Both the position numbers and the translations under genes were made by a program. The notes under the pieces are model-generated. The model did not search any database. It was not told the DNA's origin and saw only the letters and a list, made by a program, of their open reading frames with translations. DNA of 64,000 bases. It comes from a virus (taxonomy: Duplodnaviria; Caudoviricetes). Below, one piece after another: positions 1-64,000 of the stretch (positions within the stretch are counted from its first letter, which is position 1; the number at the start of each line of letters is the position of its first letter). Location of the stretch: positions 1,258 to 65,257 of the IMG/VR virus record IMGVR_UViG_2728369266_000003; one strand, written 5' to 3'.

Positions 1-20
1 AGTACCGCGTCCAGCAGGAC

Positions 21-584
21 GTGATGAAGGTCTACGACGACCCCGACGGCGGCCGGAGCATCGCCGCGCCTACCTGCCTGGAGGTCGCCGACGTTGTGAT
101 GGGGGTCCTGGGGGATTTCACGGAGGAGCACAGGGCTCTCCGTGGGCGTGCCGTGGGCTCGGTCGCCGCCCTGTGGGCTCGTATCCGTGAACTGGAGGCC
201 CAGGTGCGGGCCCGTGACGAGCACATTGCCGCGAAGAGCCTGGAACTGTCGTCGTCGGTGTGGGTGTCCCCGGACCGGCTCGCCGGCCAGCCGTGTGTGG
301 GCGGTACCCGAGTCCCGACCGGGACCGTGTCGGGGCTCGTCCCGGATGTGGGGGAGGAGGGTGTCGCGGAGTTCTACCCGTCGGTGACCCCGGCGGGTGC
401 TCGCGCCGCCGTTTGGTTCGAGGAGACCTTCACCGCTCGGGTGGTGATGCCCGATCCGGACCGTGAGCCGATCCCGATCGCGGAGATCGCTGGGATTGCG
501 TCGTGGTGGACCGATGGTGAGGACCCCACCGAGTGGGTGCGCAAGCAGCGCACCCGAGGCGCCGAGGGAGGCTCAGATGTGTGA
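21..584 (+). CDS. DUF433-like domain protein (probably 5'-truncated by window edge)
   Basis: VSPDRLAGQPCVGGTRVP...EFYPSVT...AAVWF resembles DUF433; frame is open to position 3. Confidence 0.65.
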   Translation: MMKVYDDPDGGRSIAAPTCLEVADVVMGVLGDFTEEHRALRGRAVGSVAALWARIRELEAQVRARDEHIAAKSLELSSSVWVSPDRLAGQPCVGGTRVPTGTVSGLVPDVGEEGVAEFYPSVTPAGARAAVWFEETFTARVVMPDPDREPIPIAEIAGIASWWTDGEDPTEWVRKQRTRGAEGGSDV

Positions 585-852
585 CCAGGCTCGTTGTCCG
601 GACTGTTTCAAGGTCATCAAGCTCAAGAACAGTGAGATCGGACGTCATGGCCCACGCCCACGGGGCTGCCCAGGGACCGGGTTTCAGGTTTCGGCATGGA
701 CTGTTGTGCTCGTTAACGACGTCCCGACCTACATTGATCCGCTTCCGTGGGAGAGGTCCCTGTTGGATATGGCTCGTCAGCTCGGCAGTACCGGTCCGAT
801 CCACGACTTGTCAGATCTGCGTGATCGCCACAACCAGGTTGCCGGGTGGTGA
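577..852 (+). CDS. Hypothetical Zn-finger-like protein
   Basis: CPDC...H...C; overlaps both neighbours. Confidence 0.6.
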   Translation: MCDQARCPDCFKVIKLKNSEIGRHGPRPRGCPGTGFQVSAWTVVLVNDVPTYIDPLPWERSLLDMARQLGSTGPIHDLSDLRDRHNQVAGW

Positions 853-1220
853 CGATGACTCCGCAGCGTGTGCAGCGCAAGCGCGTCAAGGGGTGGCGGC
901 TGCCAGCAGGCGCGGTGATCGTGGACCGCACCTCGAAGTGGGGCAACCCCTTCACCGTCGCCGACGCCATCAAGGCCGGCCACACCGACCCGCAGCGTGC
1001 CTGCGTCAGCAACTTCGAGGCATGGATCGACGGCGACCCCACCTACCCGGACACCTACACAGTCGGCGCGCGGGTCTTCGATCGGCGATGGATGCGCGCC
1101 CATCTCCATGAGTTGCGAGGCAAGGACCTCTGCTGCCCCTGCGGTATCGGGGAGCCTTGCCATGGTGATTCTCTTATCCGGCGCGTTACCTTGCTGATCG
1201 CCGCCGGGGGTGCGTCTTGA
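849..1220 (+). CDS. DUF4326 domain protein
   Basis: VDRTSKWGNPF and LRGKDLCCPC...PCHGD motifs. Confidence 0.85.
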   Translation: MTMTPQRVQRKRVKGWRLPAGAVIVDRTSKWGNPFTVADAIKAGHTDPQRACVSNFEAWIDGDPTYPDTYTVGARVFDRRWMRAHLHELRGKDLCCPCGIGEPCHGDSLIRRVTLLIAAGGAS

Positions 1221-1543
1221 TCGCCATCAGCGCGGCGTTGCTGGGCGCGGTGGTGGTCGGCTACCTCGCCGGCCGCCACCGGCCCGTGCACCGCGCCCGG
1301 GAGTGGGTGCGCTTACTGCTTGCCCTGGGGCCGCGTGACGGCCGGTGGACGCACCTGCGCGTGCTGGCGGCGTTCGCGGTCCTGCCCGAGGTGGCGTGGC
1401 TGGCGTGGCGGATCCATCGGCGACGGCATCCGACAGGGCGCCGGGTCTCCGCCGAGCCGATTCAGGTCGTGTCGCCGAGGCGACCGGCACCGAAACTCAA
1501 CCCCGAATGGGTGGAGAAGACCAAGGAGACCGACGATGCCTAA
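1217..1543 (+). CDS. Small membrane protein
   Basis: N-terminal hydrophobic helix; TTGA overlap with upstream stop. Confidence 0.6.
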   Translation: MIAISAALLGAVVVGYLAGRHRPVHRAREWVRLLLALGPRDGRWTHLRVLAAFAVLPEVAWLAWRIHRRRHPTGRRVSAEPIQVVSPRRPAPKLNPEWVEKTKETDDA

Positions 1544-1721
1544 CCCCCGCACCACAACCACGATCAGTGTCTACGCCGAAGCCGATGTCGAGCCGAACCG
1601 GATGAACCTCATCGGCACTTTCACCCTGAACCTCATCGATAATCCTGACGAGTTCGAGCAGCGGTTCCAGGACGGTCTACGAAGTGTGGTCGAGGGGTAT
1701 GCGGAGCGATCCAATGGCTGA
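1536..1721 (+). CDS. Hypothetical protein
   Basis: AAGGAG SD; coupled to neighbours. Confidence 0.6.
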   Translation: MPNPRTTTTISVYAEADVEPNRMNLIGTFTLNLIDNPDEFEQRFQDGLRSVVEGYAERSNG

Positions 1722-2007
1722 CCAGGACACGGAGCCGTACACCGCGCTCACCTACGCCGATCTGCTGGCCGACCGCGACCACTGGCGGGACCGCGCCCAG
1801 ACCGCAGAAAAGCGGGTCGCCGACATCTGGCGCGGCATCCAGAGCGAGATCGATGACCTCGACTACGACGGGCGGATGCGGCGCATTCAGGACGACCCCG
1901 ACGCACAAGGCGACCCCGGGATCGCGGGCAATGCCTATTGGCGGGCGTACTGCAGGCTGAGCGCTTTCCGGATCGCCATGCAGTACATCACCGGGAAGGA
2001 CGACTGA
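1714..2007 (+). CDS. Hypothetical protein
   Basis: High-GC3 codon usage, overlapping start. Confidence 0.65.
   Translation: MADQDTEPYTALTYADLLADRDHWRDRAQTAEKRVADIWRGIQSEIDDLDYDGRMRRIQDDPDAQGDPGIAGNAYWRAYCRLSAFRIAMQYITGKDD
1990..2007 (+). repeat. 18-bp direct repeat ACCGGGAAGGACGACTGA, copy 1
   Basis: Identical to 2285-2302; encodes TGKDD-stop. Confidence 0.9.
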
Positions 2008-2008
2008 C

Positions 2009-2302
2009 ATGGGCCAGCGGCTCACCGAAGAACAGCGGGACGACCTCATCGACCAGCTCCCCGACGGCATGACCCTCTGGGGGGACGACAGCGAGATCGC
2101 CGCTGACTGGTTCACACCCTACGACTACGAGAAGTGGCTGGAAATCCTGGGGCATCCCCGTGCACATCCGGGCTGCTGCAAGACCTGCGGCTGCGCTACC
2201 ACCTGCGTCCTCGGCACGTTCTATGACGCGGTGGTGTCGTCGGTGGTTCGGGAGTTGGACAAGCTCGGAGCGATCCAGGTGCCGACCGGGAAGGACGACT
2301 GA
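2009..2302 (+). CDS. Hypothetical protein with CCxxCxC motif
   Basis: ORF with SD inside upstream repeat. Confidence 0.65.
   Translation: MGQRLTEEQRDDLIDQLPDGMTLWGDDSEIAADWFTPYDYEKWLEILGHPRAHPGCCKTCGCATTCVLGTFYDAVVSSVVRELDKLGAIQVPTGKDD
2285..2302 (+). repeat. 18-bp direct repeat, copy 2
   Basis: Identical to 1990-2007. Confidence 0.9.
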
Positions 2303-2340
2303 ACGAACAACCCAACCCTTCGGGACGCACAACGGCATTG

Positions 2341-2371
2341 AGGAGCGGCGGCCACACCGGTCGCTGCTCCT
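2341..2371 (+). terminator. Intergenic hairpin
   Basis: AGGAGCGGCGGCC / GGTCGCTGCTCCT 13-bp stem with G-U pairs. Confidence 0.5.
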
Positions 2372-2448
2372 TCGCATGTCAGGCGAACAAATTGACGCCA
2401 CGGACGCAAGACCACTTTGCCGCCACATCATCACCTAGGAGGCTCCAC

Positions 2449-2853
2449 ATGTCCCACGTCCACGTGCACCGTCCCATCACCGGCCGCATCCACCTCGACA
2501 TGCCCTATCACCCAAGGAACCGGGACTGGCTCAAGTCCGTCCTCGGAGCCCACAGCCGACCCGCATGGAACAGGCCAGCGCGTCGGTGGGAGATCGCCCG
2601 CCCACACCTCCGCACCCTCGTCGAAGCCCTCGCCCACAAGTTCGGGTCTGTCGACGTCATCGTCGATGTCCGAGCCACCCGCCACTGCGACACCCGCTGC
2701 CAGGAAGCGACCGGCGATGAATGCACCTGCCGGTGCCTGGGCGACAACCACGGCGGGGCGGCCTACCGAAAGGCGTGGCTGCTGGTCGGAGACACCACAC
2801 TGGTCGCGGCCGATGGAAGTGTGCGCCGGCGTTTCCGCGTCGAATCCACCTGA
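2449..2853 (+). CDS. Cys/His-cluster phage protein
   Basis: AGGAGG SD; HCDTRCQEATGDECTCRCLGDNHG metal-binding-like motif. Confidence 0.75.
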   Translation: MSHVHVHRPITGRIHLDMPYHPRNRDWLKSVLGAHSRPAWNRPARRWEIARPHLRTLVEALAHKFGSVDVIVDVRATRHCDTRCQEATGDECTCRCLGDNHGGAAYRKAWLLVGDTTLVAADGSVRRRFRVEST

Positions 2854-2886
2854 CCCGCTGACCGCTGTCACAGGGAGCCTGTAGAA

Positions 2887-2913
2887 CCGGGGGAGGACCC
2901 CGTCTTCCCCCGG
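2887..2913 (+). terminator. Hairpin after 2449-2853
   Basis: CCGGGGGAGGAC / GTCTTCCCCCGG 12-bp stem. Confidence 0.5.
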
Positions 2914-2921
2914 GAGGCCCT

Positions 2922-3191
2922 GTGTGTGACCCGCATGCCGAAGAAATCGGCGCGCGCATCTCAGAACTCCTAGACGAGGGCTGGGACCTCAACCTCGAAA
3001 CCCTCAACGGGCGCCTGACCGTCCACCTCAGGCAGCACCCGCACACGTACACCGTCACCACCGGGCGCCATGACACCCTTCTCACGCAGCTCCGGAACCT
3101 TCGTGCATGGGTGAGTGAGCACGAGCGCCAACGCCTCCAGGAGGCGAAAGAGGCGTACCTGAAGGTTCTTGAACGATGGGGCCCGTTCTGA
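2922..3191 (+). CDS. Hypothetical protein
   Basis: ORF, TGATG coupling to next gene. Confidence 0.6.
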   Translation: MCDPHAEEIGARISELLDEGWDLNLETLNGRLTVHLRQHPHTYTVTTGRHDTLLTQLRNLRAWVSEHERQRLQEAKEAYLKVLERWGPF

Positions 3192-3769
3192 TGGCCGCCA
3201 TCGACAGCCTGATCACCACCGTCTTGATTCCCGCCGCTGTCGCGGTCTGCACCACACTTCTAGTGGAGTACTTCGCGAAGCCCTGGTTGGAGGCACGCAA
3301 GGAGCGCATCTTGGAGGCGCACCGCGCCCGGCGGGAAGCCGCCGCCGTAGGCCGCCGCATCTACTTCGACCTCGGCAGGTTGGAGGACCCTGTCCCCGAG
3401 GACATGCCAGAGCCGAACCGGACCACGCTCGTAAACGAGGTCAAAGCCAAACGCGAATCGATCCTGGCTGACAGCCGAGAACTCGAACGCATGCTGCCCC
3501 GCATCGGCGGCGTCAACGCGCTCACGCTGCTCATCGCGGCGAGAGTGATCGGGACAGTGCAAGGCACAGCGCTTTCCGATGCCTCAGACGCAAAGGTCGC
3601 CGAAGTGCGGGGGGCGGTGGGACCCCTGTTCGACTTGCTGGAGTTGGGGTGGTGGCGCCCAGGGTGGTGGCGCGCGTATTTCCGAGTGTGTGAAGCGCTG
3701 GGCATCGAGCCGCGGCTTGGTGCGCGCTTGGTCGAATTCCAGCAGGCGTCGAAGCCGCCAAAGCGGTAA
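3191..3769 (+). CDS. Membrane-anchored hypothetical protein
   Basis: N-terminal TM helix LITTVLIPAAVAVCTTLLVEYF. Confidence 0.7.
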   Translation: MAAIDSLITTVLIPAAVAVCTTLLVEYFAKPWLEARKERILEAHRARREAAAVGRRIYFDLGRLEDPVPEDMPEPNRTTLVNEVKAKRESILADSRELERMLPRIGGVNALTLLIAARVIGTVQGTALSDASDAKVAEVRGAVGPLFDLLELGWWRPGWWRAYFRVCEALGIEPRLGARLVEFQQASKPPKR

Positions 3770-3939
3770 CGCGGCAACTAGGCGATGCGTTCGACAGCCC
3801 AGGGTCCCCTGTGGGGTTCGCCAGCCGTTGGTGCACCTCGGACTGACCGCTTGCGCGCCCCAAGCCGACCTCCAGGGTAGCCTTCGGGGCCACACTTCGA
3901 GTAAGGCTGCATGTAGCAACGTCTGCCCAGGTAGAAGAC

Positions 3940-3964
3940 CTGGGCCAGTGAATCACTGGCCCAG
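3940..3964 (-). terminator. Hairpin just after recombinase stop
   Basis: Perfect 11-bp stem CTGGGCCAGTG / CACTGGCCCAG. Confidence 0.6.
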
Positions 3965-3966
3965 AT

Positions 3967-4986
3967 CTACAGACCGACGTTGCGCATGGCATTCTCCCGC
4001 CACCGGTCCACCGCCCGGATGTACCCCAACACCACAGGAGACTTCGGGTCCCACCTACCGTGTCGCGCGATCACCGACACCGGGACACCCGCCGCGTAGG
4101 CCACCGTGGCGCCACCCGCCCGCAGGCTGTGCGCGGTGTACCGGTCGGCCGACGGCACACCCGCCGCGACAGCGAGGCGCCGCACGGTCCGATTCACCGC
4201 CTCACCACCAAGACCGTCACCGATCCGCCCATGCCGGTCCACACTCCGCAGCAACCGCCCCGACGTGATGCCGGCCGCGGCGAGCAGGTTGATCCAGTCC
4301 CGCCACGCCTGCACGGGGTCAGTGAGCGGGTGGCTGCCGCGGGGGATGGCGGCGGTCTCGCCCTTGGAGTCCTTGTCCGTCTTCGACGTGCGGATGTGGA
4401 CATCGAGCCCTTCCGCGGCGAGCGTCACGTCATCGAAGGTGAGCGCGACCAGCTCCGAGCGGCGCCCCATGAGGGCGAGGCCGAGGACGAGTAGGAGCCG
4501 GTCGCGGACGCCGATGGTGGTGGTCTGGTCGCAGGCGCCGACCATGGCGCGGAGGGCGTCGATGGTGACGGGCGCGGACTGCTTCTGGTTGCGTTGGCCG
4601 TTCTCGGCGCGGGTCCGGCGGTAGCCGCGCAGGACCCTCAATGCGGGTGCGCTGTCGGGGTGGCCTTTGAGTCCGGCGGTGGTGTGGGCGCTGCGGATGG
4701 TGGCGATGGCCTGTTCGATGGTGGCAGGGGAGCGGTTGAGGTCGCACAGGTGGCTGGTGTACTCGGCGAGGGTCTGCGCGGTGGCGGGTAGGTCGACGCG
4801 TCCCTGCTCGGCGCACCACTTCCCGAAGGCTTCCCACTGGCGGCTGTACGCCTTGCGGGTGTTGTCGCGGACGCCGTCGAAGAGGCGGGCGCGGGTGGAC
4901 TCGGAGACGACGAAGTCGACTTCGGTGTGCTCGGGGAGCGCGGGGGGTTCGGTCGGGCTGGGTTCGAGGGCGGCTTCGTCGTTCAC
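3967..4986 (-). CDS. Cre-like tyrosine recombinase
   Basis: Catalytic R (GRRSEL), K (SKTD), HSLRAG, GRW, LGY; SAM-like N-domain; GGAGG SD. Confidence 0.92.
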   Translation of the reverse strand: MNDEAALEPSPTEPPALPEHTEVDFVVSESTRARLFDGVRDNTRKAYSRQWEAFGKWCAEQGRVDLPATAQTLAEYTSHLCDLNRSPATIEQAIATIRSAHTTAGLKGHPDSAPALRVLRGYRRTRAENGQRNQKQSAPVTIDALRAMVGACDQTTTIGVRDRLLLVLGLALMGRRSELVALTFDDVTLAAEGLDVHIRTSKTDKDSKGETAAIPRGSHPLTDPVQAWRDWINLLAAAGITSGRLLRSVDRHGRIGDGLGGEAVNRTVRRLAVAAGVPSADRYTAHSLRAGGATVAYAAGVPVSVIARHGRWDPKSPVVLGYIRAVDRWRENAMRNVGL

Positions 4987-5417
4987 TGGTCCTCCCACCA
5001 GCCACGCCGCTGCCACGCCGCGTCGAGCCGTTCCTGGTCGTCCATCACGCACCCGTGGATGCCGCCCGCACGGAGGGCTTCGAACCGGCCGGCCACCCAC
5101 ACCTGGTCGGGTGCGTGCAAGGCAAGGTCTGCCCACGCTTCGGGGCCCAGACGCATCGGGTCGCGGCGGTCGCCGCAGTCGCACGGGCAGTCGGGGATGG
5201 GGTCGCGGAGGATGTCGACGCCGTGGCATCGGTGGTGCCAGTGGCGGGCGCACGCTTCGCAGGCGTCTCGGGGGATGACGAACTTCGTCACCCAGGCGGG
5301 GGCCGAGCGGGTGACCGATACGGGTTCGGGGGCCGGTCGTATGGCGGGGGCGCGCTTCGGCCGGGGATTCGCGCTCCGGTGGATGCGGCGTCGGGCCGAC
5401 AGTTCGTCTTCGGTCAT
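4983..5417 (-). CDS. Cys/His-rich protein translationally coupled to recombinase
   Basis: CEACARHWHHRCHG...CPCDC; GTGA overlap with recombinase start. Confidence 0.6.
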   Translation of the reverse strand: MTEDELSARRRIHRSANPRPKRAPAIRPAPEPVSVTRSAPAWVTKFVIPRDACEACARHWHHRCHGVDILRDPIPDCPCDCGDRRDPMRLGPEAWADLALHAPDQVWVAGRFEALRAGGIHGCVMDDQERLDAAWQRRGWWEDQ

Positions 5418-5434
5418 GATCGAACCCCCCGATT

Positions 5435-5468
5435 CTGGAGTGACATAAGTCAGCTTATCCGACTCCAG
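5435..5468. other. 34-bp imperfect palindrome, candidate lox-like recombination site
   Basis: CTGGAGTGACATA-AGTCAGCT-TATCCGACTCCAG; 13-bp arms match 10/13. Confidence 0.55.
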
Positions 5469-5574
5469 GCTTGGTGGGTGACCATAGACGGTCAATAGAC
5501 AAAACCGCCTCGCCTTGAAGACCGGTGCGGCGTAGCCTGCGAGATCCACAAACGGAGAGACGGAGAGGACGCCC

Positions 5575-6454
5575 ATGCCGAAGCCCGCAACGACCTCCTA
5601 CGCCGAGGCACTGCTCGCCGAACTAACCACGATTGAGGCGACATACCAGGACATCATCGAAGCTCAAAATTCTCAACATCGATCCCAACCGCGGTCAAGA
5701 CTTCGCCTTGGTCATCGGCTTCCCGGAGTGGGGTTGGGCGCCAAGCGACGACAAGCTAGAAGCCGACCGGATGAGGCTTCTCGCCCGAGTCCGAGACTGG
5801 GAAACCCGGTTCCGACTGCTGTTCCCGCTTGCGACGCCGGCGGTGAGCAAGCGCCTTGACGAACGACTGGACCGCCTGAACAGATGGCTCTTCCGGGAAG
5901 GCGGGGACATGAGCATCCCTCCGACCATCGTCGCAGCGGCCTCAGAGATTCGGAAGGACATGGAGGATCTCCGTAGTCTGGTGGGCCTTCTCCCCGACGA
6001 CGAGTACAGCGTTCGGCTCCTCGTCGACACCAACACCCTGATCGACAAGCCGGACGTGGGCGTCTACACGGGCGAGATCGGCAAGAAGTACATGGTTCAC
6101 TTCCTGCCTGTGGTGCTGCGTGAGATCGACGACCTCAAGCGTGGTGGCAGGAACCAGGATCTTCGCGATGCGGCCCGGAAGGCTGACCGCTATCTGAAGG
6201 GTCTACGAACCAACGGAGACATTCGGGCCGGGGTGAGGGTCGCTGGCGACGTGTATGCGCTGTTCGAGCACATCGAGCCGAAGAGTGATCTGCTGCCGAC
6301 GTGGCTGGACCTCACGGTGCCAGATGACCGGTTCGTGGCGTCGAGCCTGCTCTTGCAGTCTGGCCACCCGGGGTCGACTGTGTATGTGGCGACGAGCGAC
6401 ATCAATTTGCAGACCAAGTTGGCCGCAGTCGGTCTGCCGTTCGTCGAGCCGTAG
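5575..6454 (+). pseudogene. PIN-domain ribonuclease, split by a +1 frameshift near 5666
   Basis: SD+ATG at 5575 in frame 1; PIN motifs (LLVDTNTL, LREIDDLK, PDDRF, ATSDINL) in frame 2; removing one A from AAAA joins them. Confidence 0.75.
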
Positions 6455-6463
6455 GCACATGAC

Positions 6464-6490
6464 GAAGGGCACCCGATCGGGGTGTCCTTC
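6464..6490 (+). terminator. Hairpin after PIN gene
   Basis: GAAGGGCACCC / GGGTGTCCTTC. Confidence 0.6.
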
Positions 6491-6509
6491 TGTCTGCGAG
6501 TGATCCCAT

Positions 6510-6803
6510 ATGGCCATCCTCGATTTCGCAAAGTCAACCGACACTGAGCACAGTGGCGTTACGGTGCTCGCCATGAGCCCTGAAGTAGGCCCGCCTGTGC
6601 GTCGCACTCGCGAGGAGGTCGTCGCCGCTTTAGCGGCGACCTTGCGAGCAGGTCGTATCCGACGCGACTCGCTGCCACCTGAAGAAGCGGCCCGTGAGGC
6701 ATGGAGGCCGGGTGGTCCGTCGATTGAGGAGATCACGGCGGTAATCATTCGGCATCGCGAGGAAGCGCGCGCTGAACTTAACCGAGACGGCCAAGACGGT
6801 TGA
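6510..6803 (+). CDS. Hypothetical protein (start may be 6573)
   Basis: ORF only. Confidence 0.45.
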   Translation: MAILDFAKSTDTEHSGVTVLAMSPEVGPPVRRTREEVVAALAATLRAGRIRRDSLPPEEAAREAWRPGGPSIEEITAVIIRHREEARAELNRDGQDG

Positions 6804-6845
6804 CTGTTGGGGCTGGGTTCTCCGCCCCGGGCCGGCTGCGGGGGA

Positions 6846-6868
6846 CCGGCCCGAGACGCAACCTCAGC
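6846..6868. repeat. 23-bp direct repeat CCGGCCCGAGACGCAACCTCAGC, copy 1
   Basis: Identical to 7293-7315. Confidence 0.9.
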
Positions 6869-6883
6869 GAGGACGTGTGGGCG

Positions 6884-7213
6884 TCAAGGGCGGATCGGGG
6901 TGATTCCCATCGCCAACTCGGCGCAGTACAGGGCGTACTTCTTGGTGTAGTCAACATGGCCCGCAGCCATCGACTCCAGCCGCATTACATCCCGGACACT
7001 CGCCAGCGGTAGCCCGCGCTCGGTGCGCTCGTTGTTGAGCAGTCGCAGCATGGTCTCCGCTTCGAACCACACCCACCCTGGCTCGGTGCGGCCGTGGCGA
7101 GTTTCGAGATCAGGTCGTTCATCGCGGCGCGTCGCGACTTCTGTAAGGGAGCCCTCGAATCCATTGAGAAGGTCCATGAGACGCTGCTGTTGTATACCGG
7201 TGATTGTCATCAA
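6884..7213 (-). CDS. Hypothetical protein flanked by 23-bp repeats
   Basis: AGGAG SD, coding-like composition. Confidence 0.7.
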   Translation of the reverse strand: MMTITGIQQQRLMDLLNGFEGSLTEVATRRDERPDLETRHGRTEPGWVWFEAETMLRLLNNERTERGLPLASVRDVMRLESMAAGHVDYTKKYALYCAELAMGITPIRP

Positions 7214-7292
7214 CTTCTCCTATTCGGTCCTGGTGCGTGCCTGTGAGTAGGCGCCGTGCGGGTATGGCACGGACCTTGAAGTTGTGCGGGAC

Positions 7293-7315
7293 CCGGCCCG
7301 AGACGCAACCTCAGC
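7293..7315. repeat. 23-bp direct repeat, copy 2
   Basis: Identical to 6846-6868; contains stop of 7311-7565. Confidence 0.9.
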
Positions 7316-7565
7316 CCTTTCGGGAAAGCACCTCGAAGCCGAGCAGAGCGGTCCGCCAAGGGCGAACCTCGTATCGCTCCCGGAGCACCGCCTCCAGCCG
7401 TTCCCGCTTGAACTCGGGGACGCGAGGGCCTACGCGCACCACCACCACGTCGCCGCCCTGCTCAACGCGGAAGTGGTAGAGGAGGTCGCGGTCGTTCTGG
7501 GGGCGCCTGAACCCGTTCTCCCGCAGGTATCGGCTGACGGCGGCGGCGGTCGGCTTGCGGGACAT
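7311..7565 (-). CDS. Hypothetical protein
   Basis: AGGAG SD. Confidence 0.65.
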   Translation of the reverse strand: MSRKPTAAAVSRYLRENGFRRPQNDRDLLYHFRVEQGGDVVVVRVGPRVPEFKRERLEAVLRERYEVRPWRTALLGFEVLSRKG

Positions 7566-7579
7566 GGCGGGTCTCCTGT

Positions 7580-7795
7580 TCATGTGTCCTGGATGAGGCT
7601 GTAGCCGCTGCGGCGAGGCTTCCCATCCGTGTGCAGCTGGGAGAGCGCGACCATGCGGGTGCGCTTCGCTCCGTTGACGTTCTCCACCTCGGCGGACGGC
7701 CCACGGGCCGATCCCGGGTACACGGCGAGCACGCGGATCTGGGGTCCGCCGCCCGGGTGGCTGGACTTGTAGGTCTGGCCGGGCTCAATGGTCAT
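7580..7795 (-). CDS. Small beta-rich hypothetical protein
   Basis: ATGA coupling to upstream gene. Confidence 0.6.
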   Translation of the reverse strand: MTIEPGQTYKSSHPGGGPQIRVLAVYPGSARGPSAEVENVNGAKRTRMVALSQLHTDGKPRRSGYSLIQDT

Positions 7796-8088
7796 CGGTC
7801 CTGCCCCTCCCGATCTGCCTTCTCGGCGAGGCGCACCAACATGGCAGCTTCGCCGCCGCCGCAAGGAACCCAGCCGCCCCGGGGGCCGTAGGCGAGAGGG
7901 GTGCCCGCTCCCGGCTCGGGATACAGGATCGAACCGAGGAAGCCACCGTCGGACGGTTCGTCGCCCCGGTACAGGAAGGTGCGAAGATTGCCGTGCGGGT
8001 CCAGTCCGGTGGCGATGATGCACCCGTCTGGGGTGTTGGAGTCGCGGCCGGACCAGCGGATGTCGATGTCGACGAGTCGGAACATCAT
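7792..8088 (-). CDS. Hypothetical protein
   Basis: GGAGGA SD, coupled. Confidence 0.6.
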   Translation of the reverse strand: MMFRLVDIDIRWSGRDSNTPDGCIIATGLDPHGNLRTFLYRGDEPSDGGFLGSILYPEPGAGTPLAYGPRGGWVPCGGGEAAMLVRLAEKADREGQDR

Positions 8089-8267
8089 TCCTCCACAACC
8101 TCCGGCGAGGTCCCGGGCACGTAGGCGTCAGCCCGTCGTCGGAGTTCGGCTGCGCGCTCCAGCATGAGCCGCTCGTGTTCTGTTCGCGGACCAGCTGCAA
8201 GAGGGGGCACCCGATCCTCCAGCTCCGTGGCCGCTGCCAGCAGAAGTTCCCGTTCCTGGCTGCTCAC
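8085..8267 (-). CDS. Hypothetical protein
   Basis: GGAGG SD, GTG start. Confidence 0.55.
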   Translation of the reverse strand: MSSQERELLLAAATELEDRVPPLAAGPRTEHERLMLERAAELRRRADAYVPGTSPEVVEE

Positions 8268-8350
8268 AAGGTCACCTCCACATAGTCGTCGGCCTCCACC
8301 TCGACACTGATATTGGTCGGGACAGTCAGGTAGACGTGGTACGTCGCCAT
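8264..8350 (-). CDS. 28-aa small ORF MATYHVYLTVPTNISVEVEADDYVEVTL
   Basis: AAGGAG SD; GTGA overlap; below ORF-track cutoff. Confidence 0.5.
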   Translation of the reverse strand: MATYHVYLTVPTNISVEVEADDYVEVTL

Positions 8351-8416
8351 CTCTACTCCTTGATCGGTGCCTGGTGTTCCGCCCCGCCCCGGGGAGCCCC
8401 GAGACGAGACGCAGCA

Positions 8417-8869
8417 TCAGGCCACGTCGAACAACGGCAACTGGGCATGGTGCACCTCGTGGACCTTCCCTGGAGTCGCCTCTCCTGGCACTGACCAGTC
8501 GATGACCGAAGGCGGGGCGAGCGGCCACGGCGCGGGCGCCTCGGCGGCGCACCACGCCTCATACACCGCCGCGTACTCCGACGACGCCAGCTGGGCGCGC
8601 AGCGCGGTATCCATGCGGGCGATCAGCGTGGCGTTGTCGGTGGCGAACCCCCATACATGGGAGAGCCCGCAGAAATTGCCGTGGTACCGGACCTGCTGGT
8701 CTGCGACGAACCGCAGGGTCCCGTAGTGCACGAACCGCGGCTCGATGGTCAGATCCGTAGGGGCGACCTGCTCCATCCACGACGGCGCGGAGGACGGTAG
8801 GCGCCGGTCTAAGAGAACGAGCAGGTCGTCAAGATCGCCCCACCCGATCCAGTGGATCGTGGTTCCCAC
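8417..8869 (-). CDS. Hypothetical protein
   Basis: GTG start after GGAGG. Confidence 0.65.
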   Translation of the reverse strand: MGTTIHWIGWGDLDDLLVLLDRRLPSSAPSWMEQVAPTDLTIEPRFVHYGTLRFVADQQVRYHGNFCGLSHVWGFATDNATLIARMDTALRAQLASSEYAAVYEAWCAAEAPAPWPLAPPSVIDWSVPGEATPGKVHEVHHAQLPLFDVA

Positions 8870-8873
8870 GGTT

Positions 8874-9047
8874 TCACGCCTCCCGCAACTCGGCGACCGC
8901 CACCACGTCCCGGAAGCCGTTGTAGGCGTGGATCTCGGCGTACTGACCGTCATCCAGCACCTCGATCACTCGCGCGTCGAAGTAGATGCCCTGGCGGTTG
9001 TTGTGCGGCGTCCAGATGACCTGCTGGCCGGGCTTGATGTCGATCAT
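8874..9047 (-). CDS. 57-aa beta-barrel (SH3-like) protein
   Basis: AAGGAG SD; MIDIKPGQQVIWTP...; not in ORF track. Confidence 0.6.
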   Translation of the reverse strand: MIDIKPGQQVIWTPHNNRQGIYFDARVIEVLDDGQYAEIHAYNGFRDVVAVAELREA

Positions 9048-9114
9048 GTTCGTCTCCTTGCGTCGGTATGGTGTTCCGTTCCGGTCCGGTCTCGCACCGG
9101 GCCGGAACGCAGCA

Positions 9115-9216
9115 TCAGGCCGACCCGCGGACGGTGCGCTCAGTGCGGAGAAGCGCCTGCGCCACCTTGTTGTTGCCGATCTCGTGCGCTGCCATGTCTT
9201 CGGTGACCTTGATCAT
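9115..9216 (-). CDS. 33-aa small ORF
   Basis: AGGAG SD; stop lies inside ACGCAGCATCAGGCC repeat. Confidence 0.45.
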   Translation of the reverse strand: MIKVTEDMAAHEIGNNKVAQALLRTERTVRGSA

Positions 9217-9299
9217 CAGCGGTTCTCCTGTTCGGGATGCGGGGTTCTGGTGTTCCGTCCTGGGCCGGTACGAGACCGGCACAGGCGCAACATCAGGAC

Positions 9300-9551
9300 C
9301 TAGGGCTGCTCACCGCGCGCAATCCGCGCACCGGCCAGCATCGTCTCCCGGATCGCGAAGTTCTCCACCCGGCTCCGCTTCACATGAGCCTCGATCTCCT
9401 GGGCCACCTGCTCACGAACGCGCTGCTCGAAGTCGCCCAGCACCTCCATGACCCTGTCGGCGTCCCGCAACGCACCCTCGGGCAGATCGCCCGACCGGTC
9501 ACGCGTCGGGGGCAGCGCCTCAGCGATCCGCTTCCGCAAGTCCTTGTCCAT
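9300..9551 (-). CDS. Hypothetical protein
   Basis: GAGGAG SD. Confidence 0.65.
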   Translation of the reverse strand: MDKDLRKRIAEALPPTRDRSGDLPEGALRDADRVMEVLGDFEQRVREQVAQEIEAHVKRSRVENFAIRETMLAGARIARGEQP

Positions 9552-9603
9552 ATCTCGGTGTCTCCTCTGGCTAGGCCGCGAGCGGCTGGCTGATCATGCT
9601 GGT

Positions 9604-9665
9604 GGGTTCCTGTCCTAGATAGGGTGGGGACAGGAACCCCGCCGAATAGCCCTCGGCGGGGTTCC
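9604..9665 (-). terminator. Two overlapping, mutually exclusive hairpins
   Basis: 9604-9615/9628-9639 (12 bp) and 9633-9645/9653-9665 (13 bp) share GGAACCC. Confidence 0.6.
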
Positions 9666-9674
9666 GCTGTGGGC

Positions 9675-9881
9675 TCAGTCAAGCGGAAGGCGCATGTCCC
9701 AAGCGCGACCCGGAAGCCTGCGGAGCCAGACGGACAGCTGCTGCGCGGCCGCGTCGGAATCAACGTCGCGCAACACTTTTTCCTCCTCGATCGTTTCGGC
9801 CCAGAATTCGATCAGGTCGCCTGCCTTGGCAAGCAGCGCTTGCGCCAAGGCGGCCTTCTGTTCGCGGGTGAGGTTCTGCAT
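9675..9881 (-). CDS. Hypothetical protein
   Basis: AGGAG SD. Confidence 0.65.
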   Translation of the reverse strand: MQNLTREQKAALAQALLAKAGDLIEFWAETIEEEKVLRDVDSDAAAQQLSVWLRRLPGRAWDMRLPLD

Positions 9882-9951
9882 TTCGTGGCTCCTGGTCCGT
9901 GCTGGTGGGGTTCCGTTGTGTGTCAGATGTAGGTGATGCTGTCGGCCAGGT

Positions 9952-10371
9952 TCATGCGGCGATGGTTTGAGCGGTGACGCTCGGAACGGCGATCGGGGGG
10001 CGGACCAGAGTCAGGACTGGACGCGCCCCAGCGGAGGCGACGATCCGCACCGCCGCGATGTGCCAACAACGAACACCGCGCAGACCCGCCGGGCACGAGC
10101 AGTGCTCCACAGTCGCGAGGTGGACGTGCGCCCCGTCCGAGGACACGACCTGGTGGACACGGCCCCGCAGAAGCAGCACCGCGCCATCTGCGACCGCCTC
10201 ACGAGCACTGTCGACCTGGCTGGACTTGAAGCCGTCCAGATCGGCCACCACAGCGGCCCGGCGGATCAGCGAAGCGCACCCCTTGCCGTAGCCCCGGGCG
10301 ATGCTGGCGGCGCTGGTCAGCGGCCGGCCACAGCGAAGGCACCGGGGGGTGCTTGCCGGGGTGGTTGTCAT
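9952..10371 (-). CDS. DUF6011-like Zn finger plus SWIM Zn-finger protein
   Basis: CLRCGRPLT...SIARGYGKGC and CSCPAG...CWH. Confidence 0.8.
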   Translation of the reverse strand: MTTTPASTPRCLRCGRPLTSAASIARGYGKGCASLIRRAAVVADLDGFKSSQVDSAREAVADGAVLLLRGRVHQVVSSDGAHVHLATVEHCSCPAGLRGVRCWHIAAVRIVASAGARPVLTLVRPPIAVPSVTAQTIAA

Positions 10372-10416
10372 CGGGGGTCCTCTCGCGGGTTCGGTTCACC
10401 AGCCGGTACAACTTGC

Positions 10417-10490
10417 TGGTGCATATGCACCACTGTAGCATGGTGCATATGCACCGCAACCCTGCGAGCCAAGAAAATGCATATGCACCG
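10417..10490. promoter_or_regulatory. Three palindromic operators GGTGCATATGCACC in a divergent promoter
   Basis: 10417-10432 perfect 16-bp palindrome; 10442-10455; 10478-10487; -10-like TACAGT (minus) and TACCAT (plus). Confidence 0.8.
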
Positions 10491-10505
10491 CGTACCATGA
10501 AGCGT

Positions 10506-10700
10506 GTGCCCAACAAGCCCAAGACACCCAACCGAGTGATCCGTGTGGACGACGACCTGTGGGAGGACTACGGCCGCGCCTGCGACGACGACGGCGTCAT
10601 CCGGTCAGACGACCTCCGCGCACACATGCGCCGGAAGGTCCGAGCATGGAAGCGTAAGAACGAGCAGCGGACAGGGCAGGAGTCCAGCGATGGGGCGTGA
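10506..10700 (+). CDS. Ribbon-helix-helix-type DNA-binding protein (probably leaderless)
   Basis: KTPNRVIRVDDDLWE...RSDDLRAHM; TACCAT 7 nt before GTG. Confidence 0.7.
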   Translation: MPNKPKTPNRVIRVDDDLWEDYGRACDDDGVIRSDDLRAHMRRKVRAWKRKNEQRTGQESSDGA

Positions 10701-11595
10701 AGTGCGGCGCGTGCCGCTCGACTTCGACTGGCCGCTCGGCAAGGTATGGGAAGGCTTCCTTCTGCCCGAGCGTCTGCGCGAGGAGCCCTGCCCTGACTGC
10801 GAGTCCGGGTACTCTCCGCACGCCGAGCACCTGTTCAACCTCTGGTGGGGCCACCTCCCGTTCACCCCGGAGAGCAACGGGTCCACATCCCTGCGATCCG
10901 ACACCCCAGCAGTACGAGCGGTCGCCGAACGCAACGTCGCCCACGCACCGGCCTACTACGGCGCTGGCGAGGACGCCATCGCCCGTGAGGCCCAACGGCT
11001 GGCGAACCTATGGAATGGCATGTGGTGCTACCACCTGAACCAGGACGACGTCGACGCGCTGGTCGCCGCCGACCGACTGTGGGACCTCACCCGAACCTGC
11101 CGCCCAGGTGAGGGCTGGAAGAAGACCGACCCTCCGGTGGTACCGACCGCCGAGCAGGTCAACGAATGGTCCCTGCGCGGCTTCGGTCACGACGCCATCA
11201 ACTCGGGTGTCGTGATCAGCGCCCGTTGCGAGCGTGAGGGCGTCGACGCCACCTGCGCCACATGTAAGGGGCACGCGACGATCCAGTCCTACCCCGGGCA
11301 GCGCGCCGACGCTGAGGCGTGGGAACCTACCGAGCCGCCAAAGGGGGCAGGCTGGCAGCTCTGGGAGACCGTGTCCGAAGGGTCCCCGGTCAGCCCCGTC
11401 GCCGCTTCGGCTGATGCGCTCGCCGAGTGGATGTCGAATCCGGAGCGCGGCCGGGACTGGGTGCCTGCCGAAACCGCCCGCCAGTTCGTAGAACGAGGCT
11501 GGGCGCCGTCCGGGGTGTTCTCGGCGCAGACCGGGCTCGTCTCCGGCGTCGAATACGTCGGATGGGCCGAGAGCGAGCGACGTGACCGATCCTGA
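10690..11595 (+). CDS. Phage protein with split CxxC pairs
   Basis: CPDCESG, CATCKGH, WQLWETVSEGSP. Confidence 0.75.
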   Translation: MGREVRRVPLDFDWPLGKVWEGFLLPERLREEPCPDCESGYSPHAEHLFNLWWGHLPFTPESNGSTSLRSDTPAVRAVAERNVAHAPAYYGAGEDAIAREAQRLANLWNGMWCYHLNQDDVDALVAADRLWDLTRTCRPGEGWKKTDPPVVPTAEQVNEWSLRGFGHDAINSGVVISARCEREGVDATCATCKGHATIQSYPGQRADAEAWEPTEPPKGAGWQLWETVSEGSPVSPVAASADALAEWMSNPERGRDWVPAETARQFVERGWAPSGVFSAQTGLVSGVEYVGWAESERRDRS

Positions 11596-11656
11596 TCAAC
11601 ACGTACCAGGGTCCTGTTGGCCAGGGCGTGTCCATTCAACCAAGGAGAGAAGCAGC

Positions 11657-11860
11657 ATGTCTGACAACGAACAGATCAAGACGACGGCTCAGCAGCGTGC
11701 CTATGAAGAATCGCTCACCTGCCCTGAGTGTTCGACGTCGAGCCCTCGCGTCGAATGGGTGTCTGTCGATGCGTTCAGGGTCGGCCGCTCCTACGTCCCC
11801 GGGTTCGCTAACTGCACCAACCCTGATTGTGGGTACCGGTGGCCCGGCCGGAAGAGTTGA
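11657..11860 (+). CDS. Zn-ribbon small protein
   Basis: CPEC...CTNPDC; AAGGAG SD. Confidence 0.6.
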   Translation: MSDNEQIKTTAQQRAYEESLTCPECSTSSPRVEWVSVDAFRVGRSYVPGFANCTNPDCGYRWPGRKS

Positions 11861-11890
11861 TCACTGCCGAGTCGTAACAGAATGAATATG

Positions 11891-11925
11891 CCCCACCTCG
11901 CATAGTGCGAGGTGGGGATTTTTTT
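11891..11925 (+). terminator. Intrinsic terminator
   Basis: CCCCACCTCGCA / TGCGAGGTGGGG plus T7. Confidence 0.85.
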
Positions 11926-11978
11926 GAATCCACTGTCCGTAACTCCCGGTTTCCGCGATTCCGCGACATACCCTGCGA

Positions 11979-11994
11979 TCGAACACACGTTCAC
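11979..11994. promoter_or_regulatory. LexA (SOS) box-like site upstream of lysis cassette
   Basis: TCGAAC-ACAC-GTTCAC versus actinobacterial TCGAAC-N4-GTTCGA (10/12). Confidence 0.4.
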
Positions 11995-12028
11995 ACCCGC
12001 CCCACCAGGGCGAACGCAGGGGGAACCC

Positions 12029-12214
12029 GTGACCCAACCACCAGAACAGCGGCCCGACCTCCTGGCCGGCGCCGACGAACTCCCAGACGAACCCAACCCG
12101 GACGACGTCGACGAGTTCGACCCCGACCCCATCGACGCAGAGCGGTGGCGCGAGGTCACCGAGGGCGAACTCGACCCCGACGACGACTACGTCGAGGGGG
12201 TGGACCGGCGATGA
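12029..12214 (+). CDS. Small acidic protein preceding endolysin
   Basis: D/E/P-rich; ATGA overlap with amidase. Confidence 0.6.
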   Translation: MTQPPEQRPDLLAGADELPDEPNPDDVDEFDPDPIDAERWREVTEGELDPDDDYVEGVDRR

Positions 12215-13281
12215 GGCTCGAACGCCGCTCTTCCTTCGGTTGGGGGCCGTCCGGCGGCGGCTACGCCAACCCCCGCAACGGACTCGTAGTCCACTACGAC
12301 GGCTCGAACCAGGGGCTCGCGGGGCGCAGCCACAGCGCGTGCCGCGCGTACTGGATCAACACTCGGAAGTTTCACGTCAACACCCGCGACTGGTCTGACA
12401 TCGGGTATTCGTGGGGAGTCTGCCCGCACAACTACGTGCTCGAAGGGCGGGGGCTGAACCGGGCGCAGGCCGCACAGCCCGGCGGCAACACCACCTGGTA
12501 CAGCGTCACGTTCATGTGCGGCCCCAACGAGCGCCCCACCGATGGCCAGATCACCGCGTTCCGGCAGCTGCGTGCCTACCTGATGGGCCGCGGCGTGGCT
12601 GGAGCGGTCTCCTACCACGGCCGGTTCATCCCCACCTCGTGCCCCGGAGCGATCCTCCGCGGCATGGTGACCAGCGGCGACCTCATCAACGGGTCGGCCG
12701 GCGGCTCCACTCCCGCGCGCCCGCGTCCCCTCGGCCGGCAGCACGCCTCCGGCACCCTCGTCGGCGGCCCCGCGAACGCCGCGGTCGTGCCCTACGGCAG
12801 CCCGGTCCTGAAGCGTGGCGCGGTGGCGGCGAACGTCGCCGCCGCCCAGGACGCCATCGTCCGCGCCTACGGCGCCGAGTCCGCTGACTGCCGCATCGAG
12901 GTCGACGGACACTTCGGCACAGCCACCGAACGGGCCGTCACCTACGCCAACCGCAAGCTCAAGACCAAGCATGGCGGGGTGTGGAACCGCGGCACCCACC
13001 AGGGGCTCCGGGCAGTCCTCGGTGGACCGATGGTCGCGTGGCACGTCGACGAGGACGTTCCGGTGCCCAGTCTCGTCAAGGGCGATACCGGCGAGCGGGT
13101 GCGGAACCTCCAGCGGCTGCTGATGCGCGCCGGGTACGACCTGCCTCGCTACGGCGCCGACGGCGACTTCGGGGAGGAGACCCGCGCGGCGGTCCTCGCC
13201 CTGAACCGGGCCTCCGGCACGACCCATGGCGGTGTGTACGGGCTCGGCACCGCCTACGCGTTGCTGCTCGCCCTGAGGTAG
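12211..13281 (+). CDS. Endolysin: N-acetylmuramoyl-L-alanine amidase with two peptidoglycan-binding domains
   Basis: VVHY, WSDIGYSW, LEGRG, H..TSCPG; DGHFGTATE and DGDFGEET repeats. Confidence 0.92.
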   Translation: MRLERRSSFGWGPSGGGYANPRNGLVVHYDGSNQGLAGRSHSACRAYWINTRKFHVNTRDWSDIGYSWGVCPHNYVLEGRGLNRAQAAQPGGNTTWYSVTFMCGPNERPTDGQITAFRQLRAYLMGRGVAGAVSYHGRFIPTSCPGAILRGMVTSGDLINGSAGGSTPARPRPLGRQHASGTLVGGPANAAVVPYGSPVLKRGAVAANVAAAQDAIVRAYGAESADCRIEVDGHFGTATERAVTYANRKLKTKHGGVWNRGTHQGLRAVLGGPMVAWHVDEDVPVPSLVKGDTGERVRNLQRLLMRAGYDLPRYGADGDFGEETRAAVLALNRASGTTHGGVYGLGTAYALLLALR

Positions 13282-13406
13282 GCCGCGATGGAACCCGAAC
13301 CAACCTGCCCTCACTGTTCCCGGCCGACCCGTTTATGCAGGTGCTGGTCATGATCCGGGCCCGTGGTCGTCACCACTCTGATCATCTCTACGACGAGGAG
13401 AACCCC

Positions 13407-13808
13407 ATGAACGTCAAGCCGATCTTCGGTCGCTACCCCGTGTTCTGGGTCGAGTTCGTCGGCGCGCTGCTCGCCGTCGTCACCGTCTACGGCCTCGACA
13501 TCTCCGGCAACCAGAATGAGGCGATCCTCGCCGCTGTGTCCGCGATCCTCACCGCTGTCGCGTCGGTCGGTGTGGCCCGGGACCGGTTCCTTGTGCTGCT
13601 TTCGGCGGCGTTCAAGGCGCTGTTCGCGGTGGCGATCGCGTTCGGTGTGGATCTGTCGGCGGAGCAGGTCGCGAACACGCTGGTGTTCCTGAACGCGGTG
13701 TTGGCGCTGTTCTTGCCGCCGCAGGTGACGGCGAAGTACGGCCCTGACGGTGAGCGTCGGCCGACCGCGCATCTGACCACGTCCACGCCGTCGTCGACGC
13801 ACGGCTGA
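13407..13808 (+). CDS. Holin
   Basis: About four TM helices, directly after endolysin, GAGGAG SD. Confidence 0.75.
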   Translation: MNVKPIFGRYPVFWVEFVGALLAVVTVYGLDISGNQNEAILAAVSAILTAVASVGVARDRFLVLLSAAFKALFAVAIAFGVDLSAEQVANTLVFLNAVLALFLPPQVTAKYGPDGERRPTAHLTTSTPSSTHG

Positions 13809-13814
13809 CCCCTT

Positions 13815-13841
13815 GGGTGGTGTGCCCGCACCACACCACCC
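13815..13841 (+). terminator. Hairpin after holin
   Basis: GGGTGGTGTG / CACACCACCC. Confidence 0.55.
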
Positions 13842-13879
13842 ACCCCCGGAACCGCACCGCCGCACAGGAGGCATGAGAC

Positions 13880-14449
13880 ATGTGCAAGTCGCCCACCGAT
13901 TCCGAGCGGGAGCAGGCGCGTCACATCCGCGCGCTGCTCGAAGCAAGCACGCCCGTCGAACTCGCGGCGCGCCTCATCCAGGCCGAGGCGCGGTTGGACC
14001 GCATGAAGCGGGCACAACGCGATGAGGGAGAGCAGCAGAAGAGCACAGCGACCGAGTACCTGAAGTCCCGAATCCGGGACCTGGAGGCCAAGCTCAAGCA
14101 CGCCGAAGACCTCTCCCACCAGCGACGCGGCGTGGACCATCAGAGCGCTCGCCACCTGCTCAGTGCTCAGGCCGCCACCGAAGGTGATCGCCCCAAGGCG
14201 CAGGCGCCTGCTCCGCAGAGCACGACCGTGCGCCAGCAGCGCTGGACCATCCCCGACTTCGCCGCACGCGGCACCACCCTGTGGACCCTGGCCACGGTGA
14301 CGGCCGAAGCCCGCCGGGTGTACCAGGAATCCCAGGCCCAGGTGGGGGCCGCCCCGGCAGACGACGCGATCACGCTCACCCTCGACGGCTCGGACCTCGT
14401 GGTGAGCTTCGAGTCCCACAGCCATGCCCCGGCGGTGGCCCATGGCTGA
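13880..14449 (+). CDS. Coiled-coil hypothetical protein
   Basis: AGGAGG SD. Confidence 0.7.
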   Translation: MCKSPTDSEREQARHIRALLEASTPVELAARLIQAEARLDRMKRAQRDEGEQQKSTATEYLKSRIRDLEAKLKHAEDLSHQRRGVDHQSARHLLSAQAATEGDRPKAQAPAPQSTTVRQQRWTIPDFAARGTTLWTLATVTAEARRVYQESQAQVGAAPADDAITLTLDGSDLVVSFESHSHAPAVAHG

Positions 14450-14828
14450 ACGGATTCCGATCGACCACATCCATGACTCGGCCGTCCTCACAGTCGACCT
14501 GAGCGACGCGACGGTCCGCGGCATGGAGGTGCGTCTCACCGACGCCACCCGAGCCTTCCTCGTCCGGCTCGGATGGACACCGCCGAGCGGCGTCGCCCTG
14601 GTTGTATCCGACTCACCGAAGATGATCCGGGAGACCCTGTGCGTCGCTCAGACCCGGATTGGCAACAGCCCACTGGACCCTGACCGGCGGCGGGAGCACG
14701 TGGAGCGCCTCGGTCGGCTGATCGCCGAGTGCGATCGACACCGGCCGCTCGGCGCGGACGGCGCACACGGTGACCTGCACACGCCCACCTGCGGATGCCA
14801 GGAGACCGACCATGTTCGCCCGCGCTGA
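14442..14828 (+). CDS. Hypothetical protein
   Basis: Coupled ORF. Confidence 0.6.
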   Translation: MAERIPIDHIHDSAVLTVDLSDATVRGMEVRLTDATRAFLVRLGWTPPSGVALVVSDSPKMIRETLCVAQTRIGNSPLDPDRRREHVERLGRLIAECDRHRPLGADGAHGDLHTPTCGCQETDHVRPR

Positions 14829-15186
14829 CTGCGTGTTCTGCGCAATCGAGGCTGGCGACGCCCCCGCCAAGATCGTGGCCCGCTGGCTCGACGCCATCGC
14901 GTTCACACCCCTCAACCCCGTCACCCCCGGCCACACCCTCGTCATCCCGCGCGTCCACGTGCCCGACGCCGTCACCGACCCCGCCGTCACGGCAGCGACC
15001 ATGCATCGGGCCGCTGGGTTCGCGCACGAGGCGTTCGACCACTGCAACCTGATCACTAGCGTTGGTGAACCAGCCACCCAGACGGTGTTCCATCTGCACA
15101 TTCATGTTGTTCCGCGAACGGCGGGCGATGGGTTGCTGCTGCCGTGGACGCCGCAGCACGCTGCTCGCTACCTCACCCAGGACTGA
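14812..15186 (+). CDS. HIT-family nucleotide hydrolase
   Basis: CVFC, PVTPGHTLVIP, QTVFHLHIHVVPR. Confidence 0.93.
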   Translation: MFARADCVFCAIEAGDAPAKIVARWLDAIAFTPLNPVTPGHTLVIPRVHVPDAVTDPAVTAATMHRAAGFAHEAFDHCNLITSVGEPATQTVFHLHIHVVPRTAGDGLLLPWTPQHAARYLTQD

Positions 15187-15188
15187 CC

Positions 15189-15341
15189 GTGGCGACCAGG
15201 GATGATCTGCGGTGCCTACGGTGGCCCCTCGGCGTCGTCTGCCACCTCGACATGCGCCTCCGCTGCCGCAACCGGGCGGTGTGCTGGCTCCACGACACCC
15301 TCCAGCGGCTAGCCGCACACGTGGGGATGTGGCGGATGTGA
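15189..15341 (+). CDS. Small Cys/His-rich ORF
   Basis: Fills gap, GTGA-type overlap. Confidence 0.4.
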   Translation: MATRDDLRCLRWPLGVVCHLDMRLRCRNRAVCWLHDTLQRLAAHVGMWRM

Positions 15342-15757
15342 CCGGTACGCTGCGCATCCTCGTGACCGGGTCCCGCACCTGGGGCACCCGCCCCAGCCCG
15401 AACGGCCCCGTACCCGACCAGCGGCAGCACGACCGACTCGTGGAAGCGCTCCGCTGCGCCGCGAAAGGCGCCCAACGCCCGGTGTTGGTGGTGGGGGACT
15501 GCCCGACCGGGGCCGACGCCATCGCCACCCGATACGCGCGCCGCTGGGGGTGGCGGGTGGAGGTGCACACCGCCCTGTGGGGTGTCTACGGCTCCCATGC
15601 TGGGCCGCGCCGCAACGCGGAGATGGTGCGCGCGGGCGCCGACATCTGCCTCGTGTTCCTCAACGAGCTGAACGGCAAGCCGTCGCGCGGAACCCGGAAC
15701 TGCATGAGGCTCGCCCGCGAAGCCGGGATCAAGACCAAGGCGTGGGAGGCGACGTGA
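15338..15757 (+). CDS. SLOG-family (DUF2493-like) nucleotide-binding protein
   Basis: ILVTGSR, GDCPTGAD, AGPRRNAEMV, SRGT. Confidence 0.85.
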   Translation: MTGTLRILVTGSRTWGTRPSPNGPVPDQRQHDRLVEALRCAAKGAQRPVLVVGDCPTGADAIATRYARRWGWRVEVHTALWGVYGSHAGPRRNAEMVRAGADICLVFLNELNGKPSRGTRNCMRLAREAGIKTKAWEAT

Positions 15758-16029
15758 CAGCGACGAAAAAGGCGATTGGGATGTCATCAGTTGCGGACCG
15801 GATCCGCGCTCGTTTGGGGGTCCGACGTGACCTCCCCGACCCGGCGCAGCGCCGGGCGATCCGCCAAGCGGCCGGACTGTCACAGCAGGAACTTGCTGAT
15901 GCCATCGGCGTTACCCGCCAGGCCGTCAGCAACTGGGAGTCAGGGATTCGAACGCCTCGTGGGGCTGCCCTGGACCGGTACGTCGATGCCATCCGGACAC
16001 TCCGAGAACTGGGAAGCGAAGACCTGTGA
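15754..16029 (+). CDS. XRE-family HTH regulator
   Basis: AGLSQQELADAIGVTRQAVSNWESG. Confidence 0.9.
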   Translation: MTATKKAIGMSSVADRIRARLGVRRDLPDPAQRRAIRQAAGLSQQELADAIGVTRQAVSNWESGIRTPRGAALDRYVDAIRTLRELGSEDL

Positions 16030-16208
16030 TCATCACAGTTCGCATCCTCGGCACCGAGGTCATGGCCCTGGACCTCACCACCCACCAGGACGACTCGGCG
16101 GCACGGGAGCACGCCGAGTTCGGGTTCAGCGGCGGGTCCGGCGGCCAGTACGACATCGACTATCGGGACACCAGCGAAGACGTCCACGCACGGGGGAGGA
16201 CACAGTGA
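16026..16208 (+). CDS. Hypothetical protein
   Basis: GTGA coupling. Confidence 0.55.
   Translation: MIITVRILGTEVMALDLTTHQDDSAAREHAEFGFSGGSGGQYDIDYRDTSEDVHARGRTQ
16191..16208 (+). repeat. 18-bp direct repeat CGGGGGAGGACACAGTGA, copy 1
   Basis: Identical to 16381-16398; holds SD and GTG start. Confidence 0.9.
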
Positions 16209-16402
16209 TCCCGCAACCCAAGTACACCCTCCGCGAAGCCCGCCAGGAACTCGCGCGCCGCGAATGCAACGCCAACGGCCACGACTTCACCCCCATCACC
16301 CCTGCGTACAGCCCCGACCCGGTGCGGTTCGTCTGCGGAAACTGTGGACGAAGCTGGCAGGTCACGGAGGCTCAGACCACCGGGGGAGGACACAGTGAGT
16401 GA
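16205..16402 (+). CDS. Small Zn-binding protein
   Basis: C...GH...CGNC. Confidence 0.65.
   Translation: MIPQPKYTLREARQELARRECNANGHDFTPITPAYSPDPVRFVCGNCGRSWQVTEAQTTGGGHSE
16381..16398 (+). repeat. 18-bp direct repeat, copy 2
   Basis: Identical to 16191-16208. Confidence 0.9.
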
Positions 16403-17111
16403 CGCAGCGGCCGACGCCGCATACCAGCACCTCCAGCAGTTGAGGGAGCGCATCCCACAGCTCCGCGCCTCCACCACCGCCGGCACCGTGCAGCGCCGCC
16501 GCAGCGACCTCACACCCACCCAACTCGCACGGCAGGGTGAGGCGCACCTAGACGAGCGGTGGGAGCGGGCCGCGAACGCCGCCCGCGGCGTCAGCGCCCT
16601 CGGCGCGTCCCCGGCCCCGGTGGACCTGACGGTGCTGGACACGATCCGGGAGATCGCCCGCAGCCTCAGCCAGATGGTGCAGACGGTCCACGACCGGTTT
16701 GGGCTCGGCCACTGGACTCCCGGACGGCCCGAGGGACACGGCGATGAGCGCACCGGGGGCATGTCGGGGGAGATCCCACGCCTGCTCCACCTGCTGAGCA
16801 AGGTCGCGTCCGACCCGGATCTCGCTCACTACGTCGCGGACGAGACGAGGCGCCTTAACCGACTCGCAGCCATCGCCCTCGGGGAGGGCGAGCAGGTGAA
16901 GCGACTCGACGGCCGCTGCCCCTACTGCGGCGCGAAGAGCTTGAAGGTCTTTGTGGACCGCGAACTCGTGATGTGCGTGAACACCGGATGCCGCTGCACC
17001 CGCACAACCTGCCGCTGCCAAGACGAAGATCGGCCCCGGCGCCACACCTGGTCCCGCGCCGAGTGGGATGCGCTCGCCGACACACTCAACGCCACCAACA
17101 CCGCCGCCTGA
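16395..17111 (+). CDS. Helical protein with C-terminal Zn ribbon (late-regulator-like)
   Basis: GRCPYCG...CVNTGC...W. Confidence 0.65.
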   Translation: MSDAAADAAYQHLQQLRERIPQLRASTTAGTVQRRRSDLTPTQLARQGEAHLDERWERAANAARGVSALGASPAPVDLTVLDTIREIARSLSQMVQTVHDRFGLGHWTPGRPEGHGDERTGGMSGEIPRLLHLLSKVASDPDLAHYVADETRRLNRLAAIALGEGEQVKRLDGRCPYCGAKSLKVFVDRELVMCVNTGCRCTRTTCRCQDEDRPRRHTWSRAEWDALADTLNATNTAA

Positions 17112-17125
17112 ACAGGAGCACCCGC

Positions 17126-17413
17126 ATGGACCGTCGCCCGCACACGAACCCGCCGACCTGCCCCATCTGCAACGCCCCAGTTGACGCCAGCACGGAGCGC
17201 CCCGGCTACTTCGTCGTTTCGCTCCAGGGAACCCAGGGAACCCACGTCGGCACCCTCGACCAGATCCCCCTTGGCCCGAACGACAAGGTCACCCCGGCCC
17301 CTGACCTCACGAGGTACGAACTCGAACCGTGCGGCAACGTCCTCGAAGGACTCAACGCAAGGCGGTTCAGGGAGGCGCTGGCGGTCCACCGCACAGAAAG
17401 CCCGCAGCACTAG
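17126..17413 (+). CDS. Hypothetical protein
   Basis: AGGAG SD, CPIC. Confidence 0.6.
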   Translation: MDRRPHTNPPTCPICNAPVDASTERPGYFVVSLQGTQGTHVGTLDQIPLGPNDKVTPAPDLTRYELEPCGNVLEGLNARRFREALAVHRTESPQH

Positions 17414-17437
17414 CACCACCTGAACAGGAGAGGACCG

Positions 17438-17773
17438 ATGAGCGAGACACCCGTGTGGGCTGGAGACGCTGAAAGCGACAACTGGCGGGCCCTCGTCAAG
17501 GAAGAAGTCGACGCGTGCCTGAAGTGGGCGCGCAGCGTCGGCATCACCGAACCATCCATAGTCCGTGTCCTCATCACCCAGGACGAGACTGGAGCCCTCA
17601 CCGCTCTGGTTGAGTCCTACGCCACTGGCGACAACGGAACGTGGTTTCCCGCCGCAAGCTCTACAGGCTCCCAACGTGTCACCCGGAGCCTGCCGGTGAA
17701 TTCGCTGCCGCCGATCCCGACCGTTGAAGGGCTCGCCCAGTACGCCGACATCCTCCCGGAGCTGTGCACATGA
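17438..17773 (+). CDS. Hypothetical protein
   Basis: AGGAGAGG SD. Confidence 0.55.
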   Translation: MSETPVWAGDAESDNWRALVKEEVDACLKWARSVGITEPSIVRVLITQDETGALTALVESYATGDNGTWFPAASSTGSQRVTRSLPVNSLPPIPTVEGLAQYADILPELCT

Positions 17774-18177
17774 CCATCACCGACTTCCTGTATGCGCGGC
17801 TGGCCGAGGACGAAGACACGGCCCTCACCGCCGCTGGCGGCTCCATGTACCAGCACGGCCGGTGGTCACTGCGGCCCACCTCGGACGGCGCCGATGTGCT
17901 GACCAGGGGCTTCTACGTGATTCTGTCCGACGAGCTGCCGGAGGTGGCCGCCCACGTCGTCCGTCACCACCCCGACCGTGTGCTCGCCGAGGTCAAGGTC
18001 AAGCGGCAGATTCTCGCCGAGTACGAAGCGGCCATTCGAGATGACCGAGACATCGTGAACGACGAGTGGGTCAGCGGCCAGAACCAAGGCGCTGTCAACG
18101 CCCTCAAACCGGTCATTCACCTTCTCGCCGCCGTCTACCGCGACCACCCCGACTACCAGAAGGACTGGACGCCATGA
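17770..18177 (+). CDS. DUF6221-like protein
   Basis: FLYARLAEDE, HHPDRVLAEV..KRQIL, LAAVYRDHPDY..DW. Confidence 0.8.
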   Translation: MTITDFLYARLAEDEDTALTAAGGSMYQHGRWSLRPTSDGADVLTRGFYVILSDELPEVAAHVVRHHPDRVLAEVKVKRQILAEYEAAIRDDRDIVNDEWVSGQNQGAVNALKPVIHLLAAVYRDHPDYQKDWTP

Positions 18178-18482
18178 GCGGCGGCAGCCACAACTACCTG
18201 TGCTGGACCTCCGACCTCGAAGAACTCACCCAGAAGCAGACCGCCCTCCGCGAAATGGCCGACGACCTCGCCGCCCTTGGCTACGCAGACGACGCCGCCC
18301 GAGAAACCGAAGAACTACTCGTCATGCTCCGCCAATGGCAGAACCGGGCAGAGGTCCGCATCCGGCGACTGTCCGAGGTGTGGCGGGCCCTGGAGTGGTG
18401 GCACAGCGACGACATCAACGAAGACGCCTTCCGCGAAGCCCTCACCAAGTACCGAGGCGATGCCCAACGGAGCCCGTCATGA
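18174..18482 (+). CDS. Phage protein
   Basis: MSGGSHNY start; coupled. Confidence 0.7.
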   Translation: MSGGSHNYLCWTSDLEELTQKQTALREMADDLAALGYADDAARETEELLVMLRQWQNRAEVRIRRLSEVWRALEWWHSDDINEDAFREALTKYRGDAQRSPS

Positions 18483-18910
18483 CCGTGCACGCCCGCACCA
18501 TGCTCACCTGGTCCGTACTCATCGCAGCCGCAGCCATCCTGGGGACGGTCATGTCCCGCCTCCCCGAATGGGTGCACACCAGCCTGCTCTGGGCCGTAGT
18601 CGCTGGCATCACCCTCGCCATCGCCCTCCGCCTCCCCGGACTCCTGACCGTGCTCAACCTGACCACCGTCATACCGCCACTCGCAGGCTTCGCCATCCTC
18701 GCCATGGGGGCGATCAGAGGCGGATACGGCCCCGAACTGGTGCCATTCGCCGGAGTGGCGGCCTACACCGCACTCCTCGCGGCGTACTGGAAAACCAAGG
18801 CAACGCAATCGTCCACCCAAACGGACACCGACGCACGAAAAGCTCAAGTCTCCACCGGCAGCGACAAACCGAACGCAGAATCCACTGACAAATCCACGGA
18901 GCAACGGTGA
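18479..18910 (+). CDS. Membrane protein (about four TM)
   Basis: Hydrophobic helices. Confidence 0.65.
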   Translation: MTVHARTMLTWSVLIAAAAILGTVMSRLPEWVHTSLLWAVVAGITLAIALRLPGLLTVLNLTTVIPPLAGFAILAMGAIRGGYGPELVPFAGVAAYTALLAAYWKTKATQSSTQTDTDARKAQVSTGSDKPNAESTDKSTEQR

Positions 18911-19230
18911 GACTCCCACCCCGGCCCGGATGCCGCCTCCACGGACCCACCTGCACCACACCATGGGGCTACGACCCCGCCCACACCGACAGCCGCCGCC
19001 CCTACACCATCCACGAACTCGCCAACCGCGAAGCCATGCCCCACCGCTACGCCTACCCGACCGTGGACGACTACCTCGCTGGCTGGAAGCTCTGGCTCGC
19101 CCTCCGCCGCGACTGGCAGCTCAACCCCGGCGAAGCGCGGATCCGCTTCGAAGGTGTCGCCGCGCGGCTCGGGTTCACCGGCCGCACCCTGGATGAGATC
19201 GCCGAAGAAGCCATCGCGAGGCACACATGA
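18907..19230 (+). CDS. Hypothetical protein
   Basis: Coupled ORF. Confidence 0.6.
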   Translation: MRLPPRPGCRLHGPTCTTPWGYDPAHTDSRRPYTIHELANREAMPHRYAYPTVDDYLAGWKLWLALRRDWQLNPGEARIRFEGVAARLGFTGRTLDEIAEEAIARHT

Positions 19231-19529
19231 CCGAATTGGCCGAGCAGTATCGCATCGTCCTCAACGGCGGCCCACTCGACCAGGCCACCCACACCACCAA
19301 CCAACTACCCGACGTCCTATACGCCCTGGAATGGCCCGCAAGCCACATGACCAAATTCCGCGCCGACTACAACGAGAACCCAGACTGTGGCATCCAGGGG
19401 TGGGGTATCCACCAATACGTTCGGCAGCAGACAGACCAACCAGTCGGTCCAACGACCTACACCTACCGCCGACACGGGGTCAGCAGCCGCTGGATACCGT
19501 TCCGCGCGATCCTCGGCGTAGGGCTGTAG
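19227..19529 (+). CDS. Hypothetical protein
   Basis: Coupled ORF. Confidence 0.6.
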   Translation: MTELAEQYRIVLNGGPLDQATHTTNQLPDVLYALEWPASHMTKFRADYNENPDCGIQGWGIHQYVRQQTDQPVGPTTYTYRRHGVSSRWIPFRAILGVGL

Positions 19530-19766
19530 ATGGCCGACGACTGGGCGCTGACCGCCGCCGAAATCGCCACCGAACTCGACATCAAACGATCCACCGTCGA
19601 CTCATGGGTTCACCGGGGCCACATCACCGCTATCCCCGGCACCTGGCCGAAGAAGTATCGGATGAGCGAGGTGTACGAGGCCGAGAAGCAGCGCCGCGAC
19701 AACGAAGCACGGACCCGCCGCAACATCACACGTCGGAATGACATGACAAACGCCACGACATGCTAA
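19530..19766 (+). CDS. MerR/HTH_17-like DNA-binding protein
   Basis: LTAAEIATELDIKRSTVDSWVHRGHI...KYRMSEV. Confidence 0.8.
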   Translation: MADDWALTAAEIATELDIKRSTVDSWVHRGHITAIPGTWPKKYRMSEVYEAEKQRRDNEARTRRNITRRNDMTNATTC

Positions 19767-19834
19767 TATCGGCTGCAAGATCTTGAACAGCAGCGAAGCC
19801 ATGCCCGGAGAGCCCAACGGCCCCGGGCATTTTT
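19762..19834 (+). promoter_or_regulatory. Putative late promoter (TGcTAATAT) and downstream hairpin/T-tract
   Basis: Extended -10-like at 19762-19770; ATGCCCGG / CCGGGCAT stem plus TTTT. Confidence 0.4.
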
Positions 19835-19949
19835 CGTGCCCGCCCCACCTCCACGCGTGCCTCCAGGGGCGGGCACCCAGACCCTCACTGTGGCGGTGAG
19901 GCGGGGGAGAAGGCCGCCCGGGAACGCTCACACCCGGGCGGCCACACCC

Positions 19950-20243
19950 CTACTCTCCCTTGGACGTCGGCGGCTGCTTCCCGCTCGACATCCAACCCCG
20001 GCCGCGCCCCTCATCCAGGCTGTAGAACGCGCCCACAACCAGCATCACCCCGACGGCGATAGCCGCCACCGCGTGCTGCAACACACCAGCCCCAGGCCCC
20101 GAACACGCGCTCAACAGCGACGTGCTCGGCGCGAACGCCGACCCGCACCCCTCACTCGGCTCACTCGGCACCAACCCCATCACCAACCCGCCGATGATGA
20201 GCGCAACCCCCACCACGATCACAACACGACCAGCCAGCGTCAC
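19950..20243 (-). CDS. Two-TM membrane protein in antisense orientation (moron-like)
   Basis: Two hydrophobic helices around a CGS..C loop. Confidence 0.5.
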   Translation of the reverse strand: MTLAGRVVIVVGVALIIGGLVMGLVPSEPSEGCGSAFAPSTSLLSACSGPGAGVLQHAVAAIAVGVMLVVGAFYSLDEGRGRGWMSSGKQPPTSKGE

Positions 20244-20349
20244 AACGCCCTCCCACACAGCGAACCCGCGCCGCGCCCCCGCCGCGAACCCAACGCACAT
20301 GAGACGCGCAACCCACCGGACCGGACGACACCCAGGAGGTGAGCCGGTT

Positions 20350-20877
20350 GTGCCCGCACCACTCCCCGCCCAGAAACGCGCCGCGATCCTCGCAGACATC
20401 CAAGCCGGCGAACTCTCCCGCAACGCCATAGCCCGCAAACACAAAGTCAGCGTCGGCACCGTCACCAACATCGCCAACAAGGCCGGTTTGACCACCGCCT
20501 TTGACCGATCAGGCGTCGAAAAGGCCACGCGTGCGCGCGTCGCCGACGCTGCTGCGGTGCGGGCTGAGGTGTCGCGGAAGTTCCTGGACCGCGCCAACGA
20601 GATGCTTGATCAGATGCACGAGCCGCACCTGGTCTTCAACTTCGGCGGCAAGGACAACGACTACAACGAGCGCATCCTGAGCCGGCCGCCAACGACGGAT
20701 CTGCGGAACCTGATGACGTCGGCGGCGGTCGCCATCGACAAGCACCTGAAGATCGAGTCGTCTGGTAAGGACCCGAACGCGGACGCCGCAGCTTCGATGC
20801 TCGGGACCCTCCGCACGGCTTTGGAGGGTGCGGCGGATCGGCTGCGCGACGACACTGCGACCGAAGATGGATCTTGA
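20350..20877 (+). CDS. Terminase small subunit (HTH)
   Basis: N-terminal HTH; directly before TerL. Confidence 0.75.
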   Translation: MPAPLPAQKRAAILADIQAGELSRNAIARKHKVSVGTVTNIANKAGLTTAFDRSGVEKATRARVADAAAVRAEVSRKFLDRANEMLDQMHEPHLVFNFGGKDNDYNERILSRPPTTDLRNLMTSAAVAIDKHLKIESSGKDPNADAAASMLGTLRTALEGAADRLRDDTATEDGS

Positions 20878-22153
20878 CCGTGTCACTCGGATCATGTCCC
20901 CGGCGCAGATCCGGTCGATCGTGGATTCGCTGTCGACTCCGCAGATCGCATTGTGGTGCGGGGCGGTCAGCTCCGGGAAGACCATCGCTTCGCTGCTGGC
21001 ATTCCTGATCGCGATTACCCAGGCCCCAGACCGGGGCCTGATCGTCATCGTCGGCCGGACGCTCCAAACGATCGAGCGGAACATTCTTGACCCGCTCCAG
21101 AGCGTGGAACTGTTCGGTGTCGTGGCGTTGCAGGTGCACCACACCACCGGGTCCACCACGGCGGTAATCCTTGGCCGGACTGTGCACCTGGTGGGCGCCA
21201 GCGACGCCCGTGCGGAGTCCCGCATCCGGGGCGCGACCATCGCGCTCGCCTACTGCGACGAGGCGACCCTCGTCCCGCAGAGCTTCTGGATGATGCTGCT
21301 CAGCCGGCTCCGGGTGCCGGGCGCGAAACTGCTGGCGACCACGAACCCGGACAGCCGGTCGCACTGGCTCCGCAAGGAATTCATCCTCCGCGCGGGTGAG
21401 GTCGGGCTACGACACTTCCATTTCACCATCGACGACAACCCGAGCCTCGACCCGACCTATGTGGAACTGCTGAATGCCCAGTACACAGGACTCTGGTACA
21501 GGCGGTTCATCCTTGGCGAATGGTCCTTGGCGGCCGGCGCGGTCTTCGACATGTGGGACGAACAGCGCCATGTGGTCGATGACTTGCCGGGGATGACGCG
21601 GTGGTTGGCGTTGGGTGTCGACTATGGCACCACGAACCCGTTCGCGGCGTTGCTGCTCGGGTTGGGGTCGGATGGGTGCCTGTACCTGGCATCGGAGTGG
21701 CGGTGGGACTCCAAGGCCGAGAGCCGTCAGCTCACCGATATGGAGTACTCGCAGCGGGTCCGGGCGTGGCTCCAAACGGTTCCGATCCCGGGGGCGCCGG
21801 GGGTGGTTGGGCCAGTACCGGAGTGGTGGGTTGTTGACCCGTCCGCCGCCTCGTTCCGGGTGCAGTTGCACCGGGATGGGATCTCGGCGCGGTTGGGCGA
21901 CAACGAGGTGATCCCTGGGCTTCGGGTGTTCGCGTCGCTGCTCGCGTCCGGCCAGTTGAAGGTGCACCGGTCGTGTGCAGGGCTGATCGATGAGGTGGCT
22001 GGCTACTCGTGGGATACCGCGAAGGCCGAGCGGGGTGAGGATGCCCCGGTGAAGGTTGATGACCATTCGCTGGATGCGGCCCGGTACGCGATCTACACCA
22101 CTCGGAGTCTTTGGCTTCGTCAACTCCGTGACCCGAAGCTCGCCGCTGCCTGA
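20867..22153 (+). CDS. Terminase large subunit (PBSX-like)
   Basis: Walker A GAVSSGKT, YCDEAT, ATTNPD, GVDYGTTNP, DDHSLDAARY. Confidence 0.95.
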   Translation: MDLDRVTRIMSPAQIRSIVDSLSTPQIALWCGAVSSGKTIASLLAFLIAITQAPDRGLIVIVGRTLQTIERNILDPLQSVELFGVVALQVHHTTGSTTAVILGRTVHLVGASDARAESRIRGATIALAYCDEATLVPQSFWMMLLSRLRVPGAKLLATTNPDSRSHWLRKEFILRAGEVGLRHFHFTIDDNPSLDPTYVELLNAQYTGLWYRRFILGEWSLAAGAVFDMWDEQRHVVDDLPGMTRWLALGVDYGTTNPFAALLLGLGSDGCLYLASEWRWDSKAESRQLTDMEYSQRVRAWLQTVPIPGAPGVVGPVPEWWVVDPSAASFRVQLHRDGISARLGDNEVIPGLRVFASLLASGQLKVHRSCAGLIDEVAGYSWDTAKAERGEDAPVKVDDHSLDAARYAIYTTRSLWLRQLRDPKLAAA

Positions 22154-22171
22154 CCGGATGGGGGTGGACTG

Positions 22172-23761
22172 GTGCCCCTGCCGACCGGGAATCCCGCGTG
22201 GCCACCGCCCGCGAGTAGGGCTGCGGAGAGGCACTACCGGGTGTGGAACGCCTGGTTCTCGGGTGATCCGGCGAAGCTGCGTGAGGTGTACGAGGCGACG
22301 AACGGCCTTGGCGGACCCGCTGGCGCCGGGCGGGATGACGGCGGCTTCGGGCTGCTGAACCGGGTGTTCCGCTTCTTCTGGGCTGCCCCAACCCCCAAGG
22401 GGCAGCAGTCGGACACGAAGCTCCACATCCCGCTCGCCGGGGACATCGCGTCCACCTCGGCGGATCTGCTGTTCGGTGAGCAGCTGTCGATCCACGTCCC
22501 CGACCCGACCGTCAACCGGGTAACCCAGGAACGCCTGGAGACCATCATCGGAGACGGTCTGTATCCGACCCTGCTGGAGGGTGCGGAGACCTGTTCGGCC
22601 CTCGGCGGCGCCTACCTCCGGATCACCTGGGACCCCGCCGTCGCGGATCATGTGCTGTGGGACGCGATCCCCCCGGACTGCGCGGCACCGGAGTTCCGAT
22701 CTGGGCGACTGGTTGCGGTGACGTTCTGGCGTGATCTGGCCCGCGAGGACGGCCGGGTGTGGCGGCACCTGGAGCGGCACGAGCCGGGTCGGGTGTACCA
22801 CGGCCTGTACTACGGCACCTCCGACCAGCTCGGCATGGTGCGCGCCCTCCAGGATCGTCCGGAGACGGAGCCGTTCGCCGCGCTGGTGGACGACCAGAGC
22901 GGCATCACCACCGGGGCGCGGGGCCTCGCAGCCGAGTATGTGCCGAACATGCGGCCGAACCGGCTCATGCGCGGCAGCCCGCTCGGCCGCAGCGACTACG
23001 CCGGGATCGAGCCGGTGATGGACGCCCTCGACGAGGTATGGACGTCGCTGATGCGTGACGTCCGCCTCGGTAAGGGGCGGCTCGTCATCCCGCAGGAGTA
23101 CCTGAACTCGCTAGGCCCTGGGAAGGCGGCGTTCTTCGACCTCGACCAGGAACTGTTCACGCCGCTGGGTCAGGTCATTCCTGAGAACGACGGGTTCACC
23201 ATGGAGCAGGTCCAGTTCCAGATTCGGGTGGCTGAGCACCTGGAGTCCGCTCGTGCCCTCGCCGCCCAAGCTCTGCGGGGGGCCGGCTACTCGGTGCAGT
23301 CCTTCGGTGAGGCCCAAGACGCCGCCGCGGTCACCGCGACCGAGGTGAAGACCCGGGAACGCCGCTCGTACACGACCCGTGACCGGAAGATCGGCTACTG
23401 GGACCCGGTGTTGCGGCGGCTGTTGACAACCTCGTTGGAGATCGACGTCGCACAGTTCCGGCCCGAGGGTGTGACGCCGATGGTGCCGGAGATCGAGTGG
23501 CCTGACGGTGTCGCGATCGACCCCGAAAACCAGGCCCGCACCATCCAACTCCTCGACCAGGCGCGTGCGGTGTCCACCCGCACCAAGGTCACCATGCTGC
23601 ATCCGCAGTGGGACGAAGAGCAGGTCACCGAAGAGGTCGACCTCATCGACGGCGAGGCCGACGGCGGCTGGTCCGCGTTGGCCGGCGCCGCAGCACAGGC
23701 ATCCTCCCAGCCGGTTGAGGAGCCCGAGGACGTGGACGACGCCCCGGCGGCCGTCGTCTGA
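22172..23761 (+). CDS. Portal protein (SPP1 gp6-like)
   Basis: Position, size, GRSDY motif. Confidence 0.9.
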   Translation: MPLPTGNPAWPPPASRAAERHYRVWNAWFSGDPAKLREVYEATNGLGGPAGAGRDDGGFGLLNRVFRFFWAAPTPKGQQSDTKLHIPLAGDIASTSADLLFGEQLSIHVPDPTVNRVTQERLETIIGDGLYPTLLEGAETCSALGGAYLRITWDPAVADHVLWDAIPPDCAAPEFRSGRLVAVTFWRDLAREDGRVWRHLERHEPGRVYHGLYYGTSDQLGMVRALQDRPETEPFAALVDDQSGITTGARGLAAEYVPNMRPNRLMRGSPLGRSDYAGIEPVMDALDEVWTSLMRDVRLGKGRLVIPQEYLNSLGPGKAAFFDLDQELFTPLGQVIPENDGFTMEQVQFQIRVAEHLESARALAAQALRGAGYSVQSFGEAQDAAAVTATEVKTRERRSYTTRDRKIGYWDPVLRRLLTTSLEIDVAQFRPEGVTPMVPEIEWPDGVAIDPENQARTIQLLDQARAVSTRTKVTMLHPQWDEEQVTEEVDLIDGEADGGWSALAGAAAQASSQPVEEPEDVDDAPAAVV

Positions 23762-23775
23762 CCCACCCGCACACC

Positions 23776-23801
23776 AAGGCCCGGCCGGGAGTCGGGCCTT
23801 T
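23776..23801 (+). terminator. Hairpin between portal and scaffold
   Basis: AAGGCCCGG / TCGGGCCTTT. Confidence 0.55.
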
Positions 23802-23841
23802 CTCATGTCCGGCGCCCGGCGCGCCGCAGAGAGGACCACCC

Positions 23842-24594
23842 GTGACCGAGACCACCACCGAGACGACCGAAGCAGTCGAGCCGACCACCGACCCGGCTCC
23901 CGAACCCGCCGACACCCAGCCGACCACCGAATCCCCGGAGCCGGCCGAGAAGCCCGCGCCGAAGCCGAAGCCGCCGACGGACGGTGTGCAGGTCAGCGGC
24001 CGCGCCAACGAACCCAAGCCCGACACCGACCCCGCGAAGCCCAAGGCGGAGCCGACCAGCATCGACGACTTCCCGCCCGCCGCTCGGAAGATGATCGAGG
24101 ACCTGCGCAAGGAAAACGCGTCCTCCCGGGTCAACGCCAAGGAAGCCGCCGCGAAGGAAGCCGCTGAGCAGGTCCGTAAGGAACTCGCCCAGTCCCTCGG
24201 CAAGGCCCTTGGCTTGGTGGACGACAAGACCGAAGAACCAAAGCCTGTCGACCCGGCCGAACTCGCGCGACTCGTCCAGGAGAAGGACGACAAGATCCGC
24301 GACTTCGAGGTCAAGGAAGCGATCCGAGACGTCGCCGGAGACCTATCCGCTGACAGCAAGGCGCTGACCGACTCGATGTCCTTCATGCGAAGCATCAAGG
24401 GCATCGACCCCAGCGACACCAAGAAGCTTGCCGCTGCCATCAAGGCGGCGGTGGAGAAGAACCCGAAGCTGAAGGCCGCCCAGGCGGCGGCCCCGGCGCC
24501 GAGTGGAGGCGAGTTTGCCGGCGGGCCCGGCGAGAGCCCCGATGCCGAGTCCATGAGCGTCGACGACTTCCGCGCAGCGCGCAGGAAGCGGTAG
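23842..24594 (+). CDS. Capsid scaffolding protein
   Basis: P/E/T-rich N-terminus, coiled coil LRKENASSR, precedes capsid. Confidence 0.85.
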   Translation: MTETTTETTEAVEPTTDPAPEPADTQPTTESPEPAEKPAPKPKPPTDGVQVSGRANEPKPDTDPAKPKAEPTSIDDFPPAARKMIEDLRKENASSRVNAKEAAAKEAAEQVRKELAQSLGKALGLVDDKTEEPKPVDPAELARLVQEKDDKIRDFEVKEAIRDVAGDLSADSKALTDSMSFMRSIKGIDPSDTKKLAAAIKAAVEKNPKLKAAQAAAPAPSGGEFAGGPGESPDAESMSVDDFRAARRKR

Positions 24595-24618
24595 GCGCAT
24601 CCCCACCAGGAGATTCCT

Positions 24619-25554
24619 GTGGCGAACACCTTCCTCACCCCCTCCGTCATCGCCCGCGCGGCGCTGGCGAACCTCTACGAAACCACCGTCATGGCCGCCC
24701 TGGTGCACCGGGACTACGAGAACGAGTTCCAGCAGGGCCGCGGCGCGACCATCAACATCCGTCGACCCGCGACGTTCGTCGCCGAAGAGTTCGACCGCTC
24801 CCAGGGCATCCACATCCAGAACGCCGAAGAAACCGGCATCCCGATGACCCTGAACCACTTCGCGGACGTGTCCTTCGCTGTGACCAGCGAAGACCTTACG
24901 CTCAACATCACGGACTTCAGCGAGCAGCTGCTGAACCCCGCGATGGAAGCCATCGCCCAGAAGATCGACCGTGACCTGCTGGCGCTGCGCAACGACATCG
25001 TGCAGGAGGTCGGCGTCGTCGGCTCCACCGTGACCGGGCTGCCGGGCACGAACGAGTGGGCATGGGACAACCCGCGGGTCGCGATCGACGCCCAGCGGGT
25101 GCTCAACCAGCGCAACCTGCCGACCTCGCAGCGGCGGATCGCCGTCGGCCCGGACACCCAGTCCAAGTGGCTCGGCGACGACCTGTTCAACCGGGCCGAC
25201 GCGCGGGGCGACACCGAGGGCCTGCGTGAGGCCAACCTGGGTCGGCGGGTGTTCGGGTTCGACCCGTACATGACGCAGAACATCACCATCCCCGAACAGA
25301 CCACGGGCAACTCCACCACTGAGGTGGGGGTGGCGTTCCACGAGACCGCGTTCGCCCTCGCGTTCCGCCCGCTGGCGCTGCCGCGGGGCGCGCAGAACGC
25401 GGCGATCGCGAACTACCGCGGGTTCGGGCTGCGGGTGGTCTACGACTACGACACCAACCTCAAGCAGGACGTCGTGTCCATCGACTGCCTGTACGGCACC
25501 AAGACCCTCGACCCGAACCGGGCCGTCCTCATCAAGGGCGCCGACGTCGCCTAG
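24619..25554 (+). CDS. Major capsid protein (P22 coat-like)
   Basis: MANTFLTP, AIAQKIDRDL, FHETAFAL, SIDCLYG. Confidence 0.9.
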   Translation: MANTFLTPSVIARAALANLYETTVMAALVHRDYENEFQQGRGATINIRRPATFVAEEFDRSQGIHIQNAEETGIPMTLNHFADVSFAVTSEDLTLNITDFSEQLLNPAMEAIAQKIDRDLLALRNDIVQEVGVVGSTVTGLPGTNEWAWDNPRVAIDAQRVLNQRNLPTSQRRIAVGPDTQSKWLGDDLFNRADARGDTEGLREANLGRRVFGFDPYMTQNITIPEQTTGNSTTEVGVAFHETAFALAFRPLALPRGAQNAAIANYRGFGLRVVYDYDTNLKQDVVSIDCLYGTKTLDPNRAVLIKGADVA

Positions 25555-25563
25555 GAGGCGGAG

Positions 25564-25929
25564 ATGGCTTACCGACAGATCATCACCAAGGAACTCCGCC
25601 TCACCGGGTCCCCGGTCGCCTCTGCCGCCCATCTGGTGTGGCGGGCGCCGGCGGACTGCCGGGTGGTCGCGCTGCACGGCCACCGGTCCGGAGGTGCGGC
25701 CGCTGCCGTCAACGCCCAGATCGGTAGCACCGACGTGCTCGCCTCGAACCTCACGTGCGGCACCGGCGCGGGCACCTACTCCACCGGCACGCCGTCCGGC
25801 GACGCGGGTCGCATGGAGGCGGGGGACGCGCTGTCGCTGGAGGTCGCCTCGGGGGACGCCACCACGGTGATCATCCAGGTGGACATCGCGGTTGACGCCG
25901 ACGAGATCAACTACGGTGTGGTGAGCTGA
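25564..25929 (+). CDS. Virion protein (possible head decoration)
   Basis: Beta-rich, follows capsid. Confidence 0.6.
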   Translation: MAYRQIITKELRLTGSPVASAAHLVWRAPADCRVVALHGHRSGGAAAAVNAQIGSTDVLASNLTCGTGAGTYSTGTPSGDAGRMEAGDALSLEVASGDATTVIIQVDIAVDADEINYGVVS

Positions 25930-25931
25930 CC

Positions 25932-26246
25932 ATGTACCGGTACACGAACCGCAACACCAACCAGGTGGTGGAGTTCCCTCAGGCCAACGCCCGCCTGGAC
26001 CGCCTGTCGAACTGGGAGCGGACCGGATCGGCGGAACCGAAGCGCGCCGCCAAGCAGGAAGAGCCCAGCCGGGACACCGCCCAGGACTCTGGTCCGAAGC
26101 GGCCGAGCACGGGCGACCCCAAGGACGCCTGGGTCGAGTACGCGATCACCACCGGGATGCCTGAGGCCGAGGCCCGCGACAAGGACACGACCAAGGCCCA
26201 GCTGATCGAGCGGACCGCCCAGGTCAACGCCGACCCTGAGAAGTAG
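25932..26246 (+). CDS. Head-associated protein
   Basis: KDAWVEYA...TKAQLI small-domain motif. Confidence 0.65.
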   Translation: MYRYTNRNTNQVVEFPQANARLDRLSNWERTGSAEPKRAAKQEEPSRDTAQDSGPKRPSTGDPKDAWVEYAITTGMPEAEARDKDTTKAQLIERTAQVNADPEK

Positions 26247-26258
26247 AGGCGGTGGCGT

Positions 26259-26687
26259 ATGCGCGTCTACGCCACCGTCGAAGAGTTCACCGCGTGGCTC
26301 GCCCCGGACCCGGCGCCTGCCAACGCCGCACGACTGCTGCGGCAGGCGTCGGGTCGAGTCGATGAGCTGCTGATCGGCGCCTGCTACGACACGGACACTG
26401 CCGGGATGCCGACCGCTGCCCCGATTGTCGAGGCGCTGCGAGACGCCACCTGCGCCCAGGCGGAGTTCACCGCTGCGTGGGTGGCGAGCGGTGGCGACTC
26501 CACCGGGGCGCGGCGCCGTCCGACGGCGGTGACCGTCGGGCAGGTGTCCTACACCTACGGGGGCCGCAGCAGTAGCGGCTCGACTGGGAGCGGGGCGGCG
26601 GCCGCAGACCGGGTGCCCGACGCGCCGGAGGCGGTCACGATCCTGCGGCTCGCTGGCCTGCTGCCAGTCACACCGATCACGTACTGA
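26259..26687 (+). CDS. Head-tail adaptor
   Basis: YATVEE, ATCAQAE; synteny. Confidence 0.75.
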   Translation: MRVYATVEEFTAWLAPDPAPANAARLLRQASGRVDELLIGACYDTDTAGMPTAAPIVEALRDATCAQAEFTAAWVASGGDSTGARRRPTAVTVGQVSYTYGGRSSSGSTGSGAAAADRVPDAPEAVTILRLAGLLPVTPITY

Positions 26688-26700
26688 CCGGGGGTGCGGG

Positions 26701-27069
26701 GTGCTGCCGTTCTACACCCACACGATCCAGTTCGTGCGCGCCCCGATCGTCGCTGACGCCCACGGTAACCGGTCCGCTGACACACGGGACTGGGCGAACG
26801 CCGAACCAGTTGGTGGCCCGGTGCGGGGGTGTGTCCAGTTCAATGCCCGCCTCACCGGGCTGGGCACCCGCGAAGACACCACCAACGGGCGGGAGATGGT
26901 CGAGGACAGCGTATGGGCGTGGGTAGACCCCGGCCCCACCATCCTGTCCACGGACGGCTTCCAGGTGGATGACACCCTGTACAAGATCGCTGGTGAACCG
27001 CGTGAAATGGCGGACCCGTTCGGGGGCGCGGCCCACATGATGCTCGTCGGCACCCGAGTGCGGGGGTGA
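26701..27069 (+). CDS. Head-tail stopper/closure protein
   Basis: Synteny, beta-rich. Confidence 0.7.
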   Translation: MLPFYTHTIQFVRAPIVADAHGNRSADTRDWANAEPVGGPVRGCVQFNARLTGLGTREDTTNGREMVEDSVWAWVDPGPTILSTDGFQVDDTLYKIAGEPREMADPFGGAAHMMLVGTRVRG

Positions 27070-27073
27070 CCTT

Positions 27074-27451
27074 GTGGCGCGGGTGCGTATCGACCAGGCG
27101 GCGATCAACCGGTTCGGCAGCCTCCCGCAGGTCGAGCGGGACATGGACCGGCGGGCGCAGCGGGTCGCGACCACAGCCCGCAGCGACGCCCCGGTCCGCA
27201 CGGGCGAGTACCGGGCATCGATCCGGGTGGAGGATCTGGGCGGCGGTGCGCGGCGGATCATCGCCGAAGCCGACCACGCGATCTTCGTGGAAGAAGACAC
27301 CCGCCCCCACACGATTCGGCCCCGATTCCGCCGCGCCCTGTACTGGGCGGGCGCCGACCACCCTGTCGCGGTGGTCCACCACCCCGGCACCCGGGGGCAG
27401 CACGTCATGGCGCGGGCCCTGAACGCCGCCTACGGCCTCACACACGCATAG
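27074..27451 (+). CDS. HK97 gp10-like neck protein
   Basis: APVRTGEYRASI, FVEEDTRPH, HPGT. Confidence 0.85.
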   Translation: MARVRIDQAAINRFGSLPQVERDMDRRAQRVATTARSDAPVRTGEYRASIRVEDLGGGARRIIAEADHAIFVEEDTRPHTIRPRFRRALYWAGADHPVAVVHHPGTRGQHVMARALNAAYGLTHA

Positions 27452-27460
27452 GAGCCATTC

Positions 27461-27694
27461 ATGCCGCACATCGAGGTGTCGTTCCCCCACAGGGGCAGCG
27501 ACGGGACGAAACGCCAGCCTGGGGACGTGGTGTATGTGTCTAGCGCTGAGGCGCGGCGTCTCACCAGCGACAGCGTCGCGCAGGTCGTCCCCACCCCTAA
27601 GCCCGAGAAGGCGCCCACCGCTGAGTCTGAGGGCGCGGAGAAGCCGAAGTCGGCCGCGCGGACCCGCAAGGCCGACCCGGAGCCCACCATATGA
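27461..27694 (+). CDS. Small virion-associated protein
   Basis: AGGAG SD. Confidence 0.6.
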   Translation: MPHIEVSFPHRGSDGTKRQPGDVVYVSSAEARRLTSDSVAQVVPTPKPEKAPTAESEGAEKPKSAARTRKADPEPTI

Positions 27695-27978
27695 GGCGGG
27701 ACAGTAAACCAGGGGAGCCCGCCCAGGCGATCCGGGTGGAGCGCGCCGGCCCCGAAGTGAGGGTGTTCTTCAACGGTGCGGAGTTCCCGCACGCGATCGA
27801 CCAGAGCGCTGTGTTCCTGCACGTGTCCGCCGATGAGCGGCCCTCGGTGACCATCACCGTGTTCGCGGAGCGAGTGGACCTCGTTGACTCGGTGGCTCGG
27901 CGGGTCGATGAGGACCGGAAGGCGGCGGCCCGCGCCTATCTCGCGTCGAAGGCGCCCGGCGCCCGAGCAGCCAGCTAG
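27691..27978 (+). CDS. Hypothetical protein
   Basis: ATGA coupling. Confidence 0.55.
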   Translation: MRRDSKPGEPAQAIRVERAGPEVRVFFNGAEFPHAIDQSAVFLHVSADERPSVTITVFAERVDLVDSVARRVDEDRKAAARAYLASKAPGARAAS

Positions 27979-27988
27979 AGGGGGCGTT

Positions 27989-28411
27989 GTGGCTCCGTGG
28001 GTGATGTTCGGGGACGCTGAGCTGGTGGCCATCACCTACCTGCGTGACGTCCTCGGCGACGCTGTCGCGCACGTCTGCTCGGAACTGCCGGGCCCCGACG
28101 AGATGGCCGCGTTGCTCCCGCTGGTGCAGGTGGAGCGGCTCCCCTCACCCCCCATGGCCAACCGGTACGCCCTGGACGTAGCTCGAATGGACATCAGTGC
28201 CCGAGTCGCTACTGGTCGCCCCGACGCGATCACCCTCGCGACCCTCGCTGGCGCCCATATTCGCGCGATGCCCGGCCGCACTATCGCTGGGGTGACGGTG
28301 TCCACGGTGCGCCGGCAGACCGGCCCCGAGGAACGCGCCGACGAGAACACCAACCTGCGGGTGGCTGGGTTCACCTGCGAGCTGTATCTGCGGTCGATAC
28401 CGCAGACCTGA
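27989..28411 (+). CDS. Tail terminator protein
   Basis: FGDAE...YL, LPLVQVER; precedes major tail. Confidence 0.75.
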   Translation: MAPWVMFGDAELVAITYLRDVLGDAVAHVCSELPGPDEMAALLPLVQVERLPSPPMANRYALDVARMDISARVATGRPDAITLATLAGAHIRAMPGRTIAGVTVSTVRRQTGPEERADENTNLRVAGFTCELYLRSIPQT

Positions 28412-28428
28412 CCTGAACCGTCTGTCTC

Positions 28429-28453
28429 ACCCCGCCTCCGCGCGGGGTTTTTT
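28429..28453 (+). terminator. Intrinsic terminator-like
   Basis: ACCCCGC / GCGGGGT plus T-tract. Confidence 0.65.
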
Positions 28454-28485
28454 CATGCCCGGACGTGGGCGCAAAGGAGTTGATC

Positions 28486-29307
28486 ATGGCTGACAACCCG
28501 GACGCCCTACGGGTAGCAGTCGACGGCGGCAAATGCTACATCGCGAACCTCGGATCCGCGGTCCCCACAGGGATGGACCCGTTCTCGTCTGCGTGGCGAG
28601 ACCTCGGACTGATCTCCGAAGAAGGCGTCAACGAAGCCTACGAGGAGGACCGGACCGAGCGGCGCCCGTGGGGCTACAAGTCCCCGGTGCGTACCGACAT
28701 CACTGGTGTGACCAAGACGTTCACCATGACCGCGTGGGAAACGAACGCCTACACTCGGGCGCTCTACGACAACGTCGGCTTCGCCGACTTCAGTGCCGAT
28801 GTGGACGGGGTCGTGTCCTACACGGTGCGCCGGCCGACGGGGCAGAGCCTGTACATGCTCGCCATCGACTCCTTCGACGGCACCAACCACCTCCGCACGA
28901 TCGTGCCCCGGGCCGAGGTGACGGCCCGCGGCGAGATGGTGAACTCCGCTGAGGAGGTCATCGGCTACAACTTCACCTGGACCGCCTACGAACTGTCGGA
29001 CCGCACGATGTTCCAGCGGTTCTTCCTGTCCAACGGCATGTGGCTGCCCGTGGACACCCTCACGGTCACCGGTACCGCCACCGTTGCTGTGGCGGCCACC
29101 ACCCAGCTCACCGCGACCGCCGCGTATTTCAACGACGACGCAGATGCCGATGTGTCAGCGGACGCGGACTGGGACACCTCCGACCCCGCTATCGCGACGG
29201 TCGACGACACGGGTGAGGTGACGGGTGTGTCGGCGGGGGCGGTGACGATCACTGCCACCTACCGGGGTGTGTCGGGGGCGCTGCCCATGACGGTCACCAG
29301 CCCCTAA
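28486..29307 (+). CDS. Major tail protein with C-terminal Ig-like (Big_2) domain
   Basis: LGLISEEGV; WDTSDPAIATVDDTGEVTGVSAGAVTITATY. Confidence 0.9.
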   Translation: MADNPDALRVAVDGGKCYIANLGSAVPTGMDPFSSAWRDLGLISEEGVNEAYEEDRTERRPWGYKSPVRTDITGVTKTFTMTAWETNAYTRALYDNVGFADFSADVDGVVSYTVRRPTGQSLYMLAIDSFDGTNHLRTIVPRAEVTARGEMVNSAEEVIGYNFTWTAYELSDRTMFQRFFLSNGMWLPVDTLTVTGTATVAVAATTQLTATAAYFNDDADADVSADADWDTSDPAIATVDDTGEVTGVSAGAVTITATYRGVSGALPMTVTSP

Positions 29308-29387
29308 CTCATGACTGGCTGCTGGTGGGCGCGTGCGGGTCGCCCATCAGCAGCCTTCCAACCCGCACACCCGCGAAGGAGTCACGC

Positions 29388-29738
29388 ATGACCGCCAAGA
29401 GGACCACCACGTCGATCGTGGACGATGGCAACGTGATCGACGTATCTGGGCTGCCGGTCCTGCGGGCGCAGGAACTCGAAGCCCGGCAGGAACCGCAGGC
29501 GTTCAAAGTCGGCGACACGGTGTTCGCGATCAAGCCGATGGACGAGTGGTCCTATCGGGCCGAACTGGCTTTCTGGCGCGGCAACATCGAAACGTGGGCC
29601 CGCTCAGCCCTCACTGACCCGAGCCAGCTCGACGCTCTACTGGACTGCACCTCCCCGAACATCAGCCGCATCATCCGCTGGTACATGGATCGGGTCGGCG
29701 TGACCCTGGGGGAAGACGACAGCTCCTCCGACTCCTAG
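29388..29738 (+). CDS. Tail assembly chaperone (short form)
   Basis: Between major tail and TMP. Confidence 0.85.
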   Translation: MTAKRTTTSIVDDGNVIDVSGLPVLRAQELEARQEPQAFKVGDTVFAIKPMDEWSYRAELAFWRGNIETWARSALTDPSQLDALLDCTSPNISRIIRWYMDRVGVTLGEDDSSSDS

Positions 29739-30199
29739 AGGAGCACCCCGAAGAGATCGAACTGGATCTACTTGACCGAGGCCACGACATCCTTGACTTC
29801 CACCGCCGGAAGATCTCGCTGCGGCGAATGCATCTGCTCGTGGTCAAGGACATGGCGCGGATGCCTAGGCTCCGTGCGGCCCTGCTCGGCGAGGACACCC
29901 AGCGGCCGTTCGACGAAGCCAACTATCAACTGGCGCTGATCAGTAACCGACTTCAGATGCTGGAGCAGGTCCTTCATGTGGGGCTGAGGCTGAAGGGGAA
30001 GCCCCGTCCGTTCAAGGCGTACCCCGTCCCTGGGGTGAGCGTGAGGGGCGGCAAGAAGCAGCGCGCCGTGAAGCCGAAGGTGAACCCGAAGCACATGGCG
30101 TACTTGGATCGGTTCTCACCCGGCAAAGCGCCACCCATCGGGGCGCCGCCCCCGCCGTCCTCGGAGCGGCGCCGGCCGTCCCGCGTGAAAACCGCCTGA
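29388..30199 (+). CDS. Tail assembly chaperone (frameshifted long form)
   Basis: -1 frame reads RRQLLRLLEEHPEEIELDL... into ORF 29828-30199. Confidence 0.8.
29708..29714 (+). other. -1 programmed frameshift site G GGG GAA
   Basis: Correct register; -1 frame stays open to 30199. Confidence 0.85.
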
Positions 30200-30216
30200 T
30201 ACCCAGGGGAGGGTAG

Positions 30217-33200
30217 ATGCCCTCCGCTGGCAGCGTGCACGTCGATGTCTTTCCTGACCTGCGCAGGTTCGGGCCGCAGCTCCGGCGTGACCTCCAGCGT
30301 GAGGTGCGGGCGCTGCGGGTCGACGTGCCCGTGCACGCCAACACCCGGCAGGCGTCGCAGGCCCTCGCCGGGCTGCGGCGCCGCGCCGAGGGCTTGAACG
30401 CGGTGCGTCCCCGCATCCAGGTGCGGGCCGAAACCGTCGGGGCGGTCGCGTCGCTGCGGGCGGTGGACCGGATCGTATCCCGGCTGGACGGGCGCCGGAT
30501 CCGCATCCATATGACCACCACCGGGGCGGCGCCGACCCTCCCCACGGTCACCCCACCCCGAACCCCCAGAACCCAGACGGCGCCGTCGGGCAGCCGTGGG
30601 TCGCAGTACCAGCAGCCGTTCACCGACTCCTCACCCGCGCAGCAGGCCGCTGTCGCGACTCTCGTCCCGCCGGCCATCCCTGCTGTGGGGGCGCTGGCCG
30701 GCGGCCTGGGTGCTGTCGCGTCGGGTGGCGCGGCGGCGGCTGCGGGTGTAGGCGCGTTCGCGCTCGCCCTGATCCCCGCAATCGCCAACGCCCGTGAGGC
30801 CGCTGCGACCGGCGGCCAGTTGACGGGGCAGCAGGCCCAGTTCACGGCTGCCACAGACCGGATGACGGCCGCATGGCAGGGGTTCCGGGCCCGCACGGAC
30901 GGCGCGGTGCTGGTCGCTGCGTCCCGGAGTGTGGATGTCGCCACCGAGGGCCTTGATCTGCTGGAGCCGGTCGCGAATTCCACCGCCGGGGCGGTCGCGA
31001 CCCTCGGTGTTGAGGCGCGGGCCGCCCTCGGAACCCCGGAGTGGCAGCGGTTCTTCGCCTTCGTGCAGCGGCAGGCATACCCGAGCACGCTGATCTTCGG
31101 CCGGAGCCTGGGGAACCTCGGTACCGGCGTCGCGGGGCTGGTCACGAACTTCGAACCCCTGTGGAATGTGGTCGGACCGGGTCTTGAGGGCATGTCGGCG
31201 ACCTTCGCCCGCTGGGGACAGGACTCGTCGAACTTCACCGAGTTCATCCAGTGGACCATCGACAACGGACCCGTCTTCGTCGGCACCCTCGGGGACCTCG
31301 CCGGGGCAGCGGTCGACATCGGTGTAGCGGTCGCTCCCCTCGGCACCGTCTACGCCCAAGGGCTCGGGCTGCTCGCCTCCTCCATCAGCGCGGTCGCCGA
31401 GCAGGCGCCCTGGCTCATCCAGTTCGCCGTTGCGGTCGGAACCGCCCGCGTCGCCCTCGGCCTCCTCGGCCGCGTCAACTCTGGGCTGATCCAGCCGCTG
31501 CGCGAGCTGCCGGGGCGAGTACGGGACTTCGCCAGCGGCCTTGGGCAGGCCAGCATGCAGGCGAGCAGCGCTGCGGGCGGTGTGGGCCGGTTCCGGGGCG
31601 CTGTGTCCGGGGTCGTCGGAGCCCTCGGCGGCCCCTGGGGGCTCGCCATCACCGGAGCCGTCGCCGCGCTCGGTCTGTTCATCAGCACCAAGGCTGCCGC
31701 GACGGCCGAAGTGGACCGGTTCGTTGAGGCGATCCGGCAGGACAACGGCGCTATTGGCACGCACTCCCGCGAAGTGATCGCCGCGACGATCGCCGCAGAA
31801 GGGCTCGTCGCCGAAAGCGCCCGTCTCGGCCTCGAACTCGACCTGGTCACCGACGCTCTGCTGGGGAACACCGCTGCGCAACGCGAGGTCAACCAGGCGA
31901 TCCAGGACGGTATCGCCGCTGATGCCGCGTACCTGCAGCAGCACGGCCGGTCGCGGGATGGCGCAGCTGAACGCCAGTTGGCCGCGCACAACCTGACTGC
32001 GGCGATCGAGGGGCAGAACGCCACGATCGCTGAGGCGGTACAGCGCTACCAGGACGAGCAGGCCGCGTCTGCGGCGCTTGGCCTGCAGGCCGACACCACA
32101 GGTACGAGCATCACCGGGCTGGCCCTCAGCCAGGGCGGTCTGAACACCGCATTGCAGATGGGGACCGGTTCGGCGCAGTCGTTGCGGACGGCACTGGACC
32201 TGCTCACCCAGACCAACCTGACAGTCGCCCAGTCGGAGTTGGCGTGGCACCAGGCTCTGACCGGGGCCACGGAGGCGATCGACGCCAACGGCGCGTCCAC
32301 CGACCTCAACACCGCCGCCGGGCAGGCAAACAGGGCGTCCCTGCTGCAGCTGGCGCAGGCCGCGACGGGCCACATCAACGCGATGCGGGAGCAGGACTCC
32401 TCCGCTGAGGACCTGATCGCCACCAGCCGGCGGCAGCGGGAGGCGTTCATCCGGGTCGCCCAGGAGATGGGCTATACCGAGGATGCGGCGAACGACCTCG
32501 CGGACGAATACCTCGGGATTCCCAGCGAGGTGGAGACCGCGATCCGGGTCAACGCCCGCGGCGTGTGGACCCTCGGCCCCAGCTCCGACGGCTATGACCC
32601 GTGGGCGAACAATCCCGTCTTCGGGGACGCGGTCCGCCGCGCCGAGGGCGGCCCCATCTTCGGGCCTGGCACCACCACATCGGACTCGGTGCCGGTCCTG
32701 GCGTCGCAGGGTGAACACATGCTCACCGCCGCCGAGGTTGAGGCGGCGGGCGGCCATCAGGGCGTTTACGCCCTCCGCGCAGCGATCCGGTCAGGGCAGT
32801 TCGGCCAGCCGATCCGCCGAGCCCGGGGCGGTCCAATCGAACGCGACGCCTTGGACCTGCAGGCCGTCGATGAACTCAACGACCATCGGGTGGACGTCCG
32901 CCTCCAATACCAGCGACTCATCGCCGGGGCGCTCGGGCATATCGCGCACGCCACCGCACAGCAGATCCGCCGCTACATGTCCGAGGGCGGCCTCGGTGCG
33001 CTGGCTCGGGCGGTCTCCCAGCAGGGCGTGCCCTACTCCTGGGGTGGCGGCGGCCCGGGGGGTCCGAGTTTCGGGTTCGGCCGCGGAGCGAACATCCGCG
33101 GTTTCGACTGCTCGTCGCTGATGCAGTACGCGTGGTGGCCGTGGGTCCAGCTTCCCCGTGTCACCTACTCCCAGATCGAGTCCGGCATGCCGGTCCCGGT

Positions 33201-33660
33201 TGGGGCGCAGCAGCCGGGAGACCTGGTGTTCCCGAACCGGGGCCACGTGGCCATGTACGCGGGCGGCGGCCGGCTGTTCCACACGTTCCGCACCGGGGAG
33301 GTGGCCGGATACCGGTCCATGTATCCCAACCCGCTGGCGATCCGCCGGCCGATGCGGGGGATGGCGATCGGGGGGCGAGCCTCAGCGGGCGAGATGGCGC
33401 TCGTCGGCGAGGAAGGCCCCGAACTGGTCCGGTTCACGTCGGCCGCGGAGGTCTACTCCAACGAGCAGACCCGTGAGCTGATGCGTGCGAGCGCCGCCTA
33501 CTCGGCCATGGGCGGTGGGCGGCACGGTGATGCGCCGCTGGTGGGGACGCTCGACATCGACGTCCACGACTCCAGCGCGGGGGCGCGCGAGATCGCAGAG
33601 GAAATCACCCACGCGATCCGGAAGGTCCGCCACGGCGGCCGCTACGCGGTCGCCGACTGA
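30217..33660 (+). CDS. Tape measure protein with C-terminal NlpC/P60 peptidase
   Basis: 1147 aa A/G-rich; GVPYSWGGG, GFDCSSL, PGDLVF, GHVAMY. Confidence 0.93.
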   Translation: MPSAGSVHVDVFPDLRRFGPQLRRDLQREVRALRVDVPVHANTRQASQALAGLRRRAEGLNAVRPRIQVRAETVGAVASLRAVDRIVSRLDGRRIRIHMTTTGAAPTLPTVTPPRTPRTQTAPSGSRGSQYQQPFTDSSPAQQAAVATLVPPAIPAVGALAGGLGAVASGGAAAAAGVGAFALALIPAIANAREAAATGGQLTGQQAQFTAATDRMTAAWQGFRARTDGAVLVAASRSVDVATEGLDLLEPVANSTAGAVATLGVEARAALGTPEWQRFFAFVQRQAYPSTLIFGRSLGNLGTGVAGLVTNFEPLWNVVGPGLEGMSATFARWGQDSSNFTEFIQWTIDNGPVFVGTLGDLAGAAVDIGVAVAPLGTVYAQGLGLLASSISAVAEQAPWLIQFAVAVGTARVALGLLGRVNSGLIQPLRELPGRVRDFASGLGQASMQASSAAGGVGRFRGAVSGVVGALGGPWGLAITGAVAALGLFISTKAAATAEVDRFVEAIRQDNGAIGTHSREVIAATIAAEGLVAESARLGLELDLVTDALLGNTAAQREVNQAIQDGIAADAAYLQQHGRSRDGAAERQLAAHNLTAAIEGQNATIAEAVQRYQDEQAASAALGLQADTTGTSITGLALSQGGLNTALQMGTGSAQSLRTALDLLTQTNLTVAQSELAWHQALTGATEAIDANGASTDLNTAAGQANRASLLQLAQAATGHINAMREQDSSAEDLIATSRRQREAFIRVAQEMGYTEDAANDLADEYLGIPSEVETAIRVNARGVWTLGPSSDGYDPWANNPVFGDAVRRAEGGPIFGPGTTTSDSVPVLASQGEHMLTAAEVEAAGGHQGVYALRAAIRSGQFGQPIRRARGGPIERDALDLQAVDELNDHRVDVRLQYQRLIAGALGHIAHATAQQIRRYMSEGGLGALARAVSQQGVPYSWGGGGPGGPSFGFGRGANIRGFDCSSLMQYAWWPWVQLPRVTYSQIESGMPVPVGAQQPGDLVFPNRGHVAMYAGGGRLFHTFRTGEVAGYRSMYPNPLAIRRPMRGMAIGGRASAGEMALVGEEGPELVRFTSAAEVYSNEQTRELMRASAAYSAMGGGRHGDAPLVGTLDIDVHDSSAGAREIAEEITHAIRKVRHGGRYAVAD

Positions 33661-33671
33661 GGGGGTGGCAG

Positions 33672-34550
33672 ATGCCCCTGGAGCCTCGGCAGTTCGAACT
33701 CGACGGTTTCGTGTTCGGCGATTTCACGCCGATGCAGGTCGACGCCTTCGATCCGGGCGGGAAACCGGCCACCACGGCCGGGGATGTTGCCAACCCGGTC
33801 GGGGACGGCGTCGTGTTCGGCTACGACCGGGTGGGCGGGATGCTGCTCACCTGGGACCTGTGGACGGACTGCGCGGACGAGGCGGAGGCGCGCGCCCAGT
33901 GGTCGGCGATGGCGTCCCGCTGGGATGCGCGGTCGGCGCGGCGCACTCCGCGGGATGTTGTGCCGCTGCGGCTGCGCACCCCGGGCGGCGCGGATCGGGT
34001 GGTGTACGGCCGGCCTCGCCGGTTGGAGCCGGCGAGTGTGGCGCTGATCGCGGACGGTCTGGTTGATCTGGTCGCGGACTTCCAGTGCTCGGACTATGCC
34101 TTCTACGACGATGTGGCGTCGTCGGTGGTGTTGTCGCTGGTCCCGGACATGAGCGGCGGCCTGTCGATCCCGTTCACTCCTCCGGTGCAGTTGGCTCCGA
34201 TCCAGGACAGCGACTCGGATCAGCTCCGCAACGCTGGCGATCTGCCGACGTGGCCGGTGATCACGATCCAGGGGCCGATCGTCAACCCGTCGATCACCTT
34301 CGTTGGTGGCTCGTCGATCCAGTTGGTGACGACGCTGGCGTTCGACCACGTGGTGACGATCGATCCGCGCCCGTGGGTCCGCAGCATCACCCGGCAGGAC
34401 GGCGCGTCCCTGGCCGGCTACGCGCGGGGGGCGCGGCTCGCCGAACTGGAACTCCCGCCGGGGTCCACGGTGGTGCAGTTCCGCGGCCAGGACCTCACTG
34501 GCACATCCAGTTGCACGATCACCGTCCGCTCCGCTTACAGCGTTCCCTAG
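33672..34550 (+). CDS. Distal tail protein (Dit-like)
   Basis: Follows TMP; NAGDLPTWPVITIQGP. Confidence 0.8.
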   Translation: MPLEPRQFELDGFVFGDFTPMQVDAFDPGGKPATTAGDVANPVGDGVVFGYDRVGGMLLTWDLWTDCADEAEARAQWSAMASRWDARSARRTPRDVVPLRLRTPGGADRVVYGRPRRLEPASVALIADGLVDLVADFQCSDYAFYDDVASSVVLSLVPDMSGGLSIPFTPPVQLAPIQDSDSDQLRNAGDLPTWPVITIQGPIVNPSITFVGGSSIQLVTTLAFDHVVTIDPRPWVRSITRQDGASLAGYARGARLAELELPPGSTVVQFRGQDLTGTSSCTITVRSAYSVP

Positions 34551-34559
34551 GAGGTCTTC

Positions 34560-35570
34560 GTGGCGTTTCAGGGCGTGTGGGCGGTCGACGGCTCCACGAT
34601 CGCCGGGCCGCTGATGCGGCTCATGCACGGGTCGGCGACCCGCTCCGGTGAGGGCGTCGTGGACATCGGAGACCTGGCGGTGCGGGAGCTTGCGGTGCCT
34701 GGCACCTCGGTGCGGGTGGGCAGCGGCGCTACCACGGTGCTGGGGCGGGAGATCCAGTGGCAGGGCTCCTACTACTCCTACAACACGGGTGACATCGAGG
34801 TGCCGATCACCCCGACGGGTTCGGGGTCGGGCCGCTCGGATCTGATCATCGCAAGAGTGGAGGACCCGACGTTCGCGGGGTCGCCGTGGACCCACAACGC
34901 ATCTGACACCCTCGTGTACGCCCGGGTGATCGAGGACGTCGACCCTGGGGAGACCGGAATCCCGGCCGGGGAGACGATTTCGGCGATCCCGCTGGCGCGG
35001 CTCGATATCCCTGCCTCCACCGGCACCATCACCCAGGACATGATCGTTGACCTGCGGCAGATGATGGACCCCCGCAGCACCCAGGTCGTGCGGATCCAGC
35101 GGGGGATGGACCCGATCGACTACGCGGGTGATGTGACCGACGCGTATGAGAACTGGCCGAACAACCCGTGGAACCTCGCGGGAGCCCGTGTGCCGATCCC
35201 GGCGTGGGCGACGCAGGCGCAGATCCGCGCCACCTGGGCGCAGACCCTCCTGGAGGCCACGGGCGGGACGGGCGGCAACAACGACGCCCGCGGCCAGGTC
35301 CGGATCCGGTTCTACAACGGGTCCGACGAGCTGGTGACGACCCCGACCGCCTACAACGTCAACCAGACCAGCCCGACGAACGGATACAGGACCACGATCA
35401 GTTGGGCTGACACCGTGTCGATCCCCTCCTACCTGCGTGGTGTCGATGCGGCGCTGGCGATGCAGGTGCGGGGCACCTCGGGGTTCAACGGACGGCTCGC
35501 GTTCGATCAGTACGCCGTCGGCAGCGTCGAGATCACGTTCAACGAGGTGCCTGTCCTGGATCTGGCGTAG
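34560..35570 (+). CDS. Minor tail protein
   Basis: Synteny; RSDLIIARVEDP, IPLARLDIPAST. Confidence 0.8.
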   Translation: MAFQGVWAVDGSTIAGPLMRLMHGSATRSGEGVVDIGDLAVRELAVPGTSVRVGSGATTVLGREIQWQGSYYSYNTGDIEVPITPTGSGSGRSDLIIARVEDPTFAGSPWTHNASDTLVYARVIEDVDPGETGIPAGETISAIPLARLDIPASTGTITQDMIVDLRQMMDPRSTQVVRIQRGMDPIDYAGDVTDAYENWPNNPWNLAGARVPIPAWATQAQIRATWAQTLLEATGGTGGNNDARGQVRIRFYNGSDELVTTPTAYNVNQTSPTNGYRTTISWADTVSIPSYLRGVDAALAMQVRGTSGFNGRLAFDQYAVGSVEITFNEVPVLDLA

Positions 35571-35578
35571 GGGGTCGC

Positions 35579-37465
35579 GTGACTGTCCTCGTCCGCTGGT
35601 CCGGCAACGGCCTCACGCCGCAGACCTTCACGACCTCTTCCATCGGTGCGGGTGACTCAGCGCCGACCAGCATCGGCGGAACCGCCCCCCAGGTCGTCGC
35701 GTCGGGGGTGCGGCCGCCGCGGGTGGAGTGGCCAGCGGCGGACGCTTCCTACATCGTGTGGGAGCATCCGGCGGTCGCCCAGGTGGCGGCGCGCTGGTAC
35801 GTGGAGCTGACGGCGCTGACCGGGGACACCAGGTTGGGGTCGCTGGTGGTGTCCGGGGCGACCTCGGCTGCGAATGTGCAGGTGTCGGCTGCGGGCGCGT
35901 TGCAGATTCAGGCGTCCGGGTCGGTGCAGGCCACCTCAGCGGATGGGGTGATTCCGACCGGGGTGCCAGTGCGGATCGAGATCCTGCTGGACACCTCCGG
36001 GACGCGGCGGCTGTACGCCTTCGCTGGGGACACGACCACGCTGCTCGCCGAGGCGGCATGGGCGGGACCCGCGACGACCATCAGCGCATTCTGGTGGGGC
36101 CACACCTTCGTGTCCACCCACAGCCTCCGCTATGGGGACGACCTGATCGTCCGGGACCTCGCGGCCCTGATCGGCCCCGCGCAGACCCCGAGCACGCTGA
36201 TCCCGGTGGCGCCGTCCGGGGGATGGCAGTACCACGCCATGCGGATCCTGGGTCGGACGTGGATTGACCGGGATCTGCCCCTGTCGGATGTGCAGCTCAC
36301 CTACACGATGAGCGGCCCCAGCGGCATCACCGCGACGATCAACCCCGAATACGCCACGCTGAAGGGCGCCGACGGCGCCCCGGTGCTCGACGAGTGGTCC
36401 ACCCTGATCGTGGTCGAGAAGGACGGCCAAGTCAGGGCGGCTGGCATCCTCGTGAACTCAGACTTCGTCGGGTCGGACTGGGGCCTGGAGTGCTCCGGTA
36501 TCGCGGCGTACCCGCAGGACATGCAGCTCACCGCGACCACCACATGGGGCGGCTCCGTCAACGGCACCACGGGGCACGGCGTGGACCCGCTCGACGTGGT
36601 CCGGGGGTTGTGGGCGCACCTCCAGGGCCAGCCGGACGGGGATCTCGGCGTCGTCCTGGACGGCACCACCACGCCGTATCGGCTGGGGGAGTGGCACAAC
36701 GCGCGGCGCCTCCCCACCGAGGCCGAACCCGAACCGGACCCCAAAGAGGTCCAGGACCCGCCGATCCCGATCGACCGGGTGTGGACCAGCGCCGACCAGC
36801 GGCCTCAGGCGGCGCAGGGCCGCACCCTGTTCTGGCGGTACCAACTGCCGTGGTACGACAACATCGACATCGGCCAACGCATCGACCAGCTGTCGAAGCA
36901 GACGCCGTTCGACTTCCTGGAAACCGCCGAATGGGCCGACTCGGCGAAGTCCGACGTGCGGCTGGGCATCCGCTTCGGCTACCCGCGACTCGGCACCCGC
37001 CGCCAGAACCTCCGCTTCGTGGAGGGCGAGAACATCACCGCCGTGGTCGCCGTCCGCCGCGACGGCGACGGCTACGCGAACGAGGTCCGCGCCTACGGCT
37101 CCGGTGAGGGCACCAAGCAGCTCCGGCAGACCTACTCGCAGCGGGACGGCCGGCTGCGGCGGGTGCAGGTCGTGGACCACCCCGAGGTCGGCTCGAAAGC
37201 GGCGCTCAGGGCCGAGGCGAAGGCGGAGCTTCTGCGGGTCCACAACTTGGTCGATGTCCGCGCCTTCACGGTCCGCGACCACCCCAACGCGAGTATCGGC
37301 AGCTTCGCGGTGGGCGACGACGTACTTGTGCAGGCCAGTTACGGGTGGCTGCCGGTGACGCTGTGGGTGCGGATCACCCAGATGACCATCACACCGGAGT
37401 CGGGTGACATCCGCATCACCTGCGCACGCAGCGACTCCTTCAACTACAGCGGCTCACGGGGGTGA
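35579..37465 (+). CDS. Baseplate hub (ReqiPepy6 gp37-like) with extra N-terminal lectin-like domain
   Basis: DRDLPL..., GYPRLG, RFVEGENI, YGSGEG from about 36230; about 215-aa N-extension. Confidence 0.75.
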   Translation: MTVLVRWSGNGLTPQTFTTSSIGAGDSAPTSIGGTAPQVVASGVRPPRVEWPAADASYIVWEHPAVAQVAARWYVELTALTGDTRLGSLVVSGATSAANVQVSAAGALQIQASGSVQATSADGVIPTGVPVRIEILLDTSGTRRLYAFAGDTTTLLAEAAWAGPATTISAFWWGHTFVSTHSLRYGDDLIVRDLAALIGPAQTPSTLIPVAPSGGWQYHAMRILGRTWIDRDLPLSDVQLTYTMSGPSGITATINPEYATLKGADGAPVLDEWSTLIVVEKDGQVRAAGILVNSDFVGSDWGLECSGIAAYPQDMQLTATTTWGGSVNGTTGHGVDPLDVVRGLWAHLQGQPDGDLGVVLDGTTTPYRLGEWHNARRLPTEAEPEPDPKEVQDPPIPIDRVWTSADQRPQAAQGRTLFWRYQLPWYDNIDIGQRIDQLSKQTPFDFLETAEWADSAKSDVRLGIRFGYPRLGTRRQNLRFVEGENITAVVAVRRDGDGYANEVRAYGSGEGTKQLRQTYSQRDGRLRRVQVVDHPEVGSKAALRAEAKAELLRVHNLVDVRAFTVRDHPNASIGSFAVGDDVLVQASYGWLPVTLWVRITQMTITPESGDIRITCARSDSFNYSGSRG

Positions 37466-37466
37466 C

Positions 37467-39458
37467 GTGGTGGATCAGCGGACTCAGCAGGCGATCCAGC
37501 GGCTTGGCGCGGAGATCGCGCGGCTGCAGCAGCAGGTGACTTCGCTGTCCCGTGGCTCCCGGACGCCGCAGCTCCGCCAGTCCTCGATTGATGATGGCGC
37601 GTTGGAGGTGCGGGACTCAGACGGCACACGGCGAATGATCATCGGTCGGCTCCCGGACGGCAACTACGGCGAACTAGCCGAGGGGGGTGCCCCGGTCGGC
37701 GCCCCGACCGCGCCAACGGTGACGCCATCCCTCGGCGGCCTCCGCATCACCTGGGACGGTGCGCTCGCGGATGCCGACGCGGCGGTGCCGGGGGATTTCG
37801 ACCACATGGCCGTCCACATCAGCACGAGCAGCGGGTTCGTGCCGTCTGCGGCGACCTACGTGGGGACGATCCGCCGGGCCGGTGAGGGCGGGATGCTGCC
37901 CGTGGTGCCGCTCCCGTATGTGCCGCACTACGTGGCGCTGGTGCCGGTCAACACCAGCGGCATCCCCGGAACCCCCAGCGCCGAGGTGGCCGCCACACCC
38001 CTCCAGGTGACCGCGCCGGACATCACCGCAGGGAGCATCCACGCCGTCCACATCGCCGCTGGCGCCGTCGAGGCGGACAAACTCGAAGCGGTCCTTGCCC
38101 TGGTGACGACCATCATTGCGGGCATTCCTGGCGAGGCTCGGGTCGAACTCGACCAGGACGGCCTGCGCGGCTACAACGAGGCGAACGAGCTGATCTTCGC
38201 TGTCGACTCGTCCGGCAACGCGATCTTCAGCGGGAACATCACCGGATCGGTGATCAGCGGCTCCAGCATGCAGGTCGGGCAGGCGCCCGGCGCGACCGGC
38301 ATCACCGAGGCGTCCGGCGACGCCGTGTACAACATGGTCACCGCCGCAAACAACTCCCGCGCCCAAATCCGCGCCGACTCCTCGCAGGCGGAGTTCTCCG
38401 CGTTCTCCGACGCCGCCAACCCCAACGCGCCCAGCACCGGGTTCATCGCCGCCCCCACCCATGTCAGTTTCGTACTGAATTCCGACAACGCGGGCGGTTC
38501 GACCCCCGCAGTGGCGGGAAGCGCTAGCCCGACCCAGGCGTTCCTGGCGGTCCGCTCGGAGGCGGACGACCTGACCGCGCCCCGCTGCGACACCGTCGCT
38601 ACCGCAGGCAGCGTGACCACCGTCTACCAGGCGGCGTCCGGTGCGGGTATGCGGCTGCGCGCCGATGGCACCTACTCGGTGGTGGAGATGACCACCCCGC
38701 CGAGCGGGGCGGGGAACCCTCCGGCCGGGTTCGGCAGCCTGTACGCGCTGCGCCGGTCCACTGACGTGCCCGCCCTACAGTTGCAGTCTCCGGCGTCCAC
38801 CTCGGGGGCTGGCCAGGGGCTGCGGTCGGCGGCGTTCATCGAAGGCGCCACCACCACGCGACCCTACGCCCGGATCCAGACCTACGCTCGGGATTACGAC
38901 CTGTCCGGGCAGATCCTGGACGATGGGACCCAGGACACGGCCAACCACGGCCGTGTCGCGCTGGCCAGCAATCTTTCCATCAGTGCGCCGCGCCACGAGC
39001 CGGTCAGCACCGCGCTGCTGGCGCAACCCACCACCGCATCCCCGTCGAATGGGGCGTGGGTGGACTTCACCGAAGCGCAGTTCCCGGCGCTGGCGTTCAC
39101 CACGGCCGCCTCCGGCCTGGTCGAGATCAAGATTCTGTTCTGTGGGATCAACAAGTACACGGATACGTCGTCGCTCGCGCTCGGCTTCCGGTTGAGCGGC
39201 GGCTCCACCGTGGCGGCCTCCCTGAAACGGTGCGCGCTGATCCGCTCCACCGGCACCGGGACCGGGTCCAGCATCCAGGCCAGCGCGACCCTGCCGCCCT
39301 TGGCGCTGGCGGCCAACACCGCCTACACCCTCACGCCCCAGTGGCGCACCAGCGGCTCAGCGGTGTCCTCACCCGTCCAGAACTGGACCACGACCAGCGG
39401 CGATCTGTGGATTGACACTGCCCTGGAGAACAGCATCACCGTCGAACCCCTCATGTAG
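37467..39458 (+). CDS. Tail fibre / receptor-binding protein with FN3-like domain
   Basis: N-terminal coiled coil, PTAPTVTPSLGGLRITWDG. Confidence 0.75.
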   Translation: MVDQRTQQAIQRLGAEIARLQQQVTSLSRGSRTPQLRQSSIDDGALEVRDSDGTRRMIIGRLPDGNYGELAEGGAPVGAPTAPTVTPSLGGLRITWDGALADADAAVPGDFDHMAVHISTSSGFVPSAATYVGTIRRAGEGGMLPVVPLPYVPHYVALVPVNTSGIPGTPSAEVAATPLQVTAPDITAGSIHAVHIAAGAVEADKLEAVLALVTTIIAGIPGEARVELDQDGLRGYNEANELIFAVDSSGNAIFSGNITGSVISGSSMQVGQAPGATGITEASGDAVYNMVTAANNSRAQIRADSSQAEFSAFSDAANPNAPSTGFIAAPTHVSFVLNSDNAGGSTPAVAGSASPTQAFLAVRSEADDLTAPRCDTVATAGSVTTVYQAASGAGMRLRADGTYSVVEMTTPPSGAGNPPAGFGSLYALRRSTDVPALQLQSPASTSGAGQGLRSAAFIEGATTTRPYARIQTYARDYDLSGQILDDGTQDTANHGRVALASNLSISAPRHEPVSTALLAQPTTASPSNGAWVDFTEAQFPALAFTTAASGLVEIKILFCGINKYTDTSSLALGFRLSGGSTVAASLKRCALIRSTGTGTGSSIQASATLPPLALAANTAYTLTPQWRTSGSAVSSPVQNWTTTSGDLWIDTALENSITVEPLM

Positions 39459-39466
39459 GAGACACC

Positions 39467-39622
39467 GTGACCGAGCAGCCCGGCACCCCACCCGAACTGA
39501 ACGACGACATCCCGCCGCCGCCCCCGGAGCCGCCCACCCAGCCGCCCGTGGACCCGCCCGAGATCCCCGAGGAGCCGGTGGTGGTGCCCGAGTACCCGCC
39601 AGACCCGCCCTACGACGGGTGA
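39467..39622 (+). CDS. 51-aa Pro/Glu-rich small protein
   Basis: AGGAG SD; not in ORF track. Confidence 0.55.
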   Translation: MTEQPGTPPELNDDIPPPPPEPPTQPPVDPPEIPEEPVVVPEYPPDPPYDG

Positions 39623-39665
39623 CGGTTCGGAACAGTTCGGTCCATCTGAGGTGGGGTGATGGCTC

Positions 39666-40436
39666 GTGGCGCTCATCGACGAGCTGGTCGATCCCGCCGT
39701 GCACGCCGAACTCGAAGCCGTCGAAGAACAAGCAGAGGCCGAGGTCGAAGCGGCGGTCGATGAGCAGGCGGCCGCGCTCGGGCTGACCGCGGCGGCGCTG
39801 GTGGCGGCTGCTCCGGCTGTGGTGGCGGCGGTCTCGGCCGCTGTCCTGGCCGCTGTGCCGCTCGGCGCCCGCATCGCCCTCGGTGCGGCCCGGCCGCAGC
39901 GTCCTCGCCGGGGCGGGCGTCTTCCTGCGCCGGGGGCGGTGGATGTGCGGGGTGCGGTCCGTGACGCGGTGCGCGGCGGGGTGGAGGCGCTGCGGGACGC
40001 CCCGGAGGAGCAGCGCCCCGTTGTGTTCGGTCGGGCGCGGGACTGGTTCGGTGTCACGGCGCGGGATGTGACGCAACGCGGCGCCTCGGCCGGCGCTCAG
40101 GCGGCTGCTCGCCGCGCGGGCGCGGCGGGACTGCTGTGGGTGGCGGAGCGGGACGCGTGCTTGCAGTGCGCCCGCTACAGCGGCGAAACCAGCCCCACCG
40201 GAGCATTCCGCGCGGGCCTGAGTTTCGACCGGGCCTACGTCTGGACGAGTTTCTCCGGTCAGCCGCCGCTGCACCCGAACTGCCGGTGCGTCCTCGTCCT
40301 GTACTGGCCCGGCTCCACCCTCCCGGGCGCCCTTCGCCGTGAGGCGCGCGCCGCTGTCCTCGCCCACGCCAGCACATCAGCCAGCCACGCCGCCGCCACC
40401 CGGGCCGCGGCCCGACTCGGGAGGACAGCAGCATGA
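39666..40436 (+). CDS. MuF-like head morphogenesis protein (displaced)
   Basis: WVAERDACLQC...PPLHPNCRC. Confidence 0.8.
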   Translation: MALIDELVDPAVHAELEAVEEQAEAEVEAAVDEQAAALGLTAAALVAAAPAVVAAVSAAVLAAVPLGARIALGAARPQRPRRGGRLPAPGAVDVRGAVRDAVRGGVEALRDAPEEQRPVVFGRARDWFGVTARDVTQRGASAGAQAAARRAGAAGLLWVAERDACLQCARYSGETSPTGAFRAGLSFDRAYVWTSFSGQPPLHPNCRCVLVLYWPGSTLPGALRREARAAVLAHASTSASHAAATRAAARLGRTAA

Positions 40437-40454
40437 GACACCCCTGGGCCTCCC

Positions 40455-40835
40455 GTGCTTGACGATCTCACCCCCGGGGAGATGGCGCGGGGCCTCAACC
40501 GGCAGGAACACGCGTTGAACGCGTTCCGCTCCGAGGTGGCCGCACGCTTCGACCGAACCCCCTCCATGGAGCTGTACACAGTGCAGCACCAACGCATGCT
40601 GGAGAAGATCGCCGAGCTTGAAGCTGACCTCGCGGCCGAGCGGCAGGCCCGCGCAGTAGAGGTCGCCGCTGTCCGCAAAGCCCACGAGGACTACGTCAAA
40701 GCCGAAGCGGAAACGCGGAAGGAAGACGTCAAAGAGCGGCTGAACAACAAGCGATTGATGTTCACGGCACTTATCGCCCCAATCGCGTTGATCCTCCTCC
40801 AGCTCTACTTCGCAGCGCAGGGGTGGGTTCGGTGA
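40455..40835 (+). CDS. Membrane protein with coiled coil and C-terminal TM
   Basis: Typical post-tail lysis-region gene; start uncertain. Confidence 0.7.
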   Translation: MLDDLTPGEMARGLNRQEHALNAFRSEVAARFDRTPSMELYTVQHQRMLEKIAELEADLAAERQARAVEVAAVRKAHEDYVKAEAETRKEDVKERLNNKRLMFTALIAPIALILLQLYFAAQGWVR

Positions 40836-41449
40836 GGGCACACATGCGGCGCTTCGGCAGCCGATTCCAGTTGGGTGCGGTCGGGTTCGCTGTCGCGGTC
40901 ACGGTGGCGCTGTGCGGCGTTGTGATTGTGGTGCAGACCAACGCGCAGGCATTGAGTCAGGCGCGGGCGGACATGACGGAACTCGCCGACCAAGTGCGGG
41001 AACTGGGCGGGGTTCCTGTGGTGACGCCGCCCCCCGATCCGCCGTTGATGGGTGAGCCGCCAGCGGCCGATCATCCCGAACCGGTGGGACCGTCCGATGC
41101 TCAGGTGTACGCGGCTGTGGCGGCGTACCTGGAGGGGAATCCGCCTCCGCCGGGTGACGACGGCGCGGATGGTGAGGACGGGGAGCGGGGCCCGGGGCCG
41201 ACCGAGGATCAGATCGCGGAGGCGGTCGGCAGGTACTTCACGGAGAACCCGGTTTCGCCGGGACCCGTTGGTCCTGCTGGCCCTGCGGGGGCTGATGGGG
41301 CGCCGGGCCAGGACGGCTCTGATGGTGTGGATGGTGAACCGGGGCGTCCGCCTACGGCGGAGGAGATCTACGCTGCGGTGGAGCGGTATTGCCAGACGAA
41401 CGGGTGTCCGCCGGAGGAGACGGCGGAGCCGAGCCCGGGACCGTCATAG
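40832..41449 (+). CDS. Membrane-anchored collagen-like protein
   Basis: N-terminal TM, coiled coil, two Gly-X-Y runs, C-terminal Cys pair. Confidence 0.8.
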   Translation: MRAHMRRFGSRFQLGAVGFAVAVTVALCGVVIVVQTNAQALSQARADMTELADQVRELGGVPVVTPPPDPPLMGEPPAADHPEPVGPSDAQVYAAVAAYLEGNPPPPGDDGADGEDGERGPGPTEDQIAEAVGRYFTENPVSPGPVGPAGPAGADGAPGQDGSDGVDGEPGRPPTAEEIYAAVERYCQTNGCPPEETAEPSPGPS

Positions 41450-41468
41450 AACTGTGCGGCTAGTGATT

Positions 41469-41503
41469 GGCCCCGCATCTCTTCGGAGGTGCGGGGCCGT
41501 TTT
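41469..41503 (+). terminator. Intrinsic terminator ending late operon
   Basis: 13-bp stem, cUUCGg loop, T-tract. Confidence 0.9.
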
Positions 41504-41565
41504 CGTATGCCCACCTTGGGTTGCTCGTGACTCTGTCAAGCCCGCACGCCGGGCAGCAGCGGTCC

Positions 41566-42543
41566 ATGGCCCGGATCGAGCCGATGCTGGCGAAGCTCGT
41601 CGAGAAGATTCCCGAGCCGGGCGCCTGCCGGGGCGGCTGCCGCTACGAACCCAAGCTCGACGGCTTCCGGGCGCTCGGAACGGTCGCAGAGCGGGGCGCC
41701 GGCCTGACCTCCCGCACCGGCAAATCCCTGAGCGCGGTCTTTCCTGAGGTGCGCGATGCGCTGTTCGACCGGTTGCCGGAGTGCACGGTGGACGGGGAGA
41801 TCGTTCACTGGACCGGGCAGCGATTCGACTTCAACGCCCTGCTCAGGAGGAACGCGACCAGGGGCGGGTGGCGGGCACTGGAACTCGCCGCGCAGGAACC
41901 CGCCTACCTCATCGTGTTCGATCTTCTCGAAATCCAAGGTGAGTCGCTGCTGCGCCGACCCCTGACCGAGCGCCGTGGTCGCCTGGAGGAGGTCTTCGCC
42001 GACGTGCCGCGCCCGTCGCTGATCCAGCTCGGGATGCAGACCGCCGACGTGGAGGTGGCGCGGGAGTGGGTGGAGGCGCTGGGACCCCTCGGTGTGGAAG
42101 GTCTGGTGATCAAAGCCGCCGACGGGGCGTACACGCCCGCGAAGCGGGGCTGGTCGAAATGGCGGATCCGCGACACGATCGACGTGATCGTCGGCGGCGT
42201 CACCGGGAAGGCGACGTCCCCCCGCGAGCTGGTGCTCGGACGCTACGACACCGCAGGCAGGCTGGTGATCGTGGGCCGCTCCACACCGCTGCGCACCGCC
42301 GAGGCCGCCGACCTCGCCGGGCGACTCCACCCGGCCGGCCCACACCACCCCTGGCCGGAGACCCTGCCGCCCCGGTGGGGGAGCCGCACCCGCACCCGGT
42401 ATGTGCGGGTGCGCCCCGAGCTGGTGGTGGAGGTGTCAGCGGACGTCGCCCAGGACCAGGGGCGGATGAGGCATCCGGCCAGGTACGTCCGCCCCCGCAA
42501 CGACGTGGGGCCGGAGGACGTGCCAGTCGTCCCCGAACGGTGA
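41566..42543 (+). CDS. ATP-dependent DNA ligase (LigC-like)
   Basis: EPKLDGFR, VDGEIV, IVFDLL, EGLVIK; OB domain ELVVEVS. Confidence 0.93.
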   Translation: MARIEPMLAKLVEKIPEPGACRGGCRYEPKLDGFRALGTVAERGAGLTSRTGKSLSAVFPEVRDALFDRLPECTVDGEIVHWTGQRFDFNALLRRNATRGGWRALELAAQEPAYLIVFDLLEIQGESLLRRPLTERRGRLEEVFADVPRPSLIQLGMQTADVEVAREWVEALGPLGVEGLVIKAADGAYTPAKRGWSKWRIRDTIDVIVGGVTGKATSPRELVLGRYDTAGRLVIVGRSTPLRTAEAADLAGRLHPAGPHHPWPETLPPRWGSRTRTRYVRVRPELVVEVSADVAQDQGRMRHPARYVRPRNDVGPEDVPVVPER

Positions 42544-42546
42544 CGT

Positions 42547-42567
42547 TCGAACGCGTGTTCGTATCCT
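42547..42567 (+). promoter_or_regulatory. LexA box abutting -10 TATCCT
   Basis: TCGAAC-GCGT-GTTCGT (11/12 to consensus); ATG 6 nt after the -10. Confidence 0.7.
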
Positions 42568-42573
42568 GGGGTG

Positions 42574-42912
42574 ATGGCTCTCCCTGCCGGCTACCCGCGC
42601 CCCCAGCCGCCCCTGGACCCGCCCGCAGACGCGCCGCCGGACGCCGTGCGGGTCGAGGAGTTCGTGCCTGAGGACGTGGCGCCGTGGTATCCGCCTGGTG
42701 GGGACACGGCGGTGTGGGTGCGGACCGGCGGCGTCTGGCGGTATGGGTGGGTGCACGGCTGGAAGCGCCACCCGGGCGGGAGGTGGGGGGCGTGGATCGG
42801 GCTCGCGCACGTCGACGGGGAGCATCCGGCGGGGCTGTGGGCGTGGTGGTGGTGGGACGGGGTCAGCGTGCGGCGGCGGCAGTCGTCCGGCGCTGCGAGC
42901 ACTCCGCGATGA
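42574..42912 (+). CDS. Trp-rich SH3-like protein, probably leaderless and SOS-induced
   Basis: VWVRTGGVWRYGWVHGW...W. Confidence 0.7.
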   Translation: MALPAGYPRPQPPLDPPADAPPDAVRVEEFVPEDVAPWYPPGGDTAVWVRTGGVWRYGWVHGWKRHPGGRWGAWIGLAHVDGEHPAGLWAWWWWDGVSVRRRQSSGAASTPR

Positions 42913-42916
42913 TCAT

Positions 42917-42943
42917 CCGCCCTTGATCCACGCTCAAGGGCGG
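42917..42943. terminator. Hairpin between convergent units
   Basis: CCGCCCTTGA / TCAAGGGCGG. Confidence 0.7.
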
Positions 42944-43115
42944 GGTTCATCCTGGGGAGCTGGGCGGGTCAGTGCTCCACGAGTTCGGGGCGGTGGTGCT
43001 GGACGATCCCCTCCTCACCGGGGCGCTCACAGGGTGTCGTCCCAGCAGTCTTGGCACACGTCATCCCCGGTGATCGTGGACTCCATCCGCTCGGAGGCGG
43101 CCCTGTCCGGCCGGG

Positions 43116-44534
43116 TCACGCCGGGGCGGGTTCGGCGATCTCGGCGATCTCGTTGCAGAGCCTGCGCGAGGACCACAGGACCAGGCCGACCAGGTCCACG
43201 ACGTGGCTGTTGCTGGTTTCGTGGGCGGCGACCTTCATCGCCTGCTCCGCGGCGTCGGTCACGAAGGCGGTGAACAGGTCGACGGCCTGGCGCTCGGCGT
43301 CGTCGCCGCCGCGCAGCAGCCGCCGCAGGTCGTTCTCCCACTGCGGGCGGGCGGCGTCGACGGCGGCCCGCGCCGCTCCCGCCGCGACGGGTTCGCGGTC
43401 CCGCTGGTAGGCCTTCGCGGTGACCTCCCCGATGCCGTCCTCGGCCGTCTTCAGCATCGCGACCAGCCGCCCCAGGCGGGCGTGGGCGGCCGTCTCGGGC
43501 ACCAGCGCGGAGGCGGGCAGCGCGATCTCGCGGCGGGTGGTGTCTTCCACCGTCGCCCCGTGGAGGTTGGTGATCATCTCGGTGGTCTCCACCCCGATCA
43601 GTCCGTCCACGTGGTGGTGGCGCGCGGCCAGCCACCCCGCCACCGCCGGCGCGGCGTCGGCGTCTTCGTACAGGCCGGGGACGGTGAACTGCAGACCCCG
43701 GGCGCAGACCTCGCGGTGGCTCGCGCTGGCGGACTGGCCGCGCCCGATCAGCGGGTCGGGGTGGGACTTGAGGTCATCCCCGGCGCACACCACCACGGTG
43801 CGCACCATCCCGTCGTCGTCGCGAACCAGGCGGATGCGGCGGCTGGGCCAGCACAGGTAGTCCACCATCCCGGCCGGGGAGCGGTCCTTGCGGCGCTCGG
43901 TGACGGGCTCGGTGCGCTCCCACCAGCCCTCGCCGCGCGGCGCCTCGGCGCCGGGGGCGAGGTTGAGCAGCAGGGTGCGGCCCAGGTCGGGGCCCAGCAG
44001 CCGGGTGTGGGTGCGGCGCCCCACCGACCCCAGCGGCACCCCGGCCTCACGCCCGCCGCCGTGCTTGCCGCGGATGCCGCCGGTGTCATAGGCGTGGCAC
44101 CACACCAGCCACCGGGCCGCCTCGGCCGGACTCAGGGCGGTGGGGCGCGCCCAGGTCATCCCGCCGCCGCCGGCCCGCCCGTAGGCGGTGATCTTCTCCA
44201 CCGGGTTGAGGGTGCCCTCCACCGGGTCCTGGGCGAAGGGGCGGTCGGGGTCCAACAGCCGCCAGCGGCCGGCCCCGATGCGCTCCAGGGCGTCCAGGGG
44301 CAGCCCGCCCCGGTACAGGTCGCCCCACCGCCCATCGTCCACGGGCCCGCACAGGCGGTGGGCCACCGCCAGCAGCAACCGGAACAGCGCCACGGTCAGC
44401 GTGGGGTCCTCGGCGCATACGTCGCGGATCGCCCCGGCATCCTCCAGCGCCTGGCGCACCCCCACCTCCCCCACCCGCCCGTCGGCGTAGACCACCGGAA
44501 TCCACGGGTCGGTGAACAGATCCAGGTCACGCAT
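43116..44534 (-). CDS. cas8e: Orphan type I-E Cascade large subunit homolog (Cas8e/Cse1/CasA)
   Basis: DLFTDPWIPV, ALFRLLLAV, RPFAQ, LSPAEAARWLV..HAYDTGGI, LGRTLLLNL, YLCWPSRRIRL match Cse1 motif order. Confidence 0.85.
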   Translation of the reverse strand: MRDLDLFTDPWIPVVYADGRVGEVGVRQALEDAGAIRDVCAEDPTLTVALFRLLLAVAHRLCGPVDDGRWGDLYRGGLPLDALERIGAGRWRLLDPDRPFAQDPVEGTLNPVEKITAYGRAGGGGMTWARPTALSPAEAARWLVWCHAYDTGGIRGKHGGGREAGVPLGSVGRRTHTRLLGPDLGRTLLLNLAPGAEAPRGEGWWERTEPVTERRKDRSPAGMVDYLCWPSRRIRLVRDDDGMVRTVVVCAGDDLKSHPDPLIGRGQSASASHREVCARGLQFTVPGLYEDADAAPAVAGWLAARHHHVDGLIGVETTEMITNLHGATVEDTTRREIALPASALVPETAAHARLGRLVAMLKTAEDGIGEVTAKAYQRDREPVAAGAARAAVDAARPQWENDLRRLLRGGDDAERQAVDLFTAFVTDAAEQAMKVAAHETSNSHVVDLVGLVLWSSRRLCNEIAEIAEPAPA

Positions 44535-45006
44535 GGTCGGCCGCCCGCAGGACCGTGACGCCCTCGGCCTCGCCCTGGCGCACCCAGCCGCCCGCGGCGG
44601 CGTACCCGGCGGCTTTCAGCGCGGCGTCACGGCCGCGCCCGTCCAGCGCGATCACCTCCACCGACGCGGGGTCGTGCACACCGAACCCGTCGACGTCCAT
44701 GATGTGCAGCTCCTCGCCGAAGTCGTAGGCGACCCGCGTGACCTCGATGTCCTTCTTCATCTGCTGGTAGTCCCTCCAGATCTGGCTCAGCCGGGACTCC
44801 TTGAGGCCCAGCTCCTGCGCGGCGCGCCGCTGGGCGGCGGCCTTGCGGATGCCGAGCTGGCGCTCGACCTCCGCGCCGACGATGCGGGCCCGCTCGGCGC
44901 CGACGGCGTGGCTGACCTCGGCGGCGACCTCGGCGAGGACCCGCAGCCGCTCGGGCGCCTCCAGGGCGCCGATCGCCTCCCAGTCGATCGTGTAGTAGCT
45001 GCTCAC
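44527..45006 (-). CDS. HTH-containing protein with extra C-terminal domain (Aca-like position)
   Basis: QRRAAQELGLKESRLSQIW; 8-nt overlap with cas8e start. Confidence 0.75.
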   Translation of the reverse strand: MSSYYTIDWEAIGALEAPERLRVLAEVAAEVSHAVGAERARIVGAEVERQLGIRKAAAQRRAAQELGLKESRLSQIWRDYQQMKKDIEVTRVAYDFGEELHIMDVDGFGVHDPASVEVIALDGRGRDAALKAAGYAAAGGWVRQGEAEGVTVLRAADHA

Positions 45007-45359
45007 GCGTAGACCTCCTCCAACTCGTCCTCGGCGGCGTCGGCGTCTTCGCTGTCGCCGCCGACGGATGCCGCCCATGCGTCGCCCTCGGGGGTGCGGT
45101 GGGCGGGGCGGGCGTGCAGCACGGTGCCCAGGCGGGTCAGGGCGGCCTGGTAGAGGCGGGTGGCGATGCCCTCGCCCCGGTAGGGGGAGGCGGTCTCGAC
45201 GTTGGCGATCACCAGCGTGTCCATGGCCACGTACAGTTCCGAGGCGATCTGGCCGGTGTCGGTGCGGGCCTGGAATCGGTGGTAGTCGGTGGCCTCGCCG
45301 GGGTAGGGCGCGACTGCGTAGGTGATCTCGTAGGCGGTGCCGTGTGCGGTGATGATCAT
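45003..45359 (-). CDS. GNAT-family acetyltransferase with acidic tail
   Basis: IANVET..PYRGEGIATRLYQAA (acetyl-CoA motif A), RTPEGDAWA. Confidence 0.82.
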   Translation of the reverse strand: MIITAHGTAYEITYAVAPYPGEATDYHRFQARTDTGQIASELYVAMDTLVIANVETASPYRGEGIATRLYQAALTRLGTVLHARPAHRTPEGDAWAASVGGDSEDADAAEDELEEVYA

Positions 45360-45391
45360 CTGGCGCTCCCTGGTCCGTGCCGACACCCATA

Positions 45392-45420
45392 AATATAGTC
45401 CCGCTAAAGATTTTTGTCTA
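45392..45420 (-). promoter_or_regulatory. Housekeeping-sigma promoter for GNAT-HTH-cas8e operon
   Basis: TAGACA-N17-TATATT in an AT-rich patch. Confidence 0.75.
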
Positions 45421-45650
45421 GGGGGGCTACACGCGGGGTTGGACCAGGATGGTCAGCCGTCCGCCATGGGCGTCCGATCCGTCACCACACGCCCACTCCG
45501 TGCACCTATGCCGGATCTTTACCCGAGGTGATCTACCTCGGCGCAGCGCCGTCTGCCTATGCTCCAGATCCCCTCGCAGGGCGGCCCCCGGTGGGACGTG
45601 CAGGGCAGCCGCGCCAGGGAGCGCGTTCGGCCCCTTCTCCGGACGCGCAA

Positions 45651-45683
45651 CCGCCCCGGCCCACCTCTCCAGGGCCGGGGCGG
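45651..45683 (-). terminator. Terminator isolating upstream leftward operon
   Basis: CCGCCCCGGCCC / GGGCCGGGGCGG. Confidence 0.7.
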
Positions 45684-45693
45684 ACTTCACCAT

Positions 45694-46404
45694 CTACTCG
45701 TAGGGGTCTCGGTCATAGCCGGGGCGGAAGGTCACACCACGCTCCTGGATCATCTGACACACCTTCACCAGTGCCGCCCTCGCGTCGGGGGACGCGTCCC
45801 GGGTCATCGCGCGCACCTCGTCACGCAGGAAACGCCGCTCAGCCCGCTCGATGGACTCACTGTCTCGTAGGACCAGGGTGAGGATGTCAGCCAGCAGCGG
45901 ATCCTGCTGCTCTTCGGTCTGGCCGCATGCGATGGCGTAGTGGTGCAGGACCGAATCCACCAGCGTCTCGACCGCTGCCTGGCGGTCCCCTCTGGGGATG
46001 GGCCGCCCTGAGGGGCGGGGCCGGTCGGCCACCGCTCGTGCTCCGGGGTTAGCTTGCCGTTCCGTTGGGGTGATGGGGCGGGGCGGCAGGCCGCAGGCGG
46101 CCCGGATATGGTCTTCGCCGTCGCGGCACCACCAGCATTCCGAGGTGCAGCGCACCACCAGGTCGGGCGGGCCGGCCTCTGGTTCGTGGATGGCGCCGAC
46201 CCAGTACCCGTGTACGGTCCACCCGCCCAGCGGCGCCAGGTCATCCACCTGGGTGGGGACCGATTCGCCGTCACGGTGCAGGGAGTGCACCCACATCGGC
46301 TCGCGCCCCGGCCAGCGGAGCCACGTCCGGCCCTCGCGGTCGACCCGCGTGGCGACTGGGGCCAGAGTGGGGGTGTGCCAGAGGGCCACCGGGTGCCCAG
46401 TCAT
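45694..46404 (-). CDS. Hypothetical protein with CxxxCxxC...H...C motif
   Basis: ATGA coupling. Confidence 0.65.
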   Translation of the reverse strand: MTGHPVALWHTPTLAPVATRVDREGRTWLRWPGREPMWVHSLHRDGESVPTQVDDLAPLGGWTVHGYWVGAIHEPEAGPPDLVVRCTSECWWCRDGEDHIRAACGLPPRPITPTERQANPGARAVADRPRPSGRPIPRGDRQAAVETLVDSVLHHYAIACGQTEEQQDPLLADILTLVLRDSESIERAERRFLRDEVRAMTRDASPDARAALVKVCQMIQERGVTFRPGYDRDPYE

Positions 46405-46721
46405 AATGTGTGCTCCCATTCTCGTTCTCGCCCGCGCCGCATTTCGATCTTCACCCACTTGCCGGTGGACCTCCGCATGGACTGAACGTAGGCATACCCG
46501 TCTCGGAATTCGGTGCCGTTGGGTAGCACCAGCCTGAGGTTGACGGATCGGCCGATGTGGGTGGAGTCCCCACGAACCTTCCATCCCTGGACAAGGATGC
46601 GGTTGCGGCCGAGATCCACGGGCGGGTCGAACAGGTAGATGACTGTGCTGGTGCCATCGCGCCAGTACGCGGTGACCTCGCCGTAATGCTCCCGCTTGGG
46701 CTTGTCTGGTTGGTCGGTCAC
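46401..46721 (-). CDS. Hypothetical protein
   Basis: GGAGG SD. Confidence 0.6.
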   Translation of the reverse strand: MTDQPDKPKREHYGEVTAYWRDGTSTVIYLFDPPVDLGRNRILVQGWKVRGDSTHIGRSVNLRLVLPNGTEFRDGYAYVQSMRRSTGKWVKIEMRRGREREWEHTL

Positions 46722-47152
46722 GGGACCCTCCTCAGTGTGGCGCCACCGCAGCTCAGCAGATTCTCAGCGTCGTGGGACCCAGTTCGCTCCACCACGGGCT
46801 CGGCGATGTCTCGGTGGGTGATGGTGGTACGCCACGCCCCGAGTCGGGCCTGGAGTAGCAGCGCGACGCTGGGTGCCCGATGGCGTCCTCCAGCGCATCC
46901 GACCGCGACCCTCACATGACCTCCAGAAGGGCCGGACTGCATGGCGGCCACGGTCCGGGCCGTAGCGCGGATGAGGTGCGGGATGCCCGGGGTGTTGCGG
47001 ACAGCATCGCGCACGGCTTTGTCGTGGGCGGTCATGTAGCGGAGTTCAGGGGCTACATGCGGGTCCCGAAAGTGGTGGCGCAGGTCCACGGTGATGTGGG
47101 CGTCGTCGGGTGGTGGCCCGTGTAGGTAACCGAAGCTGATGATTTCAATCAT
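46718..47152 (-). CDS. RapZ C-terminal-like domain protein
   Basis: ISFGYLHG, DLR.HFRDP, VAVGCAGGRHR. Confidence 0.85.
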   Translation of the reverse strand: MIEIISFGYLHGPPPDDAHITVDLRHHFRDPHVAPELRYMTAHDKAVRDAVRNTPGIPHLIRATARTVAAMQSGPSGGHVRVAVGCAGGRHRAPSVALLLQARLGAWRTTITHRDIAEPVVERTGSHDAENLLSCGGATLRRVP

Positions 47153-47397
47153 GGCGACGCCTCCAGGGTGAGCTCGGGCGCCCCGCCGAGGGGCGCATAG
47201 AGGGTGATGGTTCCGCACCCGGTCGGACACGACGCACGGAGGGTTATGTCACCGCAGGCCGCGGTGCGGGACTGGAGTGTCCATCCGGACAGGCACCCCT
47301 CCAGGTGGGTGTGGGTGGCCCACTGGGGTTCGGGTGGGGTGGCGGGGGTGCCGAGGGTCTGGTCGGCCAGCTCGGCGGCCCTGTCCGCGGCGCTCAT
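47149..47397 (-). CDS. Hypothetical protein
   Basis: Coupled ORF. Confidence 0.5.
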   Translation of the reverse strand: MSAADRAAELADQTLGTPATPPEPQWATHTHLEGCLSGWTLQSRTAACGDITLRASCPTGCGTITLYAPLGGAPELTLEASP

Positions 47398-47981
47398 GCT
47401 GGCACCGGCACAGCCGCGGCCCGCTGCGCGATCCGCTTCAGGTCCGCCTTGGGGAGGGTGATGGTCCCGAGGTGGGTCAGCCAGTGGCACCACACCGGCT
47501 CCAGCCCCGGGTTCCGCTGCCACTCGTCCTCGGACACATCGCTGCGGGTGTAGGCGGCGGTCCGCTCGGCGAGCGTCTGGAGGGTGGCGGCGGTGACCCA
47601 GCGGGCGTCCCGCGTCTCCCCCTTCTGTGGGCGGAGTGGGTACCCCTCGAACACGGTGGCTTCGTAGATCCACCAGTAGTGCCCCGCCTCACCGGAGTGA
47701 CCGTCCGGCAGGTACTGGGACGGGCCGCACCGGTTGGGACGCCACCCCTCGGCGACGAGGCGGTAGTCACTGACCGTCTGCCCGACCTCCTCGCTGACTT
47801 CGAAGGTGAGCGCTTCCTCGGGGCCGTCGAACTCGTCGAAGACGTGGCCGGCGACGGGCGCGACCCCGCTGGGTCCGTCGCCGTCGCGGGTGATGACGAC
47901 GTACTCGGGGCCGTCGTCGCCGGGGCGGGTGATCAGGATTCCGACGCTGTGCTGGTCGCAGCGCCACGGGTCCTTGGGCAC
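47394..47981 (-). CDS. Nudix hydrolase (divergent)
   Basis: CDQHSVG, PVAGHV...EVSEEVG Nudix-box variant. Confidence 0.75.
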   Translation of the reverse strand: MPKDPWRCDQHSVGILITRPGDDGPEYVVITRDGDGPSGVAPVAGHVFDEFDGPEEALTFEVSEEVGQTVSDYRLVAEGWRPNRCGPSQYLPDGHSGEAGHYWWIYEATVFEGYPLRPQKGETRDARWVTAATLQTLAERTAAYTRSDVSEDEWQRNPGLEPVWCHWLTHLGTITLPKADLKRIAQRAAAVPVPA

Positions 47982-48104
47982 AGGATCCTCCTCACGGCGG
48001 CTGCCGTCGATGATGACGGCGCCCACCGACATGTGGGTGGGGGTGGACCGTCCGGTCCCCCCGTCCGCCCCACACACGTTGGGGCGGCGGAGGCACTGGC
48101 ACGG

Positions 48105-49499
48105 TCAGTTGGTGCTGTCGGCGGACGTGGCCTCGGGCTCCGGTGAGGACTCCAGCCACTCCTTCACGTACCGGTCGACGGTCGACTTCGGCACTTCGGT
48201 GAGTCGGCTGATCTCTCCGAGCGTCATCTTGATTCCAGCCCGGCGAGCTTCCTCGAAGCGGGCAACGACGCGCTGCTTGCGCTCGTCCCAGTCGTCAGGG
48301 ACGTAGTCCGGGATCTCGATTTCGGGGGTGTCCGACGTCTTGGTGGGACGCTTCGCCGACGCGGTCTTGGGACGGCTCGACGGCTTCCCGGCGGCCGGCT
48401 TGGGACGGTTGGTGGGACGGGGGGCACGGGCCGCGGTGGGACGCTCGGCCGGCGTCTCATCGGGCTCGGTGGGACGCGGCTGCGGCACCTCCGTGGGACG
48501 GTCCGCCAGCGTCTCGTGGGACGGTCCGGTGAGACGCCCCACGGGAATGGTTGGGACGGTCCCGTGGGACGTCCCATTCGGGGTGTGTGGGACGGGGGTG
48601 GGACGGTCGAATGGGACGGTCTCGGGCGCCGTCTCACGGGGCTCGTGGGACGCCTCTGTGGGACGGTCCGCCGCGTCGGCTGGGACGGTGCTGTGGGACG
48701 CCTTACCCGCCCGCCGTGGGACGGCCATGGTGTCTCGCTTCTCGGCAAGGTGCAGCAGCACGCTCGCCAACCCGAGCACCAGAACCGGCAGCACCGACAC
48801 GAAGATCACCACCGGGGTGGGGGCGCTCGTCGGCTGGGATTCCAACGACAGCAAGTGGTAGGCGGCCTGCCCGACGGCGCCGATCACGAGGGACCCGATT
48901 GCGGAGCACCACGCGAAAAACCGGGCGCCACCAGTGACGATGCCGGACACGGCCACGTAGAGGGCGATCCCGGCGTAAGCCTCGATGCCGAGCGGGAGGG
49001 TGATCGACAGGTCCACGACGAGTCCGCCGCCGATGCCGGGCAGCAGGTTGACGGGGCCGAATCCGGCGAGGCGGCCGAGGCCGACCCAGCCGCCCCAGAT
49101 GGCGACGAACGCGGATGCGGCGACGAGTCCGACGACGCCTCGGAGGGTGTAGAGGGTGCGCTTGCTGGGGCCGTGGGACGACCAAGCACCCGTCCCACGG
49201 GGCGTCTCGTTGCGGGCGGTGGGACGCGTCCCATCCGCTGTCCCATTCTGCGTCTCATCGGCCTGCGTGGGACGAGTCTCAGTGGCCGTCCCAGTGGGGG
49301 TGTGGGACGGCGTGTTGGGACGGTGTGGGGCGGTGCCGTTCGGCGGGTCGTGGGACGCCCCGTGGGACGGCTGAGCGGTGTCGGTGGGACGCCCCTGTGG
49401 GACGGCCGTGGGACGGCTGTCGGGGTGTCCCATGGGACGGTCGGCGGGACGCGCGAGCGCCGTCTGCGGGACGGTCCCGGGCGGCGTTTCGGCGGTCAT
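48105..49499 (-). CDS. Spread/DUF2637-like membrane protein with low-complexity flanks and C-terminal HTH
   Basis: About four TM helices (LPLGIEAY, SVLPVLVLG); TLGEISRLTEVPKSTVDRYV. Confidence 0.75.
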   Translation of the reverse strand: MTAETPPGTVPQTALARPADRPMGHPDSRPTAVPQGRPTDTAQPSHGASHDPPNGTAPHRPNTPSHTPTGTATETRPTQADETQNGTADGTRPTARNETPRGTGAWSSHGPSKRTLYTLRGVVGLVAASAFVAIWGGWVGLGRLAGFGPVNLLPGIGGGLVVDLSITLPLGIEAYAGIALYVAVSGIVTGGARFFAWCSAIGSLVIGAVGQAAYHLLSLESQPTSAPTPVVIFVSVLPVLVLGLASVLLHLAEKRDTMAVPRRAGKASHSTVPADAADRPTEASHEPRETAPETVPFDRPTPVPHTPNGTSHGTVPTIPVGRLTGPSHETLADRPTEVPQPRPTEPDETPAERPTAARAPRPTNRPKPAAGKPSSRPKTASAKRPTKTSDTPEIEIPDYVPDDWDERKQRVVARFEEARRAGIKMTLGEISRLTEVPKSTVDRYVKEWLESSPEPEATSADSTN

Positions 49500-49566
49500 T
49501 TGGATCTCCAATCTGGGACGGTGCGGCGGTATCCCACAGGGGTCGGGTGGGACGGACGGTGGGACG
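48345..49566 (+). repeat. About 34 polar GGGACG (mostly TGGGACGS) hexamers in two clusters
   Basis: Hand count: 18 in 48345-48723, 16 in 49175-49566; only a few reversed. Confidence 0.9.
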
Positions 49567-49567
49567 G

Positions 49568-49666
49568 TCAGAAGGTGATGACGCCAAGGCCGACGAGCAC
49601 GGCGAAGGCGAGGGCTGCGATCGAGCCGACGATGCCGATCAGGCCGAGAGTGGCTTCGAAGTCCAT
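49568..49666 (-). CDS. 32-aa single-TM peptide
   Basis: AAGGAG SD; MDFEATLGLIGIVGSIAALAFAVLVGLGVITF. Confidence 0.65.
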   Translation of the reverse strand: MDFEATLGLIGIVGSIAALAFAVLVGLGVITF

Positions 49667-49677
49667 GACGCTTCTCC

Positions 49678-50100
49678 TTAGCGGGAGCCGATGACGGTGA
49701 TGGCGGCCGCAGCAGTCAGCGCGACCCGATGAAATGCCTGGTCAAGGTGCATTCGTCCACCTCGATCCCAGAACGGGCGCTTCCCGGCGGCGTCGACCAG
49801 GGCGAGGGAGTCCTGCTGCCGGTCCATGTAGTAGTGCGTCGCAGCGGACAGGGCCTGACCTGCGACGATGCTGGTTGGGTGCAGGCCCAGCTTGAAGACC
49901 TGGTTGGCGAGCAGGACAGCTGCGGTCGTGGTCGCGGTGTAGCTCGCGACGTGGCGGGCGCACGCGGCCGCTCCGTCGGCGCCGGGCTTGCCCTTGACCT
50001 GGGCGTCCTCGTCGCGCTGCACCCAGAAGTCGCCCGCCTCGTGGGCGACGTTGAGGGCGGCGAGGGTCGCGGCGAAGGCGGCGACTCGGGCGGGGTTCAC
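49678..50100 (-). CDS. DUF3307-like membrane protein
   Basis: HEAGDFWVQ, RHV, HYYMDR, DQAFH. Confidence 0.85.
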   Translation of the reverse strand: MNPARVAAFAATLAALNVAHEAGDFWVQRDEDAQVKGKPGADGAAACARHVASYTATTTAAVLLANQVFKLGLHPTSIVAGQALSAATHYYMDRQQDSLALVDAAGKRPFWDRGGRMHLDQAFHRVALTAAAAITVIGSR

Positions 50101-50140
50101 TTCATCCTCCTGGTTGCTGTGTGTAAACCTGAACTATGGT

Positions 50141-50284
50141 TTGTCTCTTGTCTCACCCGGTCGCGGGAGAGGGGGTCTAGCGGCCTCTGAGGCGGCTATC
50201 TGACGGCTAAAATGCGGACGAATCGTGACAAATGGGGCGCGCGTGCTGAGACAACGGCAGGGTTTGTCTCAGCCCTTTGTCTCA
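50141..50284. repeat. TTGTCTC(A) repeat cluster, candidate clt
   Basis: Direct copies 50141, 50148, 50264, 50277; inverted copy 50247; just downstream of traB. Confidence 0.7.
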
Positions 50285-50301
50285 CTACGGAGAGTCACAT
50301 G

Positions 50302-52518
50302 TCAGGCGGCACGGCGCTCCCACAGGCCACGCTGACCCGCCACCAACCGCACCGTCCCCGCCTCCGCCAGCTCGTCCAGCGCCCGGTTCACGGTGGCCCG
50401 AGAGCAGCCGAGTTCGGCCCGAACCGCAGCCTCGATGTCGCCGCGACGCTGTGGACCGGCTGCGAGCACAGCGAGGATCGCGTCGCGGGCACGGTCCCGA
50501 TCCGACTGGTCAACCTCGACGAAATCGGCGACGTTCGGGAACGCCACCACCACACCCGCCGACGGACGAGGGGCGACCGACGACCCTTCGCCGAACAGCA
50601 GCTCGCGGACCCCGAGCTTGCCGCCGAGGAACGCCGTCACCGCGTGCGCATCCTCAGCAGCCCGCTGCTCAGCGGACCGGTCGTGGCGCCGCGAGTACAC
50701 CCCACCCAACGCGAGGTCCACCGCGCGGGCGGCCTCAGGCTCCAGGGTCAGCGACGGCCCGACCGCCTGGATAAGGGCGCCGAGGTCTTCGTGGTAGCCG
50801 GCACGCCACATCGCGCGCCGCGCCTCCACGCTCCCCTCGTTGGTGGTCTCGTTCGCGGCGATGCCGTACCCGCCACCCCGAGGAAGCTCAGTCACGCTCA
50901 TCGGCGCCTTGGGGGCGATGGCGCCCCCGATCGCGTCCTGGGAGTACATGAGCGCCACGTTCGCGCTGAACAGGTTTCCCCTGATCACGCGCCCGGGGTT
51001 GCCGTCGCCGCCGAACGCGCCCATCCCCGTGTCCTGCGACGCCGCGATGACCGCGACACCGCACTTGCGGCCGATGCGGGTGAGTTCGTTGACGAGTTCG
51101 GCGTTGGTCCAGGTGCCGAGTCCGGCCGGGTCGGCATCCTCGTCGAGGTGCTGTGCCTGCGGGTCGATCCGCCGGTAGTCCGACAGGATCGTCATGTGCG
51201 ACTCATCCAGGATCAGCACCAGGCCCGGCCTGGACGGTGTGGGGGTGAAGCCCTTGCGGCGCATGGCGCGGTTGGTGCGCATCCGAACCCGCAGCACGAT
51301 CACCGCCGCCTCCAGGGCGATGCGGCGCAGTTCAGCGGTGGCGGAGGCATCCCAGTCGGCGGTGTCCTGGAGTGCGGGCTGGGTACCCTCCTGCCCGTCG
51401 ACGTACCAGTAGATCGTGCACCCCGACATCCGCATGCCGAGCGCGAGCAGGTTCAGCAACTCGCTCTTGCCGGACTTCTGGGCGCCGAACAGATACCCAC
51501 CGAGCAGGCTGTTGGGACGGTACAGGCCCCAGGTGTGCATGCCGACCCCATCGGAGTGGGGGCCGACGGTGATGTCCCCGGTCTCCGGGTCGTAGACGGG
51601 ATGCCCCATGATCGTGGGCACCCCATCGACGACATCGACGGGCACGATTCCGGCGGTGGGGGAGGAGTCGGTGATCCGCAGCAGCGCCAACTGCGGAGAC
51701 TCCGAATCGTGCGGACCGACCGTGATCATCCGCTTGGGGACGTTCAGGGCGACACTGATCTCCGCCACCATGTGCTCCAGAGCCTCCAGACCCCGACCGG
51801 TGGGCTTGAAGTGGATGGTCCACTCCCGGCCGTACTCGGTCTTGGCCTGGTCCGACAGCCAACTCCCGGACGCGGCGCCGTTGCGGGAGCCGATGTGCTC
51901 GGCCCACAGCGCCGCGATGTCGTCCACCTGCACGGTGGACGACATCGCGGGGGTCTGCGGGTGGTGGCCGATGCGGTGGATGCGCCACCAGTGCGCCGCC
52001 AGCACATACACCCCCACCAGCCCCGAAGAGGCCAACACCTCCCACTGGTCGGTGAGCGCGGCGGCGATGAGCCACACCCACGCCGCGGCACCGACGAGCA
52101 GCGCCCGCAGCGGGTGCTCCCGCAGCCACACCCCGGCCTCCAGCAGCCAGCCCTTCTCGGCGCGGCGGATGAGCGCGATCGTGGTCGAGATGGCCAGCGC
52201 GGTACCGGCCGAGGTGACGAAGGCGTTCGCTTCGGCGAGCAGGGCGAGTTCCTGGATCAGCCCGATCGCGGCGACGGCGCCGGCCGCGAGCCACGGCTGG
52301 TACTGGAGACGCAGCCGACGCCGCATGGACTCCTCGTCCACCTGCCGCAGCCGGACGAATGCCTCACGGGCGCGCACGTGCGCGGGCAGCCGCTCGGACA
52401 CCGCCTGCTCGACGGGCGCGCGCTGCTTCGTCTTCGCGGCGCGAGTCGACGCACGCCGCAGGTCACGCTGGAAATCTCCGATCAGGTCGTCGACCTGGCG
52501 GCGGGTCGTGGTCGCCAT
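50302..52518 (-). CDS. traB: TraB-like FtsK/SpoIIIE DNA translocase
   Basis: N-terminal TMs, Walker A GAQKSGKS, Walker B LILDESH, GRKCGV..IAASQ, C-terminal winged HTH. Confidence 0.85.
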   Translation of the reverse strand: MATTTRRQVDDLIGDFQRDLRRASTRAAKTKQRAPVEQAVSERLPAHVRAREAFVRLRQVDEESMRRRLRLQYQPWLAAGAVAAIGLIQELALLAEANAFVTSAGTALAISTTIALIRRAEKGWLLEAGVWLREHPLRALLVGAAAWVWLIAAALTDQWEVLASSGLVGVYVLAAHWWRIHRIGHHPQTPAMSSTVQVDDIAALWAEHIGSRNGAASGSWLSDQAKTEYGREWTIHFKPTGRGLEALEHMVAEISVALNVPKRMITVGPHDSESPQLALLRITDSSPTAGIVPVDVVDGVPTIMGHPVYDPETGDITVGPHSDGVGMHTWGLYRPNSLLGGYLFGAQKSGKSELLNLLALGMRMSGCTIYWYVDGQEGTQPALQDTADWDASATAELRRIALEAAVIVLRVRMRTNRAMRRKGFTPTPSRPGLVLILDESHMTILSDYRRIDPQAQHLDEDADPAGLGTWTNAELVNELTRIGRKCGVAVIAASQDTGMGAFGGDGNPGRVIRGNLFSANVALMYSQDAIGGAIAPKAPMSVTELPRGGGYGIAANETTNEGSVEARRAMWRAGYHEDLGALIQAVGPSLTLEPEAARAVDLALGGVYSRRHDRSAEQRAAEDAHAVTAFLGGKLGVRELLFGEGSSVAPRPSAGVVVAFPNVADFVEVDQSDRDRARDAILAVLAAGPQRRGDIEAAVRAELGCSRATVNRALDELAEAGTVRLVAGQRGLWERRAA

Positions 52519-52624
52519 GACACCTCCCTGGATTCGTTCGTGGTGGTCGGCTCGCAGCCCGCCCGAGCGGTGGCATCTCGGGCGAGGTGCCAGCCGGGCG
52601 CCCGCAGGGGGCGCACCGGATGGG

Positions 52625-52894
52625 TCAGTCGGCGGTGAGGAACTTCTTGTCGCCCGCGTCAGGGAACGCGGTGTAGGCGTCATCAACGCCCTTCATCCGC
52701 TGCAACTCGGATTCGGAGGCGCCAGCGATCCGGTACATCCGGGCGGCGCTGTCCTGCAGCTGGGTGTACTTGGCCAGGATCGACTGGCCGACCTGGCCCC
52801 GTCGCATCGCCTCCACGGCCTGGTCCAGGCTGACCATGTTCGACTTCGTCTCCAGCCGCAGGTTGGTGGTGAGAGACATCGCGTCCTGATACAT
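52625..52894 (-). CDS. Helical protein paralogous to C-terminus of upstream gene
   Basis: MRRGQVGQ...DAYTAFPDAGDKKF. Confidence 0.7.
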   Translation of the reverse strand: MYQDAMSLTTNLRLETKSNMVSLDQAVEAMRRGQVGQSILAKYTQLQDSAARMYRIAGASESELQRMKGVDDAYTAFPDAGDKKFLTAD

Positions 52895-52895
52895 G

Positions 52896-53780
52896 TCAGA
52901 CCCCCTGCTGCTGGCTGGTGAACCACTGCTTGTTGCCGGCATTGGGCGCCGCCTCGTAGGCGTCGCGCACCACGAGCTGCTTCTCGCAGAGTTCGACAGC
53001 CTCCGCCGCGAGGGCGGTGAAATGCTCGGCCTCGGCGGCGGCCTGCTCGAATCGGAGGATGGCGGCCTGCCCGACGCCTCCCTGCCGCATCTGGGCAGCC
53101 TGCTCTTCGAGCTTCTGCTGCTGCTTCTGGGCGGTTGCGTGGAGGGCTCGGGTGTAGCGGGTGGCCCCCTGGAGGCCCAATACCTCGGTGGCGTTCGGAT
53201 CGGCCATGTCGTCTCCCTCGATGGTTGGGTTGCGGCGGAACTGGAGAACGTTCGTGCCAGCCGGTGGGGTCGGCTGCTCGTGGGCGGGGACGGCGCTGGC
53301 CTTAGGCCATACGGGCTCCGTCTTCGGGGTGGGATTCTGATCAGCGTTCGGCACGGACTCGGGCTTCGGCTGCGCGTCGTCCGCCGCAGGCTCAGGAGTG
53401 GTCGGCGCCGGAGCCGACTCCGGCTTCGCCTCTTCCTGCTTGCGCTTCGCCGGCTCGCCGGCCTTCGCCTCTCCGTCGGGACCGAGGGCATCGCTGGCCT
53501 TGGCTTTGATGTGCTCCCACACCTCGCGCCGCTCCGCGTGCCGCTTCTCCCGCCGGGCACGCGCCTTCGCCGACCGCTCCGGATATTTCTCCGCCATCTC
53601 CTGCCACTTGGTGTCCCACACGGTCCACAGGTAGCCGCTCATGGCTCCCTGCTTCGCCTGCTTGGGTGCGCGCGGCGGGAGCGGCGGCTTGGCCTTGCGG
53701 TACTCGGTCACCGCGTTGATCGTCCCGGGGATGTCCCGGAAGATCATGACGACGGCGATGAGGATCGACAGCTCAACCAT
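52896..53780 (-). CDS. AICE transfer-region (TraA-like) protein
   Basis: N-terminal TM, P/E/A linker, helical C-domain; upstream of traB. Confidence 0.6.
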   Translation of the reverse strand: MVELSILIAVVMIFRDIPGTINAVTEYRKAKPPLPPRAPKQAKQGAMSGYLWTVWDTKWQEMAEKYPERSAKARARREKRHAERREVWEHIKAKASDALGPDGEAKAGEPAKRKQEEAKPESAPAPTTPEPAADDAQPKPESVPNADQNPTPKTEPVWPKASAVPAHEQPTPPAGTNVLQFRRNPTIEGDDMADPNATEVLGLQGATRYTRALHATAQKQQQKLEEQAAQMRQGGVGQAAILRFEQAAAEAEHFTALAAEAVELCEKQLVVRDAYEAAPNAGNKQWFTSQQQGV

Positions 53781-53786
53781 GGCTGA

Positions 53787-54221
53787 TCACACCCCGCCGA
53801 TCAGCGTCATCAGCATCGTCTGACCTGCGTCCGTAGCCGCCCCGGTGAACTGGTCACCCATCAGGCCGAGCTGGCCGCCCGTGGCGAGCAGCAGGGTGGG
53901 GATCACCAGAGCCATGGACTTCGCCATCCCGTCCGGGCGACCGTCGACCAGGTCCACCACGATCAGGACGACCCCGATGAACGCGGCGACCCCGACCAGT
54001 GCCAGCGGCGCGCCGACCATCTGGAGGACCATGTCGAGCAGCCATCGGGTCCAGTCGCCGAGGAACGTCATCGCCACGGCGCATCCGGCGATGACGGCGC
54101 ACACGAACGCGCCCCACTGGGCCTGGCTGCGGAATTTCCGGACGCGGCCGAGGACCCACATGAGTCCGAAGAAGGCGATCGCGACCACGAGCATCGTCGA
54201 GTTGAAGAGGAACGAGAGCAT
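53787..54221 (-). CDS. Spread-type integral membrane protein
   Basis: Four hydrophobic helices; GGAGG SD. Confidence 0.7.
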   Translation of the reverse strand: MLSFLFNSTMLVVAIAFFGLMWVLGRVRKFRSQAQWGAFVCAVIAGCAVAMTFLGDWTRWLLDMVLQMVGAPLALVGVAAFIGVVLIVVDLVDGRPDGMAKSMALVIPTLLLATGGQLGLMGDQFTGAATDAGQTMLMTLIGGV

Positions 54222-54243
54222 TCTGAACACCTCCTCCGGAGGG

Positions 54244-54627
54244 CTAGGTGGTGACCAGCGGCGACAGGAGCACGCTGGCGATGGAACGGATGAACGGGAT
54301 CTGCCACAGGCAGACCAGGAGAACGAGGGTGGCGATGGCACGGGACGGACGTTCGGCGAGCCACGCCAGGTAGTAGGCGCCCGCGGTCACGGGGATCGCG
54401 ACGAGGCGCCCGTACCAGACTCCGGCGGTGCGGGCGCGGCCAGTGGCGCTGGTCCAGTCACCCTTGGTGGCGTAGGTGTGGATATCGCGGAGGCTCGGGC
54501 GGCTCTCAGCCCAAATCTCCGGCGGCGTCCACGTGGCGACCACGCCGCGGGCGCGGTCCTTGAGGCCCGGCTTGGCCTGCTGCTGCTCGTGGACCTTCTC
54601 AGGCGCAGTGGACGCGGCGCTGTTCAT
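54244..54627 (-). CDS. AICE-type membrane protein
   Basis: RPSLRDI...W, two C-terminal TMs. Confidence 0.65.
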   Translation of the reverse strand: MNSAASTAPEKVHEQQQAKPGLKDRARGVVATWTPPEIWAESRPSLRDIHTYATKGDWTSATGRARTAGVWYGRLVAIPVTAGAYYLAWLAERPSRAIATLVLLVCLWQIPFIRSIASVLLSPLVTT

Positions 54628-54914
54628 CGGACGCCCACAACTTCAGAGGCCCGCACCCACACCTCGGGATCCTCGGGCCGGTCGTCGATCTGGAGTAGCG
54701 CCCAGGTGCCGGAGTAGCGGTCGTCAAGCTCGGCGATCACCGCGTCCCGACCGTCGTAGCGGACCCGGGTGCCGACCGCGTCGGGCCGGCGCCGCACCGC
54801 GAGGGGCCGGAGGGTGAGGGTGTAGCGGTCTGACAGCCACCCGTGGACGCCGAACAGCGCCCCGGCCACTGCGGTGAGGAGGATGCCGGGCGTGAACAGG
54901 TCGAAGAGGTCCAT
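54624..54914 (-). CDS. Membrane-anchored small protein
   Basis: N-terminal TM; TGATG coupling. Confidence 0.6.
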   Translation of the reverse strand: MDLFDLFTPGILLTAVAGALFGVHGWLSDRYTLTLRPLAVRRRPDAVGTRVRYDGRDAVIAELDDRYSGTWALLQIDDRPEDPEVWVRASEVVGVR

Positions 54915-55120
54915 CAGGCTGCCCACCCTCCGAACTCGTCGGCCGTCTCAGCGGCCAGCTGGTCGACGCGGGCGGTGGTGGCGATAGCGAGTCGGTTGGT
55001 GGTGTCGCGGGCTTCGGCTGCGAGCTGGTCGACACGGGCCTGGACGGCGATGTCACGGCTGCGGGTCCCGACACCGACGAACCGGATGACCTGTTCGTCG
55101 CTGCGGGGTACGGTGCTCAC
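54914..55120 (-). CDS. Hypothetical protein with ARVDQLAAE duplication
   Basis: AAGGAG SD; internal repeat. Confidence 0.55.
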   Translation of the reverse strand: MSTVPRSDEQVIRFVGVGTRSRDIAVQARVDQLAAEARDTTNRLAIATTARVDQLAAETADEFGGWAA

Positions 55121-55197
55121 GAGACTGCTCCTTCCTTTGCTGGTGTGTGCGGATCTCAACTGGCCCTGGGTGGCGGTGATGGCGCCCCCGGGGCCGC

Positions 55198-55395
55198 TTA
55201 GTGGCGGCTGCGGGTCCATTTCTCGCCGGACCCCTTGCAGGCCGTGCAGGCCAGCCAGCCCTTCGCCCCGGGGCTGTAGTAGCGGGCCGCCCGGAGACGT
55301 GCGGCGCTCCGAGGGTGGGTGGTCGGGTCAAGGCTGGTCACGTAGGTGCCGCACGCCCCGTTGCAGGTTGGGCATTTCTCGCGGGTGACGGTCAT
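55198..55395 (-). CDS. DnaJ-type Zn-finger small protein
   Basis: CPTCNGAC...CTACKGSG. Confidence 0.65.
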   Translation of the reverse strand: MTVTREKCPTCNGACGTYVTSLDPTTHPRSAARLRAARYYSPGAKGWLACTACKGSGEKWTRSRH

Positions 55396-55586
55396 CGGAT
55401 GTCCCCCTTCTGGGTTTTGCCGTAGAACCCGTCGGTTGGGTCGGTGGTGTGGGAGCGGTGGACGCGCCACCCGTCGGCCGTGACGACCAGTGGGTTCTTC
55501 GGGCTTTCTTCGTGTCCGCAGGCGGAACAGACGTGGCGGAGTCCCCGGTGGTCGCGGTCCTGCTGCTGCTGGGAGATCCAGTTCAC
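55392..55586 (-). CDS. Small CxxC/His protein
   Basis: CSACGH...H..H. Confidence 0.6.
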   Translation of the reverse strand: MNWISQQQQDRDHRGLRHVCSACGHEESPKNPLVVTADGWRVHRSHTTDPTDGFYGKTQKGDIR

Positions 55587-55768
55587 GGCTGCGCCTTCCT
55601 GGTGGCTGGTCTGTGGTGGGTCCGGGCCGGTGTGGGACGGGTGTCCGGCCCGGACCCTGCCCGGCACGTCGCGGGGGCGGTGTGCCGGGCGGCGGGCCTG
55701 CGTGGCGACCCGCCAGCCGCGAACCCCGGTGGAGGGGCACTCACCGGGTGGTCGCGGCCGTGTGGTGG

Positions 55769-55927
55769 CTAGTGGATCTCCTCGACGTAGACGCGGGTCG
55801 GCTCGCCCCACGTGGGGCGGCTCGCGTTGAACTCGCGGGCGACCCTCTCGGCCTCGTCTCGGGTGTCGAAGGTCTGCTCTAGGTGCGGTTCGGGCTGGTC
55901 GTCGAAGTACAGGCCGTACTTGCTCAT
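55769..55927 (-). CDS. 52-aa hypothetical protein
   Basis: GGAG SD; MSKYGLYFDDQPEPHLEQTFDTRDEAERVAREFN. Confidence 0.6.
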   Translation of the reverse strand: MSKYGLYFDDQPEPHLEQTFDTRDEAERVAREFNASRPTWGEPTRVYVEEIH

Positions 55928-56063
55928 CTGGGCTGCTCCACGGTGTGGTGGTTGGTGGCCCCGACCCTGGCGGCCAGGACGGCGACGTCAGAGCCGGGGT
56001 GGTTTGGGGGCCTCGCGGCTGGGCCTGTTACTCCGGGGCGGGAGGACCCAACCGCGAGGCGTT

Positions 56064-56306
56064 CTAGGGGGCGGACCTGCGCCACTCGATGGCGAACTCT
56101 TCGATGGAGACGGTTCGCCACTGCGCGGCTTCCACGAGTGCATCGATGAACGCTCGGCTGACCAGCGCACGACGCCCGATCTTCAAACCGGGAATCTGCC
56201 CAGCGTCGAGCTTCCGTCGGATGCTCATCCCCGAGAACCCGACCAGTCGGGCGGCCTCGTTCACTGAAATGAACGGACCGTCAGTGTCGGACTCGGGCGG
56301 TGTCAC
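56064..56306 (-). CDS. HTH_17 excisionase/Cro-like DNA-binding protein
   Basis: ISVNEAARLVGFS..SIRRKL..GQIPGLKIGRRALV. Confidence 0.85.
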   Translation of the reverse strand: MTPPESDTDGPFISVNEAARLVGFSGMSIRRKLDAGQIPGLKIGRRALVSRAFIDALVEAAQWRTVSIEEFAIEWRRSAP

Positions 56307-56337
56307 TGGTCCTCCTAGGTGCTCTTGCGTCACCACC

Positions 56338-56366
56338 ACTATCAGCCTAGAGAGCCTTAGTGTCAA
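56338..56366 (-). promoter_or_regulatory. Leftward promoter for HTH-spd-tra arm
   Basis: TTGACA-N17-GATAGT. Confidence 0.7.
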
Positions 56367-56518
56367 GGAGAAGTTTGATCCCTAGATCACTGAACGCACG
56401 TGGGTCACTCAGGGAACTGAGGGAACGAGGAATTTGGGTTCCGGACCGACCGTTGACCCCGATGTACGCTGACCTAGGTACCAAAGAGAGCAAAGAGCCC
56501 ACAGATAGCGAGGCATCC

Positions 56519-57274
56519 ATGACACCGCGCCGGCCAGTGAGCTACCTCCAGGTCGCCGAGGAGCTACGCCGCCGCATCCACAGCGGCGAGTACGGCCCCG
56601 GTGACCGGATTCCGTCCACCAGCCAACTCCAGGAAGAATTCGACTGCGCCAACACGACCATCCAGCGAGCCATCCGCGAACTCAAGCGCGAGGGCATCGT
56701 CGAAGGGGCGACCGGATCAGGCGTCTTCGTGCGCACGGTTCGCCCCGTCATGCACGTGACGGCCTCCTACGTCACGCAGGTCGGAGACCAGCCCCGCGCC
56801 TCGTGGAAGTCCGAGGCGGAACGGCTGGGCATGCGAGGCGACCAGCGCATCACCCACGTTGGGACCGTGGAGGCGCCACCGGAGATCGCTGTCCACTTGG
56901 GTGTGGACGAAGGCGAGCCTGTCGCCATCCGCCGCCGTGTGATGCTGCTCGATGGCGAACCCGTGCAGCTGGCTGATTCCTACTACCCGCTCGACCTCGC
57001 GCAGGGCACGCCGCTCGCAGCCCCCGGCAAGCTGGTCGGCGGGACGGTCGGCGTCCTTGAGTCCCTGGTGGAACTCGGAGACTTCGAGGAGAAGGTGCGG
57101 GCGCGCGCTGCTACTGCCGACGAGCAGCGGGACCTGAAGTTGAATCCCGGGGCGATCGTGCTGGTGATGATCCGGACGACGCTCACCACCGATGGGCGCC
57201 CTGTCGAGGTGGGGTACACGGTGCTGACGGCTGATCGCCATGAGCTGTGCTATCGGCTGCCAGCCCGCGCGTGA
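56519..57274 (+). CDS. GntR/UTRA repressor (KorSA/TraR-like)
   Basis: YLQVAEELRRRI..GEYGPGDRIPS..L..EF; UTRA domain. Confidence 0.92.
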   Translation: MTPRRPVSYLQVAEELRRRIHSGEYGPGDRIPSTSQLQEEFDCANTTIQRAIRELKREGIVEGATGSGVFVRTVRPVMHVTASYVTQVGDQPRASWKSEAERLGMRGDQRITHVGTVEAPPEIAVHLGVDEGEPVAIRRRVMLLDGEPVQLADSYYPLDLAQGTPLAAPGKLVGGTVGVLESLVELGDFEEKVRARAATADEQRDLKLNPGAIVLVMIRTTLTTDGRPVEVGYTVLTADRHELCYRLPARA

Positions 57275-57303
57275 ACGGAGCGCCCAGGAGGCGCACCAGC
57301 CGA

Positions 57304-57335
57304 GAGAGCCCCGACTGTGACCGGTCGGGGCTCTC
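57304..57335. terminator. Bidirectional terminator
   Basis: GAGAGCCCCGAC / GTCGGGGCTCTC. Confidence 0.8.
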
Positions 57336-57346
57336 GCATGTTTCGG

Positions 57347-57589
57347 CTAGACGATGAAGGTTCCCTTGGCTGGCAGTGTGCGGACGGCGCCGCGGTCGCG
57401 CAGCACCCTGATGGCGCGTCGAGCCGTGTCAATGGAAACCTCGTACTCGGCGGCGAGGTCGCGCTCACCGGGCAACCGCGCACCGGAATTCAGGTCTCCT
57501 GAGGCGATACGCGCCTCGATGTGGTCGGCCATCTGAACGTAGACGTACTCGTGCGGCGCTGGCTCCCACGCCGCAAGATCATCTGCCAT
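57347..57589 (-). CDS. Single-domain GntR winged-HTH regulator
   Basis: YVQMADHI..RI.SG......LPGERDLAAEY.VS..TARRA. Confidence 0.88.
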   Translation of the reverse strand: MADDLAAWEPAPHEYVYVQMADHIEARIASGDLNSGARLPGERDLAAEYEVSIDTARRAIRVLRDRGAVRTLPAKGTFIV

Positions 57590-57698
57590 GTACCCCACCG
57601 TAGAACGGTGCTGAGCTGCGCCGATGTAGGCAGAGCGGCGCACCGCTATGCGCCGCGTGGCACCGCTCTGTAGGCTCCGACCGGAGAGAGGGGGAGCG

Positions 57699-57944
57699 AT
57701 GGCAGAGGACATGTATGTCCTTGTCGGACATGCCGGGACGCGGGAGCGGGCCCGGATACTGGCCGAGACCGTCGAAGGCGTGTACTGGGCGGACGCTGAA
57801 CCTGGCGGTGACCTGATCGTGGTTGACCCGGAAGGTGTGATGCGGCTCGCCAAAGGCGGCGGGATGTGGGTGCGGGACGACGACTACGAAGTGCACATGG
57901 CGGACGGGTCGATCCTTCATCTGACTCCGGTGAAGGCGCGGTGA
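57699..57944 (+). CDS. Hypothetical protein divergent from small GntR
   Basis: GGGGAG SD. Confidence 0.6.
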   Translation: MAEDMYVLVGHAGTRERARILAETVEGVYWADAEPGGDLIVVDPEGVMRLAKGGGMWVRDDDYEVHMADGSILHLTPVKAR

Positions 57945-57963
57945 CGGAGGGCATCTACACGCC

Positions 57964-58362
57964 ATGACCACCGAAGCTCTCGTGTGCGCAGCCGTTGTCG
58001 TCCGTGCCGGACACCTGTTGCTCGTTCGGCGACGCGTTGCTGAAGGGTGTCTGTCGTGGCAACTCCCGGCCGGCAAGGCGGAACCGGAGGAGTCCGCAGA
58101 GGTGGCCGCGGCGAGGGAGGCGCTGGAAGAGACCGGCGTGCTCGTCGAACCGGTCCAGTACCTCGGCGAGCGGGTCCATCCGTTGACCCGACGCAGGATG
58201 GCCTATGTCGCTTGCAAGTTCGTGTCTGGCGAGGCTCACGTCGTAGATGCGGATGAGATCGCCCAAGTGGCCTGGGCTGCTCCCGACGAATGGAGTGACC
58301 TGGTGCCTTACGGATTCGCGCCGATGGTGCAGGACTACCTCGCCAGCGTGGAAGCCTGCTGA
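57964..58362 (+). CDS. Nudix hydrolase (AICE MutT/Pif-like)
   Basis: WQLPAGKAEPEESAEVAAAREALEETG. Confidence 0.92.
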   Translation: MTTEALVCAAVVVRAGHLLLVRRRVAEGCLSWQLPAGKAEPEESAEVAAAREALEETGVLVEPVQYLGERVHPLTRRRMAYVACKFVSGEAHVVDADEIAQVAWAAPDEWSDLVPYGFAPMVQDYLASVEAC

Positions 58363-58425
58363 GAGATCCGTTCCGCCGCATGGACTGGGTCTTACTGTAT
58401 TCAAGGATAGGGACTAAGGTTCCCC

Positions 58426-58455
58426 TTGACACCTAGGTTACTAACGGTCGATAGT
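58426..58455 (+). promoter_or_regulatory. Rightward promoter with ACCTAGGT palindrome in spacer
   Basis: TTGACA-N18-GATAGT. Confidence 0.7.
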
Positions 58456-58536
58456 TGAGCACAGAGAAGCCCCGGCCGGTGTCATCACCACCGAACCGGG
58501 GCCAAGGTCCAATCCCTGCCTACACAGGAGAACCTG

Positions 58537-58761
58537 ATGCAGCAGTTTACGCTGCCGTCCGAGCGTGTCCTCGTGACCCGCCTCCCGGACCTCGCGATCT
58601 ACGCCGTCCCCGCCACCAGCCACACCACCGTTCGCATCCTCCACAGCGACACGGGCCGCGACACCGCGCTCGTCCCGGTCGCCCAGTACCCGCGTTTCCT
58701 GACCCCTGAGGTCGTCGCCGCCGCGCAGACCGCCTACACCCGGCAGGCGGTGGCCGCGTGA
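58537..58761 (+). CDS. Hypothetical protein
   Basis: AGGAG SD. Confidence 0.65.
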   Translation: MQQFTLPSERVLVTRLPDLAIYAVPATSHTTVRILHSDTGRDTALVPVAQYPRFLTPEVVAAAQTAYTRQAVAA

Positions 58762-58979
58762 TCGCCGCTGACACTGTCATCCACGCCCACGGCGTCCCCG
58801 TGCATGTGTGGCAGGTCCCCACCATGGACCCGGACTTCCCGGCGATGATCATCCAGGCTGGCGATGGATCTGCGTGGGTGGCGCTGGTGCGGGACCTGAC
58901 CGCCGAGACCCTAGCGGCTGCACTGGAGATCGCGGACCCCGTGATCGGGTCCGCCCTCACCGCGGAGGTGGCCGCGTGA
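58758..58979 (+). CDS. Hypothetical protein
   Basis: GTGA coupling. Confidence 0.6.
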   Translation: MIAADTVIHAHGVPVHVWQVPTMDPDFPAMIIQAGDGSAWVALVRDLTAETLAAALEIADPVIGSALTAEVAA

Positions 58980-59164
58980 GTACCATCCCCGCCCGCGACC
59001 TGACGCCCGGCGACCGGGTCGAGTACCGCCACCACCAGGTCCACACCGTTACGACCGTGGAGACCACCCCCGGCGGCTGGGTGACGGTTACCCAGACCGA
59101 CGAGCGGGGCCGTCCGGTGGAGGTCCACTACCGGCCCGGTGAGACCGCGCAGATCACCGCTTGA
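58976..59164 (+). CDS. Small beta-barrel protein
   Basis: ARDLTPGDRV; GTGA coupling. Confidence 0.65.
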   Translation: MSTIPARDLTPGDRVEYRHHQVHTVTTVETTPGGWVTVTQTDERGRPVEVHYRPGETAQITA

Positions 59165-59263
59165 GAAGCGTCCGCCGTGATCCTGCGGCGGAGAAGTCGG
59201 ACCCCAGGCGCTCACCTTCCACAGCACGCGCCCGGGGTCCTTACCCCTTTGGGAGCACCCATT

Positions 59264-59407
59264 ATGTCCACCCCCACGCCGAAGCCCACAACCCCCGAGC
59301 CCAAGCGCGGTCCCAACCGCCACGAGTACAAGCACAGCGGCGAGCTGCCGAAGTGGCGCGACGCCAACGACAAGCAGCAGGCCCAGCGGGCGAGGAAGGG
59401 GCGCTGA
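59264..59407 (+). CDS. Small basic protein
   Basis: GGAG SD; TGATG coupling. Confidence 0.5.
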   Translation: MSTPTPKPTTPEPKRGPNRHEYKHSGELPKWRDANDKQQAQRARKGR

Positions 59408-59775
59408 TGTCCTTCACCCTTCCGGGCCTCGTAGTCCACCCCGACGGGGTCGCCGAGCCCGTGGACATCCCCGGCACCAACCCGCACGGGCACATCCGCC
59501 GCCTCCTCGGCGGCGACCCGCGAATCCACGTCGACCACCCCACCGGCCTGCGGACCTGGGCGCAGCCACCCACATCGAAGGGGCGCTGCCCCAGCGGCGA
59601 CTTCAACCCCGCAGCGAGCCTGGTGGCCGCCGCCTACGGCCACGACCGCGCCACCTACCACGGGCCTGTGCTGGTGATGGGCGCCAGCACACGCTGGGAC
59701 CATCGCCGGCTGATCCGGACCGTCGGTGCCCGGGTCCGCGGCGAGTACAAGCCGTGCATCGCCTGCGGCCGATAA
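59407..59775 (+). CDS. DUF3846-like protein
   Basis: LVVHPDG, LLGG, NPAAS, HGPVLVMG. Confidence 0.55.
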   Translation: MSFTLPGLVVHPDGVAEPVDIPGTNPHGHIRRLLGGDPRIHVDHPTGLRTWAQPPTSKGRCPSGDFNPAASLVAAAYGHDRATYHGPVLVMGASTRWDHRRLIRTVGARVRGEYKPCIACGR

Positions 59776-59812
59776 CCAATCACACGCACGAGACATCGAA
59801 GGAGCCCCGCTG

Positions 59813-60031
59813 ATGGGACTGTTCAGCCGCAAGACCAACGCCGATCGCCCGCAGACGGTTGCCCTGCGCAACCAGTACAAGGCGCGGGTCCGCGAGATCG
59901 AGAAGCAGATCGCCGACCTCGACGCCGACCACGCCCGCGACCCCTCCGACCCGCAGGGCCACCACCACATCCGCCGGAACCTCGAAGCGAACCTGTCCAT
60001 CTGCAAGGACAACGTCCGCGACCTCACCTGA
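59813..60031 (+). CDS. Helical-hairpin hypothetical protein
   Basis: AAGGAG SD. Confidence 0.6.
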   Translation: MGLFSRKTNADRPQTVALRNQYKARVREIEKQIADLDADHARDPSDPQGHHHIRRNLEANLSICKDNVRDLT

Positions 60032-60125
60032 CCCACCGCCCGCCCGGATCCAGCCGGCGCCCCGGGTGCAACGCCCGGGGCGGGCGCGTCCCCTCACTCA
60101 CTCCTACTGCAAGGGAGACCCAACC

Positions 60126-60824
60126 ATGCCCGCCCCCGCCTACTACATGCTGACCGTCGCCACCAGCCACGCCCCCGGAGACACCATTCCCGACGACGGC
60201 GAATGGTCCCCAGCCGCCGTGTACACCGACGATCCCCGCAAGCTCGAAGCGTCCGAGCTGCTGGGTGGTGACGGCGACCTCGTCGACATCGTCAACGGCG
60301 TCGTCCATCCGCAGATCCTGCGCGTCACCCCAACGGGCCCGGTGCGGCTGCACAGCGACTACTACAAGAACACTGACGGCGCCCCTGAGTTCGGGGACCT
60401 GCTCGAAGCCGAACGGTGGACCGTGGCGGCGGTCGAACCGCTGGCGGCGCTCCTGGGGCCGCAGGCCGACCACATCACCGCCGCCATCCGGCTCGGGTTC
60501 CCCGCCATCGACGGCGACTCCCCGACCGCCCTGGCCTACGCCGCGGCGGTCGACCACCACTGGGAGCGGGTCGGGGCACCGGCCGTCCACGATGCCGAGG
60601 AAGCCGCCCGAATCGCCCTGAGGCACGCTGGCGTCGACGACTACTGGTGGGCCCACAGCGGCTGCGTGGGAGGCAGCGAGCTGATGGCCCTGGCGGCCCG
60701 CGACCTGATCGGCTCGACACCAGCGTGGACTCAGGACGCTTACGACCTGCTCACCAGTCCGTGGCGGGCGAGTGTGGGACCGCTTCACCCCGACGACGCG
60801 CCGCTGACCGTAACTGCCCACTGA
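60126..60824 (+). CDS. Actinophage-type hypothetical protein
   Basis: ALAARDLIG...YDLLT.PWR..VGPLHPDD. Confidence 0.7.
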   Translation: MPAPAYYMLTVATSHAPGDTIPDDGEWSPAAVYTDDPRKLEASELLGGDGDLVDIVNGVVHPQILRVTPTGPVRLHSDYYKNTDGAPEFGDLLEAERWTVAAVEPLAALLGPQADHITAAIRLGFPAIDGDSPTALAYAAAVDHHWERVGAPAVHDAEEAARIALRHAGVDDYWWAHSGCVGGSELMALAARDLIGSTPAWTQDAYDLLTSPWRASVGPLHPDDAPLTVTAH

Positions 60825-60847
60825 CCATCACAGAAATGGAGCACACC

Positions 60848-61189
60848 ATGCCCAACCCAACCGAACACTGTCCCGACTGCGGCGTCGGAATCGGCGCCCG
60901 CCATGACACCGACTGCGACTGGGCTCAATGCGCCGCCACCGGCACCCAGTACCTCATGTGCCCCGACGAGGGCCCCGACTGCCGCCCCGACCACTGGAAC
61001 GGCTACATGGGCGGCGGGAAGGAAGCCGTGGACCTCGGCTGGTGGATCGTGTGGGTTCCGCCGGCGCCAGGGGAGGTGGGTGGCCGGTTCGTGCCGTGCC
61101 CGCCGGACATGAAGGACGCCATCCCGGACACTCAGCGCGTGATGCGCACCCACAAGTGGGACCGGGCCCGCGAGTGCTGGGTGCGGTAG
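60848..61189 (+). CDS. Cys-rich phage protein
   Basis: CPDC....H...CD...C. Confidence 0.7.
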   Translation: MPNPTEHCPDCGVGIGARHDTDCDWAQCAATGTQYLMCPDEGPDCRPDHWNGYMGGGKEAVDLGWWIVWVPPAPGEVGGRFVPCPPDMKDAIPDTQRVMRTHKWDRARECWVR

Positions 61190-61205
61190 TTCACGGGCGC
61201 TGACC

Positions 61206-61538
61206 GTGCTTGAGAGGAAACCGCTGGTGGACCTGACCCAGAGCGAGACTGAAGACCTGCGATCGGCCCTGAGTTGCGCTTTCGGCGCCGACCTCGCCGA
61301 CGAATTCAGCGAGGACTTCCTGATCTGCTTGGTTTCCCGCCTGCCAGCGACGGTGATCGAGCTGGCCGACGAGTGGACCTGGAATGACACCGAGGTGCGC
61401 GAGGCCGCCTGCGCTGAAGCCGAACGGCTCCTCGGCGTGGCCGACATGGCCCCTGGGGAGACCCCGCGAGGTTCGTCGATGAGGCGAGAGCTTCCTACGC
61501 GGCGTGGACCCGCCCAAGCCCGGACGCCTGAGTGCTGA
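61206..61538 (+). CDS. Hypothetical protein
   Basis: WTWNDTEVRE; ORF. Confidence 0.55.
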   Translation: MLERKPLVDLTQSETEDLRSALSCAFGADLADEFSEDFLICLVSRLPATVIELADEWTWNDTEVREAACAEAERLLGVADMAPGETPRGSSMRRELPTRRGPAQARTPEC

Positions 61539-61585
61539 GTGCAGTGACAGGAACGAGTGCTGAACGCGTAAGAAGGTAGATAGGT

Positions 61586-62449
61586 ATGAACTCTAATCCC
61601 GAAGGGCACTCGACTTCCACCATGGCCGCCCTCTGGTGGATTGAGATGGTCCGCGAACTCCGGTTGGACGCGGACCTCACCGCTGTCGCTGAATCTCTCG
61701 CTCGGCATGCGAACCCCTCAGGGAAGGACTCCAACCCCGGGCGCAAGAAGGTTAGCCAGGACACTGGACTACCGCCCAATGACGTCACTAAGGCATTCCG
61801 GAAGCTGCAAAGTATCGGCGTTCTGGACGTAGCCCGCGATTACACACCCCAGGGATTCACGCTCTACCTCCTGGTCGACCCCTCGAAGCCACACAGAGAT
61901 CAGAAGAACGACATCCTCATGCCAACAGAAGACGTCAAGGCTCCCTCGGATGCGCTGCTCATTGCGCTGCCGCCCCTGAGCGAGGCCCACGCCCCCCACA
62001 AAGATCCGAACCCTCGGGGAAGCCTCATGGGTGTCGCGCCAGCCTCGATCTATCCCAAGTCGACGCCTAGGCGCAGGCCCGTTCGTGGCCAGTCGAAGCC
62101 GGAGCATCCGGTGAAGCGCAAGGGAGTCCGCCGCAAGGAGACCATCCTGTACCGCTACTACGACGATAAGGACGTCCTGCTGTACGTCGGGGTGTCCGCG
62201 AACATGCCCGGCCGCTTGGAGGGGCACGAAGACGATTCGACATGGATGGACTTCGCAGCCCGATCCACCCTGGAGCACTTCACTGACCGAGCCGACGCCG
62301 AAGCCGCTGAGATCACCGCGATCGAGACGGATCGGCCGATCTTCAACATCCTCCACAACGAGAACCCGGATCGCGTGCGACGGATCGTCGACTACCTGAT
62401 CGACCGAGACCGACGAGACCTGTTGGTGCCGCTGATCTCGCGGGGATGA
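61586..62449 (+). CDS. Winged-HTH plus GIY-YIG nuclease fusion
   Basis: N-terminal HTH (PGRKKVSQDTGL...VTKAFRKL..IGVL); LYRYYD...LLYVGVS...RLEGH, E..AI...RPIFN. Confidence 0.8.
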   Translation: MNSNPEGHSTSTMAALWWIEMVRELRLDADLTAVAESLARHANPSGKDSNPGRKKVSQDTGLPPNDVTKAFRKLQSIGVLDVARDYTPQGFTLYLLVDPSKPHRDQKNDILMPTEDVKAPSDALLIALPPLSEAHAPHKDPNPRGSLMGVAPASIYPKSTPRRRPVRGQSKPEHPVKRKGVRRKETILYRYYDDKDVLLYVGVSANMPGRLEGHEDDSTWMDFAARSTLEHFTDRADAEAAEITAIETDRPIFNILHNENPDRVRRIVDYLIDRDRRDLLVPLISRG

Positions 62450-62604
62450 ACACGGACTCGCTGCGTGGGGCGCTTGACCGGATCGTGTGGCGGGGTGGTG
62501 GCGCGCCCCGTCACGATCTGGACAACCCGGATTTCCGGGACGCCCTGGAAACGCACCCATCGGTAACCCTCGTGTGCTTACTCTGTACTGAGTAAGCTCG
62601 AATC

Positions 62605-62859
62605 ATGGCCAAGACGACGATCACTCTCCCGGACGACGTCGTCATGCAGCGCGCCCGTGAGATCGCCGACCAGAGCGAGCAATCTCTGGAAATCTTCGTC
62701 CATCGGGCCGTCCGCGCCGCCATACTCAGCGACGAAGCCGCACAGATCGCAGCCGCCGGCGGGTTCGACCCCGTCGAGGATGCGCTGCTCGCTGAGGAGG
62801 ACGCTGAAGCCATGGAGCGCGACTACGAAGAGGCCGCCAGGCGGCAAGGCACGGTGTGA
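62605..62859 (+). CDS. Putative antitoxin (RHH/CopG-like)
   Basis: KTTITLPDD N-terminus, acidic C-terminus; GTGA overlap with toxin. Confidence 0.7.
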   Translation: MAKTTITLPDDVVMQRAREIADQSEQSLEIFVHRAVRAAILSDEAAQIAAAGGFDPVEDALLAEEDAEAMERDYEEAARRQGTV

Positions 62860-63185
62860 GGAAGGGCGAAATCTGGGCCGTCCGCTCCGCAATACGCACC
62901 GATCGCCCCTACCAGCCGATGCTGGTCCTCGCGGCCGATGACGTGATCCGCCACACCGACCCCGCCCCGGTGTCGGCGGCGCCGATCGTGGAGGACACCA
63001 CTCAGCCGCAGAACCTCCGCCTGCTAGGGGTCCCTCTGCAGGAGCCTGTGAAGGGCGTGGTGCGGGTGATCGGCATCACCCCGGTGCGGCGCGTCCGGTT
63101 CGAAGAGTTGCTGGGGCGGGTGAGTTTCGCCGAGTTGGAGCAGGTGGATGCCGCGATCCGCGCGGTGTACGGCCTACGAGTGTGA
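62856..63185 (+). CDS. PemK/MazF-fold toxin
   Basis: MRKGEIWAV, LVL, R..ELLGRVS..ELEQVDAAIRAVYGL. Confidence 0.75.
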   Translation: MRKGEIWAVRSAIRTDRPYQPMLVLAADDVIRHTDPAPVSAAPIVEDTTQPQNLRLLGVPLQEPVKGVVRVIGITPVRRVRFEELLGRVSFAELEQVDAAIRAVYGLRV

Positions 63186-63240
63186 CCCTGAACGTGCGTG
63201 AGCCCCGACCGGACGGTCGGGGCTCCATTCGTGAGCGCGG

Positions 63241-63654
63241 CTACCAAGGGTCTCCCGGCATCCCCTCAGTGTTCTCCGCGCACCACTCCTCCATCTCCGC
63301 GGCGGCAGCGTCAGCATCGCCCATGTGCTCTACCGCGATCGCGTGGAGAGCAGGCTCGGCGTCCTCATCTAGGGCGTCTGTAACTACCTCCCAGATGAGC
63401 GCTTGGGCTTCGGCGTCGTCAGTGGCAGTGTTCATCCGCTCGTACCCGTCGGCTAGCCGTAGCCCCTCACAAATCAAGAAGGCACGGGGCGACACATCGT
63501 CGTCGGTTGGGGTCGCCGCTGGAATCGTTGCGGTCGGAACGATGACCTCGATCTCGGAGAACGACGGGGACGGCGCGGCGGATTCGGCGGGGGCGCCGCA
63601 GCCGGCGGCGGCTGCCAGTGCTGCGGCGGCGAGGGTTCGTGCGGGTAGTGGCAT
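63241..63654 (-). CDS. Lipoprotein
   Basis: Signal peptide with lipobox AAGC; internal Cys pair. Confidence 0.7.
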   Translation of the reverse strand: MPLPARTLAAAALAAAAGCGAPAESAAPSPSFSEIEVIVPTATIPAATPTDDDVSPRAFLICEGLRLADGYERMNTATDDAEAQALIWEVVTDALDEDAEPALHAIAVEHMGDADAAAAEMEEWCAENTEGMPGDPW

Positions 63655-63905
63655 GGTCGCTCCTCTCCTCGCACGCGACGCTACGGGCGCCCGGTCACAG
63701 GGCAGTACTGAACCGTGGGTCTGACCGAAGTGGGACACGGTCCGCACGTGCATGAGCCCCAGCCAGCAGACCGGGAACGGCTGGGTACGGACTGGGAACA
63801 GGACCCGCCCAAACCGGTCCACGGCCGTCCGGACGAGTCCAACCATGTCCACTTTGACCTGCGGCCGAGCGCATCGGCGCTGGTCCGGACACCGCTGGAA
63901 CTTAC

Positions 63906-63948
63906 CTGGGGGTCAAGGGGTCGCAGGTTCAAATCCTGTCATCCCGAC
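63906..63948 (+). tRNA. 3' half of tRNA-Pro(GGG): att core (attR), not an intact gene
   Basis: CTGGGGGTCAAGGGGTCGCAGGTTCAAATCCTGTCATCCCGAC runs from anticodon loop to acceptor; no D-arm upstream. Confidence 0.9.
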
Positions 63949-63964
63949 AGGAAAGCAGCAGGTC

Positions 63965-63999
63965 AAAAGCCCGCCACCTGGAAAGGGTGGTGGGCTTTT
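63965..63999 (+). terminator. Terminator downstream of tRNA fragment (probably host side)
   Basis: AAAAGCCCGCCACC / GGTGGTGGGCTTTT. Confidence 0.85.
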
Positions 64000-64000
64000 C

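Follow-up and report, generated by a model that had tools for sequence, protein, structure and literature searches.

We identified 34 same-strand copies of the DNA word GTGGGACG written in all three frames through the codons of a phage-plasmid gene, which encodes a membrane protein with a DNA-binding HTH tail. In relatives, the word follows that protein's own HTH rather than the neighboring DNA translocase TraB. The gene thus most likely carries the sites by which its product grips its own DNA, although binding and function are inferred. We found no published description of such an array.

A repeat array within a membrane-HTH gene

The array lies in a 64,000-nucleotide stretch (the window) of an 86.5-kb phage-plasmid. 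The relevant features of the window are as follows.

48345..48723 (+): sub-array A, 18 co-oriented (G)TGGGACG(G) copies in the DNA coding the C-terminal disordered linker, between the TM core and the HTH.
49175..49566 (+): sub-array B, 16 co-oriented copies, 13 in the N-terminal linker coding DNA and 3 (49515, 49549, 49561) in the 70-bp gap upstream of the ATG.
48105..49499 (-): membrane-HTH gene (N-linker, 4-helix TM core, C-linker, HTH), with an ATG at 49499 and GGAG upstream; the mechanical ORF runs to the TTG at 49511.
48717..49166 (-): conserved TM core, 4 helices plus a short hairpin.
48108..48329 (-): C-terminal tri-helical HTH (C-terminal domain, residues about 395-468), recognition helix VPKSTVDRYVKEWL, the proposed reader of the array.
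50302..52686 (-): TraB-like FtsK-type translocase of 794 aa, with N-terminal TM segments, Walker A GAQKSGKS, Walker B LILDESH and a C-terminal wHTH (about residues 700-794).
50141..50284 (+): four direct TTGTCTC(A) and one inverted copy (TGAGACAA on the traB strand), immediately 3' of traB.
49570..49668 (-): 32-aa single-TM peptide gene, read from the sequence, between the DUF3307-like and membrane-HTH genes.
49678..50100 (-): small membrane protein (DUF3307-like, phrog_2470).
47394..48077 (-): Nudix gene directly downstream of the membrane-HTH gene.

The first-pass annotation reported about 34 same-strand GGGACG motifs in 48345-49566, in two clusters flanking the TM-coding core and with three copies upstream of the start codon, and this observation is confirmed. 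Besides the 34 copies, one more lies at 48298 on the same strand, and five are on the opposite strand in the region. The excess is purely local, as the whole window is not enriched (112 copies versus 120 expected from shuffles) and the per-strand density elsewhere of about 0.57/kb gives about 0.7 expected copies in 1.22 kb. The word is longer than first described. T precedes 32 of 35 copies and G precedes that T in 26 of 35, giving (G)TGGGACG(G) and the 9-bp form GTGGGACGG. In the 6.97-Mb genome the 7-mer has a density of 0.13/kb, and the two adjoining clusters are the only ones with more than three copies.

The ORF contains 32 copies, and 31 of the 34 array copies lie inside it. Copies are read as RPx (16), xVP (8) and xSH (8). 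The comparison with codon-shuffled sequence proposed in the first-pass annotation was carried out in two ways. Resampling synonymous codons from the element's own usage gives 3.9 +/- 1.8 copies (maximum 11 of 5000), and permuting the gene's own synonymous codons gives 8.8 +/- 2.3 (maximum 18). Arginine is encoded by the rare codon CGT in 57% of cases, versus 9.4% in reference genes. Arrays in relatives also exceed codon permutation.

Copy positions fall on an 11.65-11.72-bp lattice (11.65 bp in sub-array A, 11.7 bp in sub-array B). The Rayleigh R is 0.90 in each cluster, against a null maximum of 0.79-0.80 in 1000 trials, and the residual SD is 0.9 bp. Coherence across the 457-bp gap over the TM core is not significant by itself, because the period can be tuned within its error, and was rejected as evidence. 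Tandem Repeats Finder detects only short local duplications.

The membrane-HTH protein and its neighbors

The database version of the membrane-HTH protein (P0002, 303 aa) starts inside the TM core and is probably mis-called. Searches of the gene against PHROGs and Pfam gave nothing beyond a weak HTH_IclR hit, and the TM core has no Pfam family. The AF2 model of the core (pLDDT 86) had no Foldseek match in the PDB at E<=0.001, and a phmmer search of PDB sequences with the HTH gave only insignificant hits. The core nonetheless has 452 relatives among species genomes and 47 in IMG/VR. A word-indexed search with the HTH region recovered only the window's own protein, while an exhaustive HMMER search recovered the relatives P0123, P0124 and P0126, which carry the same or related words.

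The 794-aa neighbor is homologous to Streptomyces Tra (hhalign against pIJ101 Tra, probability 95.5%, E=1.6e-8). The protein gives wHTH hits, but Pfam FtsK_SpoIIIE gives no hit to it and misses these TraB-like proteins, even the annotated P1312 gp63, so two custom profiles and an iterated HMM were used instead. A TraB-like gene lies beside the TM-core gene in 88 of 141 loci.

The first-pass annotation placed the array in a spread gene. This assignment rests on position only. A profile of the TM core shows no detectable similarity to pIJ101 SpdB (hhalign probability 0.1%), and tblastn of the core finds no Streptomyces plasmid. SpdB and SpdB2 (pIJ101, pSVH1; PMC4447253) are likewise oligomeric 4-TM membrane proteins in the tra/spd operon next to TraB, homologs are reported on actinophages, and SpdB2 binds dsDNA. 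SpdB2 binding is non-specific, however, and no site array is described.

The word follows the gene's own HTH

The annotation's interpretation is partly supported: selection on DNA rather than protein is well supported, but of the two binders that it offered, TraB is disfavored and the gene's own C-terminal HTH is favored. The annotation had proposed comparing the word across orthologs with different TraB proteins. In this comparison the word follows the HTH across different TM cores, different TraB classes and hosts of different GC content.

First, the same HTH accompanies the same word. The metagenomic gene P0123 (locus L149) has 60% HTH identity to the window's gene and an identical recognition helix, but its TM domain is unrelated (borderline DUF2637; no blastp similarity). 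It carries 29 cCGTCCCAc copies on the coding strand in two clusters flanking the TM domain, with two copies upstream of the ATG, frames of 12/8/7 and an 11.65-bp lattice (R=0.92). A Nudix gene follows the L149 gene, as it does the L031 gene described below. HTH relatives at 49% and 41% identity (L150 and L152) carry TG[GA]GACG and TGAGACGG arrays.

Second, the word itself appears to be under purifying selection. In the alignment of the window and L149 linkers, in which 10 of 17 sub-array A copies align to L149 copies, motif columns are 79-83% identical, spacers 49% and HTH-coding DNA 66%. The aligner anchors on motif copies, which inflates the contrast between motif and spacer columns, and the two linkers are alignable by descent. 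Since linker and HTH are physically adjacent, co-variation of word and HTH could partly be hitch-hiking.

Third, the word dissociates from TraB and from the TM core. The Murinocardiopsis locus L031 has the TM core closest to that of the window among the loci compared (193 bits) and the same TraB wHTH class (48.5 bits; RATVSRAIEVL versus RATVNRALDEL). Its own HTH is of the N-terminal PGRN...SRxxRLL type and its array is CCGGACC/GGTCCGG, like those of L004, L086, L096 and L097, which share that HTH. The N-terminal PGRN-type HTH goes with GGTCCGG in six loci. The 11.7-bp lattice is absent from GGTCCGG-type arrays. L150 has a window-type HTH with another TraB class. The window and L031 TraB recognition helices differ at 4 of 11 positions, so a change of TraB specificity is not excluded. 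Three Nocardia plasmids also carry such a gene. One (W01) has a clear GTGAACA array in the linker, the other two have weaker arrays, and all three have further clusters of the word in nearby non-coding DNA. None has a TraB-like gene by either of two profiles.

A global Mantel-type correlation of motif similarity with own-HTH, TraB C-terminal and TM-core similarity over 32 array loci was weak, no better for the own HTH than for the TraB C-terminus (rho 0.19 versus 0.26), and confounded by GC-rich pseudo-arrays such as CCGCCA. We did not use it as support, and the case therefore rests on specific discordant pairs. Repeats next to the homolog in L001/L007 (Salinactinospora) are a CRISPR array rather than a linker array.

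Alternative readers of the array

One alternative is that the array is an oversized clt, with TraB recognition (TRS) repeats read by the wHTH of the adjacent TraB, which would load there and pump the element in a fixed direction. Like the TRS repeats of Streptomyces clt loci (pSVH1, pJV1, pWTY27, pIJ101; PMC4447253; PMC3583192), which are 7-9 bp long, the word is short (8-9 bp), asymmetric, element-specific and present in co-oriented direct repeats, and traB lies 0.8 kb away. Reading from traB toward the array, the word has the GTCC polarity in the window, L004, L031 and L086, although L008 breaks this rule.

Known clt loci have 4-9 repeats rather than 34, and the 3-9 repeats of the named plasmids are mostly non-coding and lie at or just past the 3' end of tra. 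The array instead starts 736 bp past the traB stop, beyond two small genes. The canonical position, right after the traB stop, is occupied by the distinct 8-mer TGAGACAA in five copies (the TTGTCTCA fragment, 50130-50290). The same 8-mer, with four direct copies and one inverted, lies right after the traB stop in L031 (12818-12962) and is conserved with the TraB class. This repeat is the better clt candidate, or may be a regulator's operator. Together with the discordance between word and TraB class, these observations make the clt reading unlikely; TraB binding to the array and its requirement in cis for transfer were not assayed.

FtsK/KOPS systems also pair an 8-bp polar word with an FtsK-family motor in the same module. 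KOPS are dispersed genome-wide with replichore skew, whereas the copies here are concentrated in 1.2 kb. The plus-strand excess of TGGGACG outside the array (10 versus 2) is matched by the unrelated word TGGGACC (16 versus 2) and thus reflects coding-strand bias.

A second alternative is that the array is a partition centromere or iteron set read by another protein of the element, and lies in this gene only because the linker tolerates it. The regular helical register and two clusters of direct repeats recall R1 parC (2 x 5 11-bp repeats, bound by ParR), tubC (12-bp iterons, bound by TubR) and the P1 iteron clusters flanking repA. In Nocardia plasmids the gene sits next to parA and rep genes, but a separate palindrome, GCCCATATGGGC in 4-5 copies, lies beside parA.

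Type II and III centromeres have ten or so direct repeats in an 11-12-bp register, split into two clusters and coated cooperatively by a small DNA-binding adaptor encoded next to them. Those centromeres are intergenic, their adaptors are soluble and their motors are actin- or tubulin-like; here the sites are overprinted on codons, the adaptor would be a membrane protein and the only nearby NTPase is TraB. No ParA (AAA_31) or ParB_N match was found on C12 or C18; ParM and TubZ were not searched. The array has no AT-rich or origin-like feature, and GC skew of the closed circle shows no informative change there. Since the word also follows the own HTH across elements whose other genes differ, we consider this reading improbable.

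Finally, the word could act on the mRNA (CCGUCCCAC), or the repeats could be a by-product of slippage or of selection for an RPT/VP/SH-rich peptide. In favor of these possibilities, same-strand polarity is strict in the window and L149, the linkers are low-complexity, and a RapZ-C-like gene, annotated as an RNA-binding protein in related phages, lies 1 kb away. Against them, copies occur in three frames with spacings that are not multiples of three, exceed synonymous controls, and lie upstream of the ATG and, in relatives, in non-coding DNA. In L150, L152 and L031 the word occurs on both strands or on the opposite strand, and the helical-type lattice points to duplex DNA. These explanations are very unlikely.

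A proposed membrane tether

We favor, with moderate confidence, a model in which the array is a set of about 34 double-stranded DNA docking sites for the C-terminal HTH of the protein that the same gene encodes. In this view, the sites are written into the only parts of the gene that tolerate them: the two disordered cytoplasmic linkers on either side of the 4-helix membrane core, plus the short leader. The product would be anchored in the membrane and probably oligomeric, with HTH domains on long flexible linkers that would coat the co-oriented sites in an 11.7-bp register. This would build a polar nucleoprotein filament holding the phage-plasmid at the membrane. The tether most likely serves segregation, or hand-over of the DNA to the adjacent TraB pump for spread through the mycelium, and may also feed back on the gene's own transcription.

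Our analyses demonstrate DNA-level selection, the lattice and co-variation of the word with the own HTH, whereas binding, membrane tethering and the biological role are inferred. Specific binding was not measured, no protein-DNA complex was modeled and replicon stability was not examined. Thirty-four sites is far more than any known operator needs, and the data do not choose between a tether, a centromere, a transfer adaptor and a roadblock.

A precedent is provided by SpdA2 of the Streptomyces plasmid pIJ101, a DNA-binding protein of the transfer/spread region that recognizes a specific site (sps) inside its own coding region; the pair affects segregational stability rather than primary transfer (Thoma et al., 2014; PMC4170104). 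The system described here differs in that sps is a palindrome present in 1-3 copies and SpdA2 is small and soluble, while the array comprises about 34 asymmetric co-oriented copies in three frames on an 11.7-bp lattice, in the linkers of a 4-TM membrane protein. A sequence relationship between the two proteins was not tested.

A more speculative possibility, which we regard as doubtful though not excluded, is that the membrane-HTH protein, its gene-embedded array and TraB form a previously undescribed three-part DNA segregation and spread system of mycelial actinomycetes. This would comprise a centromere overprinted on the adaptor's own linker codons, a membrane-anchored adaptor that polymerizes on it in an 11.7-bp register, and an FtsK-type pump as the motor. 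Swapping the HTH and rewriting the linker would then give each phage-plasmid or AICE a private address, much as incompatibility groups do.

How Streptomyces-type elements are kept and moved inside a septate mycelium is unsettled. TraB and clt explain entry, but what the Spd-region membrane proteins do is largely unknown. A membrane protein that carries its own docking sites in its own linker codons gives a concrete, testable link between element DNA and the membrane or TraB machinery. It also explains why these linkers have odd codon usage, which probably causes gene callers to misplace starts. More generally, this is a clear case of a long cis-acting array overprinted on coding DNA in three frames, with the disordered linker serving as free space in a genome limited by capsid size. 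The design is widespread, with the TM-core relatives in species genomes and viral contigs and many different words.

A transfer module on a circular, probable phage-plasmid

The window (C12:1258-65257) covers nearly all of contig C12 of the host assembly (65,257 bp), which has a GC content of 68.5% compared to about 74% for the chromosome. C12 joins contig C18 (21,431 bp) through identical 95-bp overlaps at both ends, closing an 86,498-bp circle of about 69% GC. The circle carries a portal gene, a tape-measure-like gene, and a Streptomyces-type transfer module. C18 contributes recombination and methylase genes and carries Dam methylase, GIY-YIG, PD-(D/E)XK, and HTH_3 genes. The element thus looks like a plasmid-prophage of the pZL12 kind and is probably extrachromosomal, and a short stretch of it matches phage ZL12. 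The element also encodes a lone Cse1/Cas8e homologue (43116-44615), and the host contigs hold dense repeat loci that look like CRISPR arrays (C4:280.5 kb, C9:356.3 kb, and C5:309.5 kb).

The transfer module lies on the minus strand, in the following order:

50302-52686, minus strand: TraB-like translocase of 794 amino acids
a 200-bp gap
two small membrane genes
48105-49499, minus strand: membrane-HTH gene, which carries the array
a Nudix gene

The TraB-like protein contains N-terminal TM segments, Walker A and B motifs, and a C-terminal winged HTH (wHTH). A profile built from this protein and four relatives matches pIJ101 Tra with 95.5% probability.

A repeated word is written through the linker codons

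The first-pass annotation described about 34 same-strand GGGACG copies running through this gene, and this observation held: we recovered 34 at the stated coordinates (48345-49566), where about 0.7 would be expected from the density elsewhere in the window. The window as a whole is not enriched, so the excess is purely local. The word is more fully (G)TGGGACG(G), and the two adjoining clusters found here are the only ones with more than three copies in the 6.97-Mb genome. Two further TGGGACG copies in the same orientation (47716 and 47735) lie inside the Nudix gene, about 400 bp beyond the end of the membrane-HTH gene.

The gene product consists of an N-terminal linker, a four-helix TM core, a C-terminal linker, and an HTH. 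The copies fill the two linkers and the 70-bp leader and avoid the TM core and the HTH. The database version of this protein (P0002, 303 amino acids, 48105-49016) starts inside the TM core. The atypical codon usage of the array probably misled the gene caller, and the same may hold for many relatives.

Within the open reading frame the word is read in all three frames, 16 times as RPx, 8 times as xVP, and 8 times as xSH, and it forces the rare arginine codon CGT (57% compared to 9.4%). Codon-shuffled controls had been suggested in advance as a check. Resampling synonymous codons gives 3.9 +/- 1.8 copies, compared to 32 observed, and even permuting the gene's own codons gives only 8.8 +/- 2.3. 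Tandem Repeats Finder detects only a few short local duplications.

Copies are spaced by 11-13, 22-24, 33-35, or 46-48 bp. Their positions fit an 11.7-bp lattice with R=0.90 in each cluster, compared to a null maximum of 0.79-0.80 in 1000 trials, and the residual SD is 0.9 bp. We do not count the apparent coherence across the 457-bp TM-core gap, because the period can be tuned within its error to produce it.

Linker arrays in a family of membrane-HTH proteins

The TM core has no Pfam family, no PDB fold match, and no detectable similarity to pIJ101 SpdB. It is nevertheless common in actinomycetes. We identified 452 relatives in species-representative genomes and 47 in IMG/VR contigs of about 40-67 kb, as well as Thermobifida phage P1312 gp062 and relatives on roughly 60-kb Nocardia and Cellulosimicrobium plasmids. 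An iterated profile that also recovers pIJ101 Tra finds a TraB-like gene beside the core in 88 of 141 loci.

The HTH can be N- or C-terminal and belongs to different HTH types, and a low-complexity linker always lies between the HTH and the core. Many linkers carry their own word.

Words carried by the linkers of relatives, with copy numbers
P1312 and two viral contigs: GGTC[CT]GGT, about 27
Nocardiopsis synnemataformans: C[AG]GTCCG, about 30
Murinocardiopsis: CCGGACC, about 14
Nocardia farcinica plasmid: GTGAACAC, 8-11
Various viral contigs: CGTACCCG, GGGTATACCC, CCGGAAC, CGTCAGG, and others

Each array tested exceeds a synonymous-codon permutation. Words containing TGA use only two of the three frames, as expected if the linker is translated. 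The metagenomic relative P0061 repeats SSREFT / VNSRE peptides many times in its N-terminal linker, suggesting another, longer word (probably containing GTGAATTCAC-like sequence), although its DNA was not examined. In two chromosomal copies, from Murinocardiopsis locus L031 (7150-8438) and locus L008 (7230-8405), the N-terminal HTH and the TM core are in different reading frames, with the shift inside the array. This could reflect decay, an assembly error in repetitive GC-rich DNA, or frameshifting. Because the word is open in all three frames, the shifted linker remains open. The words GAGACG, YGGACCG, GGACA, CGGTACCG, and TGAGCC, taken from unchecked annotations, agree with this family-wide picture but were not used as evidence.

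The array word follows the HTH of its own gene

The first-pass annotation proposed that the array is read either by TraB or by the gene's own C-terminal HTH. This interpretation was partly supported. Four lines of comparison separate the two candidates and favor the gene's own HTH.

First, the same HTH occurs with the same word. An exhaustive HMMER search with the C-terminal 79 residues found three relatives. P0123, encoded on a 2-kb metagenomic contig (L149), is 60% identical and has the same recognition helix, but its TM domain is unrelated (a borderline DUF2637 match with no blastp similarity). Its gene carries 29 cCGTCCCAc copies on the coding strand, in two clusters flanking the TM domain, with two copies upstream of the ATG. 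Frames are 12/8/7, and the lattice is 11.65 bp with R=0.92. As in the window, a Nudix gene follows. In the aligned C-terminal linkers, motif columns are 79-83% identical, compared to 49% for spacers and 66% for HTH-coding DNA, although the aligner anchors on the word, which inflates this contrast. Ten of 17 copies are positionally shared. Linker and HTH are adjacent, so hitch-hiking could explain part of the co-variation. The relatives at 49% and 41% identity (L150 and L152, the latter from a 57% GC organism) carry TG[GA]GACG and TGAGACGG arrays, partly on both strands.

Second, the same TraB class occurs with a different word; a comparison of the motif across orthologs with different TraB had been put forward beforehand. 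Among the loci compared, Murinocardiopsis L031 has the TM core closest to that of the window (193 bits), and its TraB has a C-terminal wHTH of the window's class (48.5 bits; RATVSRAIEVL compared to RATVNRALDEL). The two TraB helices are similar but not identical. The own HTH of L031 is the N-terminal PGRN...SRxxRLL type of P1312 and locus L004, and its array is their word, GGTCCGG. The GGTCCGG arrays lack a lattice. A global correlation over 32 loci is weak and does not favor the own HTH over TraB. The locus pairs L064/L098 and L014/L133 show the same pattern as L031, on weaker arrays.

Third, arrays occur without TraB. Three Nocardia plasmids and one Cellulosimicrobium plasmid have no TraB-like gene by two profiles that find seven matches in the host genome. 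The N. farcinica plasmid (W01) nevertheless has GTGAACA clustered in the linker and in two nearby non-coding stretches. The other two Nocardia plasmids have weaker linker and intergenic clusters of a related GAACA word, and the Cellulosimicrobium plasmid has no clear array. Between parA and the membrane-HTH gene, the Nocardia plasmids (L089 and L090) also carry 4-5 copies of the palindrome (T)GCCCATATGGGC(A) near a divergent ParA operon. This palindrome is distinct from the linker word and is a likely par operator or centromere.

Finally, the clt position is occupied by a different repeat. Immediately after the traB stop, the window contains the following feature:

50141-50284: the 8-mer TGAGACAA, four direct copies and one inverted copy

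L031, from Murinocardiopsis flavida, has the same 8-mer, in the same number and arrangement, right after its own traB stop (12818-12962). L031 also shares a GntR-like gene with the window, so TGAGACAA could be either the clt of this TraB class or the operator of a shared GntR-like regulator. Other TraB classes have their own repeat clusters directly 3' of traB: GTGAC[GA] in both orientations in L004 (9100-9260), L008 (6800-6980), and L086 (5650-5810), with GTGAC[GA] repeats also in L096 of the same class, and GTGTTCCG in L150 (7710-7840). These class-specific repeats fit published clt loci, which have 3-9 repeats at the 3' end of tra. This looks like a general rule that could be used to predict clt sites.

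A proposed membrane docking site

The papers that we could search describe clt, TraB, SpdB2, and SpdA2/sps, but not a multi-copy array overprinted on the linker of a membrane-HTH gene, and the P1312 genome paper does not mention the repeats. The nearest published precedent is pIJ101 SpdA2, which binds a palindrome inside its own gene and affects stability. The system described here differs in the many copies of its word and in their placement within the linkers of a membrane protein.

With four TM helices, both termini of the protein lie on the same side of the membrane. That side must be the cytoplasm, since the HTH is there, an inference that rests on the predicted structure. Weak IclR, HTH_23, sigma-r4, and HTH_7 hits indicate a small tri-helical HTH. 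Placed on a flexible linker of 130-150 residues, this domain could reach and coat an asymmetric 9-bp site repeated every 11.7 bp. Co-oriented sites in a register slightly longer than the helical repeat are what cooperative adaptor filaments use on parC- or tubC-type centromeres.

We therefore read the array as the docking site that ties the element to its own membrane protein. While the copies, their lattice, and their excess over synonymous controls are direct observations, docking is inferred from comparison, and nothing has been shown to bind. The module sits next to TraB in most loci, and no AAA_31-type ParA or ParB_N match was found on the circle. The likely role is thus segregation, or hand-over of the element to TraB for spread across septa, and autoregulation by roadblock is possible as well.
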